A DNA stretch of 64,000 nt, from NCBI GenBank assembly GCA_964355335.1, contig CAYHDB010000002.1, positions 3,192 through 67,191 on the forward strand, in the 5' to 3' direction. The translations under genes and the position numbers were made by a program. Below the pieces are notes generated by a model, which was not told the DNA's origin, ran no database searches, and worked only from the letters and a program-made list of their open reading frames with translations. Shown here piece after piece: positions 1-64,000 of this stretch. Source of the DNA: an uncultured Candidatus Saccharibacteria bacterium. Lineage in GTDB: Bacteria; Patescibacteriota; Minisyncoccia; Phycocordibacterales; SIBU01. Numbering within the stretch: the stretch's first letter is position 1; each line of letters opens with the position of its first letter.

Positions 1-8
1 ACGGGAGG

Positions 9-230
9 ATGGTCGTGGCAGTAGAAATCTCGGGCAAATACCCGACGGCAAAAGTGGAGTACTTTATAAATGGAAGTTTTGCGGGTTCCACGAACTCTTA
101 CCCCTGGAACTTCAGCTTCCTTCCATCTTCGATTCAAGACATCGCTCCGACAAACCAGCTTGATGTTGTAGCCTACGACACGGCAGGAAACAGAGGTGAA
201 GCTCACAGCGCTTTCAACATCACCTTCTAG
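9..230 (+). CDS. C-terminal fragment of a larger secreted/Ig-like protein. The 5' end lies outside the window.
   Basis: ORF is open to the window start. Ser/Thr/Asn-rich beta-rich composition. No start context visible. Confidence 0.3.
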   Translation: MVVAVEISGKYPTAKVEYFINGSFAGSTNSYPWNFSFLPSSIQDIAPTNQLDVVAYDTAGNRGEAHSAFNITF

Positions 231-393
231 TGATTTAAAACCTATGCACCTTCCTAAAATTCTCCTTTTTTAAAGGGAGGGAACCGCTTGCGGTGAGGGA
301 TTTGTTACAAAGCAAAAATCCTCCGGCTTCGTAGACTCAGCCACCTCCTTTAGTAAAGGAGGAATAAAAAATCGATAATCGGAAGCACTTTGG

Positions 394-651
394 TTATCTT
401 ATTTTCCTCTCACCTTGAGAGCTTAAAAGCTTGGAAAGCTCGGTAAGTATTTTTTCTTTCTTTAAAAACAACTCACTTTTAAGTGTGGGGTGGGCACGGA
501 CAAAAAACGTTCCGTCCTTAAATGAAACTGATTCGGCCGGCAATTTGGTTTTTATCACGCTACCGACAACGTTTATAAATATCGAAACCGAAAGGTTCTT
601 GTCTAAGCCGAGTTTTTTAAATCGTTCGAGAAAGAAGGAGATTTGCTGCAT
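394..651 (-). CDS. DUF721/DciA-like small protein (possible helicase loader), next to dnaN
   Basis: 85 aa with pattern ..VVGSVIKTKLPAESVSFKDGTFFVRAHPTLKSELFLKKEKILTEL.., matching the DUF721 layout (vG..i..t.p..l.dG.L.V....w..eL). Position downstream of dnaN is typical. Confidence 0.4.
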   Translation of the reverse strand: MQQISFFLERFKKLGLDKNLSVSIFINVVGSVIKTKLPAESVSFKDGTFFVRAHPTLKSELFLKKEKILTELSKLLSSQGERKIR

Positions 652-671
652 GAATAATAAGAATTATTTTT

Positions 672-783
672 TATACGAACTTACGAAAGGGTGCAGATAT
701 ACGAACAGATACGAAAACTTTTGTGGTACCACTATGATTTTCGTATTATTTCGTATATTTTCCTAATTCGTATTTTCGTATGT
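672..783. repeat. TACGAA-heptad palindromic element, copy 1 (left arm tacgaac/ttacgaaa/atacgaac/gatacgaaaa, core, right arm ttttcgtat x4)
   Basis: Read directly: tandem (A)TACGAA units, then a ~25 nt core, then tandem TTCGTAT units. Located between the DUF721 start and the dnaN stop. Confidence 0.8.
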
Positions 784-787
784 TTAC

Positions 788-1885
788 CTAGCGGTTCATC
801 GGCATTACCAAATACGTAAAGTTCCTATCCCCTACCCCTCTTATCACCACAGGTCTTCCTTGTCCGGCAAAAGACAGGGATACACTGTCTGTGGTGATAG
901 ATTGCAGACAGTCAGCGATATAGCGGTAATTGAAATTAGCTTCCACACTTTCGCCGGTAAGAGCGGCATCTAGCAATGAGCTGTTTTCTCCAAGGTTGTT
1001 GTTTTTAGTAGTCAGCTCAAACTTTTTTTCTTTAGGGTTGATTGCAATACCAACCTGGTTAAACGTATCAGAAAAAATATTGGCTACTTTGAGCGAACGC
1101 ACCAAATCTTCCTTCAAAACAACCGCTTCGGTCTTGAACTCCTTAGGAATAATTTGTCTGTAGTCTGGGAAAGTGCCGTCCACCACTCTGGAGGTGAGGT
1201 ATGTACCGCCGGAGACAAACGCTATCTGATTTTTGTTAAGTCTCACTTCTACCAAACCCGAAACCCCCTCGAGTATTCGAATAATCTCCGGAACATTTTT
1301 GAACGGAATAAGAACTTTATCAAAATCCAAGGTTTTCATTTTGACTTTCTGCTCGGCTAGACGAAAAGAATCTGTCGCCGCAAACACCGCATAACCATCC
1401 TCTGGATACACATAAACGCTCGCTAGCTCCGCTTTTATACTTGAAACGGAGGAACTGTACCAGACCGCTTTTAAACCTCTCACAAAGTCTTCTGCGTTAA
1501 TCTCAAAGTGCTTTTCCTTGGATATCTCCGGGATAGTTGGAAAATCTTCTACAGGCAAACACTTAATTGAAGTTTTACTCCTTGTGGTGGTTACTGAAAG
1601 CAAATTCTCACTTCCACTCAACTTCACACTCTTCTCTCCTGTAAGGCTTGAAATAAAAGATGAAAGGGTGCCTGCGGGGACAGCAAGAACACCCTCCTCC
1701 TCGACTTTCGCCGGCATAAAACTTTCAAATCCCAAGTCGAGGTTTGTGGCTCGGATAGTGACGCCATTTTTCTTAACATCTAAAAGCACACAAGACAGTA
1801 CAGGTAAGTTTAGATTCCTCCCAGCAATTTTCTCAGCCTGTGAAAGAATCTTTTGTAATTTGTCTTGTACACATTCTGTTTTCAT
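788..1885 (-). CDS. dnaN: DNA polymerase III beta sliding clamp
   Basis: 365 aa, typical DnaN length and N-terminal MK..LxxxLxxV.. pattern. Directly downstream of dnaA. Confidence 0.9.
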   Translation of the reverse strand: MKTECVQDKLQKILSQAEKIAGRNLNLPVLSCVLLDVKKNGVTIRATNLDLGFESFMPAKVEEEGVLAVPAGTLSSFISSLTGEKSVKLSGSENLLSVTTTRSKTSIKCLPVEDFPTIPEISKEKHFEINAEDFVRGLKAVWYSSSVSSIKAELASVYVYPEDGYAVFAATDSFRLAEQKVKMKTLDFDKVLIPFKNVPEIIRILEGVSGLVEVRLNKNQIAFVSGGTYLTSRVVDGTFPDYRQIIPKEFKTEAVVLKEDLVRSLKVANIFSDTFNQVGIAINPKEKKFELTTKNNNLGENSSLLDAALTGESVEANFNYRYIADCLQSITTDSVSLSFAGQGRPVVIRGVGDRNFTYLVMPMNR

Positions 1886-2090
1886 ATACTTTATATAAAT
1901 ATATTACTACTATTAACTATGGGGATAACCTGTTTAGCTTATTTATTTATAAATACCAACGTATTTTAAAGAGAAGAATTGCTCGAAGGTCGGACAGTTT
2001 GTGGGGTAATTGTGTGGATAAGAATTTGGTCTGTATTTATCCCCAGTACGAACAGAGGTTTTCCACACAAAATGCACAGGTTGTTAAAAA
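1886..2090. promoter_or_regulatory. oriC: Probable oriC: AT-rich dnaA-dnaN intergenic region with four DnaA-box-like 9-mers
   Basis: tatggggataacc (~1921-1933, TTATCCCCA rc), tgtggataa (~2015-2023, perfect TTATCCACA rc), ttatcccca (~2036-2044), ttttccaca (~2062-2070). AT-rich spacers. Classic position between dnaA and dnaN. Confidence 0.6.
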
Positions 2091-3434
2091 TCAGAGAGTA
2101 GCTCGTATCTGATCCAGTTCTTGCTCGAGGCTAGGATTTGTCTTCAGCTCCTCTTTTATCTTCTCACAAGAGTGAATCACGGTAGTGTGGTCTCTCCCCC
2201 CAAGTTTCTGCCCTATCAAAGGATAAGAAACACCAAAGTCTTGTCTGAGTAGATACATTACGAGTTGTCTGGGTCGCACCACTTCCTTTCTCCTTGTCTT
2301 CTCGTAAATGTCAGCCTCCTCTATGTTGAAGAAATTGGAGACGGCCTTTGTGATTTCTTTTACAGAGACCGCCTTTTTAGGTTTGGCACTGTTTCTGATA
2401 AGATTTTTCACTTCAGTAATACCAAGCTCCTTCCCTTTTAGTTGAGACTGGCAGATTAAAACATTGAGCATCCCTTCTAGTTCACGAATGTTCCCCTCTA
2501 TTGTAGAAGCCAAGTGCTCCAAAACATCGGGAGCGAACGAAATAAGGCTTTGTTTGGCCTTTGTTTTAAGGATAGCAAGCCTCGATTCCCTATCAGGTGT
2601 AGGAATATCGATAATCATCCCAGCAGAAAAGCGGGATTTCAAACGGTCCTCCAATCCAGGGATAAAATTCGGGTGTTTGTCCGATGAAAAAACAATTTGT
2701 TTGTTTTCCTCGTGGAGACAATTGAAGAGATGGAACAATTCTTCCTGAGTCTTCTCTTTGTTTGAAAGGAATTGAATATCGTCCATTATCAAAATATCGT
2801 ATTTGCGATATTTATCTTTAAAGGCGTTCACTTTGTTTGCCTGAACCGAGTTCACATAATCTATCGCAAACTTTTCGGAGGTAACGTAATAAACTTTTTT
2901 ACCAACACCTTGATTTTTTATATGATTGCCGACGGCCTGTATCAGGTGAGTCTTTCCGTGGCCGGTGTTTCCGTATATAAAAAGAGGATTGTAGGCTTGG
3001 CCGGGTTTTTTCACCACCGCTTGGGCTGCCGCGTGCGCCAATTCGTTGAAAGGACCTACGACGAATGACTCAAAGGTGTATTTGGGGTTTAAATTGTTCT
3101 CCTTGTCTATGTAGAAGTCAGCAAGAGGCAACTCCGCCGTCGGCCCTGTATGGCTTTTTTGTACGTCTCCCTCTTTTCTTTTCCCATCATCTTTTGAGAT
3201 TTGGTACTCTACTGACCTTATGTTTTCTGACAGGTTTCTCAGTGATTTGAGAATAGACTTGTGGTATTTATTGAAAAGCCAATCCTTCGCAAAAGCATTT
3301 GGAACCGATACGAAGACAACCCCATCCTCTTGTTTTAGGATGCGAGTATCTTTAAACCAGGTGTTGAAGTTGGCTCTCGATACTGCGAGTTCTATTTCCA
3401 CCAGCACGTTGCTCCAGAGTTGTTCGTTTTCCAT
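2091..3434 (-). CDS. dnaA: Chromosomal replication initiator DnaA
   Basis: 447 aa. AAA+ Walker A GNTGHGKTHL, C-terminal DnaA-box-binding helix-turn-helix (..LIGQKLGGRDHTTVIHSCEKI..). Confidence 0.95.
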   Translation of the reverse strand: MENEQLWSNVLVEIELAVSRANFNTWFKDTRILKQEDGVVFVSVPNAFAKDWLFNKYHKSILKSLRNLSENIRSVEYQISKDDGKRKEGDVQKSHTGPTAELPLADFYIDKENNLNPKYTFESFVVGPFNELAHAAAQAVVKKPGQAYNPLFIYGNTGHGKTHLIQAVGNHIKNQGVGKKVYYVTSEKFAIDYVNSVQANKVNAFKDKYRKYDILIMDDIQFLSNKEKTQEELFHLFNCLHEENKQIVFSSDKHPNFIPGLEDRLKSRFSAGMIIDIPTPDRESRLAILKTKAKQSLISFAPDVLEHLASTIEGNIRELEGMLNVLICQSQLKGKELGITEVKNLIRNSAKPKKAVSVKEITKAVSNFFNIEEADIYEKTRRKEVVRPRQLVMYLLRQDFGVSYPLIGQKLGGRDHTTVIHSCEKIKEELKTNPSLEQELDQIRATL

Positions 3435-3514
3435 AAATATTTTAAGTGTATCCCATTATATACTCCTTTGATTACCTGTGAGCTTGCGGAGAACGGTTAA
3501 ATATGTTTATAATG

Positions 3515-3523
3515 TGTGGATAG
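3515..3523. promoter_or_regulatory. DnaA-box-like 9-mer (tgtggatag) upstream of dnaA
   Basis: 8/9 match to TTATCCACA (rc), ~80 nt upstream of the dnaA start. Likely autoregulatory or a second origin lobe. Confidence 0.35.
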
Positions 3524-3530
3524 AGTGTGA

Positions 3531-3620
3531 ACAACTGAATTACACATTACCTGTAACTGAATAACTGAATGACAAGGCCAGGTTTTGTCCCAAAAGTTAT
3601 TCTGTCATTCAGTTGTTTGT
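3531..3620. repeat. ACTGAAT-heptad palindromic element (same architecture as the TACGAA elements, different heptad)
   Basis: Left arm aactgaat/aactgaat/aactgaatga, core ggccaggttttgtcccaaaag, right arm tcattcagttg. A second copy is at 30890-31033. Confidence 0.7.
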
Positions 3621-3641
3621 TATAAGTCATAAGTTTCTTAC

Positions 3642-3776
3642 ATGTCATTCACATACAAACCTAAAAAGAAGAAAAGAGCTAGAACCCACGGTTTTTTGGC
3701 TAGACAAAGAAAACATGGAGGACGAAAGGTCCTTGTTGCCAGGCGCCGTAAAGGACGCAAGAAGTTGGCCGTCTAA
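3642..3776 (+). CDS. rpmH: 50S ribosomal protein L34 (44 aa). Not in the supplied ORF track; found by manual translation.
   Basis: atg tca ttc aca tac aaa cct .. translates to [44 protein letters not shown]. Canonical L34 core (RTHGF..R..GR.VL.RRR.KGR..L) and canonical position before rnpA. Confidence 0.85.
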
Positions 3777-3782
3777 TCTCGC

Positions 3783-3887
3783 TATACGAACATACGAAAG
3801 GGTACAGATATACGAACATATACGAAAAACTTCTTGATCCCTGTTCGTATAATTTCGTATATTTCAGTGACCTTAATTTTCGTATTA
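3783..3887. repeat. TACGAA-heptad palindromic element, copy 2, between rpmH and rnpA. The right arm ends 2 nt before the rnpA ATG.
   Basis: atacgaacatacgaaagggtacagatatacgaacatatacgaaaaa | core cttcttgatccctg | ttcgtataatttcgtatatttc..ttttcgtatt. Confidence 0.85.
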
Positions 3888-3889
3888 CT

Positions 3890-4231
3890 ATGATTCCCTC
3901 CTCTCGAAAGGTAGACAAAACTCTCTTTAAAACCCTGGTCTCTAAGGGTAAATGGGTAAACTCCGACCATTTTAATGGTCGTGTTTTGCTGTTAGGTGGT
4001 AATTATAAATCCAAAATATCAGTAGTCGTGCCAAAGAAGCTCGAAAAGAGCGCTGTAAAACGTAATGTATTAAAACGCCGTTTGTATTCAGTGGTCAGAA
4101 ATTGTCTTGGTCAGATGGTGACAGGCTCGGTTTGTGCGCTATTTGTAAAGAAGGGTTTCAGCACCAAGGAGCTTACCCTCTTAAAAAAGGAGGTCTCGGA
4201 TTTTATGGTAAAAGCGAAGCTGGTTTCCTAG
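3890..4231 (+). CDS. rnpA: Ribonuclease P protein component
   Basis: 113 aa, basic. Motif ..KSAVKRNVLKRRLYSVVRN.. follows the RnpA RNR-like motif. Classic rpmH-rnpA-yidC order. Confidence 0.8.
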   Translation: MIPSSRKVDKTLFKTLVSKGKWVNSDHFNGRVLLLGGNYKSKISVVVPKKLEKSAVKRNVLKRRLYSVVRNCLGQMVTGSVCALFVKKGFSTKELTLLKKEVSDFMVKAKLVS

Positions 4232-4288
4232 GCAATTACCGCACATTTTCTTGTTGAACGACACGCAAAAGTAAGCTATAGTGTCGTC

Positions 4289-5002
4289 ATGATTAGTTCA
4301 GCATTTAACGCTGTCATTTATAACCCTCTCTATAACGGGCTTATTTTTTTGATGGATATCGTGCCGTGGGCGGACGCAGGTGTGTCTGTGATAATCTTCA
4401 CTTTTTTGGTTAAATTGCTCTTGTTCCCTCTTTCCCAGAAGGCTGTACGAACACAATTACGAATGAAGGCGCACGAGGCTGATATGGCGGAGATAAAGGA
4501 ACGTCACAAGAACGATAAGGAGGCCCACGCCAGAGCAATGATGGCATTTTATAAGGAGAAAAATATCAATCCTTTTTCAAGTATTTTTTTGGCGTTCATT
4601 CAGATTCCTATTATTTTAGCCCTATATTATATTTTCTATAGCGGTGGTTTGCCTGTCATAGAAACTAAAATTCTGTATTCTTTTGTCGGTACACCGGAAG
4701 TCTCAATGTTGTTTCTTGGGTTGATCGATATAACGAAAGGAAGCTTGATTTTTGCCATACTCGTAGCCGTCAGTCAGTATTTTCAAGTGAAACTCTCCAT
4801 GCCGGAGATGAAGCCTGCTGTCGCAGGGGGCACATTCAAGGACGATTTTGCCAGAACCCTAAATCTCCAGATGAGATATTTTCTTCCTGTACTTGTTGGT
4901 GTTATTGCGTACAATATTGCCGGAGCAGTTTCCCTTTACTGGATTACGAGTAACCTCTTTGCCATCGGCCAGGAGATTTATGTCCGCAAGACATTTATGT
5001 AA
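4289..5002 (+). CDS. yidC: Membrane protein insertase YidC (short Oxa1-type)
   Basis: 237 aa, five predicted TM segments, conserved YidC core. Follows rnpA. Confidence 0.85.
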   Translation: MISSAFNAVIYNPLYNGLIFLMDIVPWADAGVSVIIFTFLVKLLLFPLSQKAVRTQLRMKAHEADMAEIKERHKNDKEAHARAMMAFYKEKNINPFSSIFLAFIQIPIILALYYIFYSGGLPVIETKILYSFVGTPEVSMLFLGLIDITKGSLIFAILVAVSQYFQVKLSMPEMKPAVAGGTFKDDFARTLNLQMRYFLPVLVGVIAYNIAGAVSLYWITSNLFAIGQEIYVRKTFM

Positions 5003-5011
5003 TTAATATTT

Positions 5012-5482
5012 ATGACCCTAGACCACAATAAAACAAAAGATGTGATCCAAGAGATGCTCAAAAGTATGGGTATTGGTTTTGATACTGTAGAGATAATAAG
5101 TAACCCAGATTCACAGCACACCCGTTTTGCGATAAGAACACCTGAGCCTTCCCTGCTTATTGGGACCAAAGGAGAAAATCTTGGCGCTCTTAATTATCTT
5201 ATTAAAAAAATTGTTACTAAGGCCCTCGCACCCGATACGGAAGTTAAGTTCTTCATCGATGTGAACGACTACCATGAGAGAGCCTTGGAGTCCGTTAAGG
5301 CGAAAGCAAAGGTTATGAGCGAAAGGGCCCGTTCCTTTAAGGTGGATATCGAGATGGAACCTATGACATCTTACGAGAGAATGCTTGTGCATTCGTGCCT
5401 CGAAGGGGTCTCTGACGTCAAAACAGAATCTGTCGGCGAGGGGCCTCTTAGACGTGTTGTTATTAAGTACCTTGCCTCATAA
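5012..5482 (+). CDS. jag: Jag/KhpB-type RNA-binding protein (KH + R3H)
   Basis: 156 aa. C-terminal R3H-like ..YERMLVHSCLEG.. Position after yidC. Confidence 0.75.
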   Translation: MTLDHNKTKDVIQEMLKSMGIGFDTVEIISNPDSQHTRFAIRTPEPSLLIGTKGENLGALNYLIKKIVTKALAPDTEVKFFIDVNDYHERALESVKAKAKVMSERARSFKVDIEMEPMTSYERMLVHSCLEGVSDVKTESVGEGPLRRVVIKYLAS

Positions 5483-5587
5483 ATACGAAAATACGAAAGG
5501 TACAGATATACGAACATATACGAAAAAGCTTCTTGATTCCTGTTCGTATTATTTCGTATATTTCAGCGACCCCTTTTTCGTATTAAG
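5483..5587. repeat. TACGAA-heptad palindromic element, copy 3. It overlaps the stop codons of the two convergent genes jag and the 5583..6830 ORF.
   Basis: aaatacgaaaatacgaaaggtacagatatacgaacatatacgaaaaa | gcttcttgattcctg | ttcgtattatttcgtatatttc..ttttcgtatta. Core nearly identical to copy 2. Confidence 0.85.
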
Positions 5588-6830
5588 GCTGTAGCCGTAG
5601 GCTCCAAATGTGCGAGTCGTTTTTGTCTGTGAAGAATAGATAGCCTTCATCGGGACTGAGCATAAGGTTCGTGCCGTCAATACTTTTGCCCGACATCTCT
5701 TTAAGTTGTCCGATTATTTTCCCGGTACCGTCGCCTGCGTATATTTTCCAGATATCGTCGGAGAATGACACAACTCCTTGGTACCAGGCGTCAGGGTAAA
5801 TCTCTGTTTGCAAATATGTGGGGACACTACAATAAATCACCTGAGAGTCTTTTGTGCTCCAGACACATTTTTCGGGAAGAGTACCAAGCGAAGTGTCTAG
5901 GGCCTCACCTGTTTTTAGAGAATATATTTTAAGAGACATTCCACCTTGTAAACTTTCTGAATAAAGAACCGACGTGCCGTTTGGTCCTACAAGTGTAGTC
6001 AGGCCCTTAATACCTGATATTGCTCGAGAGAGAGCACCGTTTTTTGTGTTCAGGATAAACATAAATCCAGGCTCGTTTGCTGAGGCTCTAGTGGTCAGGG
6101 ATATCGTCTGGGATGTTGGCCATTGCGGAATCCATTCTCGCAGAGGAGAGTCGAATACACCAGTCTTTTTGCTACCGTCATAATCTGAAATGACACCGGA
6201 GCTTCCGTCAGAGTAATTCAAAAGATAGAATATTTTACTTCTATCCGGGTCGGTCGTCATAGATTTTATGTTCCCCGATAGGAATGAACCTTTGAGCTCC
6301 CCTCCTCCCAACCCATCGGTCGCAGGTGTGAGTTCCGCATAGTATGTTTCGATTCCCGTTGTGCTGTCAGATTTTTCATAACGTGCTACAAGTTTTGTAC
6401 CAGTCTTATTCCAGTAGGCTTCTTGTACCTTCGGAAGTGTAGTGTTCGACAGTCGATTTTCTCCGGAAATGTCAGGACTCACTTCATAAACATTCCCAGT
6501 CCCCTTCTCAAGGAAACGGACAAGCACACTTTGATTTGAAGATGTGGCAAAGGCGACAGAGCCAGCCGAAGGTCTGGTGGACAACTCCTTTAAGAGATAG
6601 GCGTTTTGCGCCGTAGGTTTGTTCTCATTATTTTGTGGAGGTGTCGTGGTTTCGGGAGGTACTGTCGTCGGTGTCGTCCCTGTGTCGCTGTCCGGGAAAA
6701 TGTTTGTACCGCCTGTTGGGGTTGTTCCTCCCGTCTGACCACCGTTGTAGTAGAAATAAAATGCTAAAACACCCGCGATGGCGAGGATTATTACTATGGA
6801 TATTATGATTGTTGCGGTTTTTTTGGACAT
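5583..6830 (-). CDS. Membrane-anchored protein with Thr/Pro-rich linker and beta-propeller-like (TolB/WD40-like) domain
   Basis: N-terminal TM (IIISIVIILAIAGVLAFYFYY), then a TTPTGG low-complexity linker, then a repetitive beta-rich C-terminal region. Confidence 0.5.
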   Translation of the reverse strand: MSKKTATIIISIVIILAIAGVLAFYFYYNGGQTGGTTPTGGTNIFPDSDTGTTPTTVPPETTTPPQNNENKPTAQNAYLLKELSTRPSAGSVAFATSSNQSVLVRFLEKGTGNVYEVSPDISGENRLSNTTLPKVQEAYWNKTGTKLVARYEKSDSTTGIETYYAELTPATDGLGGGELKGSFLSGNIKSMTTDPDRSKIFYLLNYSDGSSGVISDYDGSKKTGVFDSPLREWIPQWPTSQTISLTTRASANEPGFMFILNTKNGALSRAISGIKGLTTLVGPNGTSVLYSESLQGGMSLKIYSLKTGEALDTSLGTLPEKCVWSTKDSQVIYCSVPTYLQTEIYPDAWYQGVVSFSDDIWKIYAGDGTGKIIGQLKEMSGKSIDGTNLMLSPDEGYLFFTDKNDSHIWSLRLQP

Positions 6831-7991
6831 TTATTTGTTTGCTGGATTTGTCGCGGGGTCGTAATTTCTGCAGGTTAAAAGTGTAGGGGCTTCAGCACAC
6901 TGCTTTTGTATTGAGGTGATTATTTCAGTTGCCTTTCTTATCGCGGTCGATGTTTTTGTAGCATCACCTTGAGCCGCTCTAATGGCAGCCTGTTGCTCCT
7001 TGTAGGCCATATCCATAATACCTCTTGCAACATTTGTATTTTTTTTGTCTATATCCGCTTGAACAATGTCGGCTCTCGCTTTCGCCAGTTCAGCTTTTAT
7101 TTTCTCCGCCTGGTCAGGCAGTCCCAAAGCGTTCATTTCCGCAATGTCTTTATTTGAAGTCATATTCAAATGCTCCACTACCGCCAAAACATCCCTCGTG
7201 GAGCCAAGATTTTTTATTGCGTTGGTTTTATCTAGATTTATTCTCGCTTTTGCAGCCACGACGTCCGCCTCAGCAGCTTTTACAAGAAGAGTTTGTTTGG
7301 CTGTGTTTATCGCATCCCTCTCCGCAGTCAGGGTTATTGCTTCTGGACTTGCAGGATCCAGAGTTTTCAATTGATCATTAATCTCCCTAACTTGCACCGC
7401 AGCATCTAACGCCTTACCCTTTGCAATTTTCGCATCAATTACCTCCGGTCTAGCATTTTCAGCATTTAGATCGGCAAGCAGGTCGTCCAACTGCTTTGAG
7501 TAAGTCACATCGTCCGGCTTTTCCAAACGATTCATTTTGGCCTGGTCAGCCGGTTTTCCAAAATATATATCTAGCTCTACAAGTTTTGGATTTATCGTGT
7601 TTAGGATAATGTAAGACACAAGTGCCAGGATTAATCCCCCCAACGCTCTTTCCACGTAGTGTTTTCCCTCTTCCTTGCCGGTGATTGAGTCGGTAGAAAG
7701 GTAGGTGAAACCGCCCCAGACTATGGTGATGAAAGCTAGTACTCCGGCAGCAGCCACACCAAACTTAAATATCCCAGTCATGTAGGTGGAAAGAGTGGCT
7801 TTGCCGGTGGCGGGGTCCACCGTTCCTGGGATTGTGGCAAGGGGTACATATGTAGTGGGAGCCTGTTCAACCAAACCACTTAATGGGGTGGCCGATTGAA
7901 CATTTATTGGCGGAGAGAAAACCAAGAGGAACAACGCAATAATGCTCAGAATAAACGGCAAAGCAAAAATTTTTTTGTATATTGATTTCAT
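6831..7991 (-). CDS. Pilin-like membrane protein (signal peptide, two hydrophobic helices, long coiled-coil tail). Possibly TrbC/VirB2-like.
   Basis: Signal/TM at the N-terminus. Helix-loop-helix IFKFGVAAAGVLAFITIVWGGF / GGLILALVSYIILNTINP as in TrbC/VirB2 pilins. Ala/Lys-rich coiled-coil C-terminus. Cluster context. Confidence 0.35.
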   Translation of the reverse strand: MKSIYKKIFALPFILSIIALFLLVFSPPINVQSATPLSGLVEQAPTTYVPLATIPGTVDPATGKATLSTYMTGIFKFGVAAAGVLAFITIVWGGFTYLSTDSITGKEEGKHYVERALGGLILALVSYIILNTINPKLVELDIYFGKPADQAKMNRLEKPDDVTYSKQLDDLLADLNAENARPEVIDAKIAKGKALDAAVQVREINDQLKTLDPASPEAITLTAERDAINTAKQTLLVKAAEADVVAAKARINLDKTNAIKNLGSTRDVLAVVEHLNMTSNKDIAEMNALGLPDQAEKIKAELAKARADIVQADIDKKNTNVARGIMDMAYKEQQAAIRAAQGDATKTSTAIRKATEIITSIQKQCAEAPTLLTCRNYDPATNPANK

Positions 7992-7993
7992 AT

Positions 7994-9016
7994 TTAAAAC
8001 CCGGTTGCGGTGTTATTACCGAAAGAAAGATTCATATTCGCTTCGGCATACTGGAATATTTTTGCAGGATTGGAGATTTGTATCGAAACATTTGCAGATC
8101 CAGTAGCACCTTTTTCCTGGCGGAATGACAGAGAGTTCTTTCCCTCACCCGCAGGTACCGCTTTTCCGTCTAGCCTCCAGGTGTATTTTACACCGGTGGC
8201 CTCCTGACCTACTGTACCTATGAAGTAAGGTACCGCGACAAGCTTAATCTCCTCGTCTTGGAGAGTTATGCTCCTCGATAGCGCCCTGCTGTAGAGAGTC
8301 CCCATAAGTGGTGTGTCCTCATAAAGGACTATTCCTGGTTGGGTGGGTGTCAAAGTAATTCTCCCCTCAGCCGAATATATCTGGTCCATTGATGTGACCT
8401 CCACGGATACAACCGCGGGTTTCAGCGGAATACCCCCATTAAACAAAATATAACTTTTACCATAGCCCGAGGCGTTTGTAGCCGGGTTGTTATCCACTCT
8501 CCAGTTGTATATCAAAGTTTTTGGATTTATTGTCCCTCCGTTTTCTGTCACGAAATTCGGCAGAGCGACCACTTTGACAGTTCCCTGGTAAGAATATAGC
8601 GCCTTTCCTTTATAAAAAGGAGGAGTATAGGATTGCGCCTCGGCAACGAGGTCCACAGTAGCCGGCCTGATATTTAAAGTTTTCTGGACGGGTGGTTTGC
8701 CTTCTATTTGTATGAGTACAAGAATGTTCGATAGAGAGCCTGGTGAACCGGTTTTAAATGTGAAAGTTTTTTTTCCGACAGCTTCTTGCGCCAGCTTGCC
8801 GTTTGAATACCAAGATATTGTCGCCCTGTCCAAGTCCATAGCAAAACTTTCGATTGTAGCCGTCACAAACTGGTTCGGTCCCGGCACAGAAGGTTTTGTG
8901 GTGACGTTTACCTCAGCAGAATCATCCCCGAGCATTTGTAGTGACTGGGCAGAGGAAAAAAAGGGCAAAGAAAGTGTTGCAAAAAACAGAAGAGTGGTTA
9001 GTGAAAACCTTTTCAT
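7994..9016 (-). CDS. Secreted protein with repeated Ig-like/beta-sandwich domains
   Basis: Signal peptide MKRFSLTTLLFFATLSLPFFSSAQS, then repetitive beta-rich sequence. Confidence 0.5.
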   Translation of the reverse strand: MKRFSLTTLLFFATLSLPFFSSAQSLQMLGDDSAEVNVTTKPSVPGPNQFVTATIESFAMDLDRATISWYSNGKLAQEAVGKKTFTFKTGSPGSLSNILVLIQIEGKPPVQKTLNIRPATVDLVAEAQSYTPPFYKGKALYSYQGTVKVVALPNFVTENGGTINPKTLIYNWRVDNNPATNASGYGKSYILFNGGIPLKPAVVSVEVTSMDQIYSAEGRITLTPTQPGIVLYEDTPLMGTLYSRALSRSITLQDEEIKLVAVPYFIGTVGQEATGVKYTWRLDGKAVPAGEGKNSLSFRQEKGATGSANVSIQISNPAKIFQYAEANMNLSFGNNTATGF

Positions 9017-9019
9017 GTT

Positions 9020-9137
9020 AGATATATTTTAACACAAATAGTATCGATACCAATATACTAATTGTACTAATGATACGAATGGGACCCCGGCTTTGATTAG
9101 TATAATTAGTATTCATTTGTATATTAGCATCGATACC
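9020..9137. repeat. TACTAAT/ATTAGTA-heptad palindromic element (third heptad family, same architecture)
   Basis: agtatcgatacc..atactaattgtactaatgatacgaat | gggaccccggctttg | attagtataattagtattcatttgtatattagcatcgatacc. Outer ends tatcgatacc / catcgatacc are also inverted. Confidence 0.7.
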
Positions 9138-10103
9138 TTATTCTGCGTGACTTGATTCTTCGTTTCCCTTCTTTTTCCGGGCCTCGTATGAGTTGCTAAG
9201 GTCAAGAAGGTTGCTATGCCAACTTAGCCGCTCATCTTCCTCGGCTTCTTCTGGGGATTGATTACGATTGCCCCCTCTGGACTCTGGTGAATTGCCTCCT
9301 CCCCTTTTGCGACCGCCACCTCCGAACAAACTTCCACCACCCTGCCCTCCGCGATTTCCTGGTTTTTTCTCCCCGCCCTTTTTTTTGTCCTTATCATCTC
9401 CTCCCTCCTTCCCTTCACCTTCTTCTTTGGTTTCTTCCGAGTTGTCGTTTTCTGATCCCCCTTCTTTATTCTCTTCCTCTTCATCCTCCTCAGAATCGTC
9501 TCCCCCTTCTTCTTGCTCGCCCTCACCTTGCTTGTTGCTTTCCTCTTCCTGACCACTCTCATTTGATGTTCCTTCCTCCCCTCCTGTTGCCTCAGCTCCT
9601 GCCTCGGCTCCCTCGGCCGCACCTGCACCAGCCTCTGCCGCTTCGGCTCCCGCGATTGCACCCTCGGCCGCTTCGCCTGCCGCAAGTGAGGCGCCACCTG
9701 TTTCAGGCGCCGCAGCCACAGCGGCCGCCGCGATTGCCGCCTCCTCGGCCTTTTTTAGAAGTTTTTCTGCCTTAATAAGTAGAAATACGACAATACCGTC
9801 GAGGAACCATAAAGGTAGAGCATTTAATATTGGGATTGTTTCAAAAATGAAAGTAGCGATGATGCTTCCCCCCATTTTCATACTCTTCATGTTCACCCCG
9901 CGAAGATATAGGTAGGTAGGCCAGGCCATTCCGACAAGAATATCTATAAAGGTGTTGGCGATTATCCCAATCCCTATAAAATCCAGCCCTATTTGTGCAA
10001 GGTCCACCATGAACAATGCACTGATGGCCATCCCCCATTCAGTGTTGGATATTTTTTCTCCTTCGTGGCCCTTCTTTTTTTTCTTTTTTTCTTCGTCCTC
10101 GGC
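9138..10103 (-). CDS. Membrane protein with Ala-rich helix and highly acidic Gly/Glu/Lys-rich low-complexity tail
   Basis: Start assigned to MAEDEEKKKKKKGHEGEK so the gene does not overlap the DUF559 gene. 3-4 TM segments. Long E/G/K-rich tail. An A8-G-A8 homopolymer tract lies in the coding sequence near 10070-10090. Confidence 0.5.
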   Translation of the reverse strand, partial: AEDEEKKKKKKGHEGEKISNTEWGMAISALFMVDLAQIGLDFIGIGIIANTFIDILVGMAWPTYLYLRGVNMKSMKMGGSIIATFIFETIPILNALPLWFLDGIVVFLLIKAEKLLKKAEEAAIAAAAVAAAPETGGASLAAGEAAEGAIAGAEAAEAGAGAAEGAEAGAEATGGEEGTSNESGQEEESNKQGEGEQEEGGDDSEEDEEEENKEGGSENDNSEETKEEGEGKEGGDDKDKKKGGEKKPGNRGGQGGGSLFGGGGRKRGGGNSPESRGGNRNQSPEEAEEDERLSWHSNLLDLSNSYEARKKKGNEESSHAE

Positions 10104-10113
10104 CATAAATTGT

Positions 10114-10461
10114 TTATACCTTAATGAAATCGCGTATTTCTCGCAGTACGCTATCAAGATTATACCTCACATCACTATCGACAAACCTTAGAAACTTAAT
10201 CCCCAGTGATTCTAATGTTCGCTGTCGGTCAGTATCATCATCTATCTTGCTGTCATGACTTATCCCATCTACTTCAATAGCCAAGTTTAATGTCGAGCAA
10301 TAAAAATCAACGACATAATTCCCTATCGGACGTTGACGAAGGAATTGATAGCCAAGTTTCTTTGCTCGCAACTCTTTCCACAGCAAAACTTCTGCCAGAT
10401 TTTCTGCTTTGCGTAGGTTTCGAGCAATCCGCGCCAGTTTTTGATTGTAATGCAACTTCAT
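10114..10461 (-). CDS. DUF559 domain protein (Vsr/very-short-patch-repair-like endonuclease fold), selfish-element-like
   Basis: C-terminal 115 aa of the listed ORF: MKLHYNQKLARIARNLRKAENLAEVLLWKELR..VDFYC..LAIEVDGISH.. (DUF559 signature). AAAGGAGGAAC Shine-Dalgarno 6 nt upstream inside a CCTCCTTTATTAAAGG hairpin. Confidence 0.7.
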   Translation of the reverse strand: MKLHYNQKLARIARNLRKAENLAEVLLWKELRAKKLGYQFLRQRPIGNYVVDFYCSTLNLAIEVDGISHDSKIDDDTDRQRTLESLGIKFLRFVDSDVRYNLDSVLREIRDFIKV

Positions 10462-10589
10462 AAGTTCCTCCTTTATTAAAGGTCGGAGTCCTCGGAGATA
10501 CGTCGGCGAAGGTGGCACATTCCGATGTGACGGAGGATTTAAATCCCTCCCCCTCGCAGACTCAGGTACTCCCTTTAGGAAAGGGAGAA

Positions 10590-12437
10590 TTAAGACGGGG
10601 TTTGTGCAGTAGGTTGAGTCTCTTTTTCTCCCTGTTCTTCCAATTCCTGTTTGGCTTGTTTTATCGCCAGAAGTTGTGATGGGTCTGATGTGATAATCTG
10701 GTCTTCGGTATATGAAGCGATGACTTTTATGGCAACGTGCTTCATTCCAACGAAGAATATTCCTTCTCCCACATCGCACTCAAGAAGTAGATATTTTTCT
10801 TCGTCGGTGAGATTGAAAGTTTTTTGGACACGTTCAATAGACGATGGGGATTGTTTCAGAAGCATCTGTATCGAGGAATTTGTAATAATCGGTAAACCGT
10901 ATGGAGATTTAAGAAAGTCGTCCACGTCCTGAGTGATTGTCGCGAGGCCGAGATAGTATTTGCGACCTCTCTTTGCTAGCCCAAGCAGGAAAGAAGCCGT
11001 ATCCTCGGATTTCATCATCCACCATGCTTCATCGATGACCAGTAGGCGCTTGCGAAGATTCTTCCTGATAGCGTTCCAGATATAGTGAGTGACGATGTAC
11101 ATTGCCACAGGTTTCAACTCGTCCTCCATATCTCGGAGTGAGAACACGATAAACTTTGCTTCAATATCGATGTTTGAAGGTTTATTTATAAATCCCGCCC
11201 ACGTACCTCTGGTGTATTTGGAAAGCCTTTGAACAAGTGAGTCCCCTCCCTCCATCCCCGCAAGCACCAATTCAAAGTCTGAAAGTAGTGGTGGTTCGAC
11301 ATTTCTAAAGTCCGAATCCGGAGTAATGTCTTTAAGTGCGTATGTTTCGCTGATGGCGCGGTCAATAATCGCATCCTCTTCTGGCGTTAAGCCACCAAGC
11401 ATAATTCTGAACAAACCCACAAGATTTATGATGTTTGAGCGCAGAACATCCGAAGAAGCCTCGTCTTCTCTGGGTATAGGAAGGTCGAAAGGATTTATGT
11501 GGTGAGTCGAGTTTAGCGAGATTGTGAAATATTTTCCGCCGGTCGCTTCTGCCATATATTCATATTCCCTTTCCGGGTCGATGACGATAACTTCGGTGTC
11601 AAACATCAGCGTTCGTAGGATTTCAAGTTTTGTATTGTAGGATTTTCCTGAGCCGGATTTCGCAAAAGTTATTGAGTTGTAGTTTTCCAAAGAAAATCTG
11701 TCGAAGAGGACCAAGGAAGAATTGTGGCGGTTTATACCGTAGAGTATTCCCTTGTCTGATGTAAGGTCGAATGAAGTAAACGGGAACAAAGAAGAAAGGG
11801 GTGAAGAATTGAGCTTTGAATGAACCATAAGCTCATCTTGAGCAATAGGCATTACACTTCTGAAGCCTTGTTCTTGCTGGAAAAGGGCGGGTTTTAGATA
11901 AATCAGCTTTGATTCTAGAATGGATTTGATTTCCGATTCTATCTTGTCCAGCTCCTCGTCACTCTTGCCGTATATTGAGATATATAGACCGACATCAAAC
12001 AGTTTCTCCTGCGCCTGCATCAGATTGTCTCGCAGTCTTTCAAGGTCTTGATAAGCTGTATCAAGCATAGGGTCTCGGACCATTCCCTTTTTCGCACGCT
12101 CGTTTATTTGGCTTTGGACCTCTGCCACTTTTTTCTGAAATTGACGTAAAACAATAGCCGTATCGATAGGATGAATGAATATTGAAATATCAAATACCTT
12201 GTCTAGGTTGATAATTGGTGAAAACCACCCTTCCGCAAGGAAGCGAGGGTAAGAGATGACAAAGAATGTTCTTACGATGGAGTCACCAAGGTTAAGAGCC
12301 CGAGGAGTCACCTTGAGTGCTGAAGGGGCGATGATATCTTTCAACTCCAAAACCCCGGATTCGTAAATCTCTTGGGGTAGGATGCTCGCAATGTCAGGAG
12401 CTTTGTCTTTTCTTTTTAAAAAATCAAATATTCCCAT
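10590..12437 (-). CDS. VirB4/TrbE/PrgJ-family conjugative-transfer ATPase, C-terminal two-thirds (ATPase domain)
   Basis: Walker A FAKSGSGKSY. Walker B LLVIDEAWWMM (DEAW is typical of VirB4). True start taken as MGIFDFLKRK; the residues upstream in the listed ORF are translated from the repeat element. Confidence 0.7.
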   Translation of the reverse strand: MGIFDFLKRKDKAPDIASILPQEIYESGVLELKDIIAPSALKVTPRALNLGDSIVRTFFVISYPRFLAEGWFSPIINLDKVFDISIFIHPIDTAIVLRQFQKKVAEVQSQINERAKKGMVRDPMLDTAYQDLERLRDNLMQAQEKLFDVGLYISIYGKSDEELDKIESEIKSILESKLIYLKPALFQQEQGFRSVMPIAQDELMVHSKLNSSPLSSLFPFTSFDLTSDKGILYGINRHNSSLVLFDRFSLENYNSITFAKSGSGKSYNTKLEILRTLMFDTEVIVIDPEREYEYMAEATGGKYFTISLNSTHHINPFDLPIPREDEASSDVLRSNIINLVGLFRIMLGGLTPEEDAIIDRAISETYALKDITPDSDFRNVEPPLLSDFELVLAGMEGGDSLVQRLSKYTRGTWAGFINKPSNIDIEAKFIVFSLRDMEDELKPVAMYIVTHYIWNAIRKNLRKRLLVIDEAWWMMKSEDTASFLLGLAKRGRKYYLGLATITQDVDDFLKSPYGLPIITNSSIQMLLKQSPSSIERVQKTFNLTDEEKYLLLECDVGEGIFFVGMKHVAIKVIASYTEDQIITSDPSQLLAIKQAKQELEEQGEKETQPTAQTPS

Positions 12438-12440
12438 AGT

Positions 12441-12554
12441 TATTAAAATATACGAACATACGAATTGGTGCGGATATACGAAATAATACGAAAACCGCAG
12501 TGTATTTCGCAAATTTTTCGTATATGTTCGTGTTTTTGTACCATTATTTTCGTA
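12441..12554. repeat. TACGAA-heptad palindromic element, copy 4, lying between the two VirB4 ORFs
   Basis: atatacgaacatacgaattggtgcggatatacgaaataatacgaaaa | ccgcagtgtatttcgcaaa | tttttcgtatatgttcgtgtttttgtaccattattttcgtattag. Confidence 0.85.
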
Positions 12555-13202
12555 TTAGTTGATTTGGACAGGTTTATCCATCTCCCCTGGATTGAATATC
12601 TTATAAAGTAACTCAACCACTTCTTCCGTACCAAGCTGGGCAGCGCGGATGCCACACCGTACCAATCCCTGCTCTACCACAGACAGACGTTGCAGAAGTT
12701 GGCTTCGGTTTTCCTCGAAAACATCCTGCTTCGTTTCCCTTTTCTGTTCCGCCTCTTCTCTGGTCAAAAACCTTCCTGCCCTATCCACCAGCCCCCCTTT
12801 GCCTTGAAGTGGCGCGGGCGCGTATGGGACGACAACAAAAAATGTTTTTGTCATTATGTTTGCGCTCTCGGTAAAACTTTTTATGAAGCCGATGTACTCC
12901 CTTGTCTGGACTTTCATCAAATCGGTCGATTGTTCTTTGTAACGTTCTTCCAGTAGAGCTATATATGGTCGGATATCGAGTTTTCTCGATTCTATAAAAA
13001 GTTGAACTGAAAAATCCAGTGAGTTTAGAAAGTTTTGGAATTGAGAAATGATCGCGTTTTGGTTTTCCTGAGATTTCAAAGCAAAGTTCAGCGATGATGT
13101 CATAAGAAGCGCACGGAAAGAGCCGTCCTTGAGGACGATGATACCATCGCGTACCTCTTTGATGGGTACAAACTCTTGGGTGGCCCTGGGTGTTGTTGCC
13201 AT
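12555..13202 (-). CDS. VirB4-family N-terminal domain, encoded as a separate ORF
   Basis: ..IKEVRDGIIVLKDGSFRALLMTSSLNFALKSQENQNAIISQFQNFLNSLDFSVQLFIESRKLD.. matches the TrbE/VirB4 N-terminus (..KDGSF....f.g.d..s....E.......lNn.l..L..gw.i.ve.qR). The combined 215+~613 aa is roughly VirB4 length (~800 aa). Confidence 0.6.
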   Translation of the reverse strand: MATTPRATQEFVPIKEVRDGIIVLKDGSFRALLMTSSLNFALKSQENQNAIISQFQNFLNSLDFSVQLFIESRKLDIRPYIALLEERYKEQSTDLMKVQTREYIGFIKSFTESANIMTKTFFVVVPYAPAPLQGKGGLVDRAGRFLTREEAEQKRETKQDVFEENRSQLLQRLSVVEQGLVRCGIRAAQLGTEEVVELLYKIFNPGEMDKPVQIN

Positions 13203-13300
13203 ACTAATTATACGAACATACGAATTAACGAAAATACGAAATTATACGAAAACCATAGTGGTGCCACAAAAGTTTTCGTATTTGTTCGTGTTTTGCTTCA
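13203..13300. repeat. TACGAA-heptad palindromic element, copy 5
   Basis: attatacgaacatacgaattaacgaaaatacgaaattatacgaaaa | ccatagtggtgccacaaaag | ttttcgtatttgttcgtgtttt. Confidence 0.85.
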
Positions 13301-13660
13301 TTATATCTTTTTTACATTATCAATGCGAACAATACGAATTGGTTTGATAATTTTTTCTCTAAAATTAACCAGATACCCTAAACGCATCTGGGTTTCCTGT
13401 AAGTAATGTTGGACTTGGCGGTAGTCTTCAGGAGTCAGTGCACGTTTCGCTTTCAATTCAAGGATAATTTTCTCTTCAATCAAAAAATCAAGTATATTTC
13501 CACTATTAGATATTGCCAATTCTCTTTTGTATGCAATTTTTCTATTTTTTAGCTTTTCTTCAATTATGTCCGCGTATTGCTTCTCTCTTCCGTACAATCC
13601 CAGTTCTTTATGAGCCTCAAGGAAAATTCCCACTAAATCGTAAGACAAGTTAGGGTATAT
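13301..13660 (-). CDS. GxxExxY-family protein (PD-(D/E)XK-like), small cassette-like gene inside the T4SS-like operon
   Basis: ..LVGIFLEAHKELGLYGREKQYADIIEEKL..GNILDFLIEEKIILELKAKRALTPEDYRQVQHYLQETQMRLGYLVNF.. follows the GxxExxY family pattern (lG.G..E..Y...L...L.....D....iilElK.......h..Q...YL.....gLLiNF). Start uncertain: an ATG inside the repeat, or an internal TTG/GTG. Confidence 0.6.
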   Translation of the reverse strand: MYPNLSYDLVGIFLEAHKELGLYGREKQYADIIEEKLKNRKIAYKRELAISNSGNILDFLIEEKIILELKAKRALTPEDYRQVQHYLQETQMRLGYLVNFREKIIKPIRIVRIDNVKKI

Positions 13661-13669
13661 TACTTTCGA

Positions 13670-13722
13670 GGACACACTTTTCGTATTTGTTCGTATATCC
13701 GCATCCATTCGTATTTTCGTAT
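13670..13722. repeat. TACGAA-heptad element, short copy 6 (ttttcgtatttgttcgtatatccgcatccattcgtattttcgtatc)
   Basis: TTCGTAT units flanking a short core. Lies between the GxxExxY gene and the prgI-like gene. Confidence 0.6.
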
Positions 13723-14166
13723 CTACCTCTTCCCTCCCATCGTCTCGCTCGCTCCAGGACTAATGTTTTCATTGATATCAAGTGACCACGTCAGATCTTT
13801 CAGCTTGCTATCGGAAAGCCTCGGCACGTAGAGAAGTGGGGCGACAATATCTTCGGCTTTTTTCGGAACGATTTTTTTGTCCTGTTTTTTCCAGATGTAG
13901 AGTTTGCTTGAAATCATAAACTTAAAGGCTGATTCAAGCACTCCTATGAATGGCCTGTTGTTCACCTTGTAGAATGCCAACGAAAGACCGAAGGCAACCA
14001 CGGGAAGGATGAGTAGTATGGCCAGGATAAAGGAGATCGGCCCCACATAGGTATAGATGATGAAGGATAGACCTCCAGCACCGGCGACATAGACAAATTG
14101 CTTGATCGTGAGTGATCCGAAAATCTTGTCTTCTACCTCGATAAATTGTGGGACTTGAAATTGCAT
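13723..14166 (-). CDS. PrgI-family protein (VirB3-like small membrane component of Gram-positive-type T4SS)
   Basis: MQFQVPQFIEVEDKIFGSLTIKQFVYVAGAGGLSFIIY.. matches the PrgI N-terminal consensus (..vP.di..edkifg.Lt.rQl.yl..g) followed by a TM hairpin. Lies in the same operon as the VirB4 ATPase, on its upstream side. Confidence 0.65.
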   Translation of the reverse strand: MQFQVPQFIEVEDKIFGSLTIKQFVYVAGAGGLSFIIYTYVGPISFILAILLILPVVAFGLSLAFYKVNNRPFIGVLESAFKFMISSKLYIWKKQDKKIVPKKAEDIVAPLLYVPRLSDSKLKDLTWSLDINENISPGASETMGGKR

Positions 14167-14290
14167 AAATATACGAAAATACGAATTTTACGAAACTACG
14201 AAATAATACGAACACCGCGCTGGTGACACAAAAGTTTTCGTATATGTTCGTATGTCTGTTTCATTTCGTATGTTCGTATGGTTAGTGTAG
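14167..14290. repeat. TACGAA-heptad palindromic element, copy 7
   Basis: aaatatacgaaaatacgaattttacgaaactacgaaataatacgaaca | ccgcgctggtgacacaaaag | ttttcgtatatgttcgtatgtctgtttcatttcgtatgttcgtatgg. Confidence 0.85.
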
Positions 14291-14297
14291 TGCGTGG

Positions 14298-16060
14298 CTA
14301 CATAGGCTCTCGGTATGGATCACTATTCTGTCCTACCCCAGGCTTGTTCGAAGTCACAACACTGGAAAGTTTCTGGTCTAGAATGTTTTTAGCTGATACT
14401 CCTTGCACAGGTATGGCGGTGCTGATTGGTTTTTGAATAGCTGGTTGAGCGACAGGAGGCGTTGTGATTTTGGGAGACATAATTGGAGCGGAAGGCAAAG
14501 GCTTTTCCGACATCACAGGAGGTGGTACTGAGCGGAGAGAATCAAGTTTTTGTCCAAGAGCTCCTCTTTGGATGACAGGTTCAGGTGGTTTAGGCAATGT
14601 TCCAGGTTGCCACGGAGTGTCCTGTGCTTGTACTCCTGGCTTTACGGCATCTGAGGAGGAAGGTTCTGAGGATGAAGAGGTTGTCGTCTGAAATTCTCCC
14701 TTGTTAAAGGTCGAAGTCCTCGAAGAAACGTCATCGAGAGTACCGCTTTCGGAAGCGGGGAGGGATTTAAATCCTCCGTCCTCGCCGACTTGGACACCTC
14801 CTTTAGTAAAGGTCGGAGTCCTCGGAGATACGTCGGCGAAGGAATCTGAAACAGGGATTCCCGTTTTTGGTTTCATTGGAACAGGAAGAGACGGACCTTG
14901 TGCCGGAGTGGTCTGGGCACTAGCTGGGGTAGCCTTGTTGTCTCGAAACCAGAGTGGTTTTGGATTTTCTATGTCACGGAGAATTGTAGCTCGGTCCGGC
15001 ACTTCCCCGCTGTCAGTACCGCCAAGGTTTGGGGCTGGTTTTGTAGAAGCCACTTGCGCAACCGGTTTTATAGGTATCGGCGATGAAGGTGTGGGAGGCA
15101 CGGTCTCTTCATGAATTTGCTTCAAGGCCTCTCTGATTTTTAGAAAAACTTCTGTGTTTATCTCTTGTGCAACCAACTTTACTTTCTCTTCAGAAAGACC
15201 GAGACGTCTGGAAAGATGAGGCAGGAATTGTCCCGGATGTGTAAAGCCAAGTATCACCATTCCTGTCTCCGCACCAAGCTCCCCTATCTTGTCCACATGA
15301 AGAGCGTATTTCCTGCCGATGTCCACCACCTTTTTGGCGGAGTCCACAGAACGTAGGGCCTCTTTTAGTTTTAGTGGCAGTTTTTCATACTGTTGGACCA
15401 TTTCTTTTTCAGAAACTCTACCATCAAGCATACGCAGAAGAGACTCAATCGGTTTCTCTGACATTTGTGTGTGGCTGGTCTCCATTATCGGTGGTTTCAT
15501 TCCCCCAAATCTTGAGTCAGTCTCTCCTGTCGGCAGGTTGCTTGGAGGTGGAGCGTATGTAGATGAAAATGTTGCACCTCGTACTACGGGTGGAGGAACA
15601 GTCGTTTGACCCCACGACGAAGATGGTGGCGGAGGAGCCATTCTTTTCGGAGGCAGTCTTGATGGCAAAGGCTGTGACAAGACAGAATCAACAACTTCAA
15701 GCCCTTCCACTTTCGGTGGAGCGGTCTGTACGGAAAGTTCTATCGGGATTTTGATTCCAAGTGCCGGAAGAAGTTTGGAAAAAATCTTCTCACTGATTAA
15801 GGAAACAATCTGAGGTATTTTTTCTCTGTTGTCTTCGTCAATCTTTTCGGTTAACCCCGCTTCAAAATCCTTCGGTTGACGTTCCTTCGTAATTATCTGC
15901 CGTACCAACTCGCACACCTCACCGATCTCCCGCATGGTCAATCCGACAACGTCCGCAATTCCCTCTATGGTGAATACCAGATTGTCATTCTCAACAACGG
16001 ATATTGCAGATGGAGGCAGTTTGCTGGTAGCAACAGTTAACTTATCGAATTGTTCGGTGT
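14298..16060 (-). CDS. Pro-rich hypothetical protein with internal peptide repeats (SPRTPTFTKG / SRTSTFNKG)
   Basis: Likely start MSYTEQFDKLTV. Structured N-terminal domain followed by a Pro/Ser/Thr-rich region. DNA 14700-14850 shares a repeat with the DUF559 flank (10470-10590). Confidence 0.5.
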
Positions 16061-16105
16061 ACGACATAATAATTATTACAAAGTAGTGTTTGCACAATGA
16101 ATAAC

Positions 16106-19100
16106 TTAAACAATATCACTTCTGTATTTAATATTCTTTGCATTTGCAGGATCGTAGTCTCCTGCTGCCTCAAGTTCTCTGTATATTGCCTGGAGTTTAG
16201 CAGGTAATCTTTCAATCGGTCTAACCAAGGCTTTACTGTTTTTGTCTGTGAATAAGTATCTAATAAGGTCTCTGTTTTGTTTGCTGACAATACCATTTCC
16301 ATCCTTTTCGGCCTGGTAATCACCCAAAACATCCTCTAGGAGTAATCTAACATCTTCACTGTCCTTGTCCTTAAAGTTTTGAGCAATACCAGCGTCAATT
16401 AGTCTGTGTACAGCTTTGCTGTTTCTGTTTCTGCTTCTTGCCCCGGCAATTTCATTTGGAGCCCTTCCGTCTGCCCAATCGACTGCTACACCGGTTCTTA
16501 TGGAGTCGCGGGCCGTATTTTCCGCGTAAGTTTTCCTAAAGATTTCGTTAAGTTGTTTTACATCGTTGTTACCTGCAGCGCGGGCCGAGTCGACTGCGAG
16601 TTTTGCAGCTTGGAATGCTGCAGATCTTTCTGCTAAGGTATTCTCCTGTATATAATTAGGATTACTCTTGCTTGCAACAATATCTAAAGCGCTATCCTTC
16701 AAAAAAGTCATTCCATCCCTTGTTTCTGAGGCAAAGTTCTCATCGGTGCGGAAGTCCTTATTGGTAAGGCCCCACCTCATTGTGTGAACAAGTTCGGGTA
16801 TTTCGAACATTTTAGGCATAATAGATGCGGCCAGTTGGTACTCTTCTTTAGTCATTTTGTTCCTTGCCCAACCCTTAAGATCTGGCTCTTTGGGGAGGGA
16901 GGGTTTTTCTTTAGGAGCTTCCCACATTTGACCTGAAGAACTTCTCGCGTAGCGTTTTCCATCAGCACCGATAGTTATTTGGTGTGCAGCAACATTTCCA
17001 TCTGGTCCGACTGCTAATTTTCCATCAACTATCGCTTTTCGAAGCTCAGCCATTTTTTTATCATATTCATCAACTTCTTTTTGGTACTCTTTAAAAGCCT
17101 CAACCTCCTCTTTCCAGCGTTCCCCTAGCATTTCTTGTTTCTCTGGAACCGTCCAATCCTTTGACGCCATTACAGCTTTAAGTTGTTTTAGGTTTGCAAA
17201 CTTTGCCATTTTGGCAATCAGATGTTCGTCCATGTCAGCAAAATCCTCAGGAGTAATAAGGTTAAGATTACGAGACATCTCCCCTTGAGCTTTTTTCCTT
17301 GCACTTTCTTGCGCAGCCTTTTCCTTTTCTCGTGCATCCGTCATACCCCGGGCAACCGTTAGGTCAGAACCCGTTAGTCTGTTTGAGACCCCAGTGTGGT
17401 CAGTGAAGGTCTCACCGGGTTTTTCAAAGTAAGCATTTGAATAGCTAGCTATTGCGTTTAGAAATGCCTGTTCTCCTGGCTGTCCGGCCGCGTAATCACT
17501 TCTTTTTGGAGTATCTGTAACTAAACTGTTATGAAAATTTTGGGCATCTATAAAGTCGGCATCAGTAGCATAATTTTCTCTTTTTGGTGCAAACTTCCTC
17601 ATGAATTTTTCCATAGCAGCCAAAAAACCAGCTATGTCTATGTTGCCGTTCTTATCCGTGAATTTCTTTATATCCGGTTTGGAGCCGTCCTCTAGTGCTG
17701 CGTCAGCCACTTCCATTGCATGCAGTCCTTTTTCCGCATCTTCCTTGCGTTCTATGGCGTATCTCCTGCTTCTTAGTTTTTCACTCTCTTCATAAGATTC
17801 ATGCAAAGATTTTTCGCCTCCAAACTTGGCATGCACAGCCCTCCCAGTTGTTTGTTCGCGGATGAAACTTCCAAGTTCTGTTGCCCCAAAACCACTCTTG
17901 CCCAATTTTTTATCAAGTTCGGCGACATCAGCATATTTTTGCCATCTTTCTGATTTTTCTTCAATTCCTTTTCCAAATTGTTTAATACCACTAGTTAACT
18001 TTTCAGGAGCCTTGCTTATAAGTTTGTCGCCCATGACAGCAGTTTTTTCCCCAAATTGTTTAATACCACTAAGTTTGTTTAAACCAGGAATTTTGTTTAG
18101 TAGCTGGCCCGTTCCTTTTATTGCACCTCCAACACCCTGAGTGGGTATTCTCAATACGTTAGAGGCACCCCTTAGGCCATAATTTGCAATGGTCCCTGCT
18201 GTGCTGATGAACCTTCCACTTGCCACCCATCTGGCCCCGGCCGAGCCGACATTTTGAGCGAACTCTAGTCCGTGAACCTCGAGTTTTTTGGCGATTAGAA
18301 TACATCCAAGCATCAATCCGATTACAAGTAGGAAGTTAACAACCATTGCTATTCCTCCACCGGAGCCAGTGGTGAAGGCAGAAGCCAAGCTTGGATTTCC
18401 TACACTAACGGATACGACACCCTTAAATGCATCAGACTGAATGGTTTTGACCACTACAAATGAAAGTGCCATGAAAGCGGGAGCGAAGATAACTTGTTTA
18501 ATTAGCGCTTCTTTCCAAGATTCGGCGTATTTTTCCCCACCCGGAAGTGCGTAGGCCAGGAACGCTAATGGTGAAAGCATCATTACGAACATAAGCGCTA
18601 TGGCCCGGAAGAGCATGAGTACGGCTCCCACAAGAAATACGTACGCAGCAATAAGCATCAATGCGCTTCCGAATATTCCAATTAAAATTATTTTCCCCCA
18701 GTTGATTGCATTTCCACCAAAAAGTGCCGCTCCTCCTGCGACAACTCCAGCTACAGGTCCGGCAGTCGCTGCCCCAACCACTGTTGCGGATCCTACGTCC
18801 CAGGCGCGTTTAAGCGCCGACATTACTATTCCACGTTTTTCTCCTCCCGCCTCCCCTATCGCCGAACCATCATAAATGGTTTGGATTTTCAAGCCTTGCA
18901 TAAATGCCCCAGAGAAACTCGCTGTCGAGCCTTCACTTGGGACAACTATGAGATTGTAAAAATGCATGGCAATGATGTTTGAACCATCAATTACCGTTTT
19001 AGTGATGAAAAGTGAAAAGTTTATGAGAAGCGCGACAATCACGAGATGTGTGACAAGCTCCTTCGTTTCTCCGGAGTTAAGCCCGAGAATTGTGCTGATG

Positions 19101-19693
19101 GAAATCCAAAGTAGAATAAAGATGAAGAAAATGTTTGAAAGGTCTCGGAAGATTTTCCAGCCGATATCCACCACTGGCACACGAGTCATCAGGTCCGAAA
19201 TGTTTAAGGTGAATTGCATACTGAGGTCGAAAATATAGCCTGAGAGATAAAGGAAAAATGAAACAACCCACATTAACAGGTTAACAGCCCAGGCTACACA
19301 GCCATCAAGGTTGAAAAGACCGCACCCTTTGATTTCCGGTTGCTTTGGTGGGGTTTTGTCGGCTGCAGTTGCTCCTTGGCTACCAGAGTTTTGCTCAACG
19401 GTCTCTCCTGTGCTGGTATCAACCGTTCCTCCTCCTGGAAGATTGTTTCCCTCAATCAAGCCGGTTTCCGGGTTTGGGGCAAAGAACAGATTTCTTGGCT
19501 GGGTTTGAGCTTGAGGTTGAGCAGGGTTTGAGCCATTTAGAAAATCATTTCCAGCAGGCTGTCGATTGTCCAGAGGGAGTAGTGCTTGGGAGTAAGTTTG
19601 GTGGGTAGGTATAAGTAACGCAAAACTTCCGATAATCGCAAATATCGCGATTGCTAGGTAAGGCAGTGTTAATTTTTTACAGAAAGATATCAT
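16106..19693 (-). CDS. Large polytopic membrane protein, VirB6/TrbL-like N-terminal TM region with ~650-aa coiled-coil/charged C-terminal extension
   Basis: 1195 aa. At least 8 TM helices in residues ~130-520. C-terminal half hydrophilic, Lys/Glu/Ala-rich. Overlaps the next gene by 4 nt (operon). Confidence 0.4.
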   Translation of the reverse strand: MISFCKKLTLPYLAIAIFAIIGSFALLIPTHQTYSQALLPLDNRQPAGNDFLNGSNPAQPQAQTQPRNLFFAPNPETGLIEGNNLPGGGTVDTSTGETVEQNSGSQGATAADKTPPKQPEIKGCGLFNLDGCVAWAVNLLMWVVSFFLYLSGYIFDLSMQFTLNISDLMTRVPVVDIGWKIFRDLSNIFFIFILLWISISTILGLNSGETKELVTHLVIVALLINFSLFITKTVIDGSNIIAMHFYNLIVVPSEGSTASFSGAFMQGLKIQTIYDGSAIGEAGGEKRGIVMSALKRAWDVGSATVVGAATAGPVAGVVAGGAALFGGNAINWGKIILIGIFGSALMLIAAYVFLVGAVLMLFRAIALMFVMMLSPLAFLAYALPGGEKYAESWKEALIKQVIFAPAFMALSFVVVKTIQSDAFKGVVSVSVGNPSLASAFTTGSGGGIAMVVNFLLVIGLMLGCILIAKKLEVHGLEFAQNVGSAGARWVASGRFISTAGTIANYGLRGASNVLRIPTQGVGGAIKGTGQLLNKIPGLNKLSGIKQFGEKTAVMGDKLISKAPEKLTSGIKQFGKGIEEKSERWQKYADVAELDKKLGKSGFGATELGSFIREQTTGRAVHAKFGGEKSLHESYEESEKLRSRRYAIERKEDAEKGLHAMEVADAALEDGSKPDIKKFTDKNGNIDIAGFLAAMEKFMRKFAPKRENYATDADFIDAQNFHNSLVTDTPKRSDYAAGQPGEQAFLNAIASYSNAYFEKPGETFTDHTGVSNRLTGSDLTVARGMTDAREKEKAAQESARKKAQGEMSRNLNLITPEDFADMDEHLIAKMAKFANLKQLKAVMASKDWTVPEKQEMLGERWKEEVEAFKEYQKEVDEYDKKMAELRKAIVDGKLAVGPDGNVAAHQITIGADGKRYARSSSGQMWEAPKEKPSLPKEPDLKGWARNKMTKEEYQLAASIMPKMFEIPELVHTMRWGLTNKDFRTDENFASETRDGMTFLKDSALDIVASKSNPNYIQENTLAERSAAFQAAKLAVDSARAAGNNDVKQLNEIFRKTYAENTARDSIRTGVAVDWADGRAPNEIAGARSRNRNSKAVHRLIDAGIAQNFKDKDSEDVRLLLEDVLGDYQAEKDGNGIVSKQNRDLIRYLFTDKNSKALVRPIERLPAKLQAIYRELEAAGDYDPANAKNIKYRSDIV

Positions 19694-22206
19694 TGAAGTT
19701 TGAATTTGATTGTTTGTGTCGCGATGACTTTTCCTGATGAATCGACAATCTCAATTATAAGCTGATGGTCACTCGGCGTGGTTATTGCCATTGAAAAAAT
19801 AGTACCGTCTATGTCTATTGTTGCGGGATGATTTGCCGTAAAGCTCATACCATCAATAACAGTAACTGTTTTGGCTGTGTTGGTAAGTTCGGGATTGATA
19901 TTTGTACCCACTACTGTTTCTACGTCATAAATAACACTCTGTCTTTCCTGTTTAGACACGACTATGTTGAGACGACTGAAAACGCTCTCAATTGATATGG
20001 GCATCGTACTGTCTCCCCTCAATAATTTTACACGCACTTTGAGTTTTTCGTTGCTCGTCGTTCCGTTAAGTGTGCCTGAGATTTTGTTTCCATTGGACTG
20101 GTTGGGGAAATTTGCTCCTTGGTTGTAGTATCGATTGGTGCCATCTGCATTTTTGGTTTCGTCTATTGTCTCCGGTGTGATTGTCAGAGTCTTTGTCGCC
20201 GAGGTACCGCTACCAGGATTACTTTCCTCTTTGCCCGCTGCGGACAAGTCTTCGGTTCCCATGACTTCAACTTCAGCCAACTCTATTCTTTGTGCGGTGG
20301 ATTCATTTCTTTGTATGCGAATAATTTTGCCGATTGCGTTTATCGATGCAATTTCCAAAGGAACAGTGCTACCAGAAGTCGTGGTTACCTGCTTCTCGTA
20401 CACCTTACCCCGGTCCTCTCTAAGCACAAAAAGCGTGAAGTCACCAAGGGCCTCCTGGTAACCACGATCACTTGTTTTGTATATTCGCACACTGCTGATG
20501 TAGCTGGTTTTAGCAAGACTGACTTCCCAGAATGGCTTTACCACATTTTCAGTAACTGAGGCACATTGACTGGCGTTGCAACCGCCAATTACAGTCTCCT
20601 TTACTCTGTTGACTGCTTTGTTTGCTCCAAACCGGTCATCAAAATATGTCCCCGATTGGCTGGCGGGCTGATCCGGTGCAAGATTCTTAAATATATAGGT
20701 TTTGTTTTGAATTGTAGGTGGAGGATTAAGTCTCTTGTTCTCCTCATCCACCGTTCCCGTAAAGGCATCCGTAGCGGATTTTACGGTGGAGGTAAGCGTG
20801 TAATTTTTACAATATTTCACCACAGAATTGTAGTCTTCGAGCGTCCAGGGCGGGAAGGTCACTGTACCGTTAACAACTATGCTTTTCACGGATAGTGCTT
20901 TGTTCCCGTAAGTAATTTTTCCATCTACACCTCTTGTCCCCACTTGTCCCCAAACTGTATTATCAGCTTTGTTAACAAAATAGAGATTATTTTGAAAAGC
21001 GGTGCAAAATCTGTCAGTAGTCATAAAGCTTTTTGTGGTTTCATCGTAAGGCAGGACACCTTCAGGTAGGTTTTGTGCTTCGGCATTTTCCGCCACGGTG
21101 GCTCCTGGGTTTTGGGCCAATATTCTTTGTACAGGAGTTTGACCCGGTCTCATCCCCGCACCTCCAGAGGATCCAGATGATCTTGTTGCTCCCAGAAGTC
21201 CGCCCGGTCCCATAACCTGGTTTATGAGTTGATTCACAAGGGCACCAAGAATTGCGTCGAGGTCCTTCGCGAGACCTACTCGACTAACATCAACCCCGAG
21301 TGTTTCTGTAAGGTTGCTTTCGATGAGCGATCCTGGAGTAGTAATTTCTCCCGTTTCACCATTAAATGCCGATAGGAACCCTTTACCCCAATCCAGTTCT
21401 TTTAAGCTGATGGTTTGTCGTCCGACAATCGCCACGTCAAGAGCATTGACACCTTTTATGTAGGCTCCGTAAGGGTTATTTTGTGGGTAGGCTGTAAGGT
21501 CTAGCCAGTTGTCCCAGCCGTTTTGGCCAAAATTGCCACCAGTGAAGGCTCGTTGAACGTTTTGTTGTATATCTGTGAGTCGACAGCCTATTTCCTGCCG
21601 ATAGCCATCATTCCCGAATTGAAGATTTAGAGATAGACGAAGTTGGAAATCAAACGGACTGCACAATATCTCTCCTATTGGCCCCAGTCCTTCGATGAAT
21701 TGTCCGACTGTTTGGTCTGCAATATCGGTAAGAAAGCCTTGAGGATTGGTCACGAAAAGAGGACTGCCCTTGAAACCTCCGTTTATCCACGCGATTGTCT
21801 GTGCGGTGAAGGTGTTTAGAAGAGAGCGGGCAAGTCCGATTACCATCGGTTCGACGATACAGCGTTGGACGGTGAAGCCTTGTGTTTGTCCCGAGGTGTT
21901 TGAAGCAGTTTTTTGATTGGCTTTTTCGTATGCCTTGACCGCGGCGTCATAGGTCGGTACAGACATCATTTCACCGGATATACCCTCACCCTCTGCTTGA
22001 GCTTGGTCTGCTTTCCCTTTGAAAAGTCCGGCAAGTACACCGGCCAGACAGCTTCCAGTATCAGCATTTGCTTTTGTGGCAAAGCCGAAAAACGTCGGTC
22101 CCGTCACAAAAGAAACGACGAGCGCTAAAACAATAAAACTTCTTGAACCTTTTTTCATCAGGTTTGCGTATATTATATCTTGAATCTTGTTATTCTGCGA
22201 TAGCAA
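19690..22206 (-). CDS. Large secreted protein with a discoidin/F5-8-type-C-like carbohydrate-binding module. Possible surface/pilus-tip adhesin.
   Basis: Signal-anchor SFIVLALVVSFVTGPTFFGFA. Segment ..SYISSVRIYKTSDRGYQEALGDFTLFVLREDRGK..RIELAEVEVMG resembles discoidin-domain strands. 838 aa. Confidence 0.4.
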   Translation of the reverse strand: MLSQNNKIQDIIYANLMKKGSRSFIVLALVVSFVTGPTFFGFATKANADTGSCLAGVLAGLFKGKADQAQAEGEGISGEMMSVPTYDAAVKAYEKANQKTASNTSGQTQGFTVQRCIVEPMVIGLARSLLNTFTAQTIAWINGGFKGSPLFVTNPQGFLTDIADQTVGQFIEGLGPIGEILCSPFDFQLRLSLNLQFGNDGYRQEIGCRLTDIQQNVQRAFTGGNFGQNGWDNWLDLTAYPQNNPYGAYIKGVNALDVAIVGRQTISLKELDWGKGFLSAFNGETGEITTPGSLIESNLTETLGVDVSRVGLAKDLDAILGALVNQLINQVMGPGGLLGATRSSGSSGGAGMRPGQTPVQRILAQNPGATVAENAEAQNLPEGVLPYDETTKSFMTTDRFCTAFQNNLYFVNKADNTVWGQVGTRGVDGKITYGNKALSVKSIVVNGTVTFPPWTLEDYNSVVKYCKNYTLTSTVKSATDAFTGTVDEENKRLNPPPTIQNKTYIFKNLAPDQPASQSGTYFDDRFGANKAVNRVKETVIGGCNASQCASVTENVVKPFWEVSLAKTSYISSVRIYKTSDRGYQEALGDFTLFVLREDRGKVYEKQVTTTSGSTVPLEIASINAIGKIIRIQRNESTAQRIELAEVEVMGTEDLSAAGKEESNPGSGTSATKTLTITPETIDETKNADGTNRYYNQGANFPNQSNGNKISGTLNGTTSNEKLKVRVKLLRGDSTMPISIESVFSRLNIVVSKQERQSVIYDVETVVGTNINPELTNTAKTVTVIDGMSFTANHPATIDIDGTIFSMAITTPSDHQLIIEIVDSSGKVIATQTIKFKLQ

Positions 22207-22273
22207 ATTTGTGAATTATGAAGTAGTTCAAAAGATTTTTCCTTTTTTGCCCCTTCCCCACTTTTTCTGTAGC

Positions 22274-23260
22274 CTAGATTTTATCGAAAAAGCCGTAACC
22301 GCGATCCTCCGGAGTAAACTCTATGTTTTCTGATTTGAAATAAACATTGAAACGTCTGACTGACGTCAAGAACTCCTGCACATTGTCTGCGTAGGCGGAA
22401 ATACCCGGTAAGGCCTTGATTTGATCAGTGAGAAAATATTTAAAACCGTCAATACTCCATGCCAGTCTTGTTACCGCGTTTACAAGCGCCAGGTGGGTCG
22501 CTGATGCACTTTTTGGCACTGTCATAGCTAGGAGTTCGCTCTCGATTCTCTTGTATTCGTCATATAACGGGTCAAGTTTTTCCAATTCAGCCGGGTCATT
22601 TTTGGTTTGCGCTCTATCCACGATTACCAGCTCGTGCTCCAAAGGTTTTTTTGGTTTTTTTGTGAGAGTTTCAGCAAGCATATTGCCATAAGCCCTTATT
22701 TTTTCAGGGTTTTCGGCAGAGGTGATTGTGATATCCCCTTCTGTGAATTCCTTCAGTGTCTGTGCTTCTATCTCTTGCTTGATGCTCGTATTTAGATAAT
22801 CAGTCAGATCTGCCTCAGTCGGAGGAGTGTTGGCCTTTTTCGCAGCGATTATTTTCAGAAATAAATCTCTGGAAAATTTGTCAGTCGAGGTGAGGTCGCC
22901 TTCTGTTTCCGTATTTACTTTTGTCGAGACGGTTTCCAGGTCTAGCTTGTCATTTGGTCCGGCCAACAAAGGATCCCTTCCTTGTTTTATCTCTTGTCCG
23001 TCCGTTGTTCCGTCACCGTCTGTGTCGGGAATATTCATATCGGTCTTCCAGAGTTGCTCCTCCCAATCTTTCAGGCCGTCGTTGTCGGCATCTTTGACCA
23101 GTATCGGAGATTCTTGAGATTTTTCTGCTGAAAGAGGTGCGGAATAGGTTCGCACATCAGACTTGTAAACAAAAAAATATACGAGCCCGGCCACAATAAA
23201 AATAAGCAATACGTAGGAAGTTAGTTTTTTACTAGGTAGTTTCATAGGCAAGAAAAACAA
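22274..23260 (-). CDS. Membrane-anchored protein with thrombospondin-type-3-like Ca-binding Asp repeats (DADNDGLKD, DTDGDGTTDGQE)
   Basis: N-terminal TM LTSYVLLIFIVAGLVYFFVY, then DxDxDG motifs. First gene of the minus-strand cluster. Confidence 0.45.
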   Translation of the reverse strand: MFFLPMKLPSKKLTSYVLLIFIVAGLVYFFVYKSDVRTYSAPLSAEKSQESPILVKDADNDGLKDWEEQLWKTDMNIPDTDGDGTTDGQEIKQGRDPLLAGPNDKLDLETVSTKVNTETEGDLTSTDKFSRDLFLKIIAAKKANTPPTEADLTDYLNTSIKQEIEAQTLKEFTEGDITITSAENPEKIRAYGNMLAETLTKKPKKPLEHELVIVDRAQTKNDPAELEKLDPLYDEYKRIESELLAMTVPKSASATHLALVNAVTRLAWSIDGFKYFLTDQIKALPGISAYADNVQEFLTSVRRFNVYFKSENIEFTPEDRGYGFFDKI

Positions 23261-23347
23261 ACAGATATTTGCGCGTTTGTTGATGAATATTATAGCAGAT
23301 GAAACGTCAAAATGTGTCTGTAAAATCGATGTGGTATACTGATTTGT

Positions 23348-24409
23348 ATGAAGTCGGACTCCTTAATATTTTTTTTGGGATTAATTGCAGGTTTTGTGCT
23401 GACTGTCTCGGTTTTTTCCTCAGCAGTTTTCGCCGATTCACCTGTATTTCACAGACAGCTTGGTCTTGGTTCGCGTGGAGTAGATGTTTTGAATTTGCAA
23501 AAGATGCTAAATAGCGACCCTGACACGCAAATTGCCTTTTCTGGTCCAGGGTCGCCCGGTCATGAAACAAGTACCTATGGTTCTCTTACTCGTCAGGCCG
23601 TTATAAAGTTTCAAAAGAAATACTCATCCGATATTCTGGCACTCGGACAAGCCCCCACAGGTTCGGTCGGTCCGAAGACATTAAACAAGATTAATTCCTT
23701 TTCAAGAAATAACGCCAATTTTTCTGTAGCGCCATCAGCACCAGTTGCCCCAAGCGCTCCGACGAAGAGTACAGAAGATGTTTACACAGGAAGATCTCAA
23801 GCTTCTCCGACCTCGAGCTCTGAAACCACACCGGATACCACAAAAATTAATCCAAACCTTGTTAATCTGGATAGATTTATAAATGATGTACAGACTGTTG
23901 GGAAAAAGAAGGGTTTTTCTAGTGATCAGTTGGCAGAGGTTGTCGGCGGTATTAAAACAACTGTTGCTACGACTACGGATTTTCGTAAGGAGTTTGCTAA
24001 AGTTAGGGCACAGGCCAAACGTGTAACGAAGCTTTCTGATAGCTCTGTGTACTCCTTGTCGCCGAGCAATCTTTTCAAGGATATTCTGGTTTCCTTGGGT
24101 GTATTTCCAAAAATTGCTGAGGCGCAAATAGGAGGAGATCCGTTTGGCGGTGCGATTTATTTTATATTCTACTGCGTCTGCACAGGCAATTGGCTTGTGG
24201 GGTTGCAACCTTTGCCTCCGTATTATCCGGTGCTACTTACATATTATATGGGGACTCAGGAATATGCCAATTACAATACTCCCTTTACTTTTGAGCTATT
24301 GGGTTTTTACAGAAGTGGATCCGGGCAGTGTGAGGAATATGCCGGTACATCCTGCGTCAGTGTGCCAAATGAAGGAGAAATTACAGGCACGCTAGGCTCT
24401 TCTATCTAA
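23348..24409 (+). CDS. Secreted protein with peptidoglycan-binding (PG_binding_1-like) domain and Cys-rich C-terminus
   Basis: Signal peptide. ..LGLGSRGVDVLNLQKMLN..YGSLTRQAVIKFQKKY.. matches the PG-binding-1 pattern. Confidence 0.5.
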   Translation: MKSDSLIFFLGLIAGFVLTVSVFSSAVFADSPVFHRQLGLGSRGVDVLNLQKMLNSDPDTQIAFSGPGSPGHETSTYGSLTRQAVIKFQKKYSSDILALGQAPTGSVGPKTLNKINSFSRNNANFSVAPSAPVAPSAPTKSTEDVYTGRSQASPTSSSETTPDTTKINPNLVNLDRFINDVQTVGKKKGFSSDQLAEVVGGIKTTVATTTDFRKEFAKVRAQAKRVTKLSDSSVYSLSPSNLFKDILVSLGVFPKIAEAQIGGDPFGGAIYFIFYCVCTGNWLVGLQPLPPYYPVLLTYYMGTQEYANYNTPFTFELLGFYRSGSGQCEEYAGTSCVSVPNEGEITGTLGSSI

Positions 24410-25172
24410 GAGTTGCGAGAGTTTTCCACTCCTCGAGGGACAAGTTCTCTGCACGTGTATTTTTTTCAATACCGGATTTTCCCATTATTTTTTCGATTTC
24501 CGGAAGTATTTCCTTCAGGTTTGCGGAAAGTTTTTTTCGTTTGTGAGCGAAACCTGTTTTAACAATTGTGAAAAAAACTTCCTCGGTAAACCCATCAAAG
24601 AAGGACTTCGAAATATTTTCGATAGCAAGAATTGCCGAGTCGACTTTTGGAGGTGGCGCAAAACTGCCGGCTTTCACTATGCCGATTATTTTCGGAGAGC
24701 CGTATGCTTTTACAGAAATGGAGAGAATACTTTCTTTCTTGTCGCGGGCAATTATTCTTTCAGCTACCTCCTTCTGAACAAGGATTACCATTCTTGATGG
24801 CTGTTGCTCCGCTTCTAAAAACTTTCTGATAAAAGCACCCGTAATATAATACGGTATGTTCGCTATTACTTTATACTTTGAAAATTGAAAATTGGAAATT
24901 GAAAATTCCAAAATATCATTTTCAATTAAAGCTAATTGTCCGGAGGCAATCTCTCTTGAAAATCTGTTATGCAGATGCGGTATAAGTCGCCGGTCCTTTT
25001 CAATCGCAATTACTTTTGCACCAGCTTTTAATAGAGCCTCCGTAAGCACTCCTTCTCCAGGCCCTGCCTCAAGTACCGTTTCTCCAGGATGGATATCTCC
25101 CGCTTTTACTATGTCAGATATGGCTTTTCCGGAACGGAGAAAGTTTTGCCCGAGTGATCTTTTTTGTATCAT
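24402..25172 (-). CDS. rsmA: 16S rRNA (adenine1518/1519-N6)-dimethyltransferase
   Basis: SLGQNFL motif. SAM-binding VLEAGPGEGVLT. 256 aa. Confidence 0.9.
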   Translation of the reverse strand: MIQKRSLGQNFLRSGKAISDIVKAGDIHPGETVLEAGPGEGVLTEALLKAGAKVIAIEKDRRLIPHLHNRFSREIASGQLALIENDILEFSISNFQFSKYKVIANIPYYITGAFIRKFLEAEQQPSRMVILVQKEVAERIIARDKKESILSISVKAYGSPKIIGIVKAGSFAPPPKVDSAILAIENISKSFFDGFTEEVFFTIVKTGFAHKRKKLSANLKEILPEIEKIMGKSGIEKNTRAENLSLEEWKTLATLR

Positions 25173-25174
25173 AC

Positions 25175-25290
25175 GAAAATTTTATACGAATATACGAAAG
25201 TATACGAAATTAAGAAAATAGTCAGATGGCAGTTTTCGTATTTGTTCGTATATTCGCACAAATTCGTATTTTCGTATACTAATCAAGGTA
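25175..25290. repeat. TACGAA-heptad palindromic element, copy 8, between pcrA and rsmA. Abuts the rsmA start codon.
   Basis: catacgaaaattttatacgaatatacgaaagtatacgaaatt | aagaaaatagtcagatggcag | ttttcgtatttgttcgtatattcgcacaaattcgtattttcgtatac. Confidence 0.85.
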
Positions 25291-27261
25291 GATTATCTTC
25301 CCCCCTCCCGCAAATGGCTCCTCTTTTTCCACCAACTCTTCATCGACGTCGAAGATGAATTCAGAAGGAACGTTCACTTGCTTCGAGCCGTAGATTGTCC
25401 GGACAGAGGCGTAGGAAAGATAAAGTTTCTTTTTAGCGCGTGTCATAGCTACGTAGAAAAGTCTGCGCTCCTCCTCATCGTCACGATTATTATTTTTCGA
25501 CGTTTCGTGTTTTTGGTGAGGGAATAAATCTGCTTCAAGACCGGTGATGAAGACATAACCAAACTCGAGACCCTTCGCTGAGTGAACTGTCATCAGTTTT
25601 ACCGCTTCCTTATTTTTCATCAATTCGTCTTGGTCGCTAGCCAGAGCCGCATCTTCAAGGAACTTCTCGATACCCTCTTCAGGTTTTGCGAACATGTCAT
25701 ATTTGGTGGCATAGGTTACAAGCTCGCGAATATTTTCAAGGCGTTCTTCCTCTTCTGCCCCACCGTTTTTAAAAGATTCTTCCATCCCCGAGCTACGTAA
25801 AATATATTTTACGGTTTGCGACGGTTTTTCTTTGAGAGCCACTTCTTTGATGTTGACCAGAAGTTTTCGGAACTCCAACACTTTTTGTTTTGTCGCTGGA
25901 GGTAGTGTCGACTCTTGGCCAGCGAAGATTTTTAAAATCGTGACTTTTCCCAAACCTCGAGGAGGAACATTTACGATACGCTTCATGTCGGAAAAACTTT
26001 CGGTGTTTAGTGATGCTTTTAGGTATGACATTACATCTTTAATCTCTTTTCTCTCAAAAAACCGAGTACCCAATACTTGGTAAGGGATATTCTCCCGAAG
26101 CATTGCTTCTTCTAATGCTCTTCCTTGGAAATTGGCTCGATATAGGACCGCAATTTCGGAAGGAGAAATCCTCTTGCTTTCTATAAGTTCTTTTGATTTT
26201 AGGGCCACAAAACGGGCTTCGTCGTTTTCATCGTAGGCTTCCATCAGACCGATTTGCTCACCTTCCCCGTTCTTAGTAAAGAGGTTTTTTTCCTTCCGGA
26301 ACTTATTTTTGGTAATTACACGATTAGCCGCGGTCAAAATGGTCTGGGTCGAGCGATAATTTTCCTCCAGAAGTATTATTTTAGCGTCGGGGTAGTCTTT
26401 TTCGAACCCCATGATATTTTTCATGCTCGCTCCTCTCCAGCTATAGATGAGTTGATCGGGATCCCCCACGACACAAATGTTCTTTTCTTTCTCCGCCAGA
26501 TATTTTGCTATCAGGTACTGAACCTTGTTTGTATCTTGATATTCGTCAATGTGAATGTGTGACCAGATGTTTTGATAATGAGTTCGTACTTCCGTGTTGT
26601 CTCGAAGCAGTAATGCTGTTTTCAGAAGAAGGTCATCAAAGTCCAGTGATTTTTCTTTCACAAGCGCATTTTCGTAGTGTTTCCAAACCGAAGCAACCAT
26701 TTTTGGGATATATTCCATATCTGCCTTTGCTTCAAACTCTTCACAGGTCACCGCGTTTCCCTTTTCACGGCTAATCAAGTTTTGTATAAGTCCTGGGTCG
26801 AAGTTCTTTCTGTCGATGCCCTCCATATCCATTGCTTCTTTGATGAATTTCATTGAATCACTCTTGTCCAGGATGGAAAAATGCCTCGGTATGCCGAGTA
26901 ATTGAGAGTTTTCCTTCAGTATATGCACCCCAAGAGCGTGAAAGGTGGAGATGAATGGTGAACCTGTAACAAATGACCGATAACCCATAACTGAATTACT
27001 GAAGGCGGAGACGGGGAAATTAAGAGTTTTATCCTCAGACAATAGCTTCTCCACCCTGTCCCTCATTTCCTTTGCCGCCTTGTTCGTAAAGGTAATGGCT
27101 AGGATTTTTTGTGGAGGAATACCCTCTTTTATCAAATGCAGAATGCGGTGCGTAACGGTCTTAGTCTTTCCCGCTCCGGCACCCGCAATTATCAAAACGG
27201 GCCCCTCTTTTTGGAGCACAGCTTTCTTTTGTTCCTCATTTAAACCGTTTAAGTGGTCCAT
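25279..27261 (-). CDS. pcrA: ATP-dependent DNA helicase PcrA/UvrD family
   Basis: Walker A AGAGAGKT. UvrD motifs (..ILAITFTNKAAKEM.., ..IDEYQDTN..). 660 aa. Confidence 0.9.
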   Translation of the reverse strand: MDHLNGLNEEQKKAVLQKEGPVLIIAGAGAGKTKTVTHRILHLIKEGIPPQKILAITFTNKAAKEMRDRVEKLLSEDKTLNFPVSAFSNSVMGYRSFVTGSPFISTFHALGVHILKENSQLLGIPRHFSILDKSDSMKFIKEAMDMEGIDRKNFDPGLIQNLISREKGNAVTCEEFEAKADMEYIPKMVASVWKHYENALVKEKSLDFDDLLLKTALLLRDNTEVRTHYQNIWSHIHIDEYQDTNKVQYLIAKYLAEKEKNICVVGDPDQLIYSWRGASMKNIMGFEKDYPDAKIILLEENYRSTQTILTAANRVITKNKFRKEKNLFTKNGEGEQIGLMEAYDENDEARFVALKSKELIESKRISPSEIAVLYRANFQGRALEEAMLRENIPYQVLGTRFFERKEIKDVMSYLKASLNTESFSDMKRIVNVPPRGLGKVTILKIFAGQESTLPPATKQKVLEFRKLLVNIKEVALKEKPSQTVKYILRSSGMEESFKNGGAEEEERLENIRELVTYATKYDMFAKPEEGIEKFLEDAALASDQDELMKNKEAVKLMTVHSAKGLEFGYVFITGLEADLFPHQKHETSKNNNRDDEEERRLFYVAMTRAKKKLYLSYASVRTIYGSKQVNVPSEFIFDVDEELVEKEEPFAGGGKIIYLD

Positions 27262-27402
27262 CGCGCAACAACTATATCACGCATATGGAAATTAATAGTT
27301 GTGAATTGAAAATTGATCTTAAAAGCGTAGTTTTTTCTAATCCAATAGGAAAATAATTTTTAACTTTTGTCCAAAATCGTTGTCCACAGCAGGGTGTTGC
27401 GT

Positions 27403-27435
27403 CGATTGACTTTCGACCCCAAAAAGCCTATAGTA
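27403..27435 (+). promoter_or_regulatory. Sigma-70-like promoter (TTGACT-17 nt-TATAGT) for the LysM-M23 gene
   Basis: ttgactttcgaccccaaaaagcctatagtatt. Implies a ~150 nt leader and a real start at 27593. Confidence 0.4.
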
Positions 27436-27592
27436 TTTGGTATATACCGATGACGGTAGTTATTCTGTTTTGGCTCAACAGAGCCATATATTGGCAGACA
27501 GGCGGAATTCGTTAATCAAAATAAGGCTTATTTCGAAAGACTCCATCATACCTTGCGAGCTTAGTTCTAAGAAACGGCTCAACAAGGCCATA

Positions 27593-28606
27593 ATGTCGGT
27601 AATTAAGACCCTTTTGTATACACGGGTCGTTATTGCCTTGATAGTTGTCGGAATGCCGTCTTATGCTAGCGCCGGCATTTTTTCTTTTGTGGCGGATATG
27701 TTTTCAAGTAAATCCGAGACTCAGATGGCTTCTGTCGTTACATCTCAAAATATTACTCTACTCCAGGCTGCGCTTAGCCCCGATCCAAACCCCGCGAAAG
27801 GAGGAGGTGATATCACCGTAGTCGGGGGCGTCGCTCTTTTGCCTGAAAGTGGACCATCTGGCACCATGGTGGATATCGAGGAAGGACATTCGGATATGAT
27901 TAGTATTTATGTCGTACGCCCGGGCGATACCCTGTCCCAAATCGCCAAGATGTTCGGTGTTTCTGTAAATACTATTATGTGGGCGAACAACGTCACTCCT
28001 AAGACTCTTCAACCAGGGAGCCAATTGGTCATCTTGCCGATTTCAGGTATTCAGCATGTTGTAAAATCAGGAGATACTTTGAAGAGCATTGCCACGAAGT
28101 ATAAAGCGGATGCAAAGGAAATTGCTCAGTTTAACAATATTCTTGCAAGCGAGTCTCTCACTGTTGGAACGAACATTATTATCCCGGATGGAGAAGGAGT
28201 GGCAATTGCTCCTACTTCTTCCGCTACTTCCCGATTGCGTGGCTCCGGTGGTCCTGATTTGGATTATTATTATGCCAGTCCGATTGCGCATTACAAAAGG
28301 ACTCAAGGATTGCACGGCTACAACGGAGTTGATCTTGCTGCCTCTGTCGGCACTCCTGTTATGGCCGCTGCTTCCGGTACTGTCATTGTGAGTAAGAATT
28401 ATGGATGGAATGGAGGTTATGGTGAATACATTGTAATTGCTCATAGCAATGGTACTCAAACTTTGTATAGTCACTTAAACGACAACATTACCTACACAGG
28501 TATGCAGGTCTTCCAAGGACAAGTCATTGGTTATGTCGGTTCTACCGGCAAGTCTACCGGTCCGCATCTTCACTTTGAAGTTCGAGGAGCGAAGAATCCT
28601 TTTTAG
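27593..28606 (+). CDS. Secreted M23-family metallopeptidase with two LysM domains
   Basis: Start MSVIKTLLYTRVVIALIVVG (signal). LysM: ..YVVRPGDTLSQIAKMFGVSVNTIMWAN.. and ..HVVKSGDTLKSIATKYKADAKEIAQFN... M23: HxGxD-like ..HGYNGVDLAA.. and ..HLHFEV.. Confidence 0.85.
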   Translation: MSVIKTLLYTRVVIALIVVGMPSYASAGIFSFVADMFSSKSETQMASVVTSQNITLLQAALSPDPNPAKGGGDITVVGGVALLPESGPSGTMVDIEEGHSDMISIYVVRPGDTLSQIAKMFGVSVNTIMWANNVTPKTLQPGSQLVILPISGIQHVVKSGDTLKSIATKYKADAKEIAQFNNILASESLTVGTNIIIPDGEGVAIAPTSSATSRLRGSGGPDLDYYYASPIAHYKRTQGLHGYNGVDLAASVGTPVMAAASGTVIVSKNYGWNGGYGEYIVIAHSNGTQTLYSHLNDNITYTGMQVFQGQVIGYVGSTGKSTGPHLHFEVRGAKNPF

Positions 28607-28674
28607 GAGCATTTGACACCCGCCCGTACCGAACTGTCAGCACGTTCGGGCGGGATTAACCTTTGACCGTTGAC

Positions 28675-28707
28675 ACAAAAAACCGAGCGAAGAGCTCGGT
28701 TTTTTGT
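28675..28707 (+). terminator. Rho-independent terminator after the M23 gene, preceded by a GC-rich hairpin at 28617-28655
   Basis: aaaaaaccgagcgaagagctcggtttttt. The upstream hairpin is cccgcccg(taccgaactgtcagcacgt)tcgggcggg. Confidence 0.7.
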
Positions 28708-28795
28708 TTAACCTTGACTCATTACTAGATTTCACTATAGTTCAAACAGAAATTGGTTTTTAAACAGTCTGTGCTTGAAAGGGGTTGAAAATATT

Positions 28796-29275
28796 GTGAA
28801 TACTAAACGTGTGTGTGGTGAATGCACAATGTGTTGTAAGACGCACGGTGTAATTGAGCTTCAGAAGCCAGCAGGTCAATGGTGTGGTAATTGTAAAATC
28901 GGTAAAGGCTGTAACATCTATGAAGAGCGTCCAGGGTCTTGTCATGATTTTGTATGCGCATGGTTGATGGGATTTGGACTTTCTGAACATTCCCCAAACA
29001 TAACCAAAATTGTCGTAGACTTGAGGGAAATGACCGGTCTAGGTCTAATGTTCTGGTTCTGGGAGGCGAGCGAGGGTACACTGGGCACTCCATTTGTGAG
29101 ACAACAAACACGCCTCAATCTTCAATGCGGCAAAGCTGTCATGCACATCCCAGCTCTTGGCCGTCCCAGACTCTATCTGCCAACAGGAAAGAGCAGTGAA
29201 GATTTTGCTTTCAAGTTTGGCGAGATCGACGAGAAAGATGTAGAGGTAATATCGTTTTCGGAAGAGATGTTTTAA
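28796..29275 (+). CDS. YkgJ-family (CxxCxxCC) putative zinc/iron-chelating protein
   Basis: ..CGECTMCCKTHG..WCGNCKIGKGCNIY.. Cys pattern of UPF0153/YkgJ. GTG start preceded by aaagggg. A TTG start at 28775 is the alternative. Confidence 0.55.
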   Translation: MNTKRVCGECTMCCKTHGVIELQKPAGQWCGNCKIGKGCNIYEERPGSCHDFVCAWLMGFGLSEHSPNITKIVVDLREMTGLGLMFWFWEASEGTLGTPFVRQQTRLNLQCGKAVMHIPALGRPRLYLPTGKSSEDFAFKFGEIDEKDVEVISFSEEMF

Positions 29276-29338
29276 ATCCGCTTAGTAGCTAAATGCGAAC
29301 AGCGGTTTTTTTGTTGGAAAGAAAATGGCCGTGAGTAT

Positions 29339-30892
29339 TTATTGTTCCTGTAAAGTTTTCGGTCTGTACTGAATCGCTTCCGCGATATGGTGTTCGTTTA
29401 TATCTTCCATCCCGTATAAGTCAGCAATGGTCCGCGCGAGTTTGATGACCCTGTGATATGCCCGACCTGATAACCCCAGATGCTCGGCCGAAGCGTTCAA
29501 GACTTTGGTGACCTTGTCATCAAGTTTTACAAGTTTTTCAATGTCGCGGGCATTCATATGACTGTTGCAATCAATATTTCTTTTGGCCTTTTTGAAACGG
29601 TTTATTTGCACATCTCTTGCCCTGATCACCCTCTCTCTAATTTTGTCCGTAGTCTCTGCGCTTCCGGCATCGGAAAGTTTCTTATGCGATATTCTGGGTA
29701 CCTCAATCCAAATATCAATACGGTCGATAATCGGACCGGATATTTTATCTCGATAACGTTTCAATGCTATCGGTGCGCAGATGCATTCCTTTTCTTTCGA
29801 GCCTAGGTTTCCGCACGGACAAGGATTCATTGCAGCTATAAGTGTAAATCCAGCAGGAAACTCTGCTGTACCTTTTGCTCGTGATACAGAGACAGTCCTT
29901 TCTTCCAGGGGTTGCCTAAGTGCGTCAATGGCTCGACGGTCAAACTCTGCAAATTCATCCAGGAAAAGTACACCGTGATGGGCCAATGTTACTTCTCCGG
30001 GTTTTGGTGTGGCACCTCCCCCGACAAGTGAAACATATGATGCTGTGTGGTGAGGAGATCGTATTGGCGGTTCCGATACCATCGCTCCTTTTAGAATACC
30101 CGCCACAGAATGGATGGCAGTAATATCAAGTATTTTTTCAAAAGTTAATGGAGGGAGTATGTGGCAGAATGCTCGGGCTAGCATTGTCTTCCCTGTGCCC
30201 GGCGGTCCAAACATCGCGATGTTGTGACCTCCTGCGGCGGCAATTTCTAGGCCACGCTTAGCTGTTTCTTGTCCCTTGATGTCGGAAAAATCAACATCAT
30301 ATTCCCCCATTAATTTTTCAATGGGTGTTTTTTCTGTAATCGATAACCTAGATTCGATAAGTTCCGAGTTATTTAATGATTCAAGGTGGTCAATTGTTTG
30401 TTTCAAACTTTTCACCCCGTATACCTCTATGCCGTCGATAAGTGACGCCTCCGGCGCGTTTTCTTCCGGCACATAGATTTGGGTGAAGCCTTTATCCTTT
30501 GCGATTCTTGCAAGTGGTAATACCCCGTTTATCTTGCGAAGTTTGCCATCAAGCGAAAGTTCACCAAGAAAAATTTTGTGCTCTGCATCAAAGTCTGTTT
30601 CTTCCGAGGCTTTCAGATACGCAAGAGCGATGGCCAAATCGAAAATCGGACCTTCTTTTTTTACATCAGCCGGAGCAAGTGAAATGGTTATCTTTTGGTT
30701 TTTCTGTTTTGGCGATTTGAAACCGGAGTTTTTTATTGCCGCCGCTACCCTGTCGCGGGATTCCTCTACCCCCTTGTCTGGTAGACCTACTATCGAAAAA
30801 GCATGAAGACCTTTTGAGAGGTCCACTTCAACTGTGATAGGTTGTGCCGAAAGAAGAGTTGTTTGAGCGCTATAGACTTTGGCGAAGCTCAT
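29339..30892 (-). CDS. comM: YifB/ComM-family Mg-chelatase-like AAA+ ATPase
   Basis: Lon-like N-domain. Walker A GPPGTGKT. Sensor motifs. 517 aa, typical of ComM. Confidence 0.85.
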   Translation of the reverse strand: MSFAKVYSAQTTLLSAQPITVEVDLSKGLHAFSIVGLPDKGVEESRDRVAAAIKNSGFKSPKQKNQKITISLAPADVKKEGPIFDLAIALAYLKASEETDFDAEHKIFLGELSLDGKLRKINGVLPLARIAKDKGFTQIYVPEENAPEASLIDGIEVYGVKSLKQTIDHLESLNNSELIESRLSITEKTPIEKLMGEYDVDFSDIKGQETAKRGLEIAAAGGHNIAMFGPPGTGKTMLARAFCHILPPLTFEKILDITAIHSVAGILKGAMVSEPPIRSPHHTASYVSLVGGGATPKPGEVTLAHHGVLFLDEFAEFDRRAIDALRQPLEERTVSVSRAKGTAEFPAGFTLIAAMNPCPCGNLGSKEKECICAPIALKRYRDKISGPIIDRIDIWIEVPRISHKKLSDAGSAETTDKIRERVIRARDVQINRFKKAKRNIDCNSHMNARDIEKLVKLDDKVTKVLNASAEHLGLSGRAYHRVIKLARTIADLYGMEDINEHHIAEAIQYRPKTLQEQ

Positions 30893-31033
30893 GACTAAAT
30901 AACTAATAACTTATAACTGAATGACTGAATAACAAAGAAAATAACAGAAAGACTGACGCAATAACCGTGATTGACTAAATTTGTCGTTTCCTGTGTCATT
31001 CAGTAATGAGTAATTCAGTTATTAGTTATTCTG
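30890..31033. repeat. ACTGAAT-heptad palindromic element, copy 2
   Basis: aactaataacttataactgaatgactgaataacaaag | core aaataacagaaagactgacgcaataaccgtgattgactaaatttgtcgtttcctgt | gtcattcagtaatgagtaattcagttattagttattctgttag. Confidence 0.75.
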
Positions 31034-31396
31034 TTAGTCCATGTGCTTAATACACGTAGTCGCCGCAGGGTTCGCTTCGAGTCGTTCATCTTCGATGCGC
31101 TCGCCTCCGGTCTCGCAGATGCCGTATGTCCCCTTCTCGACTCTCTCCAGAGCTTTTTTTATTTCATTAAATCTGATTTCCAGTTGCTTAAGGATGCCTG
31201 TATTTTCTTCGTAGGATTCAATACTGTCCGCCACTTCGTTTGAATCCGAGGCCATTGTATCCATTTTATCGGGCTTCGCCTCCCAGTCTGCCGGGTTTGA
31301 AGGGTTTCTCTGGCCGATGCCTTTCAATTCTTTTTCCACCGTTATTAGTTCCGCTCGGAGTTTTTCTTCAAATTTCTTTGTGTTTATTGTGGTCAT
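31034..31396 (-). CDS. DksA/TraR-family C4 zinc-finger protein
   Basis: Coiled-coil N-terminus and C-terminal CxxG..(17)..CxxH finger (..YGICETGGERIEDERLEANPAATTCIKH..). Confidence 0.65.
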   Translation of the reverse strand: MTTINTKKFEEKLRAELITVEKELKGIGQRNPSNPADWEAKPDKMDTMASDSNEVADSIESYEENTGILKQLEIRFNEIKKALERVEKGTYGICETGGERIEDERLEANPAATTCIKHMD

Positions 31397-31404
31397 GGAT
31401 TTAT

Positions 31405-31530
31405 TCTATCAATAAATATACGAAAATACGAATGGGTACGGATATACGAACATATACGAAAACCCTACTGCCCCATTTCTTTTTTCGTATTATTTCGTAT
31501 ATTCGTGGAGCAATTTTCGTATTATTGAAC
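31405..31530. repeat. TACGAA-heptad palindromic element, copy 9
   Basis: aaatatacgaaaatacgaatgggtacggatatacgaacatatacgaaaa | ccctactgccccatttc | ttttttcgtattatttcgtatattcgtggagcaattttcgtattattg. Confidence 0.85.
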
Positions 31531-32436
31531 TAGTCTTTCTGCGAAAAGCCTGTCGGTAATTTTTTGTAAAGTGTCCGCATTTGTTGTGATGACAATCGTA
31601 TTTTTGTCCGGGAAGGAATATAGAAACACAATTTGCCCCTCAGAGTTTTTCAGTGCTCGCGTGTCTCGATTCTTGACCAGTATGTCTACAAAGGAGTTAT
31701 TTCTGTCCAATATCTGGTCGGTGGTTGAGGCGTATTCCGTTGGCGATGGAGGTATAAAGATTGCTCCCAAATCATCCTCCAAAGTGCTCTCCCACGCAAG
31801 CATTCCAGCAAAAGCATTTTGATAATAACCGGTTTTTAATATGAGAAATGGTTCATTTACATTTTGCGCATGAATGCCGAAAAGGAAACTGTCCGACAGC
31901 GAGCGTACAAGTTCGTTTGGAGCACTCGCGTTTATCCTATCAAGAAATACTTTTGTAGTTATTGGTTTTGCTGTTTCCCCTGCTCCGTCTACCAATCTTA
32001 GCGAAAGTATGGATGACAGTGTTACATTTTCTTCACTTACAGATTTTTTAAGGATTGAAACCATTTGATCTCTCCCAAAGCCGGCAACATTTAAATTCTT
32101 TTCCTTATCAGTGGCGATAATTTGCGGTTCAGGCTCTATCAACGGTACTGGTTTTTGTTCTGCGGTACGGAAGAAATATAAGAAACCGAGTGCAATCAGG
32201 CCAACAGTGATTAGCCCAACACTTAATTCGACAATAAAACGTGTTCGTTCCGGCTTTTCCGGCTCATCGAGCGTGAAACCGTTCTTAATACGTCTATCGT
32301 TTTCAGCGATAGCAATTTTGGAGAGTGATCCCCCACCTTCTTTTATCGCATCTTCCACGTCGCTTTGAAATGTGCGAATGTTGTGAACGGACGAGGGACT
32401 TTGAGAAGGTGTTTGAGGATTTTCTTCGGGAGGCAT
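31522..32436 (-). CDS. Hypothetical single-pass membrane protein
   Basis: 304 aa. One TM helix (FIVELSVGLITVGLIALGFLYFF). No recognisable motif. Confidence 0.45.
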   Translation of the reverse strand: MPPEENPQTPSQSPSSVHNIRTFQSDVEDAIKEGGGSLSKIAIAENDRRIKNGFTLDEPEKPERTRFIVELSVGLITVGLIALGFLYFFRTAEQKPVPLIEPEPQIIATDKEKNLNVAGFGRDQMVSILKKSVSEENVTLSSILSLRLVDGAGETAKPITTKVFLDRINASAPNELVRSLSDSFLFGIHAQNVNEPFLILKTGYYQNAFAGMLAWESTLEDDLGAIFIPPSPTEYASTTDQILDRNNSFVDILVKNRDTRALKNSEGQIVFLYSFPDKNTIVITTNADTLQKITDRLFAERLVQ

Positions 32437-32439
32437 CTG

Positions 32440-32706
32440 AATATTGTCGCAGAATTAATGCATAACGGCAAATGAAAACCGTCCCGATATTCATCGGGAC
32501 GGTTTCAAGATCTATTATCCGTGCAAAATACCCCGAAGCTCGATTCGGGGATGAATGCGGGATAATTGGGAAGGGGGTCGGGGAAACGGGAGTTCCCCCG
32601 TAGAGGAGAGCAACGAGTCTGCGAGAGTTGAGAACCGAGAGGTTCTCAAAAAACTCTGCTCGCCTAATACCCCATCAGCTTTGCTGCGGGGGTAGGACGA
32701 GCGAGT
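32440..32706 (-). ncRNA. Candidate structured RNA or leader (GC-rich, multi-hairpin) between pnp and the downstream gene, ending in a terminator-like hairpin
   Basis: About 55-60% GC in a 40% GC genome. Nested hairpins (ccccgaagctcgattcgggg; gagttgagaaccgagaggttctcaaaaaactc). Minus-strand terminator gaaaccgtcccgatgaatatcgggacggttttcattt 25 nt before the next ATG. No family identified. Confidence 0.3.
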
Positions 32707-34845
32707 TTATTTCTGTGGAGCCTGTGGCGGGGCCGGTCGCTTAATGAAGTTCGGATCCGCATCTTTGATTGAGAGTTTGATACGTCCTCTTTCCGCATCA
32801 ATTTCTTTTACAATTACGGGAACTTTGTCACCAATTTTGAGCACGGTTTCAATACGGTCAATTCTAAATGGTGCCACTTCCGAGATGTGTACGAGTCCGT
32901 CGGTGCTTCCACCGATTGAAACGAAGGCACCAAACTCAGCAAGTTTGACCACGGTACCGGTGAAACGCTCTCCCGGCTTGTATTCATGAGTCATGCTTTC
33001 AATGATTTTCTTGGCCGCTTCCGCTGTGCCATTTTTCCCTGTGATGAACACTGTACCATCATCCTCAATGTCGATACCGTCCACACCTGTATTGTCTCGG
33101 ATTTCATTGATTGTCTTTCCTCCCGTTCCGATTATCAATCCTATCTGGTCCGGTTTGATCTTGATGACCAAAATCTTCGGGGCCTTCGGTGAAATGTCAG
33201 CGCGCGGAGCACCTATCTCAGTTTCAATCACTTCAAGGATTTGCAGACGAGCTTGTTTAGCTTTTTCAAATGCTTCTTCCAAAACATGGAGAGGAATGCC
33301 GTCAACTTTCACGTCCATTTGTACTGCAGTGACTCCTTTCTTTGTACCAGCGACTTTGAAGTCCATATCACCATGGTGGTCCTCAGGTCCCTGAATGTCT
33401 GTCAGTACTTTATATTCCTTTGCAGTTTTCATCATCAATCCTGATGCAATACCCGCAACCGGAGAAGTGATGGGAACTCCCGCATCCATAAGAGCCAGTG
33501 ATGAACCGCACACACTGCCCATCGAAGTCGAGCCGTTGGAAGCGAGTGCTTCGGAAACAATTCGGATGGTATAAGGAAAACTTTCTTTCGGAGGCAAGAT
33601 TGGCAACAAGGCTTTTTCAGCCAACGCTCCGTGGCCGATCATTCTGCGATTTGTGGAACCAATACGTCCTGTTTCTCCTGAAGAAAATGGAGGAAAGTTG
33701 TAGTGGTGCATAAAACGCTTTTTTGTTTGCAATTCCATACCATCAATCACCTGCGAATCTCCCGGACCTCCGAGAGTAAGTGCAGAGAGGATGTGTGTCC
33801 CACCGCGGTAGAAGATTCCTGAACCGTGAAGAATTGGTGATATTCCGCCAGCCTTGGCGAAAAGAGGACGAAGCTCGTCCATTTTTCGATTGTCAGCACG
33901 CTTTCCTTTTTCTATCGCCTCAGAATGGAGGATTTCATTCACTTTGTCTTCGAAGACCGAGTCGGCAAGAGACGGCTTCACTTCAGGAAGTTTTTCTTTG
34001 AAAAGAAGCATCCACTCTTCCTTGAGCTTATAGATTGCCTCATGTCCGGGTTTTCCTGACATTACGTGTTCGTGCATTTTCTTCTCAATGTTTCCGGCAA
34101 ACAATTCAGACAACTCTTTCGGGATTTCTGGAGCTGGAATAGCTTTTTTCTCCTTTCCAATTTCCTTTATTATCTTTTCCTGCCAGGTTTGCAGTTTCTC
34201 GATTTCCTCACTTCCCTTTTTGAGAGCATTCATCAAGATTTCTTCAGGGATTTCCTTTCCACCGATTTCTATCATATTTATATTGCCGTCTTTTCCGCAC
34301 GCTAGAACATCCGCGTCGCAGTTTTCCGCGTCTCGAAGTTTATAGATTGGGTTTACAATCATCTCATCCTTGCCTTTCTCGATTCCTACTCGAACCGCGG
34401 AGACGGGTCCCTTCCAAGGGATATTTGATGTTGCGAGTGCGAGTGAAGCTCCGATTACACCCAAGACATCCGGGTCATCCTCTTCAATAGAGAGAACCGT
34501 GATTACTACTTGTACTTCGTGACGGATGTATTGTTCGAAAAGCGGTCGGATCGTACGGTCGACAATTCTTCCCGAAAGGATAGCTTCGTCTGTCGGACGT
34601 CCTTCTCTGCGGACAAAACGGCTACCAAGGATTTTGCCTCCCGCATAAAAGCGCTCTTCGTAGTCGACAGTCAATGGAAACCAATCCCCTCCTTCCTTCG
34701 CGCCTTTTGACATTACTGCCGTCGCGAGGATGACGGTATTGCCATAACGAATCATTACCGAGCCGTTGGCCTGTTCGGCTAGGTCGTTAAACTCGGCTGT
34801 CAACGTCTTCCCGCCCAATTCTATTGAATATTCTTTTTTCTTCAT
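32707..34845 (-). CDS. pnp: Polyribonucleotide nucleotidyltransferase (PNPase)
   Basis: 712 aa. Two RNase PH domains, KH and S1 C-terminal domains (..GERFTGTVVKLAEFGAFVSIGGSTDGLVHISE..). Confidence 0.95.
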   Translation of the reverse strand: MKKKEYSIELGGKTLTAEFNDLAEQANGSVMIRYGNTVILATAVMSKGAKEGGDWFPLTVDYEERFYAGGKILGSRFVRREGRPTDEAILSGRIVDRTIRPLFEQYIRHEVQVVITVLSIEEDDPDVLGVIGASLALATSNIPWKGPVSAVRVGIEKGKDEMIVNPIYKLRDAENCDADVLACGKDGNINMIEIGGKEIPEEILMNALKKGSEEIEKLQTWQEKIIKEIGKEKKAIPAPEIPKELSELFAGNIEKKMHEHVMSGKPGHEAIYKLKEEWMLLFKEKLPEVKPSLADSVFEDKVNEILHSEAIEKGKRADNRKMDELRPLFAKAGGISPILHGSGIFYRGGTHILSALTLGGPGDSQVIDGMELQTKKRFMHHYNFPPFSSGETGRIGSTNRRMIGHGALAEKALLPILPPKESFPYTIRIVSEALASNGSTSMGSVCGSSLALMDAGVPITSPVAGIASGLMMKTAKEYKVLTDIQGPEDHHGDMDFKVAGTKKGVTAVQMDVKVDGIPLHVLEEAFEKAKQARLQILEVIETEIGAPRADISPKAPKILVIKIKPDQIGLIIGTGGKTINEIRDNTGVDGIDIEDDGTVFITGKNGTAEAAKKIIESMTHEYKPGERFTGTVVKLAEFGAFVSIGGSTDGLVHISEVAPFRIDRIETVLKIGDKVPVIVKEIDAERGRIKLSIKDADPNFIKRPAPPQAPQK

Positions 34846-34954
34846 TGTCTAATAGGCCTTCAGATTTTAGGTTTCGAATGTAATTCGAAAACTACCTATC
34901 CAAAGGCCAGTTATAATAATAAGGACACTTTAGCAGAATTATGTTCCTTTGACT

Positions 34955-35012
34955 ATATACAAAACAACCCCGCCCCGACTAAGGTCGGGGCGGGGTTGTT
35001 TTGATTTAACCT
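34955..35012. terminator. Bidirectional rho-independent terminator
   Basis: aaaacaaccccgccccgactaaggtcggggcggggttgttttg. Confidence 0.75.
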
Positions 35013-35588
35013 CTATTCATTCGCCACAGTTCTTTGAACGGGACGTTCTCTCCTCGGTCCCACAGATCCCATAAGGTATTTGCGAGGATTTTGGTCTAGG
35101 TCGATAAACTCATCTGCGGCTTCCTTGAGTTTCCCGGATGCTGATTTCCCGAAGGTGACCACTTCTACCTGACATCCTTCGTGTACCTGAAGATATTCTA
35201 CGAGCGGTACGAAGTCCCCGTCTCCCGATACTAGGATGACAGCGTCCAATTTTGGTGCGAGTTTGATTGCATCTACCGCAAGTCCTACATCCCAATCTGC
35301 TTTCTTGGCTCCACCGGCAAAAATCTGCAAATCTTTGGTCTTCGCCTCAATACCCACTTTTTGGAGTGCCTCAAAAAAGTTTTTTTCGTCCCCTGATTCG
35401 GTAGTGATGACGTAGGCAACCGCGCGAATAAGCGCACGTCCCGCTAAGGCATCCTTTACTACTTGTCCGAAGTTCACTCGCGCGTTATATAGATTACGCG
35501 CTGTGTGATAGAGGTTTTGTGTGTCGATAAAAATCCCGACACGCTGTTCTTTATGTTTTATAACACCCATAAAAATAGTTTCCACCAC
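35013..35588 (-). CDS. NYN/LabA-like domain protein (PIN-like)
   Basis: ..VGIFIDTQNLYH.. and ..VILVSGDGDFVPLVEYL.., the LabA/NYN pattern. Confidence 0.6.
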   Translation of the reverse strand: MVETIFMGVIKHKEQRVGIFIDTQNLYHTARNLYNARVNFGQVVKDALAGRALIRAVAYVITTESGDEKNFFEALQKVGIEAKTKDLQIFAGGAKKADWDVGLAVDAIKLAPKLDAVILVSGDGDFVPLVEYLQVHEGCQVEVVTFGKSASGKLKEAADEFIDLDQNPRKYLMGSVGPRRERPVQRTVANE

Positions 35589-35659
35589 CTTTTAAGTGGT
35601 TTCAAAATTAACTTATTAAAATCTAAATAAAGTATATCACGCGAGTGCGTGGTATACGG

Positions 35660-35929
35660 TTATGCTTTCTTGATTTCGAGCTTTCTCAAAACAGAGTTGT
35701 AACGCTTGGTGTCCTTCTTTTCTAGGTATTTCATATGGGTTTGTCGGTCGGCAACCATAGAAAGAAGACCTCGGCGTGAGTGCTTGTCTTTGTCGTTTTT
35801 CTTCAAATGAGAAGCTAAAGCCTCGATTTTTTTGGTAAGTAGGGCAATTTGCACTTCTGAAGAACCGGTATCCTTGTCGTGAACGGCAACTTCTTTGATA
35901 ACACGTAATTTTTTGGTCTTTGTTAACAT
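35660..35929 (-). CDS. rpsO: 30S ribosomal protein S15
   Basis: MLTKTKKLRVIKEVAVHDKDTGSSEVQIALLTKKIEALASHLKKNDKDKHSRRGLLSMV..; S15 signature DTGS.EVQ.A.LT..I..L..H.....D.HSRRGLL. Canonical rpsO-pnp neighbourhood. Confidence 0.85.
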   Translation of the reverse strand: MLTKTKKLRVIKEVAVHDKDTGSSEVQIALLTKKIEALASHLKKNDKDKHSRRGLLSMVADRQTHMKYLEKKDTKRYNSVLRKLEIKKA

Positions 35930-36031
35930 GGCGGAAATGATAGCACGAAAGCTTATGAAATGCAAGCACTAAAATAATGCAAAATTACAGCCATATTTAG
36001 GCCAAAATGGTGATATAATATTGTGCGACAT

Positions 36032-36976
36032 ATGACCTCTGAATTAGAAAAGCTAAAAAGGCAGTTTCTCGAATATATCGAGATAGAAAAGGGCCGTTCA
36101 GTGAAAACTGTTGAAAATTATGACCATTATCTATCTCGGTTTTTCGGTTTTTTGAAAAGCGGTGATCTGAAAGACATCACCGAAGACTCTGTTCGGGAAT
36201 TCCGGTTGTTTTTGAACCGGCAGATGACTGGCCACGGCAAAAAAAGGCCGGAAGACATTTTGCCACTCAAGAAAAAAACTCAAAATTATTATCTAATTGC
36301 CCTTCGGGTGTTTTTGAAATTCTTGACAAGGCGTGGCATTTCCGCGATTTCGGCCGAATGCATTGAGTTGGCTAAGGTCGGAGAGAGGCCTCTTGATTTG
36401 ATCTCCGATGAGGAACTCAGACGACTTTTGGACGCACCGGACGTGGCGACTCTTCAGGGGCTTCGCGATCGCTCCATTCTCGAAACACTTTTTTCCACCG
36501 GTCTGCGCGTGTCCGAATTGTGTTCTCTGCCGCGCGAAATAGACCTTTCCAAAGACGAATTTTCGGTGCGCGGCAAAGGCGAGAAAGTCCGGGTGGTCTT
36601 TTTTTCTCCCGAGGCCAAAAGTGCCATTCGCGCCTATCTTGCCAAGCGAAAGGATTTCGATGACGCTCTTTTTGTTCAAGTACCCGGCGATTTCCGCAAG
36701 AAGGGGGGCGTAGAGCCGGACTCATTGCGCCTTACTGTCCGTTCGGTGGAACGGGCGGTGCGTCGCGCCGCCATCATGGCTGGAATTTCAAAAAAAGTCA
36801 CTCCCCATGTCATTCGCCATTGTTTCGCCACCGACTTGCTTAGTAATGGTGCCGATTTACGTAGCGTTCAGGCTCTTTTGGGTCACGCAAACATTGGTAC
36901 GACCCAGATATATACGCACGTGACTGACAAGCACCTGCGTGAGATACACAAAAATTTTCACAACAAGCATAAATAA
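36032..36976 (+). CDS. xerC: Tyrosine recombinase XerC/XerD
   Basis: N-terminal SAM-like domain. C-terminal R..HxxR..Y catalytic residues (..VTPHVIRHCFATDLL.., ..LLGHANIGTTQIYTHV..). Bidirectional terminator aaaagtcccgcatatgcgggactttttatt follows. Confidence 0.85.
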   Translation: MTSELEKLKRQFLEYIEIEKGRSVKTVENYDHYLSRFFGFLKSGDLKDITEDSVREFRLFLNRQMTGHGKKRPEDILPLKKKTQNYYLIALRVFLKFLTRRGISAISAECIELAKVGERPLDLISDEELRRLLDAPDVATLQGLRDRSILETLFSTGLRVSELCSLPREIDLSKDEFSVRGKGEKVRVVFFSPEAKSAIRAYLAKRKDFDDALFVQVPGDFRKKGGVEPDSLRLTVRSVERAVRRAAIMAGISKKVTPHVIRHCFATDLLSNGADLRSVQALLGHANIGTTQIYTHVTDKHLREIHKNFHNKHK

Positions 36977-37004
36977 AAAGTCCCGCATATGCGGGACTTT
37001 TTAT

Positions 37005-37373
37005 TTACTTAGCGAGAGTTAGAGAATAGTCTTCCCCACCACTCTTAAGTTCGTATTGGAATACACTAGGGTCAAGCGGTCGGCTCCTGATATAACCTTC
37101 AGACTCTAGAGTATCGATAAGAGCTTCACCTCCGGAAACATCCGGATAACTGTCATGGTCCATATAATAGATTTCCATAACGGTGGCGAGCTGATGCACG
37201 TTGGCTCCATTCACCGAGGCCTTGGCCTGATCGATAATATCATCAGTTTTAAGCATTACGCCATTCACGAGAAGCACTGAACCGAGAACAGAGGCAATAA
37301 TGGTTGAAAGTAATTGTGTCATATAGTTTTGAGTTGGATTTAGTCGTCTAACTCGACCAGTATATATTAGCAC
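37005..37373 (-). CDS. Small secreted/membrane-anchored hypothetical protein (possibly pseudopilin-like)
   Basis: Hydrophobic N-terminal helix LLSTIIASVLGSVLLVNGV, ~100 aa soluble domain. Confidence 0.35.
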   Translation of the reverse strand: MLIYTGRVRRLNPTQNYMTQLLSTIIASVLGSVLLVNGVMLKTDDIIDQAKASVNGANVHQLATVMEIYYMDHDSYPDVSGGEALIDTLESEGYIRSRPLDPSVFQYELKSGGEDYSLTLAK

Positions 37374-37430
37374 ATTTGTACCTGTCTGTCAATGATTAGA
37401 AAACCTTTAGTTTCTGGTAATATTTTAGGT

Positions 37431-38255
37431 ATGAAAATCATCTCTTGGAACGTTAATGGTATTAGGGCGGTGGCAAAAAAGAGCTTATTTATGCCGTTTA
37501 TTGAGAAATACCAGCCGGATATTTTGTGCTTACAGGAGACAAAGGCTCAAGAGCTCGAATCTCCCATTGATTTACCGGATTATGAGGAGTATTGGAACTC
37601 GGCTGTTAAGAAAGGTTATTCCGGTACGGCGATTTTTACTAAAACGAAACCTCTATCGGTGGTGAACGGTTTACCTGAAAAAATTATCAAAAAATTCGGC
37701 CCGCTTGCTGACAAGTACGGTGACCCCGCGACTGAAGGACGTGTAATTACTGCGGAGTACAAGGATTTTTATATTGTCACTGTTTACACTCCGAACGCTA
37801 AAGATGATTTGAGCCGTATTTCCCTTCGTCACAAGCATTGGGACCCAGCGTTTCTCGCGTATTGCAAAGAGCTTGAAAGAAATGGTTCGACCGGCTCACC
37901 ACAAGGCAAGCCGGTGATTTTCTGCGGAGATTTAAACGTTGCTCACACACCAGATGATCTTGCTCGTCCGAAAGAAAATGTCGGTTTGAAAGGATTCACC
38001 ACGGAAGAACGCGCGGGTTTCCAAGCTTTCATCGACGCGGGTTTCATCGACACTTTCCGTCTTTTTCACAAAGGCAACGGTCACTATAGCTGGTGGTCCC
38101 ATTTTGCGAACGCTCGCGAGAGAAATGTGGGGTGGCGTATAGACTATATTCTTGTTTCTGAGTCCCTAAAAAACAAAGTAAAAAAGGCCGATATTCTGCC
38201 TGAAGTTTTCGGCTCTGACCATTGTCCGGTTTCATTAAACTTCGACTTAAAGTAG
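37431..38255 (+). CDS. xth: Exodeoxyribonuclease III (AP endonuclease)
   Basis: MKIISWNVNGIRA..; ..LCLQETK..; ..GDLNVAH..; ..SDHCPV... Canonical EEP/Xth motifs. Confidence 0.9.
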   Translation: MKIISWNVNGIRAVAKKSLFMPFIEKYQPDILCLQETKAQELESPIDLPDYEEYWNSAVKKGYSGTAIFTKTKPLSVVNGLPEKIIKKFGPLADKYGDPATEGRVITAEYKDFYIVTVYTPNAKDDLSRISLRHKHWDPAFLAYCKELERNGSTGSPQGKPVIFCGDLNVAHTPDDLARPKENVGLKGFTTEERAGFQAFIDAGFIDTFRLFHKGNGHYSWWSHFANARERNVGWRIDYILVSESLKNKVKKADILPEVFGSDHCPVSLNFDLK

Positions 38256-38335
38256 GAGGATTGGTTTGAACACTTCGACCTTTTGCGTGAAAGGCGAACA
38301 CTCTATCTGACTATGATACCCTTTATGCTCTCTCA

Positions 38336-40576
38336 CTATCCGTGCGAGAGAGTTGTCATTGCGACACCATCGGATAAGTTTCTTTTTGCTTCTGGTCCAA
38401 ACGGTATATTTATAAAACTGAAACGACCATCCGGTTTTTCTTCCCGAAACAGTTTTGTATACAACTCACCTGCGTTGTTTACTGCGCTATTGCACATCGT
38501 TGGCGTAAGCATGACAAGTATTTTATTTTTGGCTGTACATAACGGATTTTTCACTCTGGTATTGAGATATGCGAACGGGTATTTGGCGTTACAACCAAAA
38601 AGTTCTGCGGCGATTTGCGTGACCTCCACGATACAGAATTTTCCTCCAGTTTTTGATTTGAAGGTGTTGAAAGTACACGTTTTTGTCTCTTGATTTTCGA
38701 GAACGTGGATTGCGAGATCAATCTTTCCTTCGGTGGCCGTGTATTCTATAAGACCCTTGAAGTAATCTTTGTTTTTATCTATGAAGTTTTTGAAGTTTGC
38801 TCGTGTGGTTGTTTCTCGGAAGTAGTATTCGTTTTTTTTGTATGCGAGTACGTCGTTGTGTGACAAACCCTTTTGTTTCAGTAAAACACTATATTGGCAG
38901 GGTAAATTTTCTGCTCCTTTGAATAGTGAAAGCAATTCTTGGCGGTATGTGTCCGCAGTTTTCACTTCTGTGTTTGATGGTGAGTTGCGCAACTCATTAA
39001 TACCTGTTGTGTCGTTTGCGACAATCATGAGTTTCGCCTTAATCCCCTCTTGTTTAAGATTTTTTACGATGTCGGTTGCCACATCAAGTGTGAACAAGGG
39101 AAAGTCGGTCATGCCGAACTCTTCAAGGAGCGGAGCGAGACGTTCTGGTAGAACTCCCCGGATGCTTGGGTAAAATTTATTTTCTAGTGCGTCGGGAATA
39201 CCGAGAAAGTGTCCGCCCATTACAACCACTTCCGTTTCGGTTTTATCTGCAATTTCTTTTCTGATACGTGAAAGAATTTTTTCCGTGTTGTTTACGAAGT
39301 TTGTTTCAGTCGTGTACATGCGTTTTTTATAGTACTCCATATGTTGGTGCTGTGTTGTGTCACTTTGTATGGCGATAAATGCCAGTATCTCTTTGAGGAG
39401 TAGATCAACGTCTTCCTCGGTGTTATATACACCAAGACTTACTCGGATAGTTTCGGTACCCAATGCTTCTGCAAGAGGAAAAGCGCAATGCGAACCGTAT
39501 CGCACGCATATTTTTCTTTTTGTCAGGTGTTTTGTGAGATTTTTGTTTTTTCCGTTAAGGAGAGCGAACGACACTACACCTATTTTTTTATTTGTTTCTG
39601 TGGAACCATAGATTGTGACGCCGCCACACTTTTTGAGTCCGTCCAGAAGTCGTTTCGTTAAGGTTGTTTCATGCTCCCGTATCGCATGCATGCCTCCGAT
39701 TGAATAAATAAACCCAATGGCCTTTGATAGGCCGACTGCGTTCGCTGTGTTCGGCGTTCCTCCTTCAAGTGTAGACAGAGTTGTTTTGTAATCCGGTGAA
39801 AGACCTTTGTTTTGAGTGCTCGAAGTAAGTGTAATGTTTTCTACACTTCCCCCACCTGCTCTCACCGGAGCAAGTAGGCGATGCATGTTCTTATTAACAT
39901 AGAGTACTCCTATACCATCAGGCCCATACATTTTGTGTCCGGAAAATGCATAAAAGTCAGCTTGAATTTTTTTAACATCAACTGGGATGTGTGCGACCGC
40001 TTGAGCTCCGTCTACGATAAAAATGATGTTAGCGTTGAACTTTTTGAGCATTTCGCTGATCTCTTCAATATCGTTGATTGATCCCAGTACGTTTGAACAA
40101 TGATTAAGTGCAACGATTTTTGTTTTTGGTGTGAGGTGTGTTTTTACATGAAAAGCTGTTACCATGCCATTTTTCTGAAGCGAAATTAGCTTTATTTTTG
40201 CGCCCCGTGCCAATCCTTTTGTAAGAGGTAAAAGATTCGAGTGGTGCTCAGTAACAGATGTAAGAATTTCATCTCCCTCCCGAATGCTTCCAAGTATTGA
40301 ATCCATGGCGATGTGGAGGGAGTCTGTAGTGTTTCTGGTGAAAACAATTTCTTCCGATTCGGCATTGATAAAGCGTGCAACTGAACCTTTGGCGTTTTGA
40401 AGAAGTTTTTCTGATCGTGTGGCAAGTGCGTGACCGCTTCGGCCAGGATTTCCACGATATTCAAGGCTTTGATTTACACCTTGAATAACTGTGGCCGGCA
40501 CCTGTGTCGTTGCTGCGGAATCAAAATAGATGTAGTTGTTGTTCCTGAAGAAGGGAAATTTTTCTCTGGTTTGCAT
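38336..40576 (-). CDS. Cysteine desulfurase (class V aminotransferase, NifS/SufS-like) fused to a ~340-aa C-terminal domain of unknown function
   Basis: The N-terminal ~400 aa has the class-V fold pattern (..FDSAATTQVP.., ..SGHKMYGPDGIGVLY..). The C-terminal half (..VVVMGGHFLGIPDALE..) shows no recognised motif. Confidence 0.6.
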   Translation of the reverse strand: MQTREKFPFFRNNNYIYFDSAATTQVPATVIQGVNQSLEYRGNPGRSGHALATRSEKLLQNAKGSVARFINAESEEIVFTRNTTDSLHIAMDSILGSIREGDEILTSVTEHHSNLLPLTKGLARGAKIKLISLQKNGMVTAFHVKTHLTPKTKIVALNHCSNVLGSINDIEEISEMLKKFNANIIFIVDGAQAVAHIPVDVKKIQADFYAFSGHKMYGPDGIGVLYVNKNMHRLLAPVRAGGGSVENITLTSSTQNKGLSPDYKTTLSTLEGGTPNTANAVGLSKAIGFIYSIGGMHAIREHETTLTKRLLDGLKKCGGVTIYGSTETNKKIGVVSFALLNGKNKNLTKHLTKRKICVRYGSHCAFPLAEALGTETIRVSLGVYNTEEDVDLLLKEILAFIAIQSDTTQHQHMEYYKKRMYTTETNFVNNTEKILSRIRKEIADKTETEVVVMGGHFLGIPDALENKFYPSIRGVLPERLAPLLEEFGMTDFPLFTLDVATDIVKNLKQEGIKAKLMIVANDTTGINELRNSPSNTEVKTADTYRQELLSLFKGAENLPCQYSVLLKQKGLSHNDVLAYKKNEYYFRETTTRANFKNFIDKNKDYFKGLIEYTATEGKIDLAIHVLENQETKTCTFNTFKSKTGGKFCIVEVTQIAAELFGCNAKYPFAYLNTRVKNPLCTAKNKILVMLTPTMCNSAVNNAGELYTKLFREEKPDGRFSFINIPFGPEAKRNLSDGVAMTTLSHG

Positions 40577-40746
40577 AGTCGATAGACAAAGCTATCAGGC
40601 AACAATATACATCACATGTCAATTATTGTGTGAAGAATATATCAGTATCATAATAATATATGGCTAAAAATAAGCATAAATATGAATAGTGATATATTTT
40701 GTTCGTTCAGTTTGACAAAAATAACTGGTATTGCTATTCTTCGTGG

Positions 40747-41550
40747 ATGCAATTTAAGAATCCAGACCTGCTCCAAAAGCTCGAAAAATCCGGCTTTACT
40801 ATCAAAGAGTCGAAAGTGTACCTCGCCGTGCTGGAACTTGGCGGCGCTTTCCCCTCTCGGATCGCCGAATATGCTGGAATTAACCGGAGTACTACTTACG
40901 CAACACTTCTGAATCTTTCTGTGCGTGGATTGGTGAATGAAATCCAGAAACGTAACAAAATTTTCTATCAAGTAGAAAAACCGGCGAAGCTTATCGCTCA
41001 TGCGAAGGCCCAAGTGTCGCTTGCAGAGAACCGTCTTGAGAAGGCGCAGACGCTTGTCCCCGACATTGAAGGGTTGTATGCCGCTTTGACGAATCAACCG
41101 AGGGTCCGCTATTTCGAAGGAACGGATGGAATGATAGAAATTTACAAAGACATGCTGGAAGTGGAGAAAAAATATGAGATGATCGCGTTCTCGAACTCCG
41201 CACAACTTGAGAAGGTTTTTCCCGAGAAGTTTTTTGAACTTTTTAGGCGCACGAAAGAAAAAATTGGTATCACTACGCGTGGCATTATCCCCGATACGGA
41301 TGCTGATCGATCCTACAATAAAAAATTTTTCTCCGGATACAAACCGGAAATCGTCCCGAAGTTTCGCTATATACCGGCGAACGAGTTTCCGTTTAAAGGA
41401 GAAATTACTATCTATGCCGAAAACAAAGTCGCGATTGTGAATTTAAACAAAGAAAATCTCACCGGTATTATTATCGAAGACGAAACCATTCACAGAATGA
41501 TGCGCCTTATTTTCGAGCTTTCTTGGGATTCAAACCACGTTAAGGTTTAA
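40747..41550 (+). CDS. TrmB-family transcriptional regulator (paralog 1 of 4)
   Basis: wHTH ..TIKESKVYLAVLELGGAFPSRIAEYAGINRSTTYATLLNLSVRGLV.. plus TrmB C-terminal domain. Confidence 0.7.
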   Translation: MQFKNPDLLQKLEKSGFTIKESKVYLAVLELGGAFPSRIAEYAGINRSTTYATLLNLSVRGLVNEIQKRNKIFYQVEKPAKLIAHAKAQVSLAENRLEKAQTLVPDIEGLYAALTNQPRVRYFEGTDGMIEIYKDMLEVEKKYEMIAFSNSAQLEKVFPEKFFELFRRTKEKIGITTRGIIPDTDADRSYNKKFFSGYKPEIVPKFRYIPANEFPFKGEITIYAENKVAIVNLNKENLTGIIIEDETIHRMMRLIFELSWDSNHVKV

Positions 41551-41827
41551 CCTTATTGACGCTCTGGATTATAGAAAAACCATGAAGTAGTGCTAGACCC
41601 TCACCGGCTCCGGCAGGGTGTGCCAAATTAGGTTAAACATGGCACCTTGGATATCGGCAACTTCATTGCTTTTGACTGTCAGTGCGATTTGGAGCGATGT
41701 TGATGAAGCGGTTTTTGATAACAAAAAACTCGGAAAAGCCGTTCTATTGTCTAGAACAGTTCGGCGTGTGCATAGTGGTGTATGACGCTTTTGACAATCA
41801 ACCGCAGAACTCAGAAATACTAAAGGT

Positions 41828-42592
41828 ATGAATAACGAGAAAATGTTAAACGAACTCCGAACATTACTTGGCCGAAGTGTTCCGTTTGAAATCTGGAATC
41901 AAAGTACGAACGAAGTCATTGTTCCGGTCAACTATCCAATTACGGAAGAAATGCTCCCCAAGATGGCCGAGCAAGTTGAATTACTGGCATACAGCGGTAT
42001 CGATGGTGTCGTGACGCCAATGATTGCGAGATATGCGCTTCCAAGCACGAAAATTCTTCTTGGAAACCTAAAGCGTGATCCGAATATGATGAGAAATTGG
42101 ATCATCAACCGATATCGATCGGCCGGCGATATACCAACAGATCTTGGTAATGAGGAGTGGGAAATCAAATGGTGGCATGAAGAAGCGTCTAAGTTGTGCC
42201 TGATCGATCCGTTGGAAGTAATACTTGTTTCTCGAGAGGAAATGAAATACTGTCACAACATGCCTTTGGACGCTCTAGCGCTTTGTTTCTTTCTCAAGAA
42301 CCCTCACCTCATACCGAAGTATTGGGAAGATACACGCATAGTTTTATTTGACGGTACGATATTCTCTGCAGGTTGTAGCAGGAAGCGTAAGTTAAGAGAG
42401 CTCATGGAAGCCCTTGCGCCTAAGGACATGCACGAAAGTATTGCACACGTTGCCGGCATCGAGGATACCGAAAAACCAACCCTTTTCACGCTGGCACTGA
42501 TGTTTAAGGCGAAACAGTGGTACTGGTGTTGCTTTGATCCGTATCACTACGAGTTGAAACAGTTTAAAGTGGCAACGTTGAAAATCACCTGA
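41828..42592 (+). CDS. Hypothetical protein (254 aa, Trp/Cys-rich)
   Basis: No recognisable motifs. GTGCCA-N14-TGGCAC palindrome at 41625-41655 upstream. Confidence 0.4.
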   Translation: MNNEKMLNELRTLLGRSVPFEIWNQSTNEVIVPVNYPITEEMLPKMAEQVELLAYSGIDGVVTPMIARYALPSTKILLGNLKRDPNMMRNWIINRYRSAGDIPTDLGNEEWEIKWWHEEASKLCLIDPLEVILVSREEMKYCHNMPLDALALCFFLKNPHLIPKYWEDTRIVLFDGTIFSAGCSRKRKLRELMEALAPKDMHESIAHVAGIEDTEKPTLFTLALMFKAKQWYWCCFDPYHYELKQFKVATLKIT

Positions 42593-42690
42593 TTCGAGAG
42601 GGCTATGGGGAATCCCGTATACAAAAGGGGTCTAGCATACTCCCCTTTTTGAAGTTCTAGAGCTAAATCATTGATAGAAAATACTTCAAT

Positions 42691-42987
42691 ATGAACACTA
42701 GGATGTTTCAGGGAACATACGTGAAGGTTCGTGGCGGACAATTTGTTGTCGCTCGACCATCGGAGAAGCCAGGTTTTTGGGTTTTGGAAATGAAAAGAAA
42801 ACGCAGAGGCCAAGCAGAACGCGTTGTGTCTGTTGTGGAACTTTCGGAGCAAGAAATTCTCACTTTGCGTGCAGAAGAATGCGCTGACGAAGCGATTCGC
42901 GAGTTTGCAACAAGAGAGTCGCCCCAGAAAGATCGAGCACGGCTAAAGTATCTCTTAGTTCGAACAGAATCAAAAGAAGAGGATTAA
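42691..42987 (+). CDS. Small basic hypothetical protein
   Basis: 98 aa. Followed by terminator taaataccggcaatcaaaacgattgccggttttctttttt (42986-43025). Confidence 0.4.
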   Translation: MNTRMFQGTYVKVRGGQFVVARPSEKPGFWVLEMKRKRRGQAERVVSVVELSEQEILTLRAEECADEAIREFATRESPQKDRARLKYLLVRTESKEED

Positions 42988-43513
42988 ATACCGGCAATCA
43001 AAACGATTGCCGGTTTTCTTTTTTCAAGTTTCGTTTATCGACTACCCCAGCACCAATTTTGCTTTTTCAAGATAATTTCTTTACTGAGTGTGTTATTCGT
43101 TTTAAATAGTAGGTCAATGCGCTTCGCCGACTAGGTAAGTGCTATTCGCACACGCACATTAGGCCTTAAACTATAAGCAAAATTGATGCGGGGTCCGCGA
43201 AAATCACAGTCGTGTCCTTTAGGCACTCCTTGATTTTCGGGAGTTATCCACAGTTTGTCTTTTACTTGTCCTTTACAGGTGATATACTGTTTGCAGGTCA
43301 GTAGCGGATGTGCCGCTCTGACAAATAGGTCTTTGATAGTCAAAACTCTTGACTCTGAGATTCTAGAAAGTTTCTACTTTCGTTAAAAAATATTTTCTCA
43401 CACATCTTTAAAATTCGGAAAATATATTTTTTTAACCCGAGAAAGCGACAAGACAGAATCTCCTATTTAAACCGCCACAAGCAAAAGTATTGCATTAGAG
43501 CATGTCCCAGTGT

Positions 43514-43522
43514 TTATCCACC
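43514..43522. promoter_or_regulatory. Perfect DnaA-box-like TTATCCACC in the loop of a 10-bp hairpin (tagagcatgt..acatgctcta) in a 680-nt noncoding region
   Basis: Read directly at 43496-43545. Terminator ccgcctgtaggcggtttctctt follows at 43553-43578. Confidence 0.3.
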
Positions 43523-43718
43523 GATGAACCTTGAAACATGCTCTAAACATTACAACCGCCTGTAGGCGGTTTCTCTTATAATCGAAAATTTCGGCACATT
43601 TCTTTGTTGCTTCGCCCATTTGCTCCCGCGGAGTACTGTTCGTACACCTTGGTCGCAAGCCGAGCTCGCGCCTCGAACTGTGCACGTAATTTTCAATTAT
43701 AAGCCCCGTATTTGCTAG

Positions 43719-45329
43719 TTATTCCACGTGATACTTCCCTCTTATCTCTTTTATATTTTCCTCCTCAAGCTTGTCTTTTTTGTCTTTACCCTTATCTGCC
43801 AACGTTTTAAGCTCTTTTTCAGATAATTGTGAAAGTTCCGTTGCACGTTTCACCAGAAACATCTCCTCATTAAGCTCAGGTTTTTCAAGTACTTCTTCCA
43901 TCAAAGCATTTAAAATATGGCCAACCTTCGGTCCCGGTGTTACATGTGTAACCTCCATTATCTTATTTCCATCAATCTTGAGCATTCCGACAGACACCGG
44001 ATCTCTCATGACTTCCTCAAGCATTGCCTTATACTTTCTGAGTCTATAAGGGTTTTCCTTCGGTCTCCCGGTACCGATACGGTCACAAATACGAAGATTC
44101 ATCAGATCCCATACGTTGTCGTGGCCCACCTTAGCCAGTAAACGCCTGACGGCTGAAGGGGTAATTTGTTCGGTATCTGAGAAAAACATATGCCAACGTA
44201 CCATTTTCGATACTTTTTCTATTGTTTTCACGGGAAACCTCATCCTTTCTAGGATTTTCTTGGTTACCCGAGATCCTACAACCTCGTGGCCGTAAAATGT
44301 ATATTGTTTTGTTTCAGGTGAAACTCTCCGTGTTTCTGGCTTGGAAACATCATGAAAAAGAGCAGAAAGCCTTATTTCTAGAGACCATTTCTTGTCAGCG
44401 GCGTGTTGGAGCGACCTTAGGAGGTGTTCCCATACCTCAAAGGCATGAGCTTGATTTTGTTTTATACCTATTCCGGCCTCTAGCTCTGGCGCGATGTATT
44501 TCAAGATACCCAACTTTTGGCTAAGAATAATGCCAATCATAGGGTTGTCGGACATAAGAATCCTTATGAACTCGTCGCGAATTCTCTCCTGAGCAATACC
44601 CTTAAGTAAATCAGCGTATTTCTGTATTGCAACAGCAGTTTCGGATTCTATGGTGAAACTCAGCTCAGTGGAAATTCTAACGGCACGGAGCATTCTAAGG
44701 GCATCCTCGGCGAATCTATCATGAGGATCACCGACAGTGCGGAGTACTTTCTTGGAAATATCCTCTTGTCCTTTATAGAGGTCGGTCAGCTGTCCTTTAT
44801 AATATAACGCGCCGGTTTGGCGCATTTCTTTGTTGCTTCCTCCTCCCTCTCCCGCGCTGTAGGATACTACCGCTTGGTCGCGTTGCTCGGTCGCGCCTCG
44901 AACTGCATCCAAACCGACGTGTTCTATATCCAAAGCAATCGCATTCACAGTAAAATCCCGTCTTTGCAAGTCGTCCTCGAGTTTCTTGCTCCAAGATACA
45001 CTATCCGGCCTCCTTTTGTCGGAATAGTCCGATTCAAGCCGATAAGGAGTCACCTCCACAATCTTCAATGTCTCATCCGACGCTGTTTCGTTGACTACCC
45101 CCACTGTACCGTACTTGTTTTCGTAAAAAGTCTTTGGAAATAAGCCTATAATCTCCTCGGGAGTAGCATTCGTGGTGAAATCCCAGTCTTTCGGCTTTCT
45201 TTTTAGGAGTATGTCGCGGACACAGCCACCTATCAAATAAGCCTCAAATCCAGCCTTTTTTAAGGTTTCTGAGACTTTGGTGACTTCATCAGGTAAGTCA
45301 AAAGTAGTTTTGCCCTTTGTGATTGCCAT
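43719..45329 (-). CDS. cca: CCA-adding tRNA nucleotidyltransferase with C-terminal HD domain, carrying an in-frame ~30-aa GC-rich insertion
   Basis: Pol-beta NT motif ..LIGGCVRDILL... ..RRDFTVNAIA... HD ..ALFHDVSKP... Insert ..GATEQRDQAVVSYSAGEGGGSNKEMRQTGALYYKG.. interrupts the conserved ..D..G(G).DL....ir.vg.p.. block. Confidence 0.8.
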   Translation of the reverse strand: MAITKGKTTFDLPDEVTKVSETLKKAGFEAYLIGGCVRDILLKRKPKDWDFTTNATPEEIIGLFPKTFYENKYGTVGVVNETASDETLKIVEVTPYRLESDYSDKRRPDSVSWSKKLEDDLQRRDFTVNAIALDIEHVGLDAVRGATEQRDQAVVSYSAGEGGGSNKEMRQTGALYYKGQLTDLYKGQEDISKKVLRTVGDPHDRFAEDALRMLRAVRISTELSFTIESETAVAIQKYADLLKGIAQERIRDEFIRILMSDNPMIGIILSQKLGILKYIAPELEAGIGIKQNQAHAFEVWEHLLRSLQHAADKKWSLEIRLSALFHDVSKPETRRVSPETKQYTFYGHEVVGSRVTKKILERMRFPVKTIEKVSKMVRWHMFFSDTEQITPSAVRRLLAKVGHDNVWDLMNLRICDRIGTGRPKENPYRLRKYKAMLEEVMRDPVSVGMLKIDGNKIMEVTHVTPGPKVGHILNALMEEVLEKPELNEEMFLVKRATELSQLSEKELKTLADKGKDKKDKLEEENIKEIRGKYHVE

Positions 45330-45388
45330 TTCAAATATTTTATTACAACTTTCAGTTTTTCCCTAATTAGCGTATCATTGTGACAATT

Positions 45389-45460
45389 GCGCCCATGGTG
45401 AAACGGATATCATAAATGCCTTCGAAGCATTCGTTGTAGGTTCGAGTCCTACTGGGCGCA
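45389..45460 (+). tRNA. tRNA-Arg (anticodon TCG)
   Basis: Acceptor GCGCCCA/TGGGCGC. Anticodon arm AATGC-CTTCGAA-GCATT. T-arm GTAGG-TTCGAGT-CCTAC. Bidirectional terminator aaaaaacctccactgctggaggtttttt follows. Confidence 0.75.
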
Positions 45461-45565
45461 CACATAGCAAAAAACCTCCACTGCTGGAGGTTTTTTGCTA
45501 TGTGTGCGAGCCGGAGGTGTGGTCAATTTTTCCAAAACCGAACCCGTGTGATATACTTCTATGAC

Positions 45566-46249
45566 ATGCGAAAAGATAAGGAAAAAGCTCAAGTTTTGCG
45601 AAAGATCGGTAAAAGTTATAATGAAATAAAAGAGGAACTTGGTGTTCCGAAAGCTACTCTTTCCGATTGGTTCAGAGGACAAGCTTGGTCGAAAGAACTT
45701 TCAATAAAGCTCGTTGAGAAAGCAAGTGGCGCACACACAGTTCGAATTCAGGAACTGAATAGAATTCGCGGTGAAAACCTAAAAAAACTATACCTGGAGG
45801 CAGAAAATGAGGCGGTAGCAGAGTTTGAATTGCTTAAATATCACCCCCTGTTTATAGCCGGCTTAATGATTTACTGGGGCGAGGGCAACAAAGTATCGAA
45901 AAATCGTTGCTCGATTGCTAATACGGAACCTTTAATGATAAAGTTGTTCTTGTTATTTCTGAAAAATATTTGCAGGTTCAAGGGTTCCAAAATCAAGGCT
46001 TGGATTCTGATTTATCCGGATCTCGATGAAAAATTGTGTAAAAGTTTTTGGGTGGGAAAAACAGGTTTATCATATGAAAATTTTACAAAAAGTATGCTTA
46101 TTCAGGGTAAGCATAAAACAAACCGATTGTCATTCGGTGTTTGCAGTGTTGGGGTTTCTAGTGCATACTTAAAGCGAAAGATTTTGAAATGGATTGAATT
46201 ACTTGCTTTGGATTTGGTTAAAGAAAATTACATTGCGGGCATGGTTTAG
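45566..46249 (+). CDS. Hypothetical protein with N-terminal helix-turn-helix and a weak LAGLIDADG-like segment (..LFIAGLMIYWGEGNK..), between two tRNA genes
   Basis: Start MRKDKEKAQVLRKIGKSYNEIKEELGVPKATLSDWF (helix-turn-helix). The 3' end overlaps tRNA-Gly by ~15 nt. Confidence 0.4.
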   Translation: MRKDKEKAQVLRKIGKSYNEIKEELGVPKATLSDWFRGQAWSKELSIKLVEKASGAHTVRIQELNRIRGENLKKLYLEAENEAVAEFELLKYHPLFIAGLMIYWGEGNKVSKNRCSIANTEPLMIKLFLLFLKNICRFKGSKIKAWILIYPDLDEKLCKSFWVGKTGLSYENFTKSMLIQGKHKTNRLSFGVCSVGVSSAYLKRKILKWIELLALDLVKENYIAGMV

Positions 46250-46307
46250 CGGTATAACGTTACCTTGCCAAGGTAAAAATCCGGGTTCGACTCCCGGTGC
46301 CCGCACC
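46235..46307 (+). tRNA. tRNA-Gly (anticodon GCC)
   Basis: Acceptor GCGGGCA/TGCCCGC. D-arm GTT-TAGCGGTAT-AAC. Anticodon arm TTACC-TTGCCAA-GGTAA. T-arm CCGGG-TTCGACT-CCCGG. Confidence 0.8.
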
Positions 46308-46441
46308 GAAGTGAATACGAGGAAGGAGCAAGCCCCGATGGTTATCGGGGCGCCCGGGAGACGAAGCCCGATTGAGCCGAGCGTCTGAGCGAGCCAATCG
46401 GGGTACTGAAGCTGTAAGCTTCGATTCCCGGTGCCCGCACA
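46308..46441 (+). repeat. tRNA-linked structured repeat, copy 1: GC-rich hairpins, conserved module ccaatcggggtactgaagctgtaag, then a duplicate of the tRNA-Gly(GCC) T-loop/3' end (cttcgattcccggtgcccgcaca)
   Basis: Duplicate at 46419-46441 versus tRNA 3' gggttcgactcccggtgcccgcacc. Stem CCGATTG/CAATCGG. Confidence 0.7.
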
Positions 46442-46718
46442 GCGAGAAATATACAGGTCTAGCTTACCTAATTTGAAAAAAAGGAGATTCAGTTGACGAA
46501 GATATATCGAAAAGACATTTATCCTCTGTCAAATCAGGTCTCAGACAGACCCTTATTACTAGGCGTTTTGATCAAAACTGGGGATAACTATGTGGATGTG
46601 TGTATAAAAGACAGGACCAATTTGTCCGTTTATTTGTCTCTGTTTGTGTGAAAACGGCTCTAAATAAGCATTTTTTGTAAAAGACGGGCAAATATCGCTA
46701 ACACGAGATGGGTTTCAC

Positions 46719-47150
46719 GTGAAAGCACCATATATGTTTCCCAAGAAACAAAAGAGAACGAAAAAACAAGTTGTGGGATTATTAGGTGAGGATATTTCGG
46801 CTAGATTCCTTGAAGAAAAGGGATATTCCGTTGTTTGTAGGAACTATAGGAAGAAGTACGGAGAAATAGATATTATCGCGAGAAGAAAGGACAAAATATA
46901 TTTTATCGAGGTGAAGACAGTATCTAGAGATAACCTTGCGGACAAAGTGTCCGATTCTGCGGATTTGGCAAGACCTGAGGATAATGTCCACCCAGACAAG
47001 CTGAAACGTCTGTCTCGGACAATCCAGGCTTATTTGGCTGAGAATTCGATGGGGGAAGAGGATGAGTGGCAATTTGACGTTATCACTGTTCTGCTCGACG
47101 TGAAGAATAAAATTGCGAGAGTTAAAAGATTGGAGGATATAATTTTGTGA
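46719..47150 (+). CDS. yraN: YraN-family (UPF0102) endonuclease-like protein
   Basis: ..GEDISARFLEEKGYSVVCRNYRKKYGEIDIIARRKDKIYFIEVKT.. Signature GE(I/L)D(I/L)IA. Confidence 0.75.
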   Translation: MKAPYMFPKKQKRTKKQVVGLLGEDISARFLEEKGYSVVCRNYRKKYGEIDIIARRKDKIYFIEVKTVSRDNLADKVSDSADLARPEDNVHPDKLKRLSRTIQAYLAENSMGEEDEWQFDVITVLLDVKNKIARVKRLEDIIL

Positions 47151-47191
47151 TTTTTGGCTGTTTCAAATATCTGTGATAAGCTTTGTTTTCT

Positions 47192-47260
47192 GAAGTAAAT
47201 CGGGGCGTAGTATAGTGGTAGTATATACGCTTTGGGAGCGTACGGTCCGAGTTCGATTCT
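47192..47260 (+). tRNA. tRNA-Pro (anticodon TGG)
   Basis: Acceptor GGGGCGT/GCGCCCC. D-arm TATA-GTGGTAG-TATA. Anticodon arm TACGC-TTTGGGA-GCGTA. T-arm CCGAG-TTCGATT-CTCGG. Confidence 0.75.
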
Positions 47261-47545
47261 CGGCGCCCCGACAATAGCGAGCGAAGCGGCGATTGTCGGG
47301 GCGAGGAAGCGCTGGGGCGCTTCCGTCCGAGAATCGAAGCCTCGTTGAGCATACTTTTGAGCTTCTGAGCGACAAAAGTATCCAACGAGGGTACTGAAAC
47401 TGTAAGTTTCGATTCTCGGCGCAGTTTTTTGTGACGACATAAGTATATTCGCGGGCGATTCTTGGCCAGAAAAACCAATCGGGGTACCTGCCTACCGGCA
47501 GGCAGGCTGCTCCTGTAAGGAGAGATTCTCGTCGTCCCTACACGC
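47261..47545 (+). repeat. tRNA-linked structured repeat, copy 2 (two modules). The long hairpin ccgagaatcgaa-gcctcgttg-[ATACTTTTG..CAAAAGTAT]-caacgagg-gtactgaaactgtaag-tttcgattctcggcgc duplicates the tRNA-Pro T-loop/3' end. A second ccaatcggggtac..ctcctgtaaggagagattctc module follows.
   Basis: Duplicate at 47407-47422. Module at 47382-47406. The listed minus-strand ORFs 47030..47440 and 47122..47595 cover this region and are considered spurious. Confidence 0.7.
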
Positions 47546-47584
47546 AGGAAGCACTTGATATGTAAAAAGATAAAATCTTTTCGA

Positions 47585-48331
47585 TTAGACGGCAAGCGTG
47601 TTCCAAATAATATCGAATTCTTCTTTCTGCATCTGCACGATACTTTTGTTCTCGATCATGACCGTTATAATCGGCGCAATGATTTGCGTAATAATGACTC
47701 GGTACGGTGTAATGACAAGATTCGCCGTAAGTTTTGTTTGTTCAGGCAAGAATTTGATAGTCTGATTCGTGTTCAGTTCTATTTTCTTGTAATATCGTGC
47801 ACTGTCTGAATGCTGAAGAATGGTGCGGACGTTCAAGTTGTATTTTACGCGTCGTTCTATGAACTTAGCGAAGTATTCACGGTCTATATTCAAGAATTGC
47901 TCCATATCGGAGAGAATCATGTAGTCATCCCCGGGCTTCAGGTCGTCGAGAATTGTGTCGTAAACGGATTTCACACCGGCGACACCCTCGTAATATTTTA
48001 TAAAACTTCCACCAGGCTGCACGTTTTGCAAACTTTTGAGCTCGGGCAAGACATTATTAAATTTTTCACGTTTCAATTCCAAAATCTTCTCAAGCTTATC
48101 GGGACTTTCTGCAGAGTAGAATTGTTTGAGTCTTTTGATTTCTGTTACCATCAAACCTTTTGCTTTCAAACTCTCAAGTAGGGAATAAACAGTTGTTCGT
48201 TTTATCTGCGACTCTCGAGCGATTTTCAGCACGGTCGTTGAGCCCAAGGATAGGGTGGCAAGATACACTCGTGCTTCATTTTCGGTCAAGCCGATATCTT
48301 TCAGTATTTCAATAAAATCTAACTTTTGCAT
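47585..48331 (-). CDS. TrmB-family transcriptional regulator (paralog 2)
   Basis: ..LGLTENEARVYLATLSLGSTTVLKIARESQIKRTTVYSLLESLKAKGLM.. Confidence 0.75.
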   Translation of the reverse strand: MQKLDFIEILKDIGLTENEARVYLATLSLGSTTVLKIARESQIKRTTVYSLLESLKAKGLMVTEIKRLKQFYSAESPDKLEKILELKREKFNNVLPELKSLQNVQPGGSFIKYYEGVAGVKSVYDTILDDLKPGDDYMILSDMEQFLNIDREYFAKFIERRVKYNLNVRTILQHSDSARYYKKIELNTNQTIKFLPEQTKLTANLVITPYRVIITQIIAPIITVMIENKSIVQMQKEEFDIIWNTLAV

Positions 48332-48480
48332 AAAATGTCGATATATTTGACAACAAATTATCTATATAATTAAAGATACTTTACTGTATTCTACAATAGT
48401 TGTCGACATATTTGACATATTGTGAAATAAAATGCTAATATAGTCAATAGAAACGAGCGGAAGTTCCTTAACACAAATCT

Positions 48481-48508
48481 GGCTTTATTCAGGTGTGCCA
48501 TTGAACAC
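48481..48508 (+). promoter_or_regulatory. Conserved leader/operator motif GGCTTTAnnCAGGTGTGCCAnTGAACAC, copy 1 (16 nt before the ATG at 48525)
   Basis: Same motif at 51369-51397 (17 nt before the ATG at 51415) and, reverse-complemented, at 55773-55801 (13 nt before the minus-strand ATG at 55759). Contains GGTGT-N9-ACACC inverted repeat. Confidence 0.55.
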
Positions 48509-48524
48509 TAGAAGAAGGGTAAAT

Positions 48525-48884
48525 ATGAGACATAATAATTCCGGATTACAGTTGTCTGACGGTGAAGAGTGGTGTTCTCGAAGAGATGATGAGATCTTAA
48601 GTTGGACGGAGGCTACCGAAAAAGTTGCTCAAGATCCAACCTTACGTTTTCCTCATTATGACGATTTGATCAATGCGGAAGAGGAGGCTAAAAAAAATCC
48701 GGCACTACGGATAAAATTCAATGATCTGAGGTCCGGGGAGTATTGGAGTGTATCCTCTGAAAGGAATGACCCAAATTCGTCATTTGCATGTGTCGTTACC
48801 AAGGACCACCGACACTACGAGTCTCATCACGAAAAAAAACGTAAATATTGGGTAAGGTTTATTCGAAGAGTGGTTCAAACGTAA
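48525..48884 (+). CDS. Hypothetical protein (119 aa, His/Arg-rich)
   Basis: Start MRHNNSG set by the conserved upstream motif. No recognisable domain. Confidence 0.4.
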   Translation: MRHNNSGLQLSDGEEWCSRRDDEILSWTEATEKVAQDPTLRFPHYDDLINAEEEAKKNPALRIKFNDLRSGEYWSVSSERNDPNSSFACVVTKDHRHYESHHEKKRKYWVRFIRRVVQT

Positions 48885-48951
48885 AAATCATCAAACCGCA
48901 TCATTGTGATGCGGTTTTCCTTTTTTAAGTTGGTGTAGTACTCTACTAATA

Positions 48952-49254
48952 ATGTCCAAACAATTTATCAGAACAATTGAGGATTTCACGTGCGAACATT
49001 GTGGTGTCGATGTGAAAGGTAACGGCTACACCAATCACTGCCCGAAATGTTTGTGGAGTAAGCACGTGGATATAAATCCGGGGGATAGAGCAGAAAGGTG
49101 TGGGGGATTGATGGAACCCATCGGAGGAGCCAAGGTTAGTAAGGGATACATGCTTACGCACCGGTGCGTAAAATGTGGTTTTGAAAAAAGAAATTCGTTA
49201 AAACCCGAGGATGATTTCGATGTATTTCTAACTCTTGCCGGAAAGCTTTCGTAG
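48952..49254 (+). CDS. RNHCP-domain zinc-ribbon protein
   Basis: ..FTCEHCGVDVKGNGYTNHCPKCLWSKHVD.. and ..HRCVKCGFE.. Cys pairs and (R/T)NHCP motif. Confidence 0.5.
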   Translation: MSKQFIRTIEDFTCEHCGVDVKGNGYTNHCPKCLWSKHVDINPGDRAERCGGLMEPIGGAKVSKGYMLTHRCVKCGFEKRNSLKPEDDFDVFLTLAGKLS

Positions 49255-49327
49255 GCGCTCGGTTCCTCTCAACCTTTTCAAAGGGGGAGATTGAGAGGGG
49301 GTGAGTAGAACATTTTATAACCACCTC

Positions 49328-50146
49328 TCATTCCTCTTTTTGGAAAGTAGGGGAGGTAGAGACATCTGATTTTAGCGAAGCGTCGAGCCGTTTCGCCTCT
49401 GCCCACGCCAGCTCGTAGATTTTTTTCATAGCGTCCGCGATTTCCGCGCTTTCGATGATGACTCCTAGCTTCTCGCGCCACGAGGCAATCATGATTTTGT
49501 TGTCGTAGATGTTTATTTCTGGGGAAAAATAATATTTGTCCGGCGGGACAAACGCTATCTCGCGTTTTTCTTCCGCGTCGAGCGCCCTACGCTCTTCACC
49601 CATTGGCGTTTTTGGAGCGATGGCGCGAATAGCAATATTTTTCTCCGCTCGGCGTTTGTAATACGAGGGAAAATAATTTGGCAGGCCCTTGTGCATGTCG
49701 TCTACTGTTGCATATGCTCGAATCGACTCGGTCGAGGTGAGCGTATCTTCATACACATGCCGTAATCCTTCCGTGCCCTCGTAAAATTTTATTTTCGGTC
49801 GGTTCTGTTTGGCATGAAGCAAGTTTAATTCCGGAATCAAAGCTTCGGCTTTTTTGATATGCTCGGATGTCTGCTCCGCCACTTTTTTCAAGAATGCAAT
49901 GATCGCCTCCGGCGGTTCGGCGGCAAATTCCGATTTTGGTTCCTTGCCGGAAATGGTAACGAGTCCTTTGTTTGCTAGGGAACTCAAAATGTCGTAGCCG
50001 GTCGTTCTATTGATGCCAGCCTTTCGGCTGATTTGAGTGACCGTGCCTTTGCCGAGTTCCAGCAATGCAACGTAAACAGTCGTCTCCTTTTCGCCGAAAC
50101 CAAAACTCCGCAAAGTCATTTTCAATTGTTCGTTCGGGTCTTTCAT
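49328..50146 (-). CDS. TrmB-family transcriptional regulator (paralog 3)
   Basis: ..FGFGEKETTVYVALLELGKGTVTQISRKAGINRTTGYDILSSLANKGLV.. Confidence 0.75.
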   Translation of the reverse strand: MKDPNEQLKMTLRSFGFGEKETTVYVALLELGKGTVTQISRKAGINRTTGYDILSSLANKGLVTISGKEPKSEFAAEPPEAIIAFLKKVAEQTSEHIKKAEALIPELNLLHAKQNRPKIKFYEGTEGLRHVYEDTLTSTESIRAYATVDDMHKGLPNYFPSYYKRRAEKNIAIRAIAPKTPMGEERRALDAEEKREIAFVPPDKYYFSPEINIYDNKIMIASWREKLGVIIESAEIADAMKKIYELAWAEAKRLDASLKSDVSTSPTFQKEE

Positions 50147-50620
50147 GTTTTGTTTTTCCTCCCCTTCTTGCGAAGGAGGGGAAAGAGGGGTGGTTACGAC
50201 CCATCCTCAATCCTCCCCTTCGAAAGGGGAGGAGAATTAAGGTGAAGTATACTCCCAATCCATTTTGTGTCAATCTTTTTCGACAAAAATATGCTCATAT
50301 TCTTAAATATATTGATAAATATGGCGTTATTAAACATATTATTGACGATATTTATTGACAATAGGGTCTAGAAATGTTACGATTATGTCAGAAAGATACG
50401 AATCGTCTCGACAGGCTCGAGATAAACAAGTTCTTTGAAACCTGCTTGCTGAAGTCATAGGTTTAGTCATCTTCGACAGATGAATAGTGCGCGGGTTCGA
50501 AACCGCCCACTTATCATCTGTCGAGTGAGGCATGTGTCATCCTGAATCGGCTTGAAAACCCGAGCAGAATTGAAAAGTGTAAATCCGCATTTTTCTTCAC
50601 GAAACGGATGAACCAAATTT

Positions 50621-51232
50621 ATGACAACAACCAAAACCGCCGTCGCGTCCCAAACTCCGATCGACTTTCCGGTGTGGAAGACGATTAAGGTAGGTACATT
50701 TAAGAGTATGGACGACGCGGAGAATGCTCTCCGAGCAGCCAAAGTCCTCTTCGAGGAATTTGGTTCAGTACGCCCACTCCTCCGTCATCCGATGTTCAAA
50801 CTTGAGATGGTCGAGAGGGAAATCGATCTCATCAAGGTTACCGGAGAAGAGCTTGGGGTGGAGTCGGAGGTATTCTACTCTCGAGATCTACATACGAAGA
50901 TTGGTGGTGCACTGAGATTTTGTCCTGACGAAACAGCTTTTCAGCTTCGTCTGCAATATCTTGATCAACCCGAGAGTGAGAAGTTGGTTATTTACTCGCA
51001 ACCTTTTCCTCTCGATGACACTGATTCACTTCGAGGCGATTGGACTTGCGGCGGGTTATTTAGTGTCAACAATTATCGCCCACTACCAATATCAAGTGGC
51101 CGCCTTGTCCAAGATGAATCTGGACAAGTATTGAAACTCCCATACACCCTGAATTTAGGGCACGAGTCGACTGGTCAGTACAAAAATATGACACTAGTCC
51201 TTGTGAAGCCTCGTAGGGAGAAATGGCAGTAG
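50621..51232 (+). CDS. Hypothetical protein (203 aa), moderately GC-rich. N-terminus paralogous to the next gene.
   Basis: MTTTKTAVASQTP.. versus MNTTKTAATQPKV.. for the 51415 ORF. Confidence 0.4.
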   Translation: MTTTKTAVASQTPIDFPVWKTIKVGTFKSMDDAENALRAAKVLFEEFGSVRPLLRHPMFKLEMVEREIDLIKVTGEELGVESEVFYSRDLHTKIGGALRFCPDETAFQLRLQYLDQPESEKLVIYSQPFPLDDTDSLRGDWTCGGLFSVNNYRPLPISSGRLVQDESGQVLKLPYTLNLGHESTGQYKNMTLVLVKPRREKWQ

Positions 51233-51414
51233 GTCTGCCACGCGCATAAGAGAAGGCGCATCACAAGCTTCTCACTTCCCATCGCACATCAAAACTGCGA
51301 TGGGAAATCTATCAAGCTCGCAACAGTGAAGTTGTTGGCTTGAAGATTTAGTTCTTTACAACCAAATAGGCTTTAAGCAGGTGTGCCATTGAACACCAGT
51401 TCAGAAAGGTAACT

Positions 51415-52236
51415 ATGAATACGACCAAAACTGCCGCTACTCAACCCAAAGTTAAACTCTGGGGACCAATAATCGCAGACCTCGCTCTTCAGCGGTTTGA
51501 AGATATTTTGGAGGAGGGGAATTCTGAACATATCATGAATATTCTGGAAAACCCAGACCGGTATTCCTCTTCCGGCCCATATTTTGCGGCGAATTGTTTT
51601 CTTCGGTTGCCATCCAGACTACAACAGGGCAACAAACACATTACTGACGAAATGCTCGAGGCTTCCATTGTCGGGTTCATTGAGTCATTCAATGAAATCT
51701 ATTGGGAGGAATGGCTTGAATGGACATCGCTCGTTATCGGCAGTGGTGCGGGGTGGAGGCACAGTCTATATCCCGAGGACCAAACGCGAGACACGATTCT
51801 GAAAAAATATCTCAAAACACTTTATTGCAAAGTTTTTGAGACGGTACTCAAGCATCTGGATAGCCCTTGGTTGAAAAGCAAGAATCACCAAGGAATGTTG
51901 GGAGTCTACGTCGGTTCCTTCATGAAATATAGCCAATGGGATGAGTGCCCCGCTGATTATGGCATTACCAAAGAGGTGCTGCCACTCTGTAATTACATAT
52001 ACGCGACTTACCTTCCTCGATTGGAAATTGGAAGGTTCTCTTCTCGAGTTGCCTATCTCGAATGGAAACTCAAAGGGTACGAACTCCGATTCAAGGAGGA
52101 AGGAAAGGTCACTATATGGAATGGTGAGGACTTGAATGGGACGACTCTCGATGAAGTCGTCGAAAGGCTTCAGAAGGAGTGGGAGGCTTGCAAGTCTGAA
52201 TTGGAAGAAGCTCGCAAGCAGGAAAATCGGCAGTAG
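51415..52236 (+). CDS. Hypothetical protein (273 aa, Trp-rich) preceded by the conserved leader motif
   Basis: Motif ggctttaagcaggtgtgccattgaacacc 17 nt upstream. Confidence 0.4.
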   Translation: MNTTKTAATQPKVKLWGPIIADLALQRFEDILEEGNSEHIMNILENPDRYSSSGPYFAANCFLRLPSRLQQGNKHITDEMLEASIVGFIESFNEIYWEEWLEWTSLVIGSGAGWRHSLYPEDQTRDTILKKYLKTLYCKVFETVLKHLDSPWLKSKNHQGMLGVYVGSFMKYSQWDECPADYGITKEVLPLCNYIYATYLPRLEIGRFSSRVAYLEWKLKGYELRFKEEGKVTIWNGEDLNGTTLDEVVERLQKEWEACKSELEEARKQENRQ

Positions 52237-52413
52237 GCCAGAACACTTACCTTCGGAAAAGTAAGTAATGGGTAAATCTGCCGAGGGCTTCGGAGAAATG
52301 CCTATCACAAACTCCAATCCTACACAGAAATGTGTGGGATTTTATTTTGAAAAAAATACGGAAACAGCAAGGTTCGACCTTTTCCCGATTTAAGGTTGAG
52401 CCTTCGAAAACTT

Positions 52414-53625
52414 TTATTTATTTTTAGAATCCAGTTCGTCGGTTAAGAGTTTTGTGAGAGTTGGCAAGGTTTGCTCGTCGAAGTTTTTTGAGAATACCGA
52501 AAGATCGGTGGCAAAGAGGGAATTGAGTGTAAGGCCTGTTTCTTCGGACAGGATACGGTTGATATGAGGAATAGAAATGGCATCGAGTTCGCGGTCGGAT
52601 GTCATCTTTGCGTCGGTCGAGGTGACGATGATGCCGAGAAGTTTTCCATTACCGCTGATAGCTCCACCACCTGATGAGCCGTGCTGGGCGACGGGACTTC
52701 CTCCGAGACCAAATGCGTCCAATTCCTGGACACCTTCTTTAAATGTGTAGAGTTTGCCAATATTAACCACGCTAGATACGGCATAAAGCTCTCGCTGGAT
52801 TGCGATTCCGCCCAAAAACCCAGCTGGGTAACCGGCAAGAATCACCTGGTTTCCCGAATCTATGTCCATCTCTGTGCTGTCGGGTGATATAGATGGGTAA
52901 CTTATCGGTAAATTGATGTCGGAGTTTGTGCTCCCTGTGATTTGAAGAAGGGCAAAATCATTCTCTCCTGTCCCTGTCGGTTTTTGACTAGTAATTTGCT
53001 GATAATTTTTCTCCATCCACTTTTTCGAGATATAAAATACTTTCAATGTGTAAGAGGGGACTGCGGGGCTTCCCGTACGGGCAATGCAGTTTAGAAAGTT
53101 TTTTTGTCGATAATTTTGGATAAGAAGATATTGGGCGACGTGGGCGTTTGTAAGGATAATTCCTCGTGGGTCAATGATGACTCCCGAGCCGGACAAGGGT
53201 TCGAATAGGCCACCTGTCGTTGAGGTACAGAGAATGTTTACAATTGCCTTGCGGGCCATTGTGTTTATTTCAGAAAAATTTGGAGGTGGGGGTGCAATGA
53301 TCGGTGTAGGCGTTGAAACTAGGGGAGTACTCGTCGGGGTATTTCGAACTTCACTTTTAATGTCGGTATTTATTTCAACCTTAGGTTTCGGACTGATCGG
53401 TAAAGTTTTTTTCGGTTTTATTTCAGTCGAAGTAGTCGTCGCAGTCTTTTCCTCTGATTGTGTTTGTTTTTCCTTAGCGGTAGTGGTAGCTATCGTGTCA
53501 GTAATCACAGTTTTGATCGGTCCCGTGTTCTCAATGTTTGATACAGAAACGGAAGGGGATGTCGCTGAGATAGTTGCGATGCCAATCAACACTAAAATTA
53601 TTCCGATAAGCTTTGCAAGCATCAT
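52414..53625 (-). CDS. Secreted trypsin-like (S1/DegP-like) serine protease without PDZ domain
   Basis: Signal-anchor. Thr/Pro-rich linker. Catalytic His ..ILTNAHVAQY.., Ser ..AQHGSSGGGAI.. Confidence 0.65.
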   Translation of the reverse strand: MMLAKLIGIILVLIGIATISATSPSVSVSNIENTGPIKTVITDTIATTTAKEKQTQSEEKTATTTSTEIKPKKTLPISPKPKVEINTDIKSEVRNTPTSTPLVSTPTPIIAPPPPNFSEINTMARKAIVNILCTSTTGGLFEPLSGSGVIIDPRGIILTNAHVAQYLLIQNYRQKNFLNCIARTGSPAVPSYTLKVFYISKKWMEKNYQQITSQKPTGTGENDFALLQITGSTNSDINLPISYPSISPDSTEMDIDSGNQVILAGYPAGFLGGIAIQRELYAVSSVVNIGKLYTFKEGVQELDAFGLGGSPVAQHGSSGGGAISGNGKLLGIIVTSTDAKMTSDRELDAISIPHINRILSEETGLTLNSLFATDLSVFSKNFDEQTLPTLTKLLTDELDSKNK

Positions 53626-53772
53626 ATAATTCTATCACGATGAATTGTTGCTACACCTGTATTTTTCTGTTAGGATTTTGAAGTTATCGCCTTCGCGGCT
53701 AGCGGGCTTCGCCCGCCGTAGCTCGCTTCGGCGAGCGAAGGCCCCACTTCACATAAAGTTTCGCGGGGCAAA

Positions 53773-53846
53773 GCGGGATTAGTTTAATGGTAAAATAACA
53801 GTTTTCCAAACTGTGGTTGGGAGTTCGATTCTCCCATCCCGCACAT
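53773..53846 (+). tRNA. tRNA-Gly (anticodon TCC)
   Basis: Acceptor GCGGGAT/ATCCCGC. Anticodon arm ACAGT-TTTCCAA-ACTGT. T-arm GGGAG-TTCGATT-CTCCC. Terminator ccgctcctgctcggagcgtttttt at 53851-53885. Confidence 0.8.
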
Positions 53847-53886
53847 CGTAGAAAAAACCGCTCCTGCTCGGAGCGTTTTTTCTTGA

Positions 53887-54150
53887 TGTGCGGGATAGAA
53901 GACGCGGGGGCGTCTTCGTGGGAGAATCGAAGCCCGATTGAGTCGAGCTTCGGCGCGAGCCAATCGGGGTACTGCTCCTGTAAGGAGAGATTCTCATTCT
54001 GTGACGACAAGAGTTTAGTCGCGGGCGATTCTCATTTTTCTGGCGTGGGAGAATCGAAGCCTCGTTGAGCTTATTTTGCGAGCCTTTCGAGGCAAAATAA
54101 CCAACGAGGGTACTGAAACTGTAAGTTTCGATTCTCCCATCCCGCACAAC
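53887..54150 (+). repeat. tRNA-linked structured repeat, copy 3 (two modules). It starts with an inverted copy of the tRNA 3' end (tgtgcgggat) and ends with gggagaatcgaa-gcctcgttg-[TTATTTTGC..GCAAAATAA]-caacgagg-gtactgaaactgtaag-tttcgattctcccatcccgcaca.
   Basis: Duplicate of the tRNA-Gly(TCC) T-loop/3' end at 54126-54148. 22-mer gagaatcgaagcctcgttgagc identical to copy 2. The listed ORFs over this region are considered spurious. Confidence 0.7.
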
Positions 54151-54212
54151 TTCACAAATAAAAAACGCACACAACAATTACGTTGTGTGCGGTTCGCGGA
54201 CATGCCGCCTTT

Positions 54213-54953
54213 TCAGAAGATGAGCGAAAAGCCCGTTGATACCATTACGTCGCTTGTACGACGGACGAAGTAGTTGGCGGAAACGATATTCATCGTCAGC
54301 CGTTTCGAGATGTTCCAGTTCAGTCCCGCGTTTCCGCGGAAAAAGAAACCAGTGTCGCTCCCGAGTGTTCCGGTATCGTATACGCCGGCGAGGGAAGTGC
54401 TGACGCTCAGCCGGTCTTTCCAGAAGGTTATGCTCTTGCTGGCCGTGAGGCTGAAGAGATTGCCACCCTGGAATCCGCTCTCGGGCATAGTGACATAGTT
54501 CTCGTACCCGAGAGTGAGCGAAAGATGTTTGAAGTCTTTGCCTAGCCGAATGTGTGAGTAGATGATGTCTCCCACGCCGAGTGTGAACGCTTTCGGTTCG
54601 TCGAAGTAGGTGACGCCGACGTGAGCCGTGAGACCTTTTATCGTGCCGTTCCATCCTATTCCATAATCGACTTCATTCCCTAAGCTTCCGTCATCCCACT
54701 TTCCCTTGAAACTTCGTGAGTTCCAAAGGTCAAGGTAGATTCCACTTTTATGAGAGAGGAATAGATCAGTTTGTGCGACAGGAGCTTCGCTCAGTACACT
54801 TCCTATGCTATTCAGGTATTTGTTCGCGATGACAGTCGAAACTGTGACGCTGAAGGGTTGTTGTTGGCCTGCCTCGGCAGGTAAATTTTCCTCTGCCTCG
54901 GTCCGGTTAAGGGCGAGCAAAGCCGTTAGTAGGTTGACAATGAGCTTTTTCAT
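54213..54953 (-). CDS. Signal-peptide protein with beta-barrel-like alternating pattern and C-terminal Phe (outer-membrane-protein-like). GC-rich, probably horizontally acquired.
   Basis: MKKLIVNLLTALLALN.. signal. Ends ..STGFSLIF. Local GC about 52% versus ~40% background. Confidence 0.4.
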   Translation of the reverse strand: MKKLIVNLLTALLALNRTEAEENLPAEAGQQQPFSVTVSTVIANKYLNSIGSVLSEAPVAQTDLFLSHKSGIYLDLWNSRSFKGKWDDGSLGNEVDYGIGWNGTIKGLTAHVGVTYFDEPKAFTLGVGDIIYSHIRLGKDFKHLSLTLGYENYVTMPESGFQGGNLFSLTASKSITFWKDRLSVSTSLAGVYDTGTLGSDTGFFFRGNAGLNWNISKRLTMNIVSANYFVRRTSDVMVSTGFSLIF

Positions 54954-55093
54954 ACAGGTATCAGTCTTTTTCGGTTGTGCAGTTTGACTTCTATGGACCC
55001 ACGATACACGTCATGAGTCCAATAAAGTGGAGAATTTAAGGTTAATTCTCCGGAACCGAGAGTTTTACGATAACCCCCGAACCGAGCAAAGCA

Positions 55094-55759
55094 CTATTCC
55101 TGAACGAGGTATTTGAGAAGCGCAGCCCAGTTCTTGGCCCTGACCGTGTCAGATCGCTTGCTGTACTCTTCGTACGCTAGCGTCTTCGAGAGGTCCTTTG
55201 GATCGAATCGCCCGACCCAGTTCCTCGAATTGGAGAGGAGGACCTTGCTGCCCTCAACCGTGAACGGCGTGGGGATGCTCTCGTGCCTGTTGAAGACGTC
55301 GAAGCAGGCGGAGGCGGGGTGCGAGTGGTGGTCACTGTCGGTGAAGACGGCGACATACTTCGCGCACGTCTTGACTGCGGCCAGTAGTCCGATGAAGATA
55401 CCGACTGGCATCTCCTTGCCGACGAGCGACGCTCCACCTGGACCCTGTTCCTGCCGTGAGGTGGGCACAAGAAGGTCGGTCAGAACGACATCGAAGTTGG
55501 GGTAGGTCGTCGCTTGCTCGTTCGCCACCTTCTCAGCCGCGAAGTAGTCTGCCTTCTTCGCCTCGTCGTCTGAACGATAAGGGTTGAAGTTGCCGAACTG
55601 GCTCTTGAGAGCGGACGAAGCCCCCTCGTGGTCGAACTGTGGCGTGAGCAGCTCCTGCGCCTCGTCGTAGGTGCCGACAACTGTGAGGTCGTGGCCTTTT
55701 AACTGCGCAATGGCGGCGCTTCGATTAATATCGCTATCGTCGAATACAAGGATTTTCAT
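55094..55759 (-). CDS. Hypothetical protein with receiver-like N-terminus (MKILVFDDSD..). Strongly GC-rich (about 57%), probably horizontally acquired, yet preceded by the local conserved leader motif.
   Basis: Composition read directly. Many overlapping alternative-frame ORFs, typical of high GC. Confidence 0.4.
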   Translation of the reverse strand: MKILVFDDSDINRSAAIAQLKGHDLTVVGTYDEAQELLTPQFDHEGASSALKSQFGNFNPYRSDDEAKKADYFAAEKVANEQATTYPNFDVVLTDLLVPTSRQEQGPGGASLVGKEMPVGIFIGLLAAVKTCAKYVAVFTDSDHHSHPASACFDVFNRHESIPTPFTVEGSKVLLSNSRNWVGRFDPKDLSKTLAYEEYSKRSDTVRAKNWAALLKYLVQE

Positions 55760-55986
55760 AGTTTTCTGTACTGGTGTTCAGTGGCACACCTGCGTAAAGC
55801 CGTACGGTTTGGTTGACAGGGTACTGTCTTTTATCTGCAATAATTTTCCCACCCATTTGCAATTATGTCGAATAAATGTTGAAATAAGTATAACAATATT
55901 CAATAATACGGCTCTAATACGTTGTAATTGAGTTAAAAAATGTCAATTTTATTGACATTTGCGATAATTCTGGCTACACTAGGAAC

Positions 55987-56736
55987 ATGATAGATACCTT
56001 AAAGCTGTTTGGGATTAAGGAAAAGCCCGCGCAGGTATACAATGCATTATTAATTTTAGGTTCGTCTTCGGTCATGGATGTCGCTAAGAGAGCAGGTCTT
56101 AAACGTCCGATGGTGTATATCTATCTCGAAGAACTTTTGGGTGATGGATTTGTGCAGAAAATTACCATTGGTAAAAAAGAATACTATCAAGCGGTTTCGC
56201 CAAAATTTCTAGAGACAAAACTCGAACAAAATCTTTCACAATTAAAAAAGGAAATGCCGGAGTTGGAGTTGCTCCACGAGCAAGGTCAAGGTAGGCCTAA
56301 AGTTTCAGTTTTTGAGGGAGAGGAGGGGGTCAACCTAGTTTATGAAGAAATAAGAAAAACTAAAGAGTTGATGTTTTGGTCCGATCTTTTCGCGGTCGAA
56401 AAACTTTTTCCCGACACGTATCGTAAGATTAATCAGGCGACAATTGAAAACAGTATTTATACTCGAGAGATTATTGCCGATACGGCGGATGCACGGGCGA
56501 GCGCACGACGATGGGTGGTGACAGCGGGGGAACATTATGACTCGCGACTGGCCACGGGACCAATTTATAATGACAGCGTTATTTACGACAATGTCGTGGC
56601 ATTTTTCCGTCTTCAACAGCAAAACTTATTCGTTGTCCGCATTGAGGACCCGACTATTGCTATAACAATGAAAACTATTTACGAGATGGCTTGGCAGGTG
56701 GCAAAGCCATACAGAATTACGGGAACAAAGAAATAA
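55987..56736 (+). CDS. TrmB-family transcriptional regulator (paralog 4)
   Basis: ..GIKEKPAQVYNALLILGSSSVMDVAKRAGLKRPMVYIYLEELLGDGFV.. Terminator aaaacccaccgaatggtgggttttgtg follows. Confidence 0.7.
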   Translation: MIDTLKLFGIKEKPAQVYNALLILGSSSVMDVAKRAGLKRPMVYIYLEELLGDGFVQKITIGKKEYYQAVSPKFLETKLEQNLSQLKKEMPELELLHEQGQGRPKVSVFEGEEGVNLVYEEIRKTKELMFWSDLFAVEKLFPDTYRKINQATIENSIYTREIIADTADARASARRWVVTAGEHYDSRLATGPIYNDSVIYDNVVAFFRLQQQNLFVVRIEDPTIAITMKTIYEMAWQVAKPYRITGTKK

Positions 56737-56957
56737 ACACAAAACCCACCGAATGGTGGGTTTTGTGTTTATCTTGCCTGCGCAGACAAGTAAGAGGGTG
56801 TTTGGGAAGTAATTTGGATGCAGTTCGAGGCGCGAGTGAGGCCGTCTACAGGCGCCTATCACTAGTCGATAGGCCTTGCGACCAAGCTGTAGTATGAGCT
56901 ACTGCGCGGGAGCAAACGAGTGAAGCAACGAAGAAATGTGCCAAATTACAAACCAAA

Positions 56958-57230
56958 CTATCGAACTGCATCCTTGAGAGCCTTTGCTGCGCGGAACTTT
57001 GGCACTTTCATGGCAGGGACCTGAAGAGTCTCACCTGTGCGTGGGTTGCGAGCTTGTCTGGCGGCGCGAGCCTTGACCGAGAAGATTCCTAGTCCCGCAA
57101 TAGATACTTCGCCACCTGCTTTTAGTGTATTGACGATAGAATCAACAACCTTGTCTACTGCCTGTTCGGCTTGGACCTTAGTTCCTCCCAAAACGACTTG
57201 CACAGCTTCTGCAATTCCTTGTTTATTCAT
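56958..57230 (-). CDS. hup: HU-family nucleoid DNA-binding protein
   Basis: MNKQGIAEAV..GEVSIAGLGIFSVKARAARQARNPRTGETLQVPAMKVPKFRAAKALKDAV. Canonical HU arm R.GRNP.TGE. Confidence 0.9.
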   Translation of the reverse strand: MNKQGIAEAVQVVLGGTKVQAEQAVDKVVDSIVNTLKAGGEVSIAGLGIFSVKARAARQARNPRTGETLQVPAMKVPKFRAAKALKDAVR

Positions 57231-57521
57231 AAAATATAAATTAAGAATCGGTACGAATATACAAATGGATACCGTACGGATTGATTATGATAAAAATTAA
57301 TTATTTCGACCAAATAAAATTAATAACAACTTACAAACTGACTATAACCATTATATAATAAGCCGTTTTTTCCGCAACACGAGGTTTTTCACGATTTCTT
57401 TAGAATATTTTATAATGGTTTTGTCAAAAATCTATAAAACCAACCCCGTTTCGCGAAGCGAAACGGGGTTGGTAGATTTTGTTTTTATTCTTGAATCGTA
57501 ATTCCTGATTCTTAATTCTTC

Positions 57522-59051
57522 CTAACGGGCGTATTCGATAGTTCGCAATTCGCGAATGACTGTCACCTTGATTTCTCCAGGGTATTTCAATTCTTTTTCC
57601 ACTCTTTGAGCTATCTCTTGAGCCATTTTCTTGGCATCAAGGTCGGAGATTTCTGTCGGTGTGACAAATACTCGGATTTCACGGCCTGCCTGTAGGGCGT
57701 AGGACTTTTCGACTCCTGGGAATGACTTTGCTATCGCTTCCAGATCACCAAGTCGCTTGAGGTAGTTTTCTACACTGTCGCGTCTCGCTCCAGGGCGGCT
57801 TCCTGAGATGGCATCTGCCGTCTGGACGATGATTGATTCTACGGTTTCATATGGATACTCACCATGATGAGCCTGCATCGCCTTGATGATTGCCTCATCA
57901 GCACCGAATTTTTGCAATATACGTCGTCCGATTTCTACGTGCGTACCTTGGACCTCATGGTCGACAGCCTTTCCGATGTCATGAAGTAGGGCACCGGCTT
58001 TGGTAATTGCAACGTTGGCCTTGAGTTCCTCCGCAATCATTCCTGCGATATGTGTCATCTCTATTGAGTGCTGAAGAACATTTTGGCCGTAGCTTGTGCG
58101 GAAATGAAGTCGTCCAAGGATAGCTATAATTCTCGGGTCGAGGTTCATCACACCGGTTTCATAGGCGGCTTGCTGACCCTTCTCTTTGATTATCTTGTTG
58201 ATATCCTCCTGAGCCTTTTCAACCATTTGTTCAATTTTCGCTGGTTGAATTCTGCCGTCGAGAATAAGATTTTCAAGAGCTACACGTGCAACTTGTCTTC
58301 GTACCGGGTCAAATGAGGATATTGTGATGGCTCCAGGAGTATCATCAACAATAACTTCAACTCCGGTAGCACGCTCAAACGCCTTGATATTACGGCCTTC
58401 CTTGCCGATAATCTTACCTTTTATCTCGTCGTTTGGAATAACCACACTTGTTGTGAGGACATCTGCGGAAACAGAGTTACCCAATCGCTGGATTGAAGCG
58501 GCAAGAATACCCTGAGCTTTCCTCTCTAGCTGCTCCTCGCCGAAGTTTTCCAGCTTCTGCATTCTGACGAGCAAATCTTCCTCGTATCTTTTCTCTACAG
58601 ACTTCAAAAGCTCGCTTTTAGCTTCGGCTTCCGTAAGACGAGCAAGTTTTTCAAGCTCGGCTTGTTTGCCGGCTTCCAGTGCATCTACCTTCTCCTTCAC
58701 TTTTCTGACCTCCGCAATTTTCGCCTTGATATTCTCGACTTCCTTGTCGATATCATGTTGACGCGCATCAAGAGTGTCTTCCTTTTTGATGACACGCTCC
58801 TCGGCTTTCTTGATTTTCTCTTCTTTTTCCTTCATTTCCGATCGAGCCGCTGTGATGGCATCAATCGCTTTTACTTGTGCTTCCTCGGTTATTTTTTTCC
58901 CTTCTTCTTTTGCCTTGAGCATCATCTCTTTGATCTCGAGCTCCATGGAGCCTTTCTTGCCCAATGAAATGATCAGTCGGAGATAATAGCCGACAGCAAT
59001 TCCCAAGACGCCTGCGACGCTTGCAAGAAGAGCGACTATTTTTAATGACAT
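57522..59051 (-). CDS. rny: Ribonuclease Y
   Basis: N-terminal TM, coiled-coil, KH (..GKIIGKEGRNIKAFE..) and HD (..ALLHDIGKA..) domains. 509 aa. Confidence 0.9.
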   Translation of the reverse strand: MSLKIVALLASVAGVLGIAVGYYLRLIISLGKKGSMELEIKEMMLKAKEEGKKITEEAQVKAIDAITAARSEMKEKEEKIKKAEERVIKKEDTLDARQHDIDKEVENIKAKIAEVRKVKEKVDALEAGKQAELEKLARLTEAEAKSELLKSVEKRYEEDLLVRMQKLENFGEEQLERKAQGILAASIQRLGNSVSADVLTTSVVIPNDEIKGKIIGKEGRNIKAFERATGVEVIVDDTPGAITISSFDPVRRQVARVALENLILDGRIQPAKIEQMVEKAQEDINKIIKEKGQQAAYETGVMNLDPRIIAILGRLHFRTSYGQNVLQHSIEMTHIAGMIAEELKANVAITKAGALLHDIGKAVDHEVQGTHVEIGRRILQKFGADEAIIKAMQAHHGEYPYETVESIIVQTADAISGSRPGARRDSVENYLKRLGDLEAIAKSFPGVEKSYALQAGREIRVFVTPTEISDLDAKKMAQEIAQRVEKELKYPGEIKVTVIRELRTIEYAR

Positions 59052-59231
59052 GTTCTGGAAGACCCTGTCTTAGGCTTTTATCTTGTGAGGACTAACGATT
59101 TCTAGTTTTTGTCGCTGAATAATAAGAAGTTCATTTAGAATTTCTAGAAAGACAATACTCGCTGTAAAAGTGAAAAACAGAATCATAATTAACTATTGTT
59201 AATAAATGCATATTATAAGAAAGTGGGCTTT

Positions 59232-59400
59232 TTGTAAAGCCTTATACGAAAATACGAAAGGGGAGAATATACGAACAAATACGAAAACAGCCCATGGCCG
59301 GAACGGCCACGGGCTGTAGGACCGCAAGGTCCCATTTTCGTAAACTTTCGTATATCTTCTCGATTCGTATTTTCGTATTATTTCAGTATTTCGTCTATCA
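59232..59400. repeat. TACGAA-heptad palindromic element, copy 11, with a ~55-nt GC-rich double-hairpin insertion in its core. The right arm overlaps the clpP stop.
   Basis: ccttatacgaaaatacgaaaggggagaatatacgaacaaatacgaaaa | cagcccatggccggaacggccacgggctg taggaccgcaaggtccca | ttttcgtaaactttcgtatatcttctcgattcgtattttcgtattatttcagtatttcg. Confidence 0.8.
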
Positions 59401-59950
59401 CCCCGTATTTCTTGGCTTCTTCGGCATCCATATAGAAGTCTCTTTCTACGTCTTTTTCTATCTGAGAGAGGGGTTTTCCCGTGTTTTTGGCCAACATTTT
59501 GTTCAGGTTCTCTCTTGTTTTAAGGATTTGCTTGGCGGTAATGGCGATATCCGAGGCTTGACCCTCTACACCTCCAAGGGGTTGATGAATCATCACTTCG
59601 GCATTTGGAAGAGCGTAACGCTTGCCTTTTTTGCCTGAAGACAAGACGATGGCACCCCCAGACGCGGCGATGCCGATACAGACGGTCGAAACGTCGTTCT
59701 TGATGTGGTTCATGGTGTCGACAATGGCGAGTGTGGCTGTGACCGAGCCCCCGGGGGAGTTTACATAAAGCGAAATATCTTTTTTCGGGTCTTCGGATTG
59801 CAGAAATAGAAGTTGAGCTATGACAATGTTCGCGACATGGTCGTCGATGGCTCCGCCAAGAAAAATAATATTTTCACGGAGTAAACGCGAGTAAATATCA
59901 TAGGCACGCTCGCCAAACTGGGATTTTTCTATGACGGTTGGAATTAACAT
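59378..59950 (-). CDS. clpP: ATP-dependent Clp protease proteolytic subunit
   Basis: ..[18 protein letters not shown]..; ..[13 protein letters not shown]..; ..MIHQPLGG... 190 aa. Confidence 0.95.
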
Positions 59951-60003
59951 ATGTAATACGAATTACGAATAGGTACGAATATACGAATAATACGGAGAGT
60001 ATA
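59951..60003. repeat. Half-element: four tandem TACGAAT heptads ending at the clpP start codon, with no opposing arm
   Basis: atgtaatacgaattacgaataggtacgaatatacgaataatacgg. A perfect palindrome TAGACTTG-A-CAAGTCTA lies at 60015-60031. Confidence 0.7.
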
Positions 60004-60183
60004 ACAAGAGTAGATAGACTTGACAAGTCTAGGTTTTACTGTAATGTATTTTCATCGCCATTGTCTAAAGCTTGGCGGGTCGTTAGTAGGTTCTTCTCGA
60101 ACCTACCTCGTGATGCTTCCGAACTTTATCGGTTGTGACGGGCCAATATCTGGTAGCGGGAAATCTTCTGAAAGGAGATAAAA

Positions 60184-60609
60184 ATGAGAAATGAGTACAT
60201 TACAAACTTTGTGGAACAAATGGTCGGTCAAGGACTGATGAAGGGGATTTCTGCCCAAGCATACACCTTTCAATCGGCATGGGACCTGCGTAAACTTCTG
60301 GAGCCTGTCATCAGACCAAAACTGGAGCCAATGACTGCCGAAACTCTTGGCAGGATTATTGAGTACAGTGATGTTGTTCACCGGCAGAGTAGGTGGGAAG
60401 CGTATGGACTCATTGGCAAGGAGCATTTGATCAACAGAGAAAACCTTACCGCTCAAACGGAAGTGGGGGTTTACGCCACATACGGTGGCAAGCAACTTCT
60501 TGTGCATCTTGCCATGTTGACTGTTCTCGCGGTGGTGTTTGATGTCATTAACCAAAGAGACTATCAAGAAATTCAGGGGTTTGATAGGGAGGATCCGGCT
60601 TTTTGGTAA
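60184..60609 (+). CDS. Hypothetical protein (141 aa)
   Basis: No recognisable motif. Terminator gcccgtcacttcggtgtcgggctttt follows. Confidence 0.4.
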   Translation: MRNEYITNFVEQMVGQGLMKGISAQAYTFQSAWDLRKLLEPVIRPKLEPMTAETLGRIIEYSDVVHRQSRWEAYGLIGKEHLINRENLTAQTEVGVYATYGGKQLLVHLAMLTVLAVVFDVINQRDYQEIQGFDREDPAFW

Positions 60610-60721
60610 TTTACTTTGTCACAGCCCGTCACTTCGGTGTCGGGCTTTTCTTTTTGTGGTTTTCCACTACAATTGATAAATCATTCTTACCTCTCCTCCT
60701 TTCGAAGGAGGAGAAAGAGAG

Positions 60722-61105
60722 GTGGTAACTGTGTTTGTAAACAATATCCAAAAGCAGAAGCTCAAGCGAAAACTTTTGCGGAACAACGCGACACCACAGG
60801 AAGTCGTATTGTGGTCGCGACTGCGCGACAGTCAGCTAGGGTTTAAGTTCAGGAGACAAGCTAGTATCGGTAATTTCATTGCGGATTTTTATTGTCCGAC
60901 AAGGAAGCTTGTTGTGGAGGTTGATGGTTCACAACACATAGATAGTGAATCGGATAAAGAACGAACAAAATTTCTAAATACGGCGGGTGTATACGTTTTA
61001 CGATTTTGGAATAATGAGGTTGATGGGAATTTGGATGGAGTGATTACGAAAATTATTACCACCCTCAATCCCTCCTTTGAAAGGAGGGAAGGGGAAAAGA
61101 CATGA
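60722..61105 (+). CDS. DUF559 domain protein (Vsr-like endonuclease fold), hairpin-bounded mini-element
   Basis: ..LRNNATPQEVVLWSRLR..FKFRRQASIGNFIADFYCPTRKLVVEVDGSQH... GTG start after a GAAGGAGGAG Shine-Dalgarno in the hairpin cctctcctcctttcgaaggaggagaaagagagg. The 3' end encodes ..TLNPSFERREGEK across the hairpin ccctcctttgaaaggaggg. Confidence 0.7.
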   Translation: MVTVFVNNIQKQKLKRKLLRNNATPQEVVLWSRLRDSQLGFKFRRQASIGNFIADFYCPTRKLVVEVDGSQHIDSESDKERTKFLNTAGVYVLRFWNNEVDGNLDGVITKIITTLNPSFERREGEKT

Positions 61106-61797
61106 GACTGCATAACTTCTTCATAGAACAGAAAATCGGGGACCAAAGTCACATCGAGGTAGCTGATTCTGATTTGGTGCATCAGTGGCGACACGTGTTT
61201 CGACTCAATACCGGGTCCATCGTCGTCTTGCTGGATAATTCCGGTTTTGAATATACGGCACAATTTACGACACTTAATTATCTTAAAGCTGAGCTTGTAA
61301 TTTTGGAAAAGAGAAAAAATAAGTTTGTTCCCAAAAAAGAAATTTTCCTTTTTCAGGCGCTCATTAAGACTGACAAGTTCGAATGGATATTGGAGAAGGG
61401 GACTGAACTTGGCGTTTCGCATTTTCGGCCCGTCATTACTCATCGTACTGTGGCGAAGAAGCTCAATCTCGTTCGTGCTAGAAAAATCGTGAAGGAGTCT
61501 GCGGAGCAGTCAGGTAGGGGAATAATGCCATCACTATATGAGCCGATGAAGCTCGATGAACTTCTCTCCACGTACGATTTTCCCTACATCGCATTTGACC
61601 CGTCCGGAAAACCCTGGACACACAAAGACTTTGAAACGACAGAAGCGTTAGGCATTCTTATCGGTCCCGAAGGTGGTTGGAGTGAACAAGAACTTGCTCT
61701 CATTAAAGAAAAAAATATTCCAATCGTGTCCCTTGGTACTCAAATACTTCGCGCCGAAACCGCCGCGATTGCCGTCTCGTCCCTCCTTCTTTTGTAG
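61102..61797 (+). CDS. rsmE: 16S rRNA (uracil1498-N3)-methyltransferase
   Basis: PUA-like N-terminus and SPOUT C-terminus (..LGILIGPEGGWSEQEL..). 231 aa. Confidence 0.8.
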   Translation: MRLHNFFIEQKIGDQSHIEVADSDLVHQWRHVFRLNTGSIVVLLDNSGFEYTAQFTTLNYLKAELVILEKRKNKFVPKKEIFLFQALIKTDKFEWILEKGTELGVSHFRPVITHRTVAKKLNLVRARKIVKESAEQSGRGIMPSLYEPMKLDELLSTYDFPYIAFDPSGKPWTHKDFETTEALGILIGPEGGWSEQELALIKEKNIPIVSLGTQILRAETAAIAVSSLLLL

Positions 61798-61913
61798 AGC
61801 CTGTCTGGTGGATGTATTTAACTTGAACCGCTACTCTTTACCCAAGTAAAGAGTAGCGGTTTAGTGAATGTAAAAAAACCGACAGGAAGTTGCCGGTCGG
61901 TTCGAAGGGTGAT

Positions 61914-62201
61914 TCAGTCGCCTAGCAAAGCTTTGCCGGCGGGGGTCCAAGGGTCAACGTGACCCACTCCATAAACATGGACCATCCTGGAAGCGCTTTC
62001 GTGGTGCCGCTGAAACACGTCCATCATGGCCTTCACGTCCCCGCCGAAAGCATCTGCGCAAGGTGGGCACATTACTCCTGCCTGGATGAAGGGGTGACCG
62101 CAGGTTTTGCATGATCTCTTGCGCGCGGATAGGTCCAGCTTCTTATCGCCGAAGGGGCCGTTGATATAAAGAGCGTAATGTCTGACAGGTTCATCTGGCA
62201 T
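61914..62201 (-). CDS. Small Cys/His-rich hypothetical protein, GC-rich (about 57%), probably horizontally acquired
   Basis: Composition read directly. CKTCGHPF..CPPCADAF Cys pairs. Flanked by two hairpin terminators (61825-61905). Confidence 0.4.
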   Translation of the reverse strand: MPDEPVRHYALYINGPFGDKKLDLSARKRSCKTCGHPFIQAGVMCPPCADAFGGDVKAMMDVFQRHHESASRMVHVYGVGHVDPWTPAGKALLGD

Positions 62202-62287
62202 AATTTTTCTCCAGTTATAGGTTTGTTGTCTGCGACTGATATTATCTTTTTTAATTCAAAAAAGCCACTAAGTTTTAGTGGCTTTTA

Positions 62288-62352
62288 ATGATGAAGGTTG
62301 AAAAGATTTTAACCACCCTCAATCCCTCCTTCGAAAGGAGGGAAGGGGAAAA
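62288..62352 (+). pseudogene. Remnant of a DUF559 element 3' end (encodes ..ILTTLNPSFERREGEK over the hairpin ccctccttcgaaaggaggg)
   Basis: aaccaccctcaatccctccttcgaaaggagggaaggggaaaagatt matches 61055-61100 at 44/46 positions. No endonuclease body. Confidence 0.6.
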
Positions 62353-62354
62353 GA

Positions 62355-63383
62355 TTATTTTTGAGATTCCAGAAAGTCGAATACTTTTTCGTTGGTCATC
62401 ATCATTGCGACATAGGCGCGAGTACGAGCTGGGTCTGCTTCCTTGTAGTGTTCGAGCATGTGTTTCACTTCTTCTTCAATCGCCTCGGCGCTGGCGGAAA
62501 TTTTTTCTTGTTTTGCTATGGCGTTCCACACCAGCTGTAGTTTCCCTCGTTTCTCCGCGTCCGGTCTCCACTCCTTGCGCATATCTTCTTCCGTCTTTTT
62601 TATGTGTTTCAGATAGTCTTCGATTTTCATTCCCATTCTTGCGATGTCGTCATTGAAACGTGCGAACATCTTTGCCATTTCACTTTCAATTAAAGCCTTC
62701 GGCACAACGGTATCTGTTTTCTTTAGAATTGCTTCGGCAAGTGTCAGTCTTTTTTTATCTTTGGCTTTTTGTTCTTTTTCTTGGGTAAGATTTTCTTTTA
62801 CTTTATTTTTGAAATCAGTGACATCTTTGAAGTCACCAAGCTTTTTTACAAATGTGTCATCGAGTGTTGGCAATTCTTTCACTTCACCTCCTTTCTCCGC
62901 GCTTTGAGCAAAACCTTTTCTAACATTTTCTATGAAGTCAGCAACTTCTTTTTCTGAGACGACTACCTCCTCGGGTTTTTTTGAGTTTTCCGATATAGCG
63001 ATTTTTTTGTAGTCAGGAAGTTTCACTTCAGGCAGTACACTCACAGTGATAGTAAAAGTCAGAGGGTTTCCCGGAGCGAGCTTGGTGATTGTGACGTGAG
63101 GGTCTCCGACAAATGAAACTTTTTTCTCTTTGATAATTTCCGGTAGGATTTCCTCAACGGCTTCATAGCCCGCTTCCTCTAGGATCGCAAGCTCTCCGAC
63201 TTTTTGGATTAGAATATTTTCCGGTACATGGCCAGGTCTAAAGCCCGGAATGTTCGCATGTTCGGACATTTCCTTTATGGCTTTTGACCTATGTTTTGCA
63301 AGTGTTTCATAGGAAATCTCCGCCTCGATTTGAAGCTCGGACTCCGGTAAATTTTTCTCTCCCAATAGTGTGTATGGTTTCAT
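62355..63383 (-). CDS. tig: Trigger factor, short form (342 aa, apparently lacking the PPIase domain)
   Basis: N-terminal ribosome-binding signature ..IPGFRPGHVPENILIQKVG... The tig-clpP neighbourhood is conserved. Confidence 0.7.
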   Translation of the reverse strand: MKPYTLLGEKNLPESELQIEAEISYETLAKHRSKAIKEMSEHANIPGFRPGHVPENILIQKVGELAILEEAGYEAVEEILPEIIKEKKVSFVGDPHVTITKLAPGNPLTFTITVSVLPEVKLPDYKKIAISENSKKPEEVVVSEKEVADFIENVRKGFAQSAEKGGEVKELPTLDDTFVKKLGDFKDVTDFKNKVKENLTQEKEQKAKDKKRLTLAEAILKKTDTVVPKALIESEMAKMFARFNDDIARMGMKIEDYLKHIKKTEEDMRKEWRPDAEKRGKLQLVWNAIAKQEKISASAEAIEEEVKHMLEHYKEADPARTRAYVAMMMTNEKVFDFLESQK

Positions 63384-63384
63384 A

Positions 63385-63425
63385 ATGAATACAAATTACG
63401 AATCTGTACGAATATACGAATAAAA
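63385..63425. repeat. Half-element: three tandem TACGAAT heptads ending at the tig start codon
   Basis: atgaatacaaattacgaatctgtacgaatatacgaataaaaa. Confidence 0.65.
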
Positions 63426-63561
63426 ATAAAGAATTCGATTTTGGCAGTTTATCTGACTGTCGATAGTTTCGCAAGTTTTTTAAAAGTCGCCTCATCGGCG
63501 ACTTGCCGACGAGGCAAGAAAAAAGTTACCCGTGACAGGTAACTTTGTAAAATCGACAGAG

Positions 63562-64000
63562 CTATTTTTTGAAGGCAACAGTGACGCCGTCACCGACAGG
63601 AAGAATCATTGCGTCAACGCGAGAGTCTTCGGCGACAGTTCGGTTGAACCGATCCATCGCTTTGTCATCCTCGCGGTGCGGGTGGATGATCCGACCTTCG
63701 CGGAGAGTGTCATCGGCGACGATGATGCCACCATGACGAATTTTCGGCACCACGAGTTCCCAGTATGTCGGGTAGCTTTCCTTGTCGGCATCGATGAAGG
63801 CTAGATCGAAGCCTCCATCAAGGTGGTCGAGAATTTTCTTCGCATCACCTTCGATGGAAATAATATTCGCCAGCACTCCCGCTTGGGTCCACGCCGTCAT
63901 CGCCATTTCTTTTTGCTCGACGTCGATGGTAGTGATGGTGCCATCAATCGGTATTTCTTCCGCCATAGCGAGAGCGCTCGCACCTGTGAAGGTGCCGAGC
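63562..64000 (-). CDS. Class I SAM-dependent O-methyltransferase (family-3/caffeoyl-CoA-OMT-like), 5' part outside the window. GC-rich (about 55%).
   Basis: ..GTFTGASALAMAEE.. (SAM motif I region, at the window edge) and ..FDLAFIDADKESYPTYWE.. (motif post-II). Confidence 0.6.
   Translation of the reverse strand, partial: LGTFTGASALAMAEEIPIDGTITTIDVEQKEMAMTAWTQAGVLANIISIEGDAKKILDHLDGGFDLAFIDADKESYPTYWELVVPKIRHGGIIVADDTLREGRIIHPHREDDKAMDRFNRTVAEDSRVDAMILPVGDGVTVAFKK

Follow-up and report, generated by a model that had tools for sequence, protein, structure and literature searches.

The ERIC/IRU elements of enterobacteria are imperfect palindromes of ~125 bp that are highly conserved across species. 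They lie in transcribed stretches between genes, in both orientations, and occur in longer variants, which arise by insertions at fixed internal sites; no terminal repeats, target duplication or transposase partner have been recognised for them. The Correia element of Neisseria duplicates the target TA. Together with QMITE1 and QMITE2 of Coxiella, it belongs to the MITEs that overlap ORFs, make fusions and can yield or modify small RNAs and transcripts (PMC5896051). The RPEs of Rickettsia are palindromic repeats of ~100-150 bp, present in frame in unrelated genes, including essential ones; proteins are thought to tolerate them at their surface (PMC10969869, in which ERIC is also listed). Among the insertion sequences, ISAba11 of Acinetobacter, from the IS701 family, is characterised by AT-rich 5-bp repeats (PMC7885321, PMC9771954). 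CPR/Patescibacteria genomes are very small, and what is known of their mobile DNA concerns mostly the intervening sequences of rRNA genes; the literature searched yielded no account of MITEs in these organisms.

The element analysed here shares traits with each of these systems. By description, it is like the RPEs in being a palindromic element of ~100-150 bp that is found in frame in ORFs (here cca, a histidine phosphatase, a signal peptidase I and a glycosyltransferase). It differs from them in its hosts, which are Patescibacteria and so of another phylum, in the small share of copies in ORFs (only ~4 of 60, far rarer than reported for RPEs) and in that its inverted repeats and duplications are clear and a transposase family can be identified for it. 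Compared by description with ERIC/IRU, it is alike in size, palindromy, conservation, use of both orientations and length variants at fixed sites. With QMITE1, QMITE2 and Correia it shares the overlap of a MITE with ORFs, but the duplication lengths (2-3 or 7-11 nt in those elements), the sizes and the hosts differ. The window, i.e. the whole 64,000-nt stretch of DNA that was analysed, holds three copies in the following setting.

43575..43703, minus strand: copy 1, intergenic, in the 3' region of cca; 129 nt including a 16-bp closing inverted repeat, CTTATAATCGAAAATT / AATTTTCAATTATAAG
43719..45329, minus strand: cca, class II CCA-adding enzyme with HD domain, 536 aa (Pfam PolyA_pol, PolyA_pol_RNAbd, HD)
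44803..44926, minus strand: copy 2, inside cca; 124 nt if bounded by its 18-nt arms
56800..56957, sense strand plus: copy 3, intergenic, between the HU gene and a bidirectional terminator; 158 nt
56840..56875, unstranded: GC-rich hairpin of 36 nt nested in copy 3, where it separates GAGG from CTTGC of the core
56958-57230, minus strand: HU gene, with copy 3 downstream of it

The sense orientation of copy 1 is that of the strand of the cca mRNA, and copy 3 is oriented opposite to copies 1 and 2. The first-pass annotation had recorded two related copies of 95 nt, one intergenic and one within cca. Both are real and lie where it placed them, and they align in two ungapped blocks (43590-43635/44816-44861 and 43643-43680/44868-44905) at 76% identity each, but a third copy had been missed, and with the closing inverted repeat, which is specific to each copy, the elements exceed 95 nt. 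The arms of copy 2, TAGAACACGTCGGTTTGG and CCAAACCGGCGCGTTATA, are complementary at 15 of 18 positions. The 20-mer GCRCATTTCTTTGTTGCTTC occurs three times in the window at up to three mismatches, against 0.02 expected, and TCGCGCCTCGAACTG occurs three times exactly and four times at up to two mismatches, against 0.08 expected. A covariance model whose training set included all three window copies, run over the whole window with filters off, returned exactly these three, at 119.6 (copy 1), 107 (copy 2) and 75.6 bits (copy 3), the next-best score in the window being 22.8 bits. No target-site duplication was found at copies 1, 2 or 3; the three are old copies, without duplication and with diverged arms. 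In the orthologous locus L030 the place of copy 1 is an empty site, as is that of copy 3, where the HU stop is directly followed by the conserved CTTGTCTGCGCAGGCAAG. Copy 1 is 69% identical to the cca copy in the core and 42% in the arms, and 84% identical to elements from other genomes. It is nearer to foreign elements than to its neighbour and is therefore an independent insertion, not a local duplicate.

Beyond the window, the family comprises ~90 further copies, which come from groundwater metagenomes (of Hainich and other sites) and from 15 or more Patescibacteria/Parcubacteria MAGs, and the element was located at 29 genomic and 70 metagenomic loci. Single MAGs hold up to seven copies (7, 5 and 4 in three of them). 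Young copies are present in the MAGs Greene1014_15, PMV_2_maxbin.003 and ERP119705_co20_252. The modal length, 124-125 nt, is that of the canonical copy, in which an 18-bp terminal inverted repeat, TAGGACTTACGCAGTTGG, surrounds a conserved core of ~88 nt; the 18-nt arms are complementary at 14-18 of 18 positions in most copies. Perfect AT-rich duplications of 5 bp (e.g. CTTGT, AGTAA, TTGTT, CAAGA, AATTT and TTAAA) flank 17 of 59 copies, or 22 of 59 with the right boundary corrected, while mismatched flank pairs, used as controls, give a perfect 5-bp match in 3.8% of cases. Sub-families with different arms exist, and in these the paired arms change together, with double changes at 13 of 13 outer pairs. 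No conserved ORF was found in the element, as the frame shifts with the length of the loop, and it encodes no protein. It is small and transposase-less, and has the terminal inverted repeats, fixed-length duplication, dispersed copies and empty sites of a MITE; the core is better conserved than the terminal repeats, the reverse of the ordinary situation in MITEs. The small mobile GC-rich element that had been suspected from the sequence of the cca region is borne out by this dispersed family and by the empty sites of copies 1 and 3. A REP/RAYT or IS200/IS605-type palindromic element was considered and is ruled out by the 5-bp duplications and the true terminal inverted repeats; elements of that type duplicate no target, and HUH transposases use their subterminal hairpins. 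A search of viral contigs with the core pattern gave no match.

The terminal repeat links the family to the IS701 transposons. It matches ISMesi2 at 18 of 18 positions at the right end and 16 of 18 at the left end. The ISMesi2 transposase, annotated as IS701-like ISMesi2 in Allomeiothermus silvanus, scores 405 bits against the NCBIfam model IS701 (NF049921). A viral contig with ISMesi2 stops at the start of the transposase, and the second end was therefore taken from plasmids. Both ends were read in two species: the copy in Meiothermus taiwanensis has a clean 5-bp duplication (GCGGA), and that in A. silvanus has seven matching flank nucleotides, so that the length of its duplication is ambiguous. 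The identity of the 18-bp repeat to the ISMesi2 end, together with the equal 5-bp duplication, indicates that the element is a MITE, and we conclude that it represents a new MITE family of an already known type. Two relatives with different cores have the same terminal repeat and duplication length; one is a MITE at 1181-1312 of locus L018 and the other, on the circular viral contig L034, is a sister MITE that keeps a remnant of the transposase C-terminus. The likeness to IS701 elements thus lies in the terminal repeat (ISMesi2), the 5-bp duplication and an AT-rich target, the last shared with ISAba11. Unlike these elements, the MITE has no transposase gene, and its interior is not a shortened IS but the unrelated, conserved 88-nt core, which resembles neither the transposase nor the subterminal DNA of ISMesi2; the interior is not derived from the parent IS. 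The hosts also differ, being Parcubacteria here, while the matching autonomous element, ISMesi2, comes from Deinococcota and not from CPR; a tblastn search with its transposase detected no IS701-family transposase in the 707 kb of element-bearing loci. It follows from this family that non-autonomous transposons are active in CPR genomes and in at least one presumed virus of theirs.

Copy 2 lies in cca. The ORF, with homologues of known structure in PDB entries 6ibp and 1miv, reads through copy 2 without a stop and with all catalytic motifs intact. Compared codon by codon with the empty alleles of P0003, P0005 and P0007, it has the following net insertion.

44808..44912, minus strand: net insertion relative to empty cca alleles; 105 nt, codons 140-174 (LDAVRGATEQRDQAVVSYSAGEGGGSNKEMRQTGA)

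An in-frame insert of ~30 residues had been described here by the first-pass annotation; the frame is indeed intact, and the net gain is 35 codons. Alignment to orthologues confirms an insertion, as most of them lack it. The cca of L030 (protein P0002) carries this element at the same codon and has no intergenic copy; its element holds a nested insert of 33 nt, a multiple of three, which has CCGTCTACAGG in common with the nested hairpin of copy 3. Present in P0001 and P0002, the insert is absent from P0004 (93% identical to P0002), P0005, P0007 and P0003, and the nearest relatives of both carriers lack it. This patchy distribution requires several losses or two gains at one codon. As the difference from the empty alleles is 105 nt and not 124+5, the original insertion event is not cleanly reconstructible; the candidates for its duplication, TGATA/TTATA for the outer arms or GGTT for the net insert, are ambiguous. 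Two further candidates were set aside: a palindrome in the empty allele of P0003, AAGGAC-GGT-GTCCTT, resembles joined termini but was judged coincidental, as it encodes the conserved loop residues K-D-G-V-L, and the cca insert of P0025 is an unrelated GC-rich hairpin and not a degenerate copy.

The insert lies at the beta-turn that separates motif B (RRDFTVNA) from motif C (DLYKGQED), a turn that is four residues long in solved homologues (PDB 6ibp, between the aligned flanks). In an AlphaFold2 model of the enzyme (mean pLDDT 87.8), residues 141-174 fall below 50 and sit between the strands 132-136 and 176-182. According to this model, the cca copy most likely adds a floppy or disordered loop of ~35 residues. 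The parallel with the in-frame insertions of the RPEs, already suggested for this copy alone, gains from the three other copies within ORFs, which are likewise in frame and share orientation and 5' reading frame with it. In the core, 3.74 of six frames are free of stops, against 2.02 +/- 0.13 in shuffles. We propose that an IS701-family DDE transposase of the ISMesi2/ISAba11 type would move the element in trans, also in these genomes; copy 2 would have inserted in the sense orientation and in a stop-free phase at the turn between motifs B and C, the ribosome would read through it, and the enzyme would tolerate ~35 disordered residues at its surface. The insert is thus presumably translated and probably harmless to the enzyme. 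Taken as a whole, we consider it very probable that the element is an IS701-type MITE and that its old copy in cca is read in frame as a loop. Elements of this kind would then remodel essential proteins through in-frame insertion, as RPEs do in Rickettsia.

The conservation of the core raises the further possibility, doubtful but compatible with the MITE explanation and not exclusive of it, that the core is a functional structured nucleic acid, likeliest a cis-acting RNA on the transcripts that contain it, with the inverted repeats as its vehicle and selection keeping old copies such as that in cca. The ~88-nt core can fold, on either strand, into an imperfect rod with covarying stems. The internal loops of the rod, GAGGCGCGAG / GAAGCAACGAA, are rich in purines, have tandem G.A pairs and hardly vary. 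In the rod 87.7% of cells are paired, compared with 28-46% in slid controls, and 32 of 44 pairs show double changes, compared with 19.0 +/- 1.9 in shuffles. The inner helices covary (GCUCG/CGAGC, CCAAG/CUUGG and CCGAC/GUCGG), the tandem G.A pairs alternate with Watson-Crick pairs, and extra hairpins are tolerated at four fixed sites only. A local hairpin proposed by RNAalifold (GGCGCG/UGCGACC) was set aside for the rod, its pairs being invariant or changed on one side, unlike the inner helices, which show double changes. Between the orthologous cca copies, the family-invariant blocks are identical at 68 of 71 nt, and in codons for the same amino acid all 19 third positions in the blocks are identical, against 225 of 416 elsewhere in cca (p = 1.5e-5). 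Similarly, an orthologous copy adjoining the rplC start codon (L021/L022) is 94.6% identical, against 74-78% in its flanks and the L3 coding sequence. Other observations speak against a function. The counts of G.U and A.C pairs (77 versus 89, with one conserved U.G pair excluded) show no asymmetry and so indicate no transcribed strand. Young copies are mostly antisense to neighbouring genes (13 versus 4), old copies are evenly divided (9 versus 9) and the overall orientation is mixed; a relation between orientation and age was dropped from the analysis, as the difference was estimated to be not significant. The window's cca copy has lost both inner helices and yet retains the blocks. Rfam 15 yielded only tRNAs in the window at the gathering score, nothing for the element at E<=10 and nothing at four other loci. 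The paired changes in the outer stem are explicable by one transposase recognising both arms, or by correction from arm to arm. We therefore only tentatively put forward the 88-nt core as a new CPR structured module, most likely a mobile cis-acting RNA, that rides on IS701-type repeats and may be both translated and functional as RNA. After landing in transcribed DNA it would be kept by purifying selection, strong enough to freeze synonymous sites in the gene of an essential enzyme and in the leader region of an operon for ribosomal proteins. If it is functional, the synonymous-site conservation of the core would mark a new cis-acting RNA or DNA module.

We regard it as unlikely that the same block conservation arose without selection at these loci, whether because the many dispersed copies convert one another in short patches (concerted evolution) or because two insertions occurred recently and independently at one hot spot. 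The conserved blocks are exactly the family-wide ones, with copy-specific segments diverging freely; in its core, the cca copy of L030 agrees with the family consensus at 91-93% identity, while the cca copy of the window is only 76-78% identical to anything, and independent gain fits the patchy distribution of the insert. Against this reading, the cca copies agree in site, phase and orientation, and their arms are mutual best matches (70% identity, versus 42-58% with others). The flanks adjoining the insert are no more alike than the rest of cca, and blocks of only 21-25 nt come close to the minimum that RecA requires for homologous recombination.

It is very improbable that the insert is an ancestral, lineage-specific loop of the CCA enzyme and the intergenic copy its local duplication. 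The first-pass annotation would have drawn this conclusion from an orthologue with the insert in a relative lacking the intergenic copy, and P0002 (L030) is such an orthologue, but the conclusion does not follow: the insert is missing in the nearest relatives of both carriers, copy 1 is independent by its greater likeness to foreign copies, and the ~90 other copies lie in unrelated contexts of other genomes with inverted repeats and duplications of their own.

Self-splicing introns are far larger than ~105-125 nt, the length available here. Excision of the element from the cca transcript, in the manner of an intron or of an insert that bears a ribozyme, would leave a protein without it but is highly implausible. 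Although a closing stem joins both borders, the loops are conserved and intervening sequences are known from CPR rRNA genes (PMC11270868), the element matches no ribozyme or intron family, and frame and freedom from stops, neither of which splicing needs, are kept in four ORFs and across the 33-nt nested insertion.

A protein-word search with all six translated frames of the element found five proteins, essentially all N-terminal mis-calls and not internal inserts; it failed to recover cca and is therefore insensitive for internal inserts. When genes are called automatically, the elements give rise to small ORFs and to false extensions at N-termini, and their filled and empty sites could serve to mark strains and lineages in groundwater metagenomes.

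The two GC-rich sequences that the first-pass annotation had described lie where it placed them, and align over two ungapped blocks (43590-43635 with 44816-44861, and 43643-43680 with 44868-44905) at 76% identity in each. The conserved end motifs revealed a further copy on the opposite strand, one motif giving three matches in the window against 0.02 expected and that of the other end three exact matches against 0.08 expected. The window therefore holds three copies, and the length of about 95 nt has to be revised to units of 124-158 nt, because every copy lies within an inverted repeat of its own.

43575-43703: copy 1, intergenic
44803-44926: copy 2, within cca
43719-45329, minus strand: cca ORF, 536 aa, stop-free through copy 2
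56800-56957, other strand: copy 3, between the HU gene stop codon and a bidirectional terminator, with a nested 36-nt hairpin

A covariance model whose training alignment included all three window copies, run over the whole window with filters off, found exactly these three (119.6, 107 and 75.6 bits), and its next-best match reached 22.8 bits. As had been claimed, the copy inside cca is in frame, the ORF crossing it without a stop.

By its defining features the element is a MITE. Its canonical copies measure 124-125 nt, end on both sides in an 18-nt inverted repeat (TAGGACTTACGCAGTTGG ... CCAAsTGCGTAAGTCCTA) and are flanked by identical AT-rich pentamers, e.g. CTTGT, AGTAA, TTGTT, CAAGA, AATTT and TTAAA. 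With mechanically placed anchors the duplication is perfect (5/5) in 17 of 59 unique copies, and in 22 of 59 after correction of the right anchor, against 3.8% when upstream flanks are paired with the downstream flanks of other copies. Locus L030, from another genome, shares the gene order of the window (RNase Y - HU - ... - cca) and has neither copy 1 nor copy 3, both places being clean empty sites; at that of copy 3, the HU stop is directly followed by the conserved CTTGTCTGCGCAGGCAAG. Copy 1 is 84% identical to foreign copies, compared with 69% (core) and 42% (arms) to the cca copy, which contradicts the alternative first offered, an ancestral loop with a local duplication. The dispersed family, inverted repeats, 5-bp duplications and in-frame copies instead support the initial proposal of a mobile, GC-rich element resembling the Rickettsia palindromic elements (RPEs). 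In the window, the palindrome CTTGTCTGCGCAGGCAAG and then the bidirectional terminator lie at 56745-56800, between the HU gene and a convergent ORF, and a 26-nt intergenic stretch there is identical in L030. Two other contigs (L036, L037) have orthologous flanks (75-79% identity) with the element in opposite orientation, reflecting either nearby independent insertions or in-situ inversion between the arms.

The ends and the duplication tie the element to the IS701 family, ISMesi2/ISAba11 type. The 18-nt repeat is present in two viral contigs. L033 encodes a 333-aa DDE transposase that scores 405 bits against NCBIfam IS701_2, and the repeat overlaps its stop codon; a plasmid of Allomeiothermus silvanus carries the same protein under the annotation 'IS701-like element ISMesi2 family transposase'. 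Complete ISMesi2 copies end in TAGGAGTTACGCAGTTGC and TAGGACTTACGCAGTTGG; a Meiothermus taiwanensis copy has a clean 5-bp duplication (GCGGA), and the A. silvanus copy has seven matching flank nucleotides, its duplication length being ambiguous. ISAba11, a member of the IS701 family (PMC9771954), makes 'characteristic 5-bp direct repeats', e.g. TATAG and ATTTA (PMC7885321). In the second viral contig, L034, the repeat bounds a different MITE, which keeps similarity to the C-terminus of IS701 transposase (E = 1e-4).

IMGVR_UViG_3300046710_000257 (L034, circular, 14,966 nt), 14912-14966 joined to 1-125: MITE of about 180 nt, duplication AGTGA

This suggests that its MITE superfamily is carried by phage; the core of our element was not found in the viral contigs searched. 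In L018 (Parcubacteria group bacterium Greene1014_15) the element has further hairpin MITEs as neighbours, which match it in repeat and length of duplication and differ from it in their interiors. Three element copies cluster there (800-4000) with two such MITEs, one at 1181-1312 (duplication TTTAT) and one beginning at 2936, and the element copy at 3790-3915 shows a coordinate change of both arms (CGGATGTACGCA / TGCGTACATCCG). Since the repeat is shared with ISMesi2 and with MITEs of other interiors, it is the module for mobilisation, with the 88-nt core as passenger. The 707 kb of loci that carry the element yielded no IS701 transposase, so mobilisation in trans in these genomes can only be inferred.

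The host is a Parcubacteria/Patescibacteria (CPR) bacterium; its top cca homologues come from Taylorbacteria-like and other Patescibacteria MAGs. A three-block pattern recovered 29 loci, spread over about 15 species-representative MAGs, single MAGs holding 4-7 copies, and a second pattern recovered 70 metagenomic loci, mostly from groundwater. No Rfam family matches the element at any threshold, and a literature search found no account of MITEs in CPR bacteria. The element behaves like the RPEs in creating in-frame insertions (PMC10969869), although its copies within ORFs are a small minority of the family. It resembles ERIC in size, rod shape, conservation across species and fixed internal insertion sites.

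A rod-like pairing scheme of the core is well supported. Among 61 aligned copies, 87.7% of cells are paired (28-46% in slid controls), and double changes occur at 32 of 44 rod pairs, compared with 19.0 +/- 1.9 in shuffles. The inner helices GCUCG/CGAGC, CCAAG/CUUGG, CCGAC/GUCGG, UUGC/GCAA and AUGC/GCAU covary, and the majority form has tandem G.A pairs in place of two Watson-Crick pairs. Near-invariant blocks are GGATGCAGTTCGAGGCGCGAG, GCGACCAAG, CGCGGGAG and GAAGCAACrAAGAAATGCGCC, three of them being fixed by the search patterns and the others free. Conservation is higher in the core than in the arms, which is unusual for a MITE; sub-family arms differ in sequence and keep their complementarity. 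Counts of G.U against A.C gave no indication of the transcribed strand (77 versus 89 with one conserved U.G left out). Stop codons are depleted, 3.74 of six frames being open versus 2.02 +/- 0.13 in shuffles. Nesting of small GC-rich hairpins is confined to four fixed positions. Two nested hairpins, at window 56840-56875 and L030 ~10480-10512, occupy different positions of different element copies and have the 11-mer CCGTCTACAGG in common, which hints at a second, still smaller mobile hairpin.

The nearest relatives, P0003, P0005 and P0007, have empty alleles; relative to these, the filled cca alleles of the window and L030 (P0002) carry 105 additional nt, i.e. 35 codons (LDAVRG...EMRQTGA), between motif B (RRDFTVNA) and motif C (DLYKGQED), motif names that are established for class II nucleotidyltransferases. 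The solved CCA-adding enzyme 6ibp has only four residues between the aligned flanks. An AlphaFold2 model from 79 homologues has good overall confidence (pLDDT 87.8, pTM 0.81), with residues 141-174 at pLDDT < 50 between strands 132-136 and 176-182, and all invariant catalytic columns are intact. The L030 cca copy contains an extra nested hairpin of 33 nt, a multiple of three. Three further copies lie within genuine ORFs, with the same 5' frame (LDAVRGASEACDQAV) and orientation.

Histidine-phosphatase: domain interrupted internally
Signal peptidase I: copy in the N-terminal tail
Glycosyltransferase: copy near the start
L105 3446-3489: unrelated GC-rich hairpin, 17-bp stem, in frame in the cca gene for P0025

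The frame is kept in every in-ORF copy of the element, which argues that the insert would be translated rather than removed. The P0025 hairpin, from another Parcubacteria lineage, occupies the same motif B-C loop and thus confirms that the cca site is permissive. Public gene calls P0065, P0122, P0121, P0123 and P0125 (cca, HU, a pilin-like protein and others) have N-terminal extensions that are translated, upstream-adjacent element copies, an annotation artefact of the stop-poor element.

The window and L030 cca copies occupy one site in the same phase and orientation, and the arms of each match those of the other best (70%); they are taken to be orthologous. P0004 (93% identical to P0002), P0005 and P0007 lack the insert, and so does P0003, to which the window protein is most closely related. 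This requires either several losses or two gains at the same codon; a hairpin between short repeats makes losses plausible. Between window and L030, the cca gene is 75.6% identical in nucleotides overall and 53% at third codon positions, whereas the family-invariant blocks within the insert are identical at 68 of 71 positions. At codons for the same amino acid, third positions are identical in 19 of 19 cases in the blocks versus 225 of 416 elsewhere (p = 1.5e-5). Divergence of the copy-specific segments has gone far enough to cost the window copy the two inner helices. In the orthologous pair L021/L022, the element abuts the rplC start codon and is 94.6% identical, and the flanks and L3 coding sequence are 74-78% identical; in another orthologous pair (L042/L086) excess conservation of the element was not seen. 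Selection on a nucleic-acid function of the core, short-patch conversion from other copies or independent insertion may account for the conserved blocks; we regard a genuine function of the core as rather unlikely, and conversion or independent insertion as no likelier.

An intergenic block at 43460-43580 (plus strand) contains a long hairpin (43495-43546) and then a terminator-like hairpin with a T-run (43557-43580). This block matches L030 at about 95% identity, whereas the DNA from there to cca cannot be aligned, and Rfam gave no match to the block; we consider it a candidate small RNA gene. A 249-aa ORF at 45500-46249 (plus strand) has tRNA-Arg (45389-45461) on one side and tRNA-Gly (46235-46307) on the other. 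Its only Pfam match is a weak one to HTH_3 and, judging by a LAGLIDADG-like stretch (IAGLMIYWGEGNK), it may be a free-standing homing-endonuclease-like gene.

Follow-up and report, generated by a model that had tools for sequence, protein, structure and literature searches.

Element copies behind three of four tRNA genes

The whole stretch of DNA analysed (64 kb, referred to below as the window) carries four canonical tRNA genes, and ARAGORN and Rfam called nothing else tRNA-like in it. Three of the four, tRNA-Gly(GCC), tRNA-Pro and tRNA-Gly(TCC), are followed by one element, of which there are four full copies and one truncated copy. The features are as follows.

46235–46305, +, host tRNA-Gly(GCC) (ARAGORN; Rfam tRNA, 70.3 bits)
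46286–46305, +, copied part of tRNA-Gly(GCC), T-loop to discriminator
46332–46351, +, hairpin H of copy A, GCCCCGAT-GGTT-ATCGGGGC (sequence reading and fold)
46353–46432, +, copy A, core and start of sense duplicate (R1, 65.6 bits, E 2e-15)
46354–46365, +, antisense arm of copy A, CCGGGAGACGAA, then P2 with hairpin
46401–46408, +, junction of copy A, GGGTACTG
46409–46421, +, P3 of copy A, AAGC-TGTAA-GCTT
46420–46440, +, sense duplicate (DR2) of copy A, tRNA-Gly(GCC) from T-loop to discriminator plus 1 nt (21 nt)
47201–47271, +, host tRNA-Pro(TGG) (ARAGORN, Rfam)
47264–47303, +, long hairpin of locus B: acceptor 3′ strand and trailer, GAGCGAAGCG tip, antisense acceptor copy ‘a’ (inverted repeat of 15 nt, 93% complementary)
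47297–47303, +, antisense acceptor copy ‘a’ of locus B, CGGGGCG
47304–47326, +, hairpin H of copy B, AGGAAGCGC-TGGG-GCGCTTCCGT (sequence reading and fold)
47326–47420, +, copy B (R1, 87.6 bits)
47327–47338, +, antisense arm of copy B, CCGAGAATCGAA
Within copy B, +, P2 TCGTTG/CAACGA with extension hairpin, GGGTACTG at 47389, then P3
47408–47422, +, truncated sense duplicate of copy B, TTCGATTCTCGGCGC
47430–47466, +, family 3 fragment (...TCGCGGG-CGATTCT) with its own T-loop/T-stem copy, CGATTCTTGG
47475–47542, +, older 5′-truncated family 1 copy in locus B (weak R1 match; repeats D2, D3, I5): CCAATCG-GGGTAC, a 20-nt hairpin inserted at 47487–47506, CTG-CTCC-TGTAA-GGAG, then a decayed tRNA-Pro 3′ end (47524–47542, 84%)
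53773–53843, +, host tRNA-Gly(TCC) (ARAGORN, Rfam)
53836–53896, +, long hairpin of locus C: acceptor 3′ strand, terminator-like hairpin, antisense acceptor copy (inverted repeat of 27 nt)
53859–53875, +, terminator-like hairpin and T-run of locus C (terminator scan)
53890–53896, +, antisense acceptor copy of locus C, GCGGGAT
53897–53919, +, hairpin H of locus C, AGAAGACGC-GGGG-GCGTCTTCGT (sequence reading and fold)
53919–53998, +, copy C1: arm GGGAGAATCGAA, P2 CGATTG/CAATCG, GGGTACTG (R1, 67 bits)
Within copy C1, +, P3 CTCC-TGTAA-GGAG, then degenerate T-loop/T-stem copy AGATTCTCAT
54000–54036, +, family 3 fragment between two GATTCTCATT repeats (53989–53998, 54027–54036)
54046–54139, +, copy C2 (R1, 91.3 bits, E 3e-22)
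54047–54058, +, second arm GGGAGAATCGAA, of copy C2
Within copy C2, +, P2 TCGTTG/CAACGA with extension hairpin, GGGTACTG at 54108, P3 AAAC-TGTAA-GTTT
54127–54148, +, sense duplicate (DR2) of locus C, tRNA-Gly(TCC) from T-loop to discriminator plus 2 nt

Three sites carry GGGTACTGAARCTGTAAG (46401, 47389 and 54108) and a fourth, 53967, has a variant with three mismatches, giving four matches in the window where 0.03 are expected. A scan with covariance model R1, which was built from 123 family members, returned strong copies at 54046–54139 (91 bits), 47326–47420 (88 bits), 53919–53998 (67 bits) and 46353–46432 (66 bits) as well as a weak, degenerate remnant at 47477–47533. The tRNA-linked repeat of the original prediction is therefore real and more extensive than it had described: it had allowed one copy per tRNA, but locus C has two cores and locus B an additional 5′-truncated copy. 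The module TGTGACGAC..TCGCGGGCGATTCT (47430 and 54000) is a piece of family 3, a second core family that is found at full length behind the identical tRNA-Pro of the relative L246. The tRNA 3′ segment is directly repeated at both ends of the element (21–22 nt in the window), at copy A as 46286–46306 and 46420–46440 (95% identity) and at locus C as 53824–53845 and 54127–54148 (100% over 22 nt), while the T-loop/T-stem of tRNA-Pro is copied at 47410, 47456 and 47523; the repeats in the window lie 134–303 nt apart.

Layout and RNA fold

Read 5′ to 3′, the element begins in about 40% of cases with the acceptor 3′ strand in antisense. Then come a hairpin H (kept by 74 of 86 family members), the T-stem 3′ strand and T-loop, again in antisense, a core, and downstream of it a sense duplicate of the host tRNA from T-loop to discriminator. 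It measures about 110–170 nt and encodes no protein. Arm, core and duplicate had been recognized in the original prediction, which missed hairpin H before the arm at all three loci and the antisense acceptor copies of loci B and C (47297–47303 and 53890–53896). The core is a three-way junction in which P2, a long hairpin whose tip is GA-rich, is joined through a GUACUG strand to P3, which ends in a UGUAA-type loop. Where a copy is complete, its two ends pair into an acceptor-like 7-bp stem stacked on the T-stem, and a single hairpin stands where a tRNA would have its body.

Across the family alignment (123 sequences) 88.6% of cells are paired, double changes occur at 25 of the 31 pairs, and covariation is 0.46 as against 0.146 in shuffled alignments and at most 0.135 with slid partners, so that the covariation claimed from three copies is upheld statistically. 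In P2, G.U wobbles (55) are more frequent than A.C (16), and the fold is therefore assigned to the tRNA strand. Compensatory changes beyond the controls together with strand-specific G.U pairs are what is expected in general of a structured RNA, and a single-stranded DNA hairpin of the same strand would look alike. As the alignment was seeded with a fixed pattern its invariance is overstated; the junction bases GUACUG, the GUAA loop and GAA are also kept in divergent members whose detection did not depend on that pattern. An intrinsic terminator (GC-rich hairpin plus U-run) is absent after the duplicate and a terminator-like hairpin sits instead before the element, in 49 of the 86 spacers between tRNA and element, so that transcription of the element is not assured.

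Distribution and relation to described families

A pattern scan of GTDB species genomes gave at least 117 loci, nearly all of them, among the matches listed, in Patescibacteria; two matches in other genomes (L060 and L078) were judged to be due to chance and excluded. There were 124 listed copies, of which 108 could be judged, and 86 follow a tRNA (17 amino-acid types) or tmRNA of the same strand at a distance of 27–132 nt; the other 38 pattern matches include, besides the two chance matches, 16 at contig ends, seven behind another element and one behind an intron-containing tRNA. The module is thus widespread, almost always after a tRNA 3′ end which its arms fit, and compensatory changes extend beyond the three copies, the two points on which the original prediction had staked itself. 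Syntenic relatives gave just 14 matches in 910 kb. The near-identical contigs L001–L003 come from the same strain and show no polymorphism.

With Rfam 15 (cmscan, E ≤ 1; window 44000–56000 plus L241, L245 and L246, to cover the two other core families as well) tRNAs and chance matches were the only hits, and the Rfam ribozyme, intron (Intron_gpI), tmRNA and YrlA models did not match the element. Neither ARAGORN nor Rfam called it as a tRNA or tmRNA. The specific pattern had no match in IMG/VR (2.9 million viral contigs); 120 loci found there with a loose 14-base pattern were recognized as chance by the covariance model. Host tRNAs are intact, and together with the unmatched Intron_gpI model this does not describe a group I intron; nor does the element conform to a MITE, as its inverted arms vary with the host tRNA and its repeat length is not fixed. 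As we read it, the junction strands do not have the succession of lengths expected of a hammerhead, and hammerheads, IS91 (GTTC target), IS200/IS605, IS110 bridge RNA, retrons and the retroviral PBS each appear to differ from the element in a defining feature. Literature searches, literal-sequence queries included, gave nothing alike, the sole related work being that on group I introns in Patescibacteria tRNA genes, which lie in the anticodon loop (position 35/36) and have been validated as self-splicing (PMC13011429).

The arms are matched to the host tRNA

The prediction that the arm is the reverse complement of the host T-arm proved exact: the antisense arms in the window are 12–13 nt long and 100% complementary to the tRNA, that of copy B to both the tRNA (47252–47263) and the duplicate (47408–47419). 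In 61 of 85 copies at least nine of the ten tRNA positions 56–65 are complementary to the arm. At T-stem G.U sites the arm agrees with the 3′-strand complement at 22 positions and with the 5′ strand itself at five (27 of 35 informative positions matched either strand), which rules out a left arm made of copied tRNA 5′ strands, as in a degenerate tandem tRNA. The arm fits the actual tRNA better than the downstream duplicate in 52 loci and worse in none, so that the ‘outer stem’ tells only part of the story. Differences between duplicate and tRNA mostly disrupt pairing with the arm (31 of 43); selection on the closing stem is therefore not clear, and the idea that the duplicate evolves to preserve this pairing is unsupported. 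A near-perfect palindrome (713 Watson–Crick against 20 G.U pairs) runs from the acceptor 3′ strand through trailer and hairpin to ‘a’ at 35 loci. The antisense acceptor copy is found behind 10 of 24 element-bearing tRNAs as against 7 of 196 element-free ones (control queries matched 4 of 220 tRNAs), too rarely behind the latter to be part of the ordinary tRNA terminator of the lineage, and in L241 ‘a’ fits a mutated tRNA remnant and not the duplicate.

These fits to the tRNA itself, together with a structure kept across the phylum, would be expected of a cis element that serves the host, in which the arm pairs with the upstream tRNA 3′ half in read-through transcripts, extending the terminator stem, and the core recruits a factor so that precursors are processed, terminated or destroyed. 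We regard this reading, which would amount to an RNA-based device for tRNA 3′-end maturation or quality control in genomes with few RNases, as possible but unlikely. Among 220 background tRNAs of relatives only about 11% have any such element, and orthologous tRNAs manage without one; truncated, nested and decaying copies are unexpected for a needed device, and at least three unrelated core types share the same arm layout.

Insertion behaviour

The site behind the identical tRNA-Gly(GCC) of the relative L242 is empty. Most loci have direct repeats, of about 20–59 nt, whose left edge is fixed at the T-loop and whose right edge varies from 0 to 44 nt past the tRNA, and nested, tandem and truncated copies occur. 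In L074 two copies share the left flank and differ in their downstream duplicates. Within genomes 10 of 25 pairs of cores reach an identity of at least 0.81 (the 95th percentile between genomes is 0.83), and this high identity coexists with unrelated H hairpins. The neighbours are housekeeping genes, for example those for LepA, RbfA, YraN and the CCA-adding enzyme, and no integrase, reverse transcriptase or transposase recurs within 2.5 kb of the 117 loci covered.

An edge fixed at the T-loop opposite a variable far edge is the geometry of target-primed insertion. The arm is nearly universal in its T-loop part, so that any tRNA or tmRNA could be targeted, and the junction bases are kept even in divergent members. 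These features might point to mobility at the RNA level, that is to a new small catalytic RNA guided by its arm to the T-loop and spread, much as a SINE or an intron lacking a protein would be, by the reverse reaction or by reverse transcription with recombination. We consider this improbable: besides the unmatched ribozyme and intron families of Rfam and the lack of a recurrent reverse transcriptase, no nucleotide is conserved at the putative junction after P3, the duplicate carries the genomic trailer and not CCA, so that it was not copied from mature tRNA, and in L074, the only clear case of a recent duplication, the arm was transferred unchanged and not re-matched to the new site.

The original prediction had also offered decayed attR ends of integrative elements. 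On this reading they would be left by integrase islands or prophages in tRNA genes, and the core would be a conserved attP arm. Duplication of the tRNA 3′ end from the T-loop, the use of tmRNA, a few long identical repeats extending 30–44 nt past the tRNA (L069 and L119) and other partial tRNA-Pro duplications in L241 and L242 agree with this, but element size is uniform, the left boundary (H) is conserved, the covariation is of RNA type with G.U bias, the antisense arm is tRNA-specific, no integrase or cargo recurs beside the repeats, and the specific pattern has no match in the IMG/VR viral contigs; the reading is thus largely refuted and very improbable. Recent local duplication or chance similarity in this genome, for which one might cite the 85–88% likeness of the P2 domains of B and C2 and of A and C1, is refuted by the spread over species genomes, by arms that differ with each tRNA and by a chance expectation of 0.03.

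A probable tRNA-linked class of insertion elements

The reading we favour, with a probability of roughly 0.55, is that these copies belong to a previously undescribed, Patescibacteria-wide class of small non-autonomous insertion elements, situated at tRNA and tmRNA 3′ ends, in which a structured RNA is encoded on the same strand as the tRNA. Of the identities first proposed, the non-autonomous mobile element and the transcribed structured RNA are compatible with one another and both fit the evidence, and the original interpretation as a whole is partly supported. The element would be gained, by an RNA-mediated route or by host recombination, beside the T-loop/3′ end with duplication of the tRNA 3′ part, and so, we propose, the essential single-copy tRNA stays intact. 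It would be transcribed by read-through from the tRNA promoter, and its RNA may fold either with arm and duplicate paired, which would close the core by an acceptor/T helix resembling that of tRNA, or with the arm paired to the pre-tRNA 3′ half. Selection probably acts on the RNA fold, and cores may be copied or homogenized among the tRNA loci of a genome. Mobility is deduced from presence and absence, repeats and nesting, which ancient residency with frequent loss could also yield, and for the similar cores with unrelated H hairpins gene conversion would fit as well as transposition; the arm of L074 that did not adapt to its new site also counts against this reading. A bolder version, which we hold to be rather unlikely, is an RNA-only, tRNA-guided mobile module whose arm recognizes the T-loop, which inserts beside the tRNA with duplication of its 3′ end, whose arms are rewritten from the tRNA gene or transcript, and whose three-way junction either is a ribozyme of a new kind or offers a tRNA-processing enzyme its handle.

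A large part of bacterial diversity belongs to the Patescibacteria, whose genomes are tiny and whose tRNA genes are single-copy, and many of these bacteria retain dozens of these elements despite that size. If confirmed, the class would be an abundant new structured RNA absent from Rfam, with at least three core types on one tRNA-matched scaffold, and a natural example of an element holding both antisense and sense copies of part of its host tRNA 3′ region. It bears on tRNA genes as landing sites, on selfish RNA tolerated or used by minimal genomes and on a possible unknown chemistry of RNA-guided insertion or tRNA processing. In annotation there is a risk that the duplicates are taken for fragments of tRNA or for the edges of islands.

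Comparison with known systems

Like the group I introns of Patescibacteria (PMC13011429), the element is an insertion of structured RNA without a protein, linked to tRNA genes, patchy in distribution and found in the same phylum, but it matches no Rfam intron model and leaves the tRNA uninterrupted. HDV-like theta ribozymes and the hammerheads by phage tRNAs are also conserved structured RNAs downstream of tRNA genes, whereas the present element matches no ribozyme model and is separated from the tRNA by a spacer that is often terminator-like. With tRNA-like RNAs (the tRNA-like domain of tmRNA, YrlA, mascRNA and viral TLS) it shares an acceptor-like 7-bp stem on a T-stem; it differs in having an extended helix and three-way junction in place of the T-loop and stems that copy the adjacent tRNA. 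Integrative elements of tRNA and tmRNA genes (tyrosine-integrase islands and prophages) use the same 3′ site, duplicate it from the T-loop, keep the tRNA gene intact and leave older duplicates to decay downstream, but ours is about 110–170 nt long, without integrase or cargo, absent from viral contigs by its specific pattern, and has a conserved RNA structure and an antisense copy of a tRNA segment. REP/BIME, ERIC, Correia/NEMIS, RUP and Rickettsia RPE repeats are similarly small, non-coding, multi-copy, foldable, patchy among relatives and often co-transcribed with the adjoining gene, whereas this element lies strictly at tRNA 3′ ends in one orientation, has host-tRNA-specific terminal ‘repeats’ and a long, variable flanking repeat, and has as its core a multi-helix junction with conserved junction bases.

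The tRNA genes of the window and their elements

All four tRNA genes of the window are intact by both ARAGORN and Rfam, none of them encodes CCA, and the cluster adjoins a gene for a CCA-adding enzyme (PolyA_pol and HD domains). Three are followed by a tRNA-linked structured element (family 1), at locus A behind tRNA-Gly(GCC), locus B behind tRNA-Pro(TGG) and locus C behind tRNA-Gly(TCC).

Features of the tRNA region of the window
43719-45329, minus strand: CCA-adding enzyme gene
45389-45461: tRNA-Arg(TCG)
46235-46307: tRNA-Gly(GCC)
46420-46440: sense duplicate, locus A, 95% identical to 46286-46306 in tRNA-Gly(GCC)
47201-47272: tRNA-Pro(TGG)
47297: 'a' (antisense acceptor 3' strand), locus B, CGGGGCG
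47326-47420: full core, locus B
47408-47422: sense duplicate of tRNA-Pro, truncated
47475-47531: older 5'-truncated core, locus B, then a decayed tRNA-Pro 3' end
53773-53844: tRNA-Gly(TCC)
53890: 'a', locus C, GCGGGAT
53919-53998: first core, locus C
54046-54139: second core, locus C, in series with the first
54127-54148: sense duplicate, locus C, 100% identical over 22 nt to 53824-53845

The 18-mer module of the original prediction is present at 46401, 47389 and 54108, with a variant at 53967 (4 matches against 0.03 expected). The direct copy of the tRNA that it placed downstream of each of the three genes (T54 to the discriminator) was seen both by reading and with a repeat finder, and the antisense copy of the host T-arm upstream of the module is 12-13 nt long and 100% complementary to the T-loop and T-stem 3' strand. 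The predicted layout was therefore right as to antisense arm and sense copy but not as to a single core per locus, as locus C has two. A piece of another type of core (TGTGACGAC..TCGCGGG/CGATTCT) is also present at both loci B and C, and at locus B the identity of the tRNA-Pro 3'-end copies falls with distance from the tRNA (100%, 91% and 82-84% by repeat finder). In the truncated copy at locus B a 20-nt perfect hairpin (CCTGCCTACC/GGCAGGCAGG, 47487-47506) splits the junction (GGGTAC^CTG); a CTGCCTACCGCCTGCCTGCCGGTAGGCAGG block that precedes a copy in another genome (L047) resembles this insert.

No promoter-like site was found upstream of the window's copies. The spacer that separates tRNA-Gly(TCC) from its element contains a terminator-like hairpin, as do 49 of the 86 spacers of the listed tRNA-linked loci. 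tRNA-Arg(TCG) (region 45389-45508) has no element; behind it stands a terminator-like hairpin, long and palindromic (GCGCACACATAGCAAAAAACCTCC..GGAGGTTTTTTGCTATGTGTGCG), and the final 5 nt of the tRNA form part of its stem. Directly 5' of tRNA-Gly(TCC), 53676-53772 is a GC-rich run of short hairpins (GCGGGCTTCGCCCGC, GCTCGCTTCGGCGAGC) whose fold is not clearly superior to shuffles (z -1.8); a similar leader precedes tRNA-Gly(GCC) in a related locus (L241). A weak covariance-model match at 9030-9124 on the minus strand (15 bits, E 0.08), AT-rich and without the conserved junction bases, is probably due to chance.

Anatomy and fold of the element

On the tRNA strand the parts run, 5' to 3', spacer (a hairpin in loci B and C), 'a' (in loci B and C), H, antisense arm, P2, junction, P3 and sense duplicate. 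H is an 8-10 bp hairpin ending ..YCGU (a real hairpin in 74 of the 86 listed tRNA-linked loci), and the antisense arm comprises a T-stem part and then the T-loop complement, ending ..TCGAA. P2 is CC plus 6 bp and bears a variable extension hairpin, often tipped by GAGCGAAGCGA; the junction GGGUACUG connects it to P3, which has 4 bp and a UGUAA loop and is followed by the sense duplicate.

Single-sequence folds beat shuffles (z -3.3 to -6.0). Across 123 sequences 88.6% of cells are paired in the proposed structure and 25 of 31 pairs show double compensatory changes, while covariation scores 0.46, compared with 0.146 for shuffled alignments (0 of 500 shuffles reach 0.46) and at most 0.135 with slid partners, it being noted that the seed pattern makes some alignment columns invariant by construction. 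In the same set, on which RNAalifold was also run, P3 shows four pair types and 99.8% of its cells are paired. Members that the covariance model picked out of an independent set vary elsewhere but retain GUACUG, GAA and the GUAA-type loop. G.U exceeds A.C by 55 to 16 in P2 and by 38 to 18 in its extension, and the fold therefore belongs to the tRNA-carrying strand; a strand-specific fold is one of RNA or, in principle, of single-stranded DNA of that strand.

The GAGCGAAGCGA motif, a tandem G.A with a GAA loop, occurs at the tip of the spacer hairpin in the window (47279-47289) and at P2 extension tips in many loci, and could be a common module for protein binding or tertiary contacts. A 14-nt mini-hairpin with a covarying stem and the loop TACT (e.g. 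AAGCGTACTCGCGG) lies within the T-loop part of the downstream duplicate in L008, L016, L067, L068, L087, L095 (the copy behind tmRNA), L100 and L108.

Distribution

The element belongs to a phylum-wide family with several core types, bound to the 3' ends of tRNA and tmRNA genes. One genome per GTDB species was scanned for the exact pattern GAAGCC, 25-55 nt, GGGTACTG, 4 nt, TGTAAG, and at least 117 loci match. All but a handful of the matches listed are labelled Patescibacteria, the groups being Paceibacteria, Taylor-, Zambryski-, Nomura-, Kaiser- and Lloydbacteria together with MAGs labelled Saccharibacteria. The organism of the window is another such member, its contig being a metagenome assembly of groundwater type. 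A same-strand tRNA or tmRNA ends 27-132 nt upstream (median 71) in 86 of the 124 pattern instances listed; these cover 17 amino-acid specificities and 35 tRNA/anticodon classes counting the single tmRNA. Contig ends cut 16 of the 124, 7 sit behind a like element in a tandem array and 13 have no ARAGORN tRNA within 600 nt; 2 (L060 and L078, in non-Patescibacteria genomes) are evident chance matches. One of these 13 is L110, whose upstream tRNA was missed by ARAGORN because of an apparent group I intron inside it: at 3968-4260 a tRNA is split by an insertion of about 220 nt just after CCCTGT in the anticodon loop, the family-1 element following. The split gene looks like the Patescibacteria tRNAs described with group I introns at position 35/36 (PMC13011429).

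The arms follow the tRNA

The antisense and sense arms are tRNA-specific. T-loop variants among the tRNAs (TTCGAAT, TTCGAGT, TTCAAGT and TTCGATT) are mirrored in the left arm, which is complementary to positions 56-65 of the real upstream tRNA at 9 or more of 10 positions in 61 of 85 loci but to the downstream duplicate in only 21; in a direct comparison 52 loci favour the real tRNA and none the duplicate. Where the T-stem has a G.U or mismatch, the arm is the complement of the 3' strand at 22 positions and resembles the tRNA 5' strand at 5, so it is an antisense copy of the tRNA 3' part; the same counts rule out a remnant of a second tRNA.

Of 85 loci, 35 have 'a' and 47 have a duplicate with its acceptor intact, and the two features are negatively associated (both 12, 'a' only 23, duplicate only 35, neither 15). 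'a'-bearing loci show an almost perfect palindrome made up of the tRNA acceptor 3' strand, trailer, hairpin (in many cases terminator-like) and 'a', in which Watson-Crick pairs number 713 and G.U pairs 20. Comparison with 220 tRNAs of relatives ruled out that tRNA terminators in this lineage are generally built in this way.

Putative insertion, and core exchange, in relatives

The family is polymorphic for presence or absence, its copies are flanked by repeats and can be nested, the downstream duplicates decay, and cores are exchanged within genomes. In 80 related loci, fetched by anchoring on the neighbouring CCA-adding enzyme, the tRNA genes keep the order Arg, Gly-GCC, Pro, ..., Gly-TCC, but over 910 kb the covariance model detects only 14 copies. 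L242 has a tRNA-Gly(GCC) identical to that of the window with no element behind it, homology resuming past the window's duplicate; L244 and L255 carry a family-1 element behind the tRNA-Arg orthologous to the bare one of the window. In the unbiased related set an antisense T-arm copy lies within 140 nt of about 11% of 220 tRNAs, against 2 control matches. In every case the direct repeat begins at the T-loop; its far end is usually 0-5 nt beyond the tRNA but lies 19-44 nt further on in L053, L069, L074 and L119. The two copies in L074 have cores 98% identical and do not differ in the left flank, from the four tRNA-Ser bases through trailer hairpin, 'a' and H to the arm, but their downstream duplicates are different; here the left part moved with the unit, the duplicate being the target's own. 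Behind tRNA-Pro in L241 and L242, AAAATAAATAA is followed by a hairpin ending CCGT/CTGT and then by an older tRNA-Pro 3' half that begins in the anticodon loop, a different kind of partial duplication; the acceptor stem of the current tRNA-Pro differs there, suggesting that the 5' part of the gene was replaced.

Other tRNAs of relatives are followed by two further cores set in the scaffold seen in family 1, with 'a', H and antisense arm before the core and the sense duplicate after it. Family 2 (GAAAGGCUUUUCC..GAGAUGGAAAAGCACCUG and a hairpin whose loop is of GUA type) occurs in L241, L245, L246 and L044, and family 3 (GAACGCC..GGCGGUGCCCAGAC, hairpin, AGUCGCGGG) in L245, L246 and L087. Neither has an Rfam match. 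L246 has tRNA-Pro exactly as in the window and then family 3, whereas the window has family 1 and then a family-3 remnant; the core has therefore been replaced, with spacer and 'a' retained. Copies at different tRNAs of one genome often have P2 domains 81-98% identical (high identity in 10 of 25 pairs; between-genome 95th percentile 0.83; Mann-Whitney p = 0.012) but unrelated H hairpins, so that the copying or homogenisation that takes place between loci affects cores separately from the scaffold.

Interpretation

We infer a non-autonomous insertion element whose gain would duplicate the 3' part of the tRNA and so spare the gene, which would be transcribed by read-through and whose RNA fold would be under selection. 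The arm has two competing potential partners: the duplicate, in which case the product would be a tRNA-like acceptor/T helix with the junction as its cap, and the 3' half of the pre-tRNA itself. The pattern of arm matches favours conservation of the latter pairing, and for that reason a host-serving role in pre-tRNA handling stays alive as the main rival to an insertion element. Candidate routes by which arms might come to match their tRNAs are slow adaptation, made easier because the T-loop is nearly universal; correction of the long quasi-palindrome against a template; and transfer between genomes through homologous recombination, with the conserved tRNA as anchor.

As to known systems, no Rfam family matches the element, its specific pattern has no match among 2.9 million viral contigs, and no recurrent integrase, reverse transcriptase or transposase was found within 2.5 kb of the 117 listed loci, whose recurrent neighbours are housekeeping genes. 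The element is outside every known family tested and far more general than could be seen from the one sequence.
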